A stretch of 32,182 bases of DNA from Octopus bimaculoides. Lineage: Eukaryota. The position numbers and the translations under genes are program-made. The stretch covers positions 20,356,033 through 20,388,214 of the forward strand of contig NC_069002.1 in NCBI RefSeq assembly GCF_001194135.2, given 5' to 3'. Below the pieces are notes generated by a model that did not search any database, was not told the origin of the DNA, and saw only the letters and a program-made list of their open reading frames with translations. Below are positions 1-32,182 of this stretch, one piece after another. The first letter of the stretch is position 1; the number at the start of each line of letters is the position of its first letter.

Positions 1-218
1 CACAAAATATGCATTTTGAGAAGCGTGTGGGTATTTGAATCTAGATTTGAATCTAGATTCATTCTAGTAATCGCGAAATCGGCCGATACACAGTTAAGTT
101 TATTTAAAAGAAAGTTGGTCATCTTCTGTTGGTCGTTTTTTCCTCGCATTAGGTACTAAATGTGGTTATTTTGAGAAGTCCACTGTGTGGCGTTATTATT
201 TTCTGTAATAATGCCCTT

Positions 219-225
<7 letters not shown>

Positions 226-260
<35 letters not shown>
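226..260. repeat. (TA)n microsatellite
   Basis: Direct reading of the TA run. Confidence 0.95.
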
Positions 261-545
261 CATACACGCAAATAAGAGATTTGGCTTTTAGATAGTGACA
301 CTAGAAGGTGTAATATCACAATCTGAAAGCCAAGTCTCCTACGTCAACGCCCAGCACCAACTGTCTCCCCGCCCCCCAGGACTCTGCCGCGAATTGTAAT
401 CATAGTAGGTTCGTTCATAGTGATATAAACCTCCGGCAACCACCATGCGAACACCAGTAACACTTGTGAGCTTGAATTATTACGCAATAATAACGTTGGC
501 TCACTTACCTGTAACAATAAGTTCCGAGTATTCGAAAATATGGTG

Positions 546-946
546 TGCAATTGTTTAAACAAAACATCTTGTTCACTTTCTAGTCAATGTTTAGCAGAAA
601 ATGTGGTTTAGAAATATGAGGTTGTAACGGAGACCAATACTTATATTTATATCGGCGGTCCATAAATCTCAAGAGGTTCTTTCGCAACCAATAGTCATCG
701 TTTAAATTAAGACACACAGCTGGCAGGACGTCTCTATCCACGAAGATTTGAGACATCATTAGGGTTGCTAAACCGTATTTAAACAGTAGATACGGATGTA
801 GGCTTTGCTGCATGGAACCATTTAAAATTTTAAGGACATCTAATAGTGACAATCTACTAAATAATAAACTAGACCTTCGTTTTTCATTTATACATAAGGC
901 TACTTGTATTTCTAAATATTTCAAGGGTATTAAACCACCTCCATAA
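546..946 (+). pseudogene. Decayed Penelope-like element C-terminus: Cys-rich linker plus GIY-YIG endonuclease
   Basis: Manual translation with stops/frameshift: CNCLNKTSCSLSSQCLAENVV*KYEV..YIYIGG / LKRFFRNQ*SSFK..TSLSTKI*DIIRVAKPY..GCRLCCMEPFKIL..NLLNNK. This matches the CNC..CPL..CL, YIG, H.SSF, AKPY..C.LC pattern of Neptune-type PLE endonucleases. Confidence 0.85.
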
Positions 947-2043
947 TAGCCCCCAACCTATGTCCAATCCAATTTATTTCCTCTTTCGCTGCCTCTCTAG
1001 CCTATCGAGCCACTCATTGGTTTCTGAGACCTACTAGTCTCGTTTTCCCTTTACCTTGTAATCTTTTAACCTCTCTTACTATACTTGCATGGTATTGTAT
1101 ATAGAATATACTATCCAAACTTCTTACCCGCGACTATTATCTTCACACCAAAGGCGATCTAATTTTGATATCAACGCCACCCAATTAACATTCCATATTG
1201 TTAATCGTTAGACTTTTTCCTACTGCCGGATTTCCTTGATATCCGATCTGCTATTTCCTCCAACTCCGTACTAGGTGTAGATCTTTATATAACACTAACC
1301 TTCTTTAAATATTTTAAAACTCCTTATTAAAACATCTATATTAAAACATCCTATATTTGAAACTATGTCTCATATTTAAGAAAAAATAAAGCATTTTACT
1401 TACTCTGTCTTCCTTACTTACACCTACCTTTTCTTTCGTTAGACGCTTTCTGTCTCCCTCTTCCACTTTTTCTTTACTTATCTTTCAAAGACGTTTAAAA
1501 GCTACTTCTTTACAATATGAAACACTGCATAATATATCCTTAGATAAATGAGAAATGAGCAAGATTAGATCCTTTGAACATATGTTTATTCGATCAGCAC
1601 TGACACAAGGTTAAAGAACTACAAGAAAAACTGAAATAGATGTATGCTAACATAAAGACAATTGATCTACGCTTAGAGAGATCTCAAGTTGTAAATTTTT
1701 TATATGCCAATAATATAAACGAGAAAATGGTTAAAGAAGTAAATTTGATAGAGCAGCTTCAGACGATTACAATCTTCATGGTAAAATAGCAACATCGATA
1801 AAGAAAGAGAAGTGAAGTATCGGTAACTTAATGGAGATAAATGCCATCTTATATAAGAAAAAAAATATTCACTGATCTATGTATCAATCGAAGTTGGCAC
1901 TAAGAAAAAATAAAATTGTAGAGCATCAAAAGCTATCTTTTAAGAAAATGTAAACTTGATGTAAATATGTGAAAAAGCAGTATCCGAGAAAATGATGGAG
2001 AATGAAAGAAAATTTCTCTCAAATAGTTTATAGGTTGGTCAAA

Positions 2044-2046
<3 letters not shown>

Positions 2047-2090
<44 letters not shown>
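2047..2090. repeat. (CA)n microsatellite
   Basis: Direct reading. Confidence 0.95.
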
Positions 2091-2091
<1 letters not shown>

Positions 2092-2989
2092 ACACAAACA
2101 AACAAACGATTTAAAAGCAGAAAAATATCCTCCTAAATCAAAGAACGTTTAAGACAAAAAACAAATTCTCAAATAGCGGCAGAGTACAAATCGTTGTGAA
2201 GAATGTCAATACTTGTTTGTATGAAATAAAGAATTGTTTTTCTGTCTAAAATGATGTTAAATAAAGCGTTGGCATCAAGGGTATACGGTTTGCGGGTGGA
2301 AGGTGTCATTATAGACAACAAATCAGAATTTTAAACACAATAATAGGTATTCTGGGCAGAAGGAACAATACAAGAAAATACGTACACTCTAAAATATTAT
2401 ACTAAAATTTAAAGAGTGGAAACAGCAGAGGGCTTCCTCAATTTATCTACGATGCAAAGACTCAGTTATAAGATTGAAGGCTCGGAATAAATACCTATCT
2501 TCACTATTATACATTTAACATTCAATGATTTGCTGATAGTTCACAAAAAATTGATTATTCTAAATTGCTGAGACAGATATTTCTCCGAAACGTTAATGAG
2601 GAAGCGATGCCGTATAAGAAAGTTGCCTTAGAGGTAAACTTATAGTTGAGAGGGAATATACCAATTGCATAGAGGTGATGTGTGAGGAACATGATGTTTG
2701 ACTGAAGGTTATAGGCGGAAGCATCATCGAAACTAACAGACAGATGTGAGAGTTTCCAGAAAAAAAATGCCTTTCTATCTGATTTGATATTTTTCTCGTT
2801 ACAAAACTTTTGGAGAAAGAGAGAGCTAGAAAGAGTGATTAAGAAAGACGAAAAGATATTTTCGACAGGATTTCAAATCAGAACGTACAGTAGCGTAACT
2901 AAATACTGCAAGGCAATTTATCTAACGCTCTAAGGATTCTGCTGGTCTACCGCTTAAGAGTTTCGGCCTAACGATAACAAGTCAGTAAA

Positions 2990-3412
2990 TCGCTGTGAAT
3001 AACTGGTACTTATTTTATCGACCCCGAAACGATGAAAGTAAAAATCGATGACCACGGAATTTAAACTCGGAAAGTAAAGGCGGACGAAATGCAGTTGACC
3101 ATTTTTTCCGGTCTGATAACGAGTCTGCCAGCTCAGCGTCTAATTTGCGCAAGGCAGGTAATTTCGGGGAGGGGAAATTATATCGAGTCCACTGTCAAAT
3201 TGGTTTTAATTTTATGGACGCTGTAAACATGAAAGGCAAATGTTGATCACGGCTGAATTTTGGACTTAGAAAGAGAAAAAAAACGGACAAAATACCCATA
3301 AGCATTTTACCCAGCGTGCTAACGATTTTGCTAGCTCACCGACTTATTCTTGCAATTAATATTGAGGTCGACTTTGCCGTATATGCTTTCGGGGACAATA
3401 AATTATTTTCCA
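2990..3412 (-). mobile_element. Cluster of decayed tRNA-derived SINE copies (family A): two tandem minus-strand copies (~2990-3140, ~3145-3340) plus a plus-strand fragment (3364-3412)
   Basis: The repeated block 'ttttatcgaccccgaaa.gatgaaag..aaa.tcga' and the head 'taacga.t.tgc.agctc' recur here and at 10445-10960. The reverse complement gives an A-box-like TAGCAAAATCG and decayed B-box. Confidence 0.65.
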
Positions 3413-3414
3413 GT

Positions 3415-5435
3415 CGCGCTCAAGGAGAACAATGACATATTTACAGAGTAATGGATATGTTGATGAATCTGTTCTAAAGGCCGGAGTCCCCGGGATCTCT
3501 GGATGTGTTGAACACTGTTTTTCGATTTAGAAATGATCCATGATGCCAAAGAGAAAAAGAAAAGTCTGAACGTGGTATGGCTTCACCTAACTAATGCATA
3601 TGGCTCACTGCCACACGAAGTACTGATGAAAGCCAAGGACCACTTCCACATTGCGGACAAAGTGACCAAAATAATGAGGATATATAATGACAGTTTCGAA
3701 ATGGAGTTTATAACTAGAGATTTTACAACCGATTGGAGATTGACATTGCTGCTGGCTGCACAATATCTGTCACGTGATTTATCTTAGTCATGGAGATGAT
3801 TTTGAAAGCCGTGGATTTTTCGGAGCAAATCGCACATGTACAATCGTCTAAGAAGGACTTCATTGATAACGTAACACTTCTATCAACAGACAAATCATGC
3901 AGAGTGCCCTCTTGAGACGAGATGAGCTGGTGAAATGGTCAAGGATGCGGTATAGAGCAAAAAAGTTGTATTGTCTGACATTTATTAAAGGAGTGCAAAA
4001 ATAATTTAAGTTTCAAATAGCTAAAGAAAGCATTCCAACAGTCAAAGAAGAACCCGTCAAGAACTTGGGGCGGGTATACGCTGGAATATTGTCAGATAGG
4101 AGACTCGAGGTTGGATAATCAGCGATTGACAACGCAAAGTTACCAAGTAAATATAAAATTTGGTGCTTATAGTTCGGCTTGTATCCACGACTTTCGTGGC
4201 CACTTTTAATATACCACGCAGCATTGTGACAAGTTCAAATCATAAAAATGTAATGTGTTCATTATAAAGTGGCTAGGCCTACCTCGGATATTGAATTTCA
4301 GGTATTTATCGTAAAAGGGGCCCGTTGTAGTTATCACTGCCGTGAATAGTCGAAATTTATAAAATAGTGAATGTACGGACGGTAATGATGCTGAGAGAAT
4401 CGAAGGATATAGAAATCAGACGCAATCCAGCAGATGTGAAGACGGCCAGGAAGTGGAAAGCAGAACAGAGACTGATGGCGTTCTGTCTTCTCTTATACCC
4501 CGCGATATGGTGGATGCAACGCAATTTCATCGAACGGGACTTGGTTCAAACCGTTTGCAAGTATGATGCAGAGCGAACGCAAGTCTGTTGTTAGCAACAG
4601 CGTCAAAACATGGGGAACGTAGAGAAGAGAGCTTCATTTGATCCAATGCACTCAACAAGGACAGATGACTAGATGGAAGGAACATGTTGTTGAGAGAAAA
4701 ATAAGTTGGAATGAGATATAAAGGTGGACCACATTTCGGCTAAGTTTTCTGAGTTGTTCATCTTATTATGCCTTACCATCACCTGCAAATCTATTAAGAT
4801 GGAGCATCTCAGAGAATGATAGATGCAAATGCGGAAAGGTCGGAACCCTGAAACATATTCTTTCCAGTTGTTCACTAGCATTGAATCGGTATACATGGAG
4901 ACACAAACTTGTCCTTATGGTTAGCTTCAATGCAATAAAGAGGAAAAAAAAACGTTGAAAGTACTGACAAGAGATTTCATTACCTTCGTACGCTCAGGAT
5001 AGCAGATCTGTTTCAAGGAGAAGAAACTTCCTGTGAGCGATAAAAAGTGAAACGGCTACTGAGAGGGGGATGCCGATTTACCAGGGACTCTTTCCCATCA
5101 CAGTTACGAAAACAACTGGACATTTTAATGTGGTGTGAAGGAAAGAAAGTTGCGAATCTAGTCGAGTTAACGGTTCCTCATGAAAATAACATGGACGCCG
5201 CTCGGGCTAGAAAAATTGACCGTTATGTAAACCTCCTCGAGAAATGTGAAGACGCAGGCTGGTATGCGGAGAATTTTCCAATCGAAGTCGGATGTAGAGG
5301 GTTTGTTGGACACAGTGTGAAACACGACTGTTGTTATCGTTAGGACTAACTCATCGTAAATACCACCATGACGATATCCAAACTACAGTGGAGAAGGCTA
5401 GCCACTGGATTTGGTTAAAAAGAGGAGAATATTGA
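3415..5435 (+). mobile_element. 5'-truncated, frameshifted HERO-like non-LTR retrotransposon (RT + CCHC knuckle + restriction-like endonuclease)
   Basis: GYVDESVLKAGVPGISGCVEH; VVWLHLTNAYGSLPH (RT motif, WLDLxNAYGS); CKCGKVGTLKHILSSCSLALNRYTWRH (zinc knuckle); DILMW..LVELTVPHENNM..RKIDRY..FPIEVGCRGF (PD..E-x-T/K RLE); end VEKASHWIWLKRGEY*. The motif combination is recalled as typical of the HERO clade. Confidence 0.85.
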
Positions 5436-6383
5436 GCTTTATTTGATAACCATTTCATCTAGCAAGCGGGACTTCTTATCAGAAGCCATACATTTGCTGG
5501 CTTCTGGCATGCGGAGGTTTCGACTGGGGGCACTTGCATTTGCAAGTTGTTTGCAAAACATTTATCGAGTAACACCTCCTCCAAAATTTCAGGCCTTGCG
5601 CCTAAGATAGAAAGGAATAATAATAATTTACAAGTATTCGTATTGATTTACCAAAATTTATTAAAAAGACTGCTTTTTAATAAAGGAAATGTACGAAGTG
5701 GTGTTGGGCATATGTCATATTATCCTGACATTGTGTTTGAATTCTTACAAAGACGAGACAAATCAAAATTCAGTTAACCATGGCCACAAGATGGCCACAA
5801 ACACCCACGGAAGATCAGAATGTTTCATAAAGACATCAGTTTTTATTATCACGCCAGCAAGAAATGTCTTCTCGTATTTTAACTTAGAATCGTTATTTAA
5901 AACACCACTCATCCAGCCAACAGCTGAGGGCAATTTCATTCAGTTTTATTGATGGAGTCGTCGAAAATGACATTTTCGAGTCCTACAGGCAAAATACAAG
6001 AAAAAAGGGAAAGAACAATTGACGTATTCCAAATTATAGAAGGCAAGGCGCATGGCACAATCCCAGCTACAACATATCCAATTAATATATGACTTCCGGT
6101 AAAATATAACAATATAATTTCATTAAATGTTATGACACGTAACCCTCCCATAAAACTGTTTGAACTGGCAATGGCAAAATGTTAGGATTCGCATACAAAG
6201 ATGAAAAGGAGAAATTTCCCTAAGGCTAACCTTCTCTGCGAACTTAAAGTCTTTGCCAAATACACTCACGTCAAACTTATTCGTAAAAAAAATGACGGGA
6301 AGCGTTGCTATCCTCCCCTAGTTCAACCCAAATAATTCAAGTAATCAAGTCAAATGCTTCTAAGATATGTATATCGCCAACCG

Positions 6384-6391
<8 letters not shown>

Positions 6392-6447
<56 letters not shown>
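6392..6447. repeat. (TG)n microsatellite running into an assembly gap
   Basis: Direct reading. Confidence 0.95.
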
Positions 6448-7380
6448 NNNNNNNNNNNNNNNNNNNNNNNNNNNNNNNNNNNNNNNNNNNNNNNNNNNNN
6501 NNNNNNNNNNNNNNNNNNNNNNNNNNNNNNNNNNNNNNNNNNNNNNNNNNNNNNNNNNNNNNNNNNNNNNNNNNNNNNNNNNNNNNNNNNNNNNNNNNNN
6601 NNNNNNNNNNNNNNNNNNNNNNNNNNNNNNNNNNNNNNNNNNNNNNNNNNNNNNNNNNNNNNNNNNNNNNNNNNNNNNNNNNNNNNNNNNNNNNNNNNNN
6701 NNNNNNNNNNNNNNNNNNNNNNNNNNNNNNNNNNNNNNNNNNNNNNNNNNNNNNNNNNNNNNNNNNNNNNNNNNNNNNNNNNNNNNNNNNNNNNNNNNNN
6801 NNNNNNNNNNNNNNNNNNNNNNNNNNNNNNNNNNNNNNNNNNNNNNNNNNNNNNNNNNNNNNNNNNNNNNNNNNNNNNNNNNNNNNNNNNNNNNNNNNNN
6901 NNNNNNNNNNNNNNNNNNNNNNNNNNNNNNNNNNNNNNNNNNNNNNNNNNNNNNNNNNNNNNNNNNNNNNNNNNNNNNNNNNNNNNNNNNNNNNNNNNNN
7001 NNNNNNNNNNNNNNNNNNNNNNNNNNNNNNNNNNNNNNNNNNNNNNNNNNNNNNNNNNNNNNNNNNNNNNNNNNNNNNNNNNNNNNNNNNNNNNNNNNNN
7101 NNNNNNNNNNNNNNNNNNNNNNNNNNNNNNNNNNNNNNNNNNNNNNNNNNNNNNNNNNNNNNNNNNNNNNNNNNNNNNNNNNNNNNNNNNNNNNNNNNNN
7201 NNNNNNNNNNNNNNNNNNNNNNNNNNNNNNNNNNNNNNNNNNNNNNNNNNNNNNNNNNNNNNNNNNNNNNNNNNNNNNNNNNNNNNNNNNNNNNNNNNNN
7301 NNNNNNNNNNNNNNNNNNNNNNNNNNNNNNNNNNNNNNNNNNNNNNNNNNNNNNNNNNNNNNNNNNNNNNNNNNNNNNNN
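6448..7380. other. Assembly gap (N run)
   Basis: N bases. Confidence 1.
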
Positions 7381-7408
7381 CTCGTATACATTACGTTATA
7401 TATATATA

Positions 7409-7975
7409 TTTGAAGAAAAGCAACAAAAATTCAATAGGTTATAGCAGTACGTACGTTTCGTACAAACTTCATTTATTCATGTAGTGAGAACACTACATAA
7501 AATGTGCAATGAAAATGTACTCCTCAGCTGCATAATGGAATTTCATTTTAGAAAGACATTTTGTAGATGTGTGGAAAAAACAAGAGTAAGAGAAGAAGAA
7601 TACCATCTTGACTGGGCTGCTCTTCAACAGTCTAGTGAATCAAACAAGAATTTAATTTCTATATAATCTAATTGGAGGGGTAGTAGTACTTTCAATTTAG
7701 AGGAGGTAGATTAAGTAGTGATGGACAGCAGGTTAGGGGTAAATCAAGCATGAGGAAACAAAATAAAGAAATGAAAATGGAAGGACAATACCCTAAGGAG
7801 TGGTTAGAGAAAATTTAAGGTAAGGGAATTTAGGTCAAGGTATTAAAGAATTATATCTATTCTTCAATATATTTAGAATAATACAATGAAACACTAAATT
7901 AAAATTAGAACAAGACAAACATTTATAGTTAAAATAAGATAAACATTAATGTGGGGTAGTAGAAGAAAGATATTA
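7409..7975 (-). mobile_element. Inverted partial copy of PLE 3' UTR / pseudo-LTR
   Basis: 7409-7710 is the reverse complement of ~7975-8280; 7613-7975 is the reverse complement of 9205-9598. Confidence 0.9.
7439..7535 (-). ncRNA. Minimal type I hammerhead ribozyme (copy 1)
   Basis: The reverse complement reads UUAUGCAG-CUGAGGA-GUACA...UGUAC-GAAA-C-GUAC-G-UA-CUGCUAUAA, with all core nucleotides present. Predicted cleavage between 7448 and 7447. Confidence 0.85.
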
Positions 7976-9598
7976 ATCTACCTTTCTCTAAATTGAAATT
8001 ACTACTACCCATCCAATTAGATAATATAGAAATTAAATTCTTGTTTGATTCATTAGACTGTTGAATAGCAGCCCATCAAGATGGTATTTTTTCTTCTCTT
8101 AGTCTTGTTTTTTGCACACATCTACAAAATGTCTTTCTAAAATGAAATTCCATTATGCAGCTGAGGAGTACATTTTCATTACACATTTTATGTAGTGTTA
8201 TCACTACATGAACAAATGAAGTTTGTACGAAACGTACGTACTGCTATAACCTATTGAATTTTTTGTTGATTTTCTTCAAATTTTATTCACCAAATCTCTT
8301 GATTTTGTTTTTGGTTTCTACCCTACCAAATTCTGGTGCCTCAAACATTTTAAGTACCACATTTAATCCTTTGATTAAATCTATATTATTATTCGGAACT
8401 TTATATATACTCCCATTTGGGAGTATATATATTTTTCTAGTACTTAATTTTCAACAAGATGGAAAAGGTTAACATGGAATTCTCTCAGAAGGACATCCCC
8501 TTACACAGCAAAGAAATGTATATGTGGCTATTTATTCACAGAACCAATGATTTTTCAGAAGAATACGATGGATTGCCTACCACTATGATAACAATATGAA
8601 AATGAAAACCAATGAATCACAAGAAGAAAACCATTTTAAGAAACTATTTAGAAGTAGAAGAAATCCACCTCCAAATCCGTTATAAGAAAACTTTGAAAAG
8701 GACTTACTCAACTTTATTGCTAATATCAAGTTTAAGAAGCACCCACTAAGAAAAAACCCGCACCTAAGGAAACTGAAGGAATTTATCAAATCTATACAAA
8801 GCAAACCAGGTATTCTGGTCCCGGCGGATAAAACCGGAAATTTATATAGAATGGATTATACTACCTACAAAAAACTAATTATGTAGGAACTTAACAGCAA
8901 ATATAAAATAACTTCAAGAAAAATATTATCAGACATCAATTTAAAAATCAAAAAAACTATGATAGAATATGATCTAACTGATAGAACTGAACCACTTGCA
9001 ACCTGTGAACCTGAAATTAATTTAAAGGACCATAAGAAAAACTTTCAGGAAGACCCTACTGTTAGACTCATTTGCCCAACTAAATCTGATATTGGAAGAC
9101 TAAGTAAGCTTATTCTCGATAACATTATACCTTTCATTATTCCTAACCTTACTCTAAAATTATGGATTAATACAGATGAAGAACTTAATTGGTTTAATTC
9201 TAAATAATATCTTTCTTCTACTACCCCGCATTAATGTATATCTTATTTTAACTATAAATATTTTGTCTTGTTCTAGTTTTAATTATTAATGTTCCCTATG
9301 GTTTTAAATTTAGTACTTTAGAGTTTCGTTGTATTATTCTAAATATACTGAAGAATAGATATAATTCTTTAATACCTTGACCTAAATTCCTTTATTTAAA
9401 TTTTCTCTAACCACTCCTTAGGGTATTGTCCTTCCATTTTCATTTCTTTTTTTTTCCTCATGCTTGATTTACCCCTAACCTGCTGTCCATCACTACTTTT
9501 CTACCTTCCTCTAAATTGAAATTACTACTACCCCTGCATTTAGATTATATAGAAATTAAATTCTTGTTTGATTCACTAGACCGTTGAATAGCAGCCCA
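7976..9598 (+). mobile_element. Internally deleted Penelope-like element: pLTR (7976-~8280), decayed ORF start (8474-9204), 3' UTR plus partial pLTR (9205-9598)
   Basis: Translation MEFSQKDIPLHSKEMY../FRRIRWIAY..ILVPADKTGNLYRMDY..INLKDHKKNFQEDPTVRLICPTKSDIGRLSKLILDNI..LWINTDEELNWF matches the N-terminal/early RT motifs of Neptune-type PLEs (ADKT, LKDHK, RLINP.KS). The direct repeat 7977-8075 recurs at 9500-9598. Confidence 0.9.
8153..8249 (+). ncRNA. Minimal type I hammerhead ribozyme (copy 2)
   Basis: Stem I 8153-8160 / 8241-8249 (one bulge); CUGAGGA 8161-8167; stem II base GUACA 8168-8172 / UGUAC 8224-8228; GAAA 8229-8232; 1-bp stem III C8233-G8238 with palindromic GUAC loop; GUA triplet 8238-8240, predicted cleavage after 8240. 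Confidence 0.85.
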
Positions 9599-9600
9599 GA

Positions 9601-9663
9601 CTTTTACTTGTTTCAGCTATTTGTCTGCGGACATGCTGGAGCACCACCTTTAGTCGAGCAAAT
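9601..9663 (-). mobile_element. 3'-end fragment of SINE family B
   Basis: Reverse complement of the 13381-13444 block (cttttacttgtttcag..tgctggagcac..ctttagtcgagcaaat). Confidence 0.8.
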
Positions 9664-10444
9664 ATATATAAGTATATATATTATTAAATACTTATATATA
9701 CTTAAATACTTGTGTAAATTCAAATATATACATGTATATGTACATACAAGTCCCAACATACATTCGTGCATGCATACGTAAATACGTATATACATAATGT
9801 TTGTTTTTTTTTCTCTTTAAACAGCCGTAAGAAATTTGCTTACTCCACAGCGAATGTGTTAATCAGAGGTGCGAAAGATTTACTGAACTTTCCCTGTTAA
9901 CACAGCAATTTCTCTTGCTGTTTGTTAGTTAAATAGTGGAAACGTGATATTTCATTGGATCTTATCAGCAACATATCTTTAACGATCATTCAAATAACAT
10001 TACTGAATATCAAAGGTGACGAAAGATTATAAGAGTGGACATGTTCTTCAAAATATTTTAATAGATTTAAGAGATTTCCTAACAAATCTACAACAGAGAT
10101 CTACATATTTCTCTTTGCATAAAAGTCGCAAAACTTTTGTGAATAGTATGGGAATCACAAATCAAACTTTTATGGGAGAACTATTTTTCTGAGTTTCTAA
10201 ACGATCAGTTATTTTGTGATTTGGATAGATTTATTACAGGGACCAGACAATACAAATATATACAAATAATTCGTTTAAATGTTTGCACACGGATAAAAAT
10301 CTAGACGGAGAGAAAATGTGGATCAAGTTTACACCAGAATTTGCCTAAAATTTTAACGTACCACATTGGGAGACAAAAGGCATGTTTGATTGCGATGGCA
10401 TTTGGAATGAGATCGCTTAGAGCAAGAAAAATATTTATTTCAAA

Positions 10445-10960
10445 TTTTGGCACCAGTCCCCAAATTCGGGAGTGGGGTTAAAGTCGTTTACTTTGATCCC
10501 AGTGCTTGAGCGGAATTATTTTATCGAGCCGAAAGAAAGCTGAAGTTGATCTCGTCGGAATTTGAATTTAGAATGAATAACATAGTTGCATTCTGGTGAC
10601 TAAAACAAGTGAAAAATAATTTATAAAAGCCCGACTGAAAGCTGGTGAGCATTTTGTCCGGCATCCTAAAGATTCTGCCAGCTCACCACCCTATAAAACA
10701 AGAAGGAATATTACACGGCATTGTGTGCAACGCTCTAATGATTCTATCATTCTTCTGCAGTTCACAATTATGGTATCACATTTTTTGCGGACGGCTCACA
10801 ATCATTCTAGCGGAAGGGTAATACGATTTACGTAGACTCTGGTGTTTAGCTGTTAGTGATTTTATCGATTTGAAAAAATGAAAGGCAAAATCGACCTCTA
10901 CGATATATGGCATAAGTAGTTTATCGACCTCGAAAGCGATGCATTTTGTCCGATTCACTG
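10445..10960 (-). mobile_element. Decayed SINE family A copy and fragments
   Basis: Same blocks as 2990-3412: ttttatcgagccgaaag, ggaatttgaatttagaa, gattctgccagctcacc, atgaaaggcaaaatcgacctc. Confidence 0.6.
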
Positions 10961-11253
10961 AACATTCTCCAAACATGTTCTCACTTAATATAGAAAAACA
11001 AGTAATAACTATGTGTAATAAGTTCATGAGCAGTAATTAGCGTAAGTAGACGTTTATTGAATGCGATCGCAAAAAATACCCCTGTGAATCAGTTTATCCG
11101 AGAACGCAAATACTGGATAGAATAACACAACGTACTGTCTTAGACATACAAAGGATCTGTGTAAAACAATGCCACTAAGTGACACTCAACACACCAACAA
11201 AATTACCGCTCAGATAGTTTTGTTGACTATCTACACATACGTACATACATACA

Positions 11254-11288
<35 letters not shown>

Positions 11289-11629
11289 TGTATACACACA
11301 CATATATATAATGTGTGTATGTATGTATATAAGGAACTCTTGTAACGGTATAGAATATGGAGAGGACATAAATTTTAATGATGAACAAGTCCCCATATTC
11401 TATATTGTTGTAATTATTTCCAATATACACTCCAGATATCACCATCCAGAGACGTGAACCTGGTATTATGCATCGGAGGAATTTACTGCGTGACTGACAA
11501 CTACCACGAGTTGTAGCCGTCAAGTCCTAATCGAAGCGGTAGGCCGTAACCTGAAACAAAACTATGAGCCACCACGACATCCGCCCGAATAATATATCCT
11601 TTGAAACTCCCATCAATATAGAAAATATA

Positions 11630-11845
11630 TGAGGTAATGCTGAGACGTTCCTGGCTTTAAGCGGCTCGCAAAAGTCTTGGATGGAGGCTCAAAATTCTGT
11701 TTTCTTTTGCGGGCTTAGAAAAATTGAAGAACCGCGGCAATTAGTGTAAAAATCTGAGATGGGGACATGTTGATTAAAATTATAATTACCAGCCCTTCCT
11801 CTAGTTTCTTTTACCCAAAGTCATAAACTTTTTAGTACGCCATCA
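11630..11845 (+). mobile_element. Old mariner-derived MITE (~215 bp)
   Basis: Imperfect 29-bp TIRs (18/29 match: 11630-11658 vs reverse complement of 11817-11845), TA at the left edge. Internal KNRGN*CKNLRWGHVD* resembles a mariner transposase C-terminus (RW.KC....G.Y.E*). Confidence 0.55.
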
Positions 11846-11895
11846 TTTAACGATCACTTATTTCTCTCCTTCCTGAAATGAAACTCAAAATAACG

Positions 11896-12000
<105 letters not shown>

Positions 12001-12034
12001 TAGGAGTGGCTGTGTAGTAAGTAGCTCGCTTCCC
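12001..12034 (+). mobile_element. tRNA-like 5' head of SINE family B
   Basis: taggagtggctgtgtagtaagtagctcgctt contains A-box-like TGGCTGTGTAG; its 3' part overlaps the start of the 13071 copy. Confidence 0.55.
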
Positions 12035-13070
12035 CGTTACGCATGCGTATTGGATAGTTGGCTGCTCACAGAAAGATCAGTGAAGACATGAGACATGAGT
12101 CGTGTGGGCCCTGTCTTACGAAAGAAAAACGGAAATTTGCCGAGGTAGGTGAATTTGTTCGTTTGAGCATAATTTATTGTTTGTCTTTTTTTCAGTAAAT
12201 TCTGACCAGCTCCGGGGTAATTTCTCCTACTCATGGCGTCTTTTCTTGTGGCTTGTGTTTACAAGCAAGAGTTGCTTTTCTGGGGAGGGGGTATCCCCGC
12301 CAGAAAAGGATAAAACAAAAAAAGAGGACAAAATTTTGAACTGTTTGTTTTAGTTCTGATCGACGTGTTCCGGCTATGTTATCAAGGGGCTTGTAGTACA
12401 TTGTGACCCGAAGAAGCTGTGTTTACGTGAACAATTGTGGAAGTTTGTTCCGGTGTTTCAGTTCCCAGGATCATATAAGGATTACCTTGAGACTGAAGAA
12501 TTGTGTGCTGTGTTTTTAAACTGTTTTTTTCTTGTTTTCTTTTTTTTAACTGTTTTTTTTTTCTTTCGCCTTTGTTGTAACTTCTTCCTTTCTTGATTTT
12601 TTTCGAACTGTTTTAGTCCTGGTGCATGGACTATCCGGAGTGGCCTCCACAAATGTATGCGGGGGCTCTGAGCAACGCAGAGTTGTTCAATGTAATGGCC
12701 TCCTTTGGAAGGGAAAACTTTCAATTCCTTAAAATATTTGTCGCAGCAGGCTTGCCTGCGGGCGGCAAAAAGATGCTCGGGGTGGAAGTTCAAGTGGCTT
12801 AATGCGCCGATCCATTGATTGTTAAATCAAGTGATTTTTTATTGTTTTTGACTTGTATTCATTTGATTGTATGTAATTGAATTTTAATTGAACTTTAATT
12901 GTATTTTAAAAGAACAGTGATTTCGAGGTGTTTTCGGTAGGTGGGCACCGTATACCTCTTTCATTTATATCATTCATATTTTATCATTCTCATCCCATTA
13001 ATGTATATGTCCAGCTCGCATTGCTTCTTTACTTCTTTGTAATGCCTTTATGGCCAATTTTCATGAAATA

Positions 13071-13444
13071 AAGTAGCTTGCTTACCAGCCACATGGCAAC
13101 TTGGGAAAGACACTTTCCCAAGTCTTCTACTATAGCCTGGAGCCGACCAAAGCCTTGTGAGTGGATTTGGTAGACTGAAATTGAAAGAAACCCGTTATAT
13201 ATATGTATATATAATATATGTATGTATGTATGTATGTATATGTTTGTGTGTCTGTGTTTGTCCCTCCCAACGTCGCTTGACAACTGAAGCTGGTGTGTTT
13301 ACGTCCACGTAACTTAGTGGTTCAGCAAAAGAGCCTGATAGAATATGTACTAGGCTTCCAAAGACTAAGTCCTGGGGTCGATTTGCTCGACTAAAGGCAG
13401 TGCTCCAGCATGGCCACAGTCAAACGACTGAAACAAGTAAAAGA
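13071..13444 (+). mobile_element. SINE family B copy with internal (TA)/(TATG) microsatellite
   Basis: Colinear with the reverse complement of 31080-31445 and with 9601-9663 (three copies in the window). Confidence 0.85.
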
Positions 13445-13952
13445 GGAAAAGAGGGGTCGCATAATTCAATTGAAATATGCTTGTTACGTTCGTTTGCATA
13501 CGTTGAAAATTTTTATGTTGGGATGAGAACAAGCCAAGGGTCTGAGTGGAAATTTTTAAAAAAGTGTCAAACGGATACATTATGGCTTAATCAAATCGTA
13601 AGTACTCTCATTGACTATGGCCATTTGTAAAGGGTATATCATTCACTGAAATAGTTAGCAGCAGGTCACCGGTTAAGAATGTTGTGTATTCAGGGAATAT
13701 TTCCTTTCTCTCTTTCGATCTTTCACACTCTCTCTTTTTTCTCACGCTTTCTCTCTTACTTTCTCTCTCTCTCATACACACACATACACAGATACACACA
13801 CAAACATGTTCTCTCTTTCTCTCCCCTTCTGTAAGTGTTTCTCTTTCTATGTATCTGAAGCACACACGTAAAGAGGCCTGCATATACACCCACACATACA
13901 TTTCATGCATATATATTTATACATATATATACATATATATATATATATACAT

Positions 13953-14375
13953 ATTTTTGGTAATCCCATAAATAATGCAGATTTTTATACTATTATTTTC
14001 CAAAATTAAGATAAACAAAGTACTTTTTTAATCTAAAATATTCTCTTCATTTTCTGCAACGGTCTTCCATTTATCTAGTAGAATTGCAACGCTCATCTTC
14101 CAGAATTCATTTGTCCATGACGAAAAGTACTCCTCTAGTACTGTTCTGACCTCGTCTACAGAATTCATATTTTTTCCTTCCAAATGATTTTGAGGATTGC
14201 AGAATAAATGATAAACAGATGGGGCAATGTCTGGCGAATATGGTGAGTGGGACCAACGTTTCCCATTGAAATGGCTCAAGCCTTTGGAATGTTATCCTTG
14301 CTGTATGTGGCCTTGCATTATCTTGATGTGTGAACACCTTTCGTCTTAAAACCAAAGATGACCGTCTTTTCTTTT
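13953..14375 (-). mobile_element. Mariner (DD34D-type) transposase 3' fragment with probable right TIR
   Basis: HQDNARPH and HSPYSPDIAPSVYHLF motifs, C-terminal LLDKWKTV..; TIR-like end near 13953-13985. Confidence 0.9.
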
Positions 14376-15119
14376 TGCCAGAATTCGGTTGAGGACTCTG
14401 CCCCGCAGAAAAATTCAATATGGACGCCTACTACATCGATTATTCTATGAAAAACATACCTATACCATCAAAGGAAGTATATTCTAAGAAACCTTTGGAT
14501 AAAATACAGACCTTATTAAGCGCATGAGACGGAAAGCATTCTTTACAACATGGAAGAAGACACTACAGAGAACATATTCTATGATATTAATTCTAAGAAA
14601 TTTCCTCCAAAAATCAAAGGCTTGGAAGACTTCGAAGCTCATGAACAAAATAAAATTTCGTAAGTCTTTTAACCCGTTCCAACAGAAACTGAAAAAAAAA
14701 ATATCAAATACATAAGGAGTACCAAAAAAAAAAAAAAAAAAACGGCACATTTTTTTCCGATAAAACCAAGAACTTATACCGAGTAGAAAACAGCACATAT
14801 TTACAACTTCTACAAAATAGCATCATCAATAAATACACCAAGGCTAAACCACAAACTTATAACAAAATTAATAAAGAAGCTAGCATTATCACCACCAGAC
14901 TTATATTAGATATAAAAAAAAGTAGAGGTCCTCCCCCAAAAAGAGGCCTTTATTACTATCAAAGACCATAAAAAGAGCTTCCTGGTTAATCCTAAATGTA
15001 GGCTTATTAACCCAGCTAAATCAGAAGTTGACATTATTTGTAAAGACATTTTAGGAAAAATCAATGCGAAAGTCAGGAATGCCACTAGGTTAGTACAATG
15101 GTCCAATAGTATAAAGGTC

Positions 15120-15577
15120 GGCGATCTTACGATACCAGTGCCAAGGATCGGCCTTTTCCGTAAAAAGGTTTGGAGGGAAAGACGGAAACGACGTCGTAAA
15201 AGCGAAAGAGATAGAGAGAGCGCGATTTCTTTTGAAGTTGGCGCTGGTGTGTGTATGTGAGAGAAAGAAAGAAAGAAAGAAAGAAAGAAAGTAAGAAAAA
15301 AAGAAAGAAAGAATGAAAGAAAGAAAGAAAGAAAGTGAGAGACAGATAGATACATAACCGAAATTATTTTTATTTCGGTAATTGTTCAGATTAACACCCG
15401 CACGATCTTCACTAGGGTGTTAGGGTTAGGGTTAGGGTTAGGGTTAGTGTGAGAAAGAGAGATTATGTATGTATGTATGTATGTATGTATGTATGTATGT
15501 ACACGTTTTACGGAAAAGGCCAATGTGATGTAAATGAACACACGTGGGTGCTTTGGTACTGGTATCGTAAGATCGCC
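15120..15577. mobile_element. Non-autonomous DNA transposon (MITE) with 25-bp GG-terminated TIRs and a decayed 8-bp TSD; Merlin-like by TIR/TSD rule
   Basis: TIR 15120-15144 ggcgatcttacgataccagtgccaa vs reverse complement of 15553-15577 ggcgatcttacgataccagtaccaa (24/25). Flanks taaaggtc / gagaagtc (5/8). Removing the element plus 8 bp restores the host frame S-I-K-V-I-D-W-F-K. Confidence 0.8.
15412..15447 (+). repeat. Interstitial telomere-type (TTAGGG)4 with flanking variant/partial units
   Basis: ctaggg tg then ttaggg x4 (15420-15443) then ttag. Confidence 0.95.
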
Positions 15578-16407
15578 GAGAAGTCATCGACTGGTTTAAA
15601 GCTACTCAGAATAAGAATAAAGCGAGATTCACGCAGTTCTATATTGTCGACGTTTATGCCTCTATCTCTAAGGAACTGCTAGATATAGCTCTCGACTTCG
15701 CAAGCGAATTCATAGAAATCAGTACACAGGATAAAGACTTTATTCTTCAACGAGAACGCAGAGTGAATCAAGACTACCGATACAGAGGGTGCTTTTGATG
15801 TGAGCATGGAGTCATATGATGGAGCAGGCATATGCGATCTTATTGGACTATTCCTACTAGATATGTTGGGAAAAAGCTTTTTCCTGGCGTATACTTCGCC
15901 ATTTACAAAGATGATGCCCTAGATTTAACCGCAAATACGAATGGAGCAGCACAGGATCGGTTTAGGAACGACATTATCCAATTGTGAAAACTCGGTCTTA
16001 GCATAGCTACAAACATCAACCTGACGGTTGTCAATTTCCTAGACGTATCCTTAGATCTAAATAAGAATATTTATAAACCTTATAGGAAGCCCAACGATAG
16101 ACTTAGTTATATTAATGTGGGTTCCTGCCATCCCCCCATAGTGCTTGAAAATTTAGTTAAAACATTAGCAAAATAATGTTTAGCCTCTCCTCCATAGTGA
16201 CATTTTTAATAGCGTTGCCCCAGTATATAATAAGACTCTAAAAGAGAGTGAATTTAGCTAGTAAATAATCTATACACCTGCCACCAGTTCAATAATAAGG
16301 ATAAGAAAACACAGGAATAGGAAAACTTTCTAGTTCACACCCCCTCACTCACCCGAAGTGACCTTTAATATAGACAAGTATTTCTTAGCACTGGTATATA
16401 GACATAG

Positions 16408-16789
16408 ATGGATGCAATCGGAAAACCCCTACTTTCAAAAATAAACGTTGAAAAGCTTTTAGAGTGGAGTAAAAACCTACAGAATTGATCCCTAGAGCAG
16501 TGGAAGAATGTTATTTTCTTGGACGAGCCATCCTTTACCTTATTTCCAATCACCGGTCGTGTATACAGCCAAAAGAAGCATTTGACCCAGACTGCCTTCT
16601 TCCAACTGTTAAACATGGAGGAGGATCTGTGATGATCTTGGGGGCTATATCTTGGAAATCTGCTTGCCCAATGGTTTCCCTCCATGGCAGAATTAATATT
16701 CAAGTATATTTAAGTGTTTTATCTGATCAAATTCATCCTATGGTTGCGAAACTGTTTCCGGAGGGAAAAGCAATCATTCAGGATGATAT
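16408..16789 (+). mobile_element. Tc1-type transposase internal fragment
   Basis: EQWKNVIFLDEPSF, PTVKHGGGSVMILGAISW, IIQDD correspond to Tc1 W..VIFSDES.F, TVKHGGGSVMVWG and FQQDN motifs. Confidence 0.9.
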
Positions 16790-17734
16790 GAAAAAGAACG
16801 AAGCAGAATAAGTATTGGAAATAGAATCAGGGAAAGACATAAAGGCAAATTGGAAAAGTTAAAATCTACAAGAAATTAGAAGAAAAACAGACTCCAACGG
16901 GAAAAGTAAGTTGGGACAGGCGGTTATATGTTTGCGCGTGAGTGACGTTGTCAATTATTCTTAAGGAAACAATGGTAACCATTCTTCAATAAAAGATTCA
17001 GTACATTCTTAATGTACGAGTGTATGACCGTTTGTATGTATTCATATACGTTTGTCTGTCAACCAGTGTGTGAGTGCGCATGTAAATATGTTACGCATAT
17101 TTGCGCAGAAGCGTATTAATATATGAACATGTGTCTAAATGTGTTTGCATGCGTATATCTTATGCATACATAATTATGTGCATATGTATCAGTTTGTGTT
17201 CTTTACCAAAAAATCATTAAATTATTCCTGCAAGCTGTACCTGTAGAACAATGGACTATTATATAATGATATAAAAAGAAATCAATAATTGCGGCACTTG
17301 AAATATTGCAGAGATGTATGTTGTGTACTGCCAGACGAGATGCTATATAAAATAAAGTGGAGTTAGAAATATATGTTCAATTTTCTTCCTCTCTTCTAAT
17401 TTTCAATCACATGATACACTAAACGAGAAGCTAATTAATGTCTACACAAAGAATGTATCGAAAATAAGCTTAATGAACTTCACGTAAAAAGAATGTCAAT
17501 CTTAATGTAAGGAAAATTGAACATTACATCTCATCAAAAATGTTCAGCAATGAGAGGTCAAACGAACGAAGGTGAACGTCTTTGTTTTTCTTTTGTTTCA
17601 TTGAACATCACAATGCTAGCGAAAATAATTAGTTACATCGGAGAATAATAATTTTTCGTATAAAACAAATCTACTTCATGAATTGTAGCTATTTCTTATC
17701 GGCATAAAATAGGATTTCAAATATACATGCATAC

Positions 17735-18240
<506 letters not shown>

Positions 18241-18464
18241 TATATGCACCCATTTAAATGTATGTGTGTTTGCATGTGTATGACTTTGTGGTTTGGACTG
18301 AAACATCATATAATATATCATGCTCATGTTAGAAAATAGAATATCAAAACAATTCGGGAAATCATTGGTAAATGTCGGTAATTGAGTATATTATGTACAT
18401 ATAAGAGATGAAGCACTTGAAAATATGTATCTATGTATGTATGTACGTGTGCATGTCTCTTCTA

Positions 18465-19390
18465 TTAATTATTATATATCTTACACCGAGAAGGGAGTCT
18501 GTTTCCAACAGAGATACAAGGTTACATCTTTGGGATGTAGTTATCAGAGTTACATTTCACATCTGGAACTTGAGAAAAACTTGCATATTTTTGCTATTTC
18601 ACTCACAGATTGTACTTGTAATGTACGAATTAGCCGATCGATTTCTCTTTCTGAAATCTCAGTTTATCCAGATTCTCCTTTCCAAATTTCCTAACAAAAC
18701 CTAGTGCTCCAATTATTATTGGTATGAATATGAATTCATAGTCTGGATATAGAAGTTGGAGGTTTCGAAGTAGTTGTCCATAGACATCGTCTCTTCCAGA
18801 TATTTATATCTGCAGGGCAGCTGACCTCTATCATGGTACAATGATATCCTGCCAAACAATAATATCCTGCTTGTTATGTTTACATTTGACAGAAGATTTG
18901 ATGGGAATATTTCACCAGTATTCCTTGAGTTGGTGTTTATGAATATATTCCATAACAGAGTCATTTTCTACGTTTATGTCAGGACGGTCTTTTGTACAGA
19001 TAGCATTGTAAATATTTTTAACGAAAAAATCGTGCCGTATAGGGATATAGTACCGTGAAAACATTTTAGGAGAGCTGCTGATCACAGACGTGATGTCTTC
19101 CACAGAAACATGACATAGCCTGGGATAAAAAAAAGAGTGTCACTGCCTCTCTTGTTCCACAAGTATCTTGTGGCAATCGCCTGTTCCTGGATTGCGAACG
19201 CATAGCCTTCAAAGTGTGATGTGATGTAGTAGTCTCGCGTCCAAGAGAGGCTGCGTTTCGTATCAATTCTTTTGTCTTCTTCAAGCTTACGGACAATGTA
19301 GGTATGTATGAAACATCAGCTCTTCCACGCTTGCATGTCTGGATGCTCTTCCTGTCATCAACCCAAACCTATCTTTAATATTTCACCATG
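18465..19390 (-). mobile_element. 5'-truncated RLE-type non-LTR retrotransposon (R4/NeSL-like, clade uncertain), distinct from the Dong and HERO copies
   Basis: Minus-strand translation across frameshifts: WTRDYYITSHFEGYAFAIQEQAIATRYL; EDITSVISSSPKMFSRYYIPIRHD; EYW*NIPIKSSVKCKHNKQDIIVW; MIEVSCPADINI; YGQLLRNLQLLYPDYEFIFIPIIIGALG; LQVQSVSEIAKICKFFLKFQM* (stop 18557-18559). AT-rich tail near 18465-18478. Confidence 0.8.
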
Positions 19391-19545
19391 ACCATACGTG
19401 TTTACATGGCAGATTCGAAACGGAGCACGCCTCTGGCGTGAGAGTGATACTTACTTACTAAATCAAACACAGATACACACACACACAAACAGAGGGACAT
19501 ACAGACACAGATAGACAAACAGAGAGAGGCGCGAGCGGGAATGTC

Positions 19546-19615
<70 letters not shown>

Positions 19616-19644
19616 CATATATATATATACATATATATATTACT

Positions 19645-19794
19645 CGTATGAATATGAATTCATTGTCTGGATATAGAAGGTGAAGGTTTCGAAACAGTTG
19701 TGCATAGATACCCTCTTTTTCTTTGATTTTCAAAGAGTTCTTTTATATCTGCGTGGTAGCTGACCTCTATGATGTTACATACATTTGTCCCTCT
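19645..19794 (-). mobile_element. Second fragment of the same RLE family (endonuclease segment), cut by a gap
   Basis: Aligns to 18722-18840: CNIIEVSYHADIK / LKIKEKEGIYAQLFRNLHLLYPDNEFIFI. Confidence 0.8.
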
Positions 19795-19898
19795 NNNNNN
19801 NNNNNNNNNNNNNNNNNNNNNNNNNNNNNNNNNNNNNNNNNNNNNNNNNNNNNNNNNNNNNNNNNNNNNNNNNNNNNNNNNNNNNNNNNNNNNNNNNN
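19795..19898. other. Assembly gap (N run)
   Basis: N bases. Confidence 1.
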
Positions 19899-19922
19899 AT
19901 ATATATATATATATATATATAT

Positions 19923-21489
19923 ACGAAAGCCAGCCATAAAAAATATTTAGGACTCAATGAACTAGATAGGATACAACACACACAAATGAAATAGAAAATG
20001 AAAAAATAATACTATAGACGAGTTAGATCAATACTAAAAACATAGCTCAATGCTAAAAACAAGATAATAGCTATTAACACATTAGCCGTCCCAGTTATAA
20101 GTTACAGCTACAATATCCTTCACTGGACGCTAAAGGAACTATCTAAAATAGACAGGAAAACAAGTAAAATAATGACAGGATCTAGGATGCACCACCCACA
20201 ATCAGACATAGAAAGGCCATATATACAACGTACAGAAGGTGGTAGGAGTCTTATACAGCTGAAACACTATTATAAAATAACCACCATAGAAGAAGAAGAA
20301 GAAAAGAAGAAGAAGAAGAAGAAGAAGAAGAAGAAGGAGGATGAGGAGGAGGATGAGGAGGAGGAGAACAAGAAGGAGAACAAGAAGAAAAAGAAGAAGA
20401 AGAAGAAGAAGAAGAAGGAGGAGGAGGAGGAGAACAAGAAGAAGAAGGAGAAGAAGAAGAAGGAGGAGAAGAAGAAGAACGAGGAGAAGAAGAAGAAAAA
20501 GAAGAAGAAGAAGAAGAAGAAGAAGAAGAAGAAGAAGAAGAAGAAGAAGAAGAAGAAGAAGAAATCTATAAGACAAATGAAATGCAAACTAAAACTAGAA
20601 CAGCAACGGACCATGATAAAACGATGGCAAGAAAAGCCCCTACATGGCAAATACTGGGCTAAACTAAATGCAAAATAAATAGACAGAGAAAAATCCCAGC
20701 AATGGTTGAGAAGCTCAGGACTCAAAGCAGAGAATGAAGGATTTTTAATTGCTGCACAACACCAAAGCCTCCTCACCCGATATTACCAAAAACATATAAT
20801 GAAATGGAACGTAACATGTAACTGCAGAATATGTGGCGATGGACAAGAAACAATGAATCATATTATCTCTGACTGCCCAGTCCTGGTTAAGAAGGAATAT
20901 ATTCACAGACATGACAAAGCTGGGACCTATATACACTGGAAACTATGCCAACACTATGGAATAACAACAGAAAAAAGATGGTATAAAACACACGAGAAAA
21001 GGTCACAGAAAACGAGAAAGTAACCATACTCTGGGATGTGCCAATAGACACAGATATAGAAATTAAGGCCAATAGACCAGATATAGTTGTCAAAGATCAT
21101 GAAGGAAAACAATGCTTTCTAATTGATCTATCAATACCAGCAGATGACAACGTTTCCTTAAAAGAAATGAAGAAACTTTCAAAATACAAAGACCTGGAAA
21201 GAAAGGTAACTCAAATGTGGAATCTGAAAACAGAAACAATTCCTATCATAGTAGGTGCCTAAGGTATAATAAAAAAATATTCAGACAAATAAATAACAAA
21301 AACACCAGGACTTAGAAATATATATAACATACAGAAAATTGCACTACTGGGCACCGCACACATCCTACGCAAAACACCTTCAATACAGTAAACATAAGAG
21401 CATCACAACAAACCACAGCACATACCCAAGGCACATAGAGCTGCGCTCGGTAGTGAAGTGAAAGCACGTTATAAAAATAAAACTACTGA
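19923..21489 (+). mobile_element. Dong/R4-clade non-LTR retrotransposon, copy 1 (late RT, CCHC, RLE, 3' UTR)
   Basis: KYLGLNE..; AINTLAVPVISYS; MHHPQSDIERPYI.RTEGGR; WQEKPLHGKY; GLKAENEGFLIAAQ; CRICGDGQETMNHIISDC; RHD; ANRPDIVV..LIDLSIP..EK.SKYKDL; PIIVGA; KIALLGTAHIL; stop 21389-21391; ends in (TAA)n. Confidence 0.9.
20289..20563 (+). repeat. Polypurine (GAA/GAG)n tract inside Dong copy 1
   Basis: ~275 nt almost devoid of pyrimidines. Confidence 0.95.
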
Positions 21490-21510
21490 ATAATAATAAT
21501 ACTAATAATG

Positions 21511-21567
<57 letters not shown>
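21489..21567 (+). repeat. (TAA)n microsatellite
   Basis: Direct reading. Confidence 0.95.
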
Positions 21568-21745
21568 TCAGCAAAAAATACCTTAGGGATGAGAAACCAA
21601 GGTTGGGTTCAAAATTTTACTAGGATGAAGCCTGGAGAGTAGCTAAACCGAAACGTTGTGGTAGCAACAAAGAAGATGAGGATACAAACCCGTCCAATGT
21701 AAATAATGTAAATAATATACATAATTTATCGTCTCTAAAATATAG
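21568..21745 (+). mobile_element. Repeat tail with hammerhead-like remnant (GATGAA..CCGAAACG), homologous to 27858-27990 minus
   Basis: gatgaagcctggagagtagctaaaccgaaacgttgtggtagcaacaaagaagatgagga..ccgtccaatgtaaataat aligns with the reverse complement gatgaagcctggagggtatatcagccgaaacggtgtggtaacaacaaacaagatgtgga..ccgtcaaatgtaaataat. Confidence 0.75.
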
Positions 21746-22190
21746 GACATACATACTCACCAGTTATCTTTGTGTGCGACTACAATGAAAAGATATGTTC
21801 TTATGTGGCAATCAGTTTCTCCTTGAGCACGAATGTCCCGGGAGAAACATTCGTGTTCAATCTATGGACCATTGATTATATGCTTGCAACTCAAGCAGCG
21901 AAGATAAACATTCAGCTTCATACAAATTATTATTAGAGCAACATGATGCACACGAACCCGCAAACAGCAAAGTATGGCTGAACTTGGGATCTTGGAGAGA
22001 GTATGCAAATCATGAATTGATGCGCTACAAACGATCATGATGTCTGGGACAGCACAAATCAGCAAACTGTCTTGAGATTTAAACGATGACGTTTAAATCA
22101 AGCTACTTTCCGTCATATCTTTACTACCAAGTAGGAGGTTGCTCAAAATTTACTCTGAACTAAAAGGAGAAGGACATACATACATAGAAA

Positions 22191-22266
<76 letters not shown>

Positions 22267-22490
22267 GTATGTATGTATACTTATGGGTATATTTGTATGC
22301 ACTTTATATATGCTTGTATATATGTCTGTGTGGATTAGTGAATACGCACAAGCAGTATTATATATCCGAATTGTCACACTTAATTTTCACGCCTTATAAC
22401 TATTTATAAAACCATTTTCAGCTCCTACAGGGCAAACATAGAAATCAATAGAAGAACCAGCTGCGTTATAAACCCTCAAGTCATTGAAAA

Positions 22491-22491
<1 letters not shown>

Positions 22492-22543
<52 letters not shown>
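22492..22543 (+). repeat. (TAA)n microsatellite, no adjacent LINE
   Basis: Direct reading. Confidence 0.95.
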
Positions 22544-22545
<2 letters not shown>

Positions 22546-25500
22546 ATGTTGATTGTGATGTACTTCAAAGAAAATAGATACATAATACAAAGGTCGATGA
22601 CAGTAGAGCGAACATTAAACAAAACATCAATCAATCATCTTGATAACAGTTGGACTGTATTGACAATATCTGGCTGTAAGAGAGGAAATGTGTGCTGTTG
22701 CAGATGTGTAATCGTTTACAAGAAGGAAATCATTTAGAGCTTAATTGAAACACCACAGGCGCAGGTGTTCAGTATGAACAACCTCTTGCTATAAAACTGA
22801 AAATAGATATACCATAAGCATACTGAAGAGATTAATCAGTTGAAGAATGCGATGAAACCTACGGTAGGTTGAGTTTCTCAGATCGAACAACATCCACCAA
22901 GATATCCGTGGTTCGTTTCTTGTCAACATCAGCGTCTTTCATCGGGGTTTAACTTAAGACTAAGCTGTGAGTATTAGCAAGGTAATTCAAATTAAATTCG
23001 TCAAAATATTCATAAATTTACGGGTACATTTTACTTAAAATCAGGTGGGGCTACGAAACTGCAATAATTATAGTATACGGTTTTTCAGACTTCACACTGA
23101 TTATAAAACACTGGAATAATTAGCAATTTTGAAAATAACACTAAATATGTATTTCATTAACTAAAATTTTAAAAATACAACTATTTATATCTGTATACTT
23201 ATTATCAATCTATGTTTTCTGTAGCAATATTACTGTTTAGTTATCAATTAATACTCAATGAAACTTCAGATTTTAACGAAGCGGCAAAAATGTGTTCCCA
23301 GGAATACACGGCATTTGCCATGTAATAAAATCTAATTCTAATACAGCATCGGGATAAATAAATCAAATAAGATTAGAGTTTTATTCCTTCGCAGAAGAGC
23401 ATAGAGCGGGAAAGAGAGGAAATGATGGAAAGAAATATTCTCAGTCCCTCGCAGTTGAGATACTGTACAACTGGCAGATGTTTCTCGTCAAATGACTTTT
23501 CGAAAGGTACTTCGCTCAATAAAGTCGATTTCGCTTGGTTCGATTGTAAAGCATTTTGTTATTTATTTGATTCCGTGTTTTAGAATATATATATATATAT
23601 GTGTATGTATACACAAACATATGTGTGCGTTTGTGTGCATGTATGTGCGCGCGCGTGTGTGTGTATGTGTGCGTGTGTGTGTGTATAATTAAAATTATTT
23701 ATTATAGATGTAGTTTGAAGCAGTCCAGCATGTAGAGAAAGGCCGTTTAATGTACACGTACGTGTACATGTAGTTAAAAGCAGTTCATTTACCCTAGTAC
23801 ACTGGACGCTAAAAAGGTGAGCCAATTAAAACTCTTGAAATTTATTTACAATTCTTGCTGGTATAAGCAAGGATGAAAACTGAAATTTAACATCTTTGAA
23901 GAGGAAATTGAAATATGGAACTTTAGATGCATTGATAAATGAGAATATAGGACAGTCGTATAAGACTAGATCAATGAGTCTTGTGACAACAAACCCTTCT
24001 AATGGTTTCGGGCGGTTATTATGTTTGTATGACATTCTTACTTCATGGTAATATAGTCCATGACTGAGAGCATAACAGTAGAAAATCGTTTCTTATAAAC
24101 GGTTGCTATGTGTTTCAGTGGATCCGAATTGTACATGAAAATATTACTGGTTGGATGTGTCACATATTACCTTTCGAGTCAGATAAAATGTCACTACGGC
24201 TGTTCTTTCTTAGCTGAGTATAAGTCGAACATTGCAGACAAGTGTTTAGAAAGAGACACTAATTATCATCCTGTTGACTCTTAAAACATCCACCTGGATT
24301 CATTCTGTGAATTATTTTTGAGAGTTTGCATTGAGAACATTTCGACTGAGTAACTGAACTGCCTGAAGCCGGTATAATGTCAATGATTTATTCATTTGCC
24401 AAAGTATAAATTTGTATAGAAATATATTAAAGACTACACCTACTCAAGTGCAGACCCGAAATGTATGCGTAATAGCACTGGGAATATATTAAACAACATG
24501 ATTAATTCAATGAGCAAAACAATAGTAACAATTTTTACTAACGATGATGCTGTTTCTTCCACTAACCTGACACTACTAAATTTAAATAGAAATGAACCAA
24601 AAATTCATAAATTCGTTTCAGTTAATTGATTTTTCGACGCATTTAACGAGAAGGATATAGGAAAATGTCAATAAATGATGAAAGTGAGTGGCACCGAAAC
24701 AAGATGTGTGCAATACTAATGTATTTATAAATAGCATTCTAATGTTACTGTTTTTAATAGAAAAACGAGCTTAAATATGAATTGAAGAGAAAAATAATGT
24801 ATTTACAAAAATAAAAAAAAAATCGAGCATTGTAGTTTATTAGTTTATAGAACATCAAGAAAAAAAAAACACTTGAAGTTTTAAAAGTCTTCTGAACAAG
24901 GAGTATCATCGATTATTTTTACTTATTAAAAGAAAAACCTTCGGCTTTTCCTTCTAGTTTTTATTTTAAATATGATACGGTTGTTAGAAAAATACAACCA
25001 GATATGTATTCGACGGCATAAATATCACAGTATATAATCTATTCTTTACTTAATCCATCTACATTACACAAACACACATAGACGCGTGCACAGACACACA
25101 TATATTGTGATATATTCTTGACCGTGTTATATGTATTATTTCCTCCTTTTGAAAACGAAAATCTGTTTTGCCCAGTCTTTCCTGTTGTATTTCAAATTTG
25201 TATCATCAGCGTGACATTAATGAAGTCAATTTCGCGCGTTGGGTGGAAATCAACTTCCGAGATGTTGTTTAGTTCCAACTCATGTCTCCGAAAGGAGGGC
25301 AAGGATTGAAATGTACCATCCACTTTCTGCTTTTTTGTCTTAACACCGGCACTGTTCAAGGAAAGGGCTTATTTGCAGTACATTTATCCAGTATTTCGAG
25401 AAAAATTATCAATAAATCTTTTATAAATATTGAAATTTTCAGCATATTTAGTCCTTTATTCATTCACTATGTATCATTTTTATCACTTCAGTATGTGTAT

Positions 25501-27857
25501 AACTGAAAAAAAAAACATAGCAGAATTATATATCTATCTATCAGGATACATGTAAGTATGCATGTTTCTCTGTATGTTTATATGTATGTGTGTGTGCGTG
25601 TATGTATGTATATGTGCGTGTGTATCTTTGTATGTATGTATGTATGTATGTATGTATTTATGTTATTATTCAGCTTCATTTCAAGACTTCTTGCCAATAA
25701 CAAAACACTTTCTAAACAAGATCCAAGATTCCTATATTGGAATTTCAACAACAACGGCATCTTTGCTGGTTTTTAAAAGCCTTATTTCTCAAGACTGGTA
25801 GTTAGGCAGAGTGTAACATATCCAGAGTAACTGCAGATTTCTATATAGTTCATCGTAGGTATTCGCTTTTCTCACTGATCGTCTGCTTAGTATTAACCGC
25901 CGCTGGGCAGCAAATTTCTACAACTGTGCATAGTTTCTCTTCTCTATCCCAAATCATTTTATCAGGTCTGTTGCGCTTACAGTTTATGTATGTATGTGTG
26001 TGTATGTATGTATGTGTGTATGTATGTATGTATGTATGTATGTATGTACGTATGTACGTATGTTTGTATGTTTGTATGTATGTATGTATGCATGCATGTA
26101 TGTATACGTATATGTATTAACAAACATTTTGTAATCATATTTATCCGAAAGTACACTGTTTTTGTGTGAATTAATTTTGAAAAATGTACCAAAATAAAAA
26201 CATTATTAAGCTGGTATTTGTAATATAAATTTAAATAAAAAAATGTAGTGAAGTTATTTAAATTAGACCACTTTTAAACAGGAACTATGCATCAATGAGC
26301 CAGAGACAGTCTCCTGAGGTTCGGTATGAACAGGTTTAATTATTAGGTATCATTAGTCAGGTTCTCGAAAAATAGCAACAAAACAATTTTCACCTCATTT
26401 TTGTTCGTTTCAAATCTTCGTAAACACATTTATAGATTACATTTTAAGTGTGGTTATAGTCAGTTTATCTCACTGCGTTTTCGCATTTTTATGACAGTCG
26501 AAATTGATTTGTGAAAGATTCTGATGGTTTTGCATCGTCAAAGGAAAATATGAGCAAATGTTGGCCAAATTTTAAGCCTAAATCAGTCACTTTGAATAAA
26601 GAAGGAAAGACCACCTTCACAAATATACTTCTACGGAACAGTGTTACCGAAATATTACAGTGTAACGCGACTTGATCGCATTATATAAACACGAGATTTA
26701 GAATTTTATGACTGTTTACGTTCAGAACACTAAATCTGTATTTATCTATTTTATTTTTCCTTTCCTTTAATTAATTCTGGGATATTCGTAATGTTGCCAT
26801 TTATCGTTAAATTAAAGTAAAATTAATATTATGGGAATGAAGAATGTATAACTGTGACGTGAAACATTTTAAAGCTTTATTAATGAAGATGACGTAATGA
26901 TCAATGGCTTTAAGATCAAGAAAGCTCATTTATTGCTCGTGCCTCATTAATACCCAGCAACCGCTGTATTTGAAGTTTATTATCTTCATTTGGAGATAAT
27001 AATAGCATTTGTTCCTGTGCGTAATCGGGGTTCTTTTCAAGATTAAAAGGATGATTATATTTTCTTTTTGTTTAGTTAAATTTTTCGACTTCTGTGATAT
27101 TTGTTTTTTCATTGCATTATATTCCTTGCTTGACTTTCACGAAACATTATCGAATTATTGGTGTGTTGAAGCTGTTTTGTTAATTAAGTTCAACAACATA
27201 TGCACAACAAATCAAAGATCAGCGAGTTCAGTTCTTTATAAAGAAGTCCAACTCTTCATTGTACTTTCAATATATGTAATTCACATTTATGACATGTTTC
27301 CCCCAAAAAACCAAAAAACCTATCGTACAAACATGGATATAATGGCTACATAGATAAAATTTATAGCTCTATCAAATATCGGATGAATATATGTCGACAA
27401 CAATATTAACTTGCGTATTCATAACGACAAATATCTGGTGTGTGAATATTCAGAATCCTTACATCCATCTCGTTTCGACTGATAAAGCAACTGAGACATA
27501 AGTAGAAATTAATTTCAGTTGTCACTCATGAATATCTTCGACACACACGCGTTAGAGAGAACGTTTTGGTTAGAAGCAGAAAGCAAACATCCTTCAAACT
27601 GAAACCATCAACGTGAACATTGTATCATATATTCCTATATATCAACGGACACAACGGAAGATGCATCTTCAGTAATGGTATTTGTGCTCATCCATAGTAC
27701 TCACCTAGGTATAAAAAATGAAATCAGATAGCATACTGTATATTGTAGCACGTACAGGGGTTTCATATTTGTTCCATTGTTTCTATCAGTACAAGACTGA
27801 GGAAATCATCTGCCAGGTTGGTCAGCGTTTTCGAATTCACCGACCACTTTCCATCTT

Positions 27858-28024
27858 ATAGGACATAAAACTATTATTCATTACATTATTTAAATTATTT
27901 ACATTTGACGGATATTTGTCCACATCTTGTTTGTTGTTACCACACCGTTTCGGCTGATATACCCTCCAGGCTTCATCAAGTGTCTTGGGGTTAGTGGCCG
28001 CGCTCTTAAACACTACATCATATG
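27858..28024 (-). mobile_element. Internally deleted tRNA-head plus hammerhead-like-tail unit, inverted
   Basis: The reverse complement reads catatgatgtagtgtttaagagcgcggccactaaccccaaga (A-box-like TGATGTAGTG) running directly into cacTTGATGAAgcctg..cagccGAAACgg.. Confidence 0.7.
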
Positions 28025-28032
28025 TTCATGAA

Positions 28033-28084
28033 TAGCGCGAGCTGTTAACTCCAAGAATCCGAGTTCGATTCAAGGCAGTGACCG

Positions 28085-28135
<51 letters not shown>

Positions 28136-28150
28136 CAATAATAATAATAA
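28033..28150 (+). mobile_element. tRNA-derived SINE head (B-box) followed by (TAA)n
   Basis: agcgcgagctgttaactccaaga matches the inverted head; B-box GAGTTCGATTC 28061-28071; (TAA)n 28086-28150. Confidence 0.7.
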
Positions 28151-29417
28151 TGGTATATGGATGATCTAAAACTATACGCTACAAATAATAAACAGCTGGA
28201 AACACTACTGCATACAGTACATGTATTTACCAATGAAATTGATATGAATTTTGACTAGAAAAATGTGCCAAAGCAACCCTGAAAATAGGAAACCTAGTTT
28301 AGAGTAGCAACATCACACTAGATAAAGCCAATGAAATAAGAGAATTAGACCAAAAGAAATAGAAAATAAAGGAAGGATACTATAGACGAGTTAGATCAAT
28401 ATCTATTAACACTTTAGCCGTCCCAGTTATAAGTTACAGCTACAATATCCTTACCTAGACACTAAATGAACTAACCAAAATAGACAGGAAAACAAGAAAA
28501 ATAATGACAGGATATAGGATGCACCACCCAAAATCTGACGTAGAAAGGCTATATATACAACGCACAGAAGGTAAATACTGGGCTAAACTAAATGCAAAAG
28601 AAATAGACAGAGAAACATCCCAGCAATGGTTGAGAAGATCAGGACTCAAAGCAGAGACTGAAGGATTTTCATTTGCTGGACAACAGCAAAGCCTCCCCAC
28701 CAGAAATTACCCAAAACACATAATGAAAAGAAACATAACAAGTAACTGTAGAATATGTGGAGATGGACAAGAAACAATAAATCATATTATCTCTGGCTGT
28801 CCAGTCCTGGCTAAGAAGGAATATATTCACAGACACGACAGAGCTGGGACCTATATACACTGGAAGCTATGCCAACACTATGGAATAACAACAGAAAAAA
28901 GATGGTATAAACACACGCCAGAAAAGGTCACAGACAACGAGAAAGCAACCATATGCTGGGATATGCCAATACACTCAAATAGAGAAATTAAGCCAAATAG
29001 ACCAGATATAGTTGTCAAAGATCATGAAGAAAAAAAAATGCTTTCTAATTGATGTATCAATACCAGCAGATGACAACGTTTCTCTAAAATAAATGGAAAA
29101 ACTTTCAAAATTCAAAGACCGGGAAATAGAGATAATTCCAATGTGGAATCTAAAAACAGAAACAATTTCTATCATAGTAGGTGCCTTAGGTATACTAAAA
29201 ATATTATTCAGACAAATACATAACAAAAAAACTAAGACTTACAAATATATATAACATACAGAAAATTGCACTACTGGGTACTGCACACATTCTACCCAAA
29301 GCACTTTCAATACAGTAAACATAAGAGCACCACAGCAAACCACAGCACATACCCAAGGCGCACAGAGCTGCGCTCGGTAGTGAAGTGAAAGCACGTTATA
29401 AAAATAAAACTACTGAA
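28151..29417 (+). mobile_element. Dong/R4-clade non-LTR retrotransposon, copy 2 (5'-truncated at the RT YMDD motif, internal deletions), flanked by (TAA)n on both sides
   Basis: YMDDLKLYATNNKQLETLLHTV at 28154; colinear with copy 1; CRICGDGQETINHIISGC, PNRPDIVV; stop 29316-29318; (TAA)n at 28086-28150 and 29418-29436. Confidence 0.9.
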
Positions 29418-29997
29418 CAATAATAATAATAATAATTGTGTTTCTTTAAAACAACGTTTATGTATATGCGCTTGTGTGCGCGCATTCTATACGTACATAC
29501 ATACACACACACACACATATATATATATATACATGTATACAATTTGCACACGCATATGCACTCATACACACAGACACATATATATATATACATCGGTTTG
29601 TAGTTTATATATCCGAAATGAAGCACACTCTGAAACATTAAAGCAGTGATATAGGAAACGCTGTGTGCTGTGACCGGTCAGAGATTGACCGTAGTTTTCG
29701 CACTTATATGGCGTTTAGCTGTACACGAAATTCATGGTCAGAGGCACACAAATTCTCAACAAATGGCGAGACTAAACAGGAAAAGAAATTCTATTAACGA
29801 AACCGTGACCGAGGAAGTGTTATCCCCCTTAGATCAGTTCCACTTATGCGGAAGATGAATGCCGATGGCAGCATTTCCCCAGGAGGCAAATTACGAATTC
29901 CAAGTTTTCAACACTAACTTCCTCTGTTGAGGCCACAACATAAAGACTTCTCTGTTGGGATTAAAAATGACGTACCCTCCTCTCCCACTCTCACACA

Positions 29998-30042
<45 letters not shown>

Positions 30043-30394
30043 GTACATGAAACTGAAGATATTCGGAAAATGAATACTTACATATAAGCATGTAGATATT
30101 TCTGTATTTAAAAAATAAGACTACATGGAAGTCAAAAAAATAAGAAAACTAAGGAGAGAAGGCATAATAAATTAAGTTCGACTGGCGTTTCTGGGGAGCT
30201 AAAAATACAAAATAGGTGTAAGGTTTATAATTAACTGACGGAGTGTGCAAAAATTCAAGGATATGCAAGCTGTAGAGGATTCATATAAACATTGCCGTAA
30301 GGCAGGCATCCTTTGTCAGGGTGGAAAGTTCGGCAAAATACCACTTGACATTGTTGTGGAAAATTCTACGTATGTTGATTAAAAGTGGAGGGTA

Positions 30395-30545
30395 CGCCAT
30401 ACATAATTAAGTGGACCGCTAGTCACTACACATTCTCACTCTTTTTCTCTCCGTGTTTCTCCCCGTGTTTCTTTCTGTGTTCCTTTCTGTAGAAGAGCGT
30501 AGGCTCGAAACTTTAAAGACTTCACCTGAGCGTTATAATAACGTT
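30395..30545 (+). mobile_element. Probable PLE 3' UTR/pLTR fragment with hammerhead-like motif
   Basis: Pyrimidine-rich stretch, then CTGTAGAA-GAGC-gtag-GCTC-GAAAC-TTTAAA-GAC (30488-30520). The PLE assignment rests on recall of similar cephalopod repeats (inference). Confidence 0.45.
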
Positions 30546-30574
30546 ATAATAATATATATATATATATATATATA

Positions 30575-31078
30575 NNNNNNNNNNNNNNNNNNNNNNNNNN
30601 NNNNNNNNNNNNNNNNNNNNNNNNNNNNNNNNNNNNNNNNNNNNNNNNNNNNNNNNNNNNNNNNNNNNNNNNNNNNNNNNNNNNNNNNNNNNNNNNNNNN
30701 NNNNNNNNNNNNNNNNNNNNNNNNNNNNNNNNNNNNNNNNNNNNNNNNNNNNNNNNNNNNNNNNNNNNNNNNNNNNNNNNNNNNNNNNNNNNNNNNNNNN
30801 NNNNNNNNNNNNNNNNNNNNNNNNNNNNNNNNNNNNNNNNNNNNNNNNNNNNNNNNNNNNNNNNNNNNNNNNNNNNNNNNNNNNNNNNNNNNNNNNNNNN
30901 NNNNNNNNNNNNNNNNNNNNNNNNNNNNNNNNNNNNNNNNNNNNNNNNNNNNNNNNNNNNNNNNNNNNNNNNNNNNNNNNNNNNNNNNNNNNNNNNNNNN
31001 NNNNNNNNNNNNNNNNNNNNNNNNNNNNNNNNNNNNNNNNNNNNNNNNNNNNNNNNNNNNNNNNNNNNNNNNNNNNNN
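30575..31078. other. Assembly gap (N run)
   Basis: N bases. Confidence 1.
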
Positions 31079-31079
31079 T

Positions 31080-31295
31080 TACTCTTTTACTTGTTTCAGT
31101 CATTTGACTGTGGCCATTTGAGTGTGGCCATGCTTTTTAGTCGAGCAAATCGACCCCAGGTCTTATTCTTTGGAAGTCTGGTACTTATTCTATCGGACCC
31201 TTTTGCCCAACCGCTAAGTTACAGGGACGTAAACACCCCACCATCGGTTGTCAAGCGATGTTGGGGTGGGACAAACACACAAACATATGTACACA

Positions 31296-31345
<50 letters not shown>

Positions 31346-31445
31346 TATCTATATATACACACATATACGACGGGCTTCTTTCAGTTTCCGTCTACCAAAT
31401 CCACTCACAAGGTTATTGGTCTGTCCGAGACTATAGTAGAAGACA
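31080..31445 (-). mobile_element. SINE family B copy with internal (TA)n
   Basis: Reverse complement of 13071-13444 body. Confidence 0.85.
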
Positions 31446-32047
31446 TATATATATTAAACGTTTGTCGGGACACGGCATTTCATTATGCACCTATAATACA
31501 CTACGAAGTATATTAGACGATACTGTGTGCTAATGTGTGATCTGTGCTCTTAAATCACATGTTAAGGTCATCTCTACAGTTTTACCGCAGAAATTATAAC
31601 CACTGGTTTTGTTACGAGGATTCGTACCCGAGATGCTAAATGCAATCAAACAATGATGTCGAGGATGAAAACATGGGCAATGGGTGTATATCACCTATAC
31701 TTTGTATGAGAAACTTGTAGAGATGATCTTAACACGTGATTTAAGAGCACTGCTAACACAGTAGTATACGGTATTGGCTTAAAAAAATCGTTTAATATGT
31801 TTTGTATTATGGTTGCCTTAGGCAGTACGATGTCCGTACAATTGATTAATGTTTACGTAGCAGCTTCTGAGGAATGTGTTTAATATGTAAATTGGTAAAT
31901 CCAATAACGTTACACCGATATATTTTGTGGCTATTTAACCAAAATTGTTCGAGTATGGTTAATGTGTTTGATGTGTGCTGATGAAGGCATAGAAGCTTCA
32001 GAAATATGACATATACGTCCATTACTCATTATAAATATATATATAGG

Positions 32048-32093
<46 letters not shown>

Positions 32094-32182
32094 CATATAC
32101 AAATGGACGTATTTTTATATTACTATCAATTTCAAGCGTGTTTATCTACGCCACTGTCTCTCCCCCTCTTTCTCTGTCTCTC

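Follow-up and report, generated by a model that had tools for sequence, protein, structure and literature searches.

Two sequence-intact minimal type I hammerheads lie on opposite strands of the window, the 32,182-nucleotide stretch of octopus-like genome analysed here. They appear to have been inherited by head-to-head pseudo-LTR (pLTR) copies of a Hydra-clade Penelope-like element (PLE), a retrotransposon, and to survive at this locus as relics, a reading to which we give a probability of roughly 85%. An earlier note, made from the DNA letters, had described hammerheads paired on opposite strands and its central observation is sound: the complete cores, the stems, the 8-nt palindrome at 8232-8239 and the 94/97 identity were all recovered on recomputation. 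The locus itself looks inert and silent rather than active. The features are collected in Table 1.

Table 1. Hammerheads, pLTR pieces and ORF remnant at the locus, in window coordinates.
Feature	Positions	Strand	Description
pLTR copy A	7398-7975	-	From the pLTR 5' boundary (7975 = equivalent of 9205) through the hammerhead to a short tail ending ...CTTCAAAT (7408), then (AT)n; no ORF
Head-to-head inverted repeat	7425-8263	both	Arms 7425-7702 / 7986-8263 (278 nt), spacer 283 nt; arms 94-97% complementary
Hammerhead copy A	7444-7531	-	Twin of copy B; the complement of 7521-7527 reads as the core CUGAGGA, and cleavage is predicted after the complement of 7448
pLTR copy B	7977-8458	+	5'-truncated, starting at the equivalent of 9500; hammerhead, long tail to ~8389, 5' leader to ATG
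Hammerhead copy B	8157-8244	+	Complete type I; predicted cleavage between A8240 and C8241
PLE ORF remnant	8459-9204	+	Dead N-terminal remnant, residues 1-246 of a ~720-800 aa protein (tblastn with P0010)
pLTR copy C	9205-9599	+	5' part of the pLTR; direct to B, inverted to A 7612-7975; ribozyme part lost

Anatomy and folding of the paired hammerheads

Both copies contain the complete type I core (C3-A9; G12, A13 and A14; A15.1-U16.1; H17 other than G) and the type I three-helix layout, with helix I open-ended, helices II and III closed, and a constrained fold that is feasible. In copy B, helix I pairs GCAG (8157-8160) with CUGC (8241-8244) and can be extended to 8153/8249 with U8245 bulged, as in the constrained fold, where helix I has 4+4 bp. 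The C3-A9 segment is CUGAGGA (8161-8167), directly followed by helix II (8168-8228, 61 nt), whose closing pair G10.1-C11.1 is formed by G8168 and C8228, leaving no unpaired nucleotide between A9 (A8167) and 10.1. Pairing within helix II runs to 5+7+11 bp separated by internal loops (~23 bp). G12-A15.1 is GAAA (8229-8232), and helix III consists of two base pairs, A8232-U8239 and C8233-G8238, under a GUAC cap, so that the eight nucleotides 8232-8239 form the self-complementary palindrome ACGUACGU. H17 is A8240, giving the cleavage triplet GUA. Copy A is identical at every core position. The two copies share 100/103 nucleotides (94/97 is the figure for the span used in the earlier note) and differ solely at the equivalents of 8181, 8200 and 8213, all in distal helix II, where copy A has the family consensus and the changes in copy B are private.

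The minimum-energy fold of the monomer is not a hammerhead in either copy: the hammerhead-compatible fold of copy B is predicted at -22.8 kcal/mol against a minimum free energy of -25.3, and that of copy A at -24.4 against -28.3. Read-through RNA from either strand is predicted to form a hairpin with a minimum free energy of about -480 kcal/mol, in which 267 of the 278 arm positions pair arm to arm and every hammerhead core nucleotide is paired with its twin. Both predictions count against the earlier note's proposal of self-cleaving RNA from this element. The duplex formed by two ACGUACGU palindromes, at -9.8 to -12.5 kcal/mol, would be stable enough for trans pairing. When two full copies were submitted to RNAcofold the double hammerhead was not returned, because its crossing (kissing) topology cannot be represented by the program, and for this reason an energy is given for the palindrome duplex alone; the program did return a competing dimer formed through a CAGCUG palindrome in helix I and the core.

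A relaxed descriptor that asks for the core, for helices I and II of no fewer than 4 bp, and for both UH and a 15.2-16.2 pair is expected to find 0.0025 matches per window by chance, as judged from 400 dinucleotide shuffles; the two matches observed are copies of one repeat and not independent events. The whole window carries just these two hammerheads, inverted relative to each other. Another candidate at 16-88, with a U3-A8-type core (UUGAGAA ... GAAA UCGGCCGAUA), was rejected as a hammerhead since its helix I is unable to form. One caveat comes from the Rfam check advocated in the earlier note: covariance models (Hammerhead_1 and related) gave no hammerhead match at the gathering score or even at E<=10, and it is likely that the length of helix II (61 nt) and a helix III of just 2 bp account for the miss. 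The Rfam matches that were returned, low-complexity miRNA-like hits and a weak snoRNA, we regard as chance.

The host element

The ATG of a PLE ORF follows hammerhead B on the same strand, at a distance of 218 nt. The ORF is dead, as the earlier note had maintained: beginning at ATG 8459, it is broken by a frameshift near 8551 and by stops at 8683 and 8884, and is truncated at 9204. The remnant matches residues 1-246 of the related protein P0010 at 41% identity (tblastn, E=3e-44). The motifs RIRW and ADKTGN are kept; the copy has lost both its RT core and its GIY-YIG endonuclease. In other genomic copies the ORF continues past 9202. An exhaustive protein search with window 8887-9204 as query returned 1145 relatives at E<=1e-3; a word-indexed protein search gave a single octopus match.

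The hallmarks described for the Hydra clade are DKT in place of DKG, an N-terminal RW(K), a CxCX5C linker, GIY-YIG, (TA)n insertion and universal hammerheads (PMC8557442, Craig et al. 2021). The long relatives P0008, P0010 and P0014 contain RW, DKT, YRDDG, a CxCX5C linker (CNCxxxxxC) and a GIY-YIG-like C-terminus of the form (I/V)Y...Y(I/V)G(S). The residue that follows RW differs from the clade RW(K), being I in the remnant, with RWR or RWP in the relatives. Pfam at 1e-3 gave nothing on the ORF remnant or on ten long relatives, with RVT_1 undetected in the relatives, and a run at E<=10 on five long relatives gave a weak GIY-YIG match in P0008 (E=0.012). Because Pfam is nearly empty, PLE identity rests on the motifs and the published description of the clade; by these, and by relatives at 41-46% identity rather than by phylogeny, the host element is assigned to the Hydra-clade PLEs. 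The ORF-strand location of the hammerhead and the homology of the ORF to PLEs agree with the earlier identification of PLE-type minimal type I hammerheads with a palindromic helix III in a pLTR. Elsewhere in the window, at 546-716, a separate fragment reads CNCLNKTSC...YIYIGG.

Hammerheads also accompany related elements. The contig that encodes P0014 (L004) has one of like architecture 58 nt past the stop codon, with the palindrome ACCAUGGU (CAUG loop), and the O. vulgaris locus L001 has a different hammerhead with the palindrome ACGAUCGU (GAUC loop). No copy of the present hammerhead family was found at L001 (around P0001), where just the ORF homologue and SINE fragments are present. No hammerhead core was found on L002, the contig of P0010, which ends ...CTGCAG where the core would begin. 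Pattern matches on L006 have neither helix I nor the 15.2-16.2 pair and are not hammerheads.

Arrangement of the pLTR pieces

The earlier description of an inverted pLTR pair holds for the two head-to-head copies that bear hammerheads, but there are actually three pLTR pieces, of which C is without the ribozyme part. Copy C stops ahead of the hammerhead segment, and at 9599 an unrelated, very high-copy SINE-like fragment begins. The tail of copy A adjoins (AT)n at 7398-7409, and the family commonly has short-tail copies in which TTCAAAT is followed by an AT repeat, seen as loose ends at 8263. Copies in the family have their ends at either 8281 or 8389, beyond which TA/TG repeats follow; at 8389 there is a family depth boundary followed by (TA)n/(TG)n. 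Copy B additionally contains a TA-rich palindrome at 8400-8432. An assembly gap begins at 7380, beside copy A.

A dispersed family with a constrained core

Contig depth, relative to single copy, is ~7000x over 8140-8389, drops to 100-400x in the upstream pLTR and is 10-25x in the ORF. Raw-read depth of the ribozyme segment is 950-1100 with ~1.9 billion bases sampled per run, corresponding to at least 1300 copies if the genome size, which is assumed, is ~2.7 Gb (~0.7x sampling). The ribozyme family thus numbers ~1300-7000 copies, and the same family with the same polymorphisms is present in three other organisms. A head-to-tail tandem array was seen neither in the window (TRF) nor as recurrent joints of that kind in the DNA reads of the family.

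Polymorphism is concentrated in distal helix II and the flanks. In read pile-ups, which give per-position frequencies rather than linked haplotypes, polymorphisms at 5% or above affect 0/59 nt of helix I, the core, the helix II base and helix III, against 28/203 nt elsewhere (P ~5e-4, hand calculation). Variation in the core amounts to just 2-4% CpG decay. The helix II polymorphisms 8187C, 8188C and 8190C break pairs and are not compensatory. The sparing of the core shows that it was under constraint in the source copies during amplification of the family.

RNA evidence

Transcription of the locus, on which the earlier proposal depended, was not seen in a ~6% sample of two RNA runs: the private alleles of copy B (8132, 8269, 8318 and 8369) had zero RNA reads, and RNA depth on the unique flank 8400-8470 was zero. 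The hammerhead family as a whole is abundant in RNA-seq. At the family level, neither starts nor ends of reads pile up at 8240/8241, where a pile-up of ~20% of depth or more would have been detected, and no unit-length RNA ends were seen in the short-read RNA-seq of the family.

Family RNA does differ from the DNA at 8222-8270, where ~19 A>G/T>C sites, all below 2% in DNA, were found against one C>T in a comparison of unmatched DNA and RNA samples. The RNA-only changes include A15.1 (~15% of reads) and the cleavage-site A17 (~35%). The A>G/T>C sites fall just where the head-to-head copy that dominates expression is base-paired; in that copy 8072 and 8206 are joined on opposite strands (joint 8072|8206). 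The pattern points to A-to-I-type hyper-editing, typical of ADAR acting on double-stranded RNA.

Discussion

Following the literature on related elements, a competent element would produce a tandem pLTR-ORF-pLTR transcript with two same-strand hammerheads. Their ACGUACGU palindromes would pair to give an intermolecular helix III of 8 bp, a step probably assisted by the protein that the element encodes, and each ribozyme would cut after GUA, trimming the RNA of the retrotransposon. The 3' part of the pLTR, which bears the ribozyme, has been copied thousands of times, most copies probably being 5'-truncated products of target-primed reverse transcription at (TA)n. At the present locus no transcript could contain two same-sense copies, because the ribozymes face opposite strands, and read-through RNA would lock both of them in the long hairpin. 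Similar head-to-head pairs elsewhere in the genome are transcribed, with ADAR-type changes that include the catalytic A15.1 and A17.

The earlier note had gone further and suggested that the deleted element might still yield self-cleaving RNA as a retrozyme-like non-autonomous unit, with the locus transcribed, the hammerheads cleaving in trans-dimers and processed or circular RNA being made. The intact core of both copies, the abundance of the family in RNA-seq, a palindrome duplex strong enough for trans pairing and a 2026 preprint that ties animal retrozymes to PLE pLTRs all speak for such a unit, which we nevertheless consider very improbable. RNA alleles specific to the locus and depth on its flank are both zero in the runs sampled, and the read ends expected of cleavage do not pile up at 8240/8241 even family-wide. 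The hairpin would out-compete a hammerhead fold of ~-23 kcal/mol, which is not the minimum-energy fold of the monomer in any case, and the in vitro activity of PLE minimal hammerheads is very low. Opposite-strand ribozymes cannot bound a unit with two same-sense sites and, as there are no tandem repeats at the locus and no head-to-tail joints in the DNA reads, the locus is not a retrozyme. A feature of a different sort could be the inverted repeat itself, as a hairpin source of double-stranded RNA serving as ADAR substrate or small-RNA precursor. Its predicted hairpin has 278-nt arms with 97% complementarity, and another head-to-head pair of this family is the dominant RNA source, with A>G/T>C changes clustered precisely in its paired part; against this, our locus is without transcription in the runs sampled, and PLE insertion routinely leaves head-to-head pairs behind, so that a selected function need not be invoked. 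We judge a role of this kind quite improbable.

It is somewhat easier to imagine, though still improbable, that the motif was kept for a role other than cleavage, for example as a structured element bound by the PLE protein or used for initiation of reverse transcription. The core was constrained in source copies, yet the RNA-seq lacks a cleavage signature. In Anolis Poseidon, hammerhead cleavage is protein-dependent and dispensable for insertion in vitro, where catalytic mutants insert normally, and no RNA-seq ends fall at the site (PMC11167929); Naiad PLEs proliferate without hammerheads altogether. However, the catalytic nucleotides and the palindromic helix III have been kept across unrelated PLE families (GUAC here, GAUC in L001, CAUG in L004), as a dimeric ribozyme needs, fungal PLE hammerheads cleave well as monomers, and the Anolis C3G/G8C mutant behaves as a true ribozyme would. 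Finally, the motif might be a chance resemblance inside an AT-rich repeat, for which the missing Rfam match and the non-hammerhead minimum-energy fold could be cited. An expectation of 0.0025 per window, a position relative to the PLE ORF that is as expected, family polymorphisms that avoid the functional segments and the same architecture in the pLTR of a related element (L004) leave this explanation practically negligible. We therefore retain the reading of inherited, sequence-intact PLE hammerheads that are relics at this locus.

Minimal hammerheads in PLE pLTRs, their dimer logic and their opposite-strand pairs have been known since 2014, and little is added to them here in principle. What the present data do provide is an octopus Hydra-clade family with an unusually long helix II, missed entirely by current Rfam models, together with population-of-copies data that reveal core constraint while the family amplified. 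Sequestration in the hairpin offers a concrete reason why head-to-head copies should be catalytically inert. The sole potentially fresh point lies in the A-to-I-type changes at catalytic positions in transcribed pairs. On a wider and rather doubtful reading, the pLTR tail would be a SINE-like unit of 10^3-10^4 copies, mobilised by a few Hydra-clade PLEs across several octopus species, whose head-to-head pairs serve as ADAR substrates and whose hammerhead is disarmed by editing of A15.1/A17. If true, this would be a case of host RNA editing acting on the active site of a catalytic RNA.

Comparison with known systems

The closest published counterparts are the minimal hammerheads of PLE pLTRs, for which a dimer model, low in vitro activity and 'dual min-HHRs ... 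~100-700 bp ... in opposite strands' have been described, along with fungal PLE hammerheads that cleave efficiently as monomers (PMC4209133, Cervera & de la Pena 2014). This source says what the earlier note had drawn from it about the palindromic stem III and cleavage as a dimer. The octopus copies share with these ribozymes the type I topology, the full core, G10.1-C11.1, a short helix I (4 bp and then a bulge), an enlarged helix II, and a helix III made of 15.1-16.1 and 15.2-16.2 with a self-complementary loop, from which a dimeric 8-bp helix III is possible. Also shared are the pLTR location on the ORF strand, the thousands of mostly solitary copies and the opposite-strand pairs 100-700 bp apart. 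Like the variants from Drosophila, rotifers and shrimp, the octopus copies have a loop 3 (GUAC) and are not of the loop-less form. In contrast, helix II is 61 nt (~23 bp) in octopus where 7-8 bp are described, and A9 is followed directly by 10.1, without the unpaired nucleotide usually found there. In the searchable literature we found no octopus examples of PLE minimal hammerheads.

With the Hydra clade (PMC8557442) the element has in common ADKTGN, the N-terminal RW, (TA)n insertion and a hammerhead, and Mollusca are among the hosts of the clade. Its elements are likewise short (the contigs of our relatives are 2.4-2.6 kb), and the relatives have the CxCX5C linker and a GIY-YIG-like C-terminus, whereas the present copy retains residues 1-246 only. 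The same study describes PLE insertions as 'complex tandem/inverted insertions' and Naiad PLEs without hammerheads.

Metazoan non-LTR retrozymes (PMC7229834, Cervera & de la Pena 2020; Li et al. 2026 preprint) resemble the octopus family in that the type I hammerhead belongs to a non-coding, AT-rich unit that is short, high in copy number and probably PLE-mobilised, with family RNA in transcriptomes. Retrozymes are, however, head-to-tail repeats of ~150-450 bp with a type I hammerhead (PMC7229834), whereas the octopus family is without a tandem array at the locus or in reads; its copies are dispersed and microsatellite-ended, and its hammerhead, of the minimal PLE type, shows no recognisable tertiary contacts between loops. 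The hammerheads of newt satellite 2 and avocado sunblotch viroid are dimer-dependent, according to Forster et al. 1988 as cited in PMC4209133, and they share with the octopus copies an unstable helix III, a palindromic loop and the pairing of two ribozymes to reach the active fold. There, tandem multimeric transcripts unite same-sense copies, whereas the octopus copies are mutually antisense.

A pair of hammerheads in inverted pseudo-LTRs

Independent motif scans placed exactly two hammerhead sites in the window, copy B (8157-8244, +) and its twin, copy A (7444-7531, -), against 0.0025 chance matches per window for the descriptor on 400 dinucleotide-preserving shuffles. Over 8150-8252, copy B reads ...UUAUGCAG CUGAGGA GUAC...GUAC GAAA C GUAC G U A / CUGCUAUAA... 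(slash, cleavage site). The reverse complement of 7436-7538, which holds copy A, differs from it only at the equivalents of 8181, 8200 and 8213, and both copies lie within inverted-repeat arms, 7425-7702 and 7986-8263. The earlier note had described this pair from its core, palindrome and opposite-strand twin; its description is accurate throughout, and the finding is real and correctly named.

Coordinates of the hammerhead elements of copy B and of the pseudo-LTR (pLTR) copies at the locus
Feature	Position	Strand	Details
C3-A9	8161-8167	+	CUGAGGA; hammerhead numbering
G10.1-C11.1	G8168-C8228	+	hammerhead numbering
G12-A15.1	8229-8232	+	GAAA; hammerhead numbering
Helix III	8232-8239	+	A8232-U8239 and C8233-G8238 with GUAC cap, hence the palindrome ACGUACGU
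H17	A8240	+	hammerhead numbering
Helix I		+	GCAG/CUGC; four extra pairs with U8245 bulged
pLTR copy A	7398-7975	-	pLTR 5' boundary to short tail ...CTTCAAAT, then (AT)n
Copy B	7977-9204	+	5'-truncated pLTR: hammerhead, leader, ORF remnant
Copy C	9205-9599	+	5' portion of another pLTR, ending short of the hammerhead segment

A hammerhead-compatible fold is feasible for both copies (-22.8 kcal/mol for B, -24.4 for A). The monomer minimum lies 2.5-3.9 kcal/mol lower in each, using the repeated GUAC blocks or pairing the core with helix II sequence, which is how partner-dependent minimal hammerheads are expected to behave. The self-duplex of ACGUACGU was computed at -9.8 kcal/mol, or -12.5 with flanks. 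The Rfam covariance check proposed by the earlier note returned no hammerhead match in the window, even at E<=10, a miss attributed to the 61-nt helix II and 2-bp helix III. A further candidate at 16-88 (+), UUGAGAA ... GAAA UCGGCCGAUA, with a U3-A8-type core and a 10-nt palindrome where helix III would be, was rejected as its helix I cannot form.

Architecture of the locus

Copies A and B share a minority allele (8132/7556), which suggests that they arose in one complex insertion event; 'complex tandem/inverted insertions' are a known feature of Penelope-like elements, or PLEs (Craig et al. 2021, PMC8557442). In other genomic copies the ORF extends past 9202 (...WFNSIDNNNNFSFI...), and the 9204/9205 junction is therefore private to this locus. 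Copy C is truncated by a fragment of an unrelated SINE-like repeat at 9600-9663 (to ~9732); the repeat is extremely abundant, with ~68,000x single-copy depth in DNA contigs, is very abundant in RNA contigs and has four copies (84-92% identity) in the Octopus vulgaris locus L001. Runs of N mark assembly gaps at 6448-7380, 19795-19898 and 30575-31078, the first starting 18 nt beyond the tail of copy A, so that the target-site flank of this copy is unreadable.

Two palindromes were also seen. One, at 8400-8432 (tatatatactccca/tgggagtatatata), is perfect and TA-rich, lies between the long-tail end at 8389 and the ORF start, and resembles mir-1277 weakly in Rfam (E=0.9), probably a chance match. 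The other, at 9715-9800, is imperfect and TA/TG-rich; its matches to mir-297 and mir-1277, found on both strands, stay below threshold (36 bits at best, gathering score 90) and were dismissed as a low-complexity artefact.

A Hydra-like PLE

The strand of copy B carries, downstream of it, an ORF that opens at 8459 (MEKVNMEFSQKDIP...) and runs through a frameshift near 8551 and stops at 8683 and 8884 to its end at 9204. This remnant aligns to residues 1-246 of a long relative, P0010 (759 aa), with 41% identity (E=3e-44); among named relatives the nearest is a hypothetical protein of Octopus vulgaris, and an exhaustive protein search with 8887-9204 gave 1145 relatives. Among the long relatives the motifs recognised are RW at the N-terminus, DKT, YRDDG, CxCX5C in a linker and (I/V)Y...Y(I/V)G(S) at the C-terminus; Pfam gave them only a weak match, to GIY-YIG, and none to RVT_1. 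The Hydra clade of PLEs, whose hosts include Mollusca, is marked by DKG to DKT, an RWK motif, the CxCX5C linker and a divergent RT, in elements of <3 kb with (TA)n insertion and universal hammerheads (Craig et al. 2021, PMC8557442). The remnant has ADKTGN and RIRW, and copies of the family (dispersed repeats related to the ribozyme-bearing segment 8140-8389) terminate in TA repeats.

The window holds two other PLE remnants. One, Hydra-like and more decayed, spans the N-terminal region and RT core at 14559-16405 (+), with 26-27% identity to P0010 residues 54-558, several stops and frameshifts, and no hammerhead nearby. Another, at 546-716 (+), retains a CxCX5C linker and GIY-YIG-like motif (CNCLNKTSC...YIYIGG), with 36% identity to residues 617-674 and stops.

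Dispersal and constraint

Contig depth is ~7000 times that of the single-copy flank over 8140-8389 and its mirror, 100-400 times over the upstream pLTR and 10-25 times over the ORF. In raw genomic reads, sampled at ~1.9 billion bases per run, depth is 950-1100, hence at least 1300 copies with an assumed genome size of ~2.7 Gb (~0.7x sampling). Depth rises gradually from ~8085 to 8150 and falls sharply at 8389 into a microsatellite, with a subset ending at 8281. Such a profile is that of target-primed insertions truncated at their 5' ends, in two tail classes, and fits the internal-initiation 'tail' model (Frangieh et al. 2024, PMC11167929). The family and identical polymorphic sites are present in three other organisms.

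We called a site polymorphic when a variant reached >=5% of genomic reads. None of the 59 nt in 8153-8180 and 8223-8253 (helix I, core, base of helix II, helix III and cleavage site) is polymorphic, as against 28 of the remaining 203 nt examined, including 10 in distal helix II (hypergeometric P ~5e-4, calculated by hand from the site lists). Core variation is confined to CpG decay at 2-4%; the ribozyme thus stayed intact in the source copies during amplification. By per-site frequencies, distal helix II variants include wobble-compatible 8194G, 8219G and 8210A and disruptive 8187C, 8188C and 8190C.

Activity at the locus

The earlier note proposed that the deleted element may still yield self-cleaving RNA as a retrozyme-like unit. 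Family RNA is present at a depth of 300-800 in two 2026 runs, ~6% of each sampled. In these samples no read carries the copy B private alleles at 8132, 8269, 8318 or 8369, and RNA depth over the unique flank 8400-8470 is zero. Read starts and ends in family RNA do not pile up at 8240/8241; the only flagged site is 8263, at which an indel separates subfamilies. Read-through RNA from 7400-8290 is predicted to fold at -480 kcal/mol; 267 of the 278 arm positions then pair across the arms, and every copy B core nucleotide pairs with the antisense twin. Since the hammerheads are mutually antisense on any single transcript, no same-sense dimer can form in cis. TRF found no tandem array in the window and family DNA reads contain no recurrent head-to-tail joints, so the family is dispersed rather than a tandem retrozyme. 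The pair at this locus is most likely a silent relic.

Family RNA is dominated by another head-to-head pair, with an opposite-strand joint at 8072/8206 (~100 reads per direction). Placed on copy B, it shows ~19 A>G or T>C sites (7-50%) in 8222-8270 versus one C>T, including 8239 T>C (~45%), 8240 A>G (~35%) and 8232 A>G (~15%); none of these A>G/T>C sites reaches 2% in genomic reads. We infer from this cluster, across differing DNA and RNA samples, that ADAR hyper-edits such hairpins where they are paired. Hyper-editing of this kind is plausible in a coleoid cephalopod. The changed positions include A15.1 (8232) and the cleavage-site A17 (8240); inosine behaves like G and at these positions should inactivate the ribozyme.

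Comparison with known hammerheads

The contig encoding P0014, another long relative, carries a compact hammerhead at 2340-2385 (+), 58 nt past the stop codon: UUCCG CUGAAGA UCCCUUCGGGGU GAAA C CAUG G U A / CGGAA. Helix I is UUCCG/CGGAA, a UUCG tetraloop closes helix II, the palindrome is ACCAUGGU, and a U-U mismatch would occupy 10.1 and 11.1. Two more minimal hammerheads of PLE type occur in O. vulgaris L001, at 17651-17720 (+) and 3407-3455 (-). In one, helix II is 39 nt long and the palindrome is ACGAUCGU; the other is of the loop-less ACGU form and has the unpaired A that typically follows A9. The three unrelated loops GUAC, GAUC and CAUG are each self-complementary, as the dimer model requires. 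At 2428-3053 of another O. vulgaris locus, L006, a loose core pattern matched the two inverted copies of a different short repeat on either side of a long (TA)n/(CA)n microsatellite; with neither helix I nor the 15.2-16.2 pair, they are not hammerheads.

We found no octopus or cephalopod hammerhead report in the literature searched. Unlike metazoan retrozymes, the window hammerheads lack the defining tandem array. In all essentials they match minimal hammerheads reported in 2014 from PLE pseudo-LTRs; that work had already noted their feeble activity in vitro, their thousands of solitary copies and their pairs on opposite strands, 100-700 bp apart (PMC4209133). They differ from these in their very long helix II, the absence of an unpaired nucleotide after A9 and the host organism; the pair is otherwise ordinary, of a kind already known.
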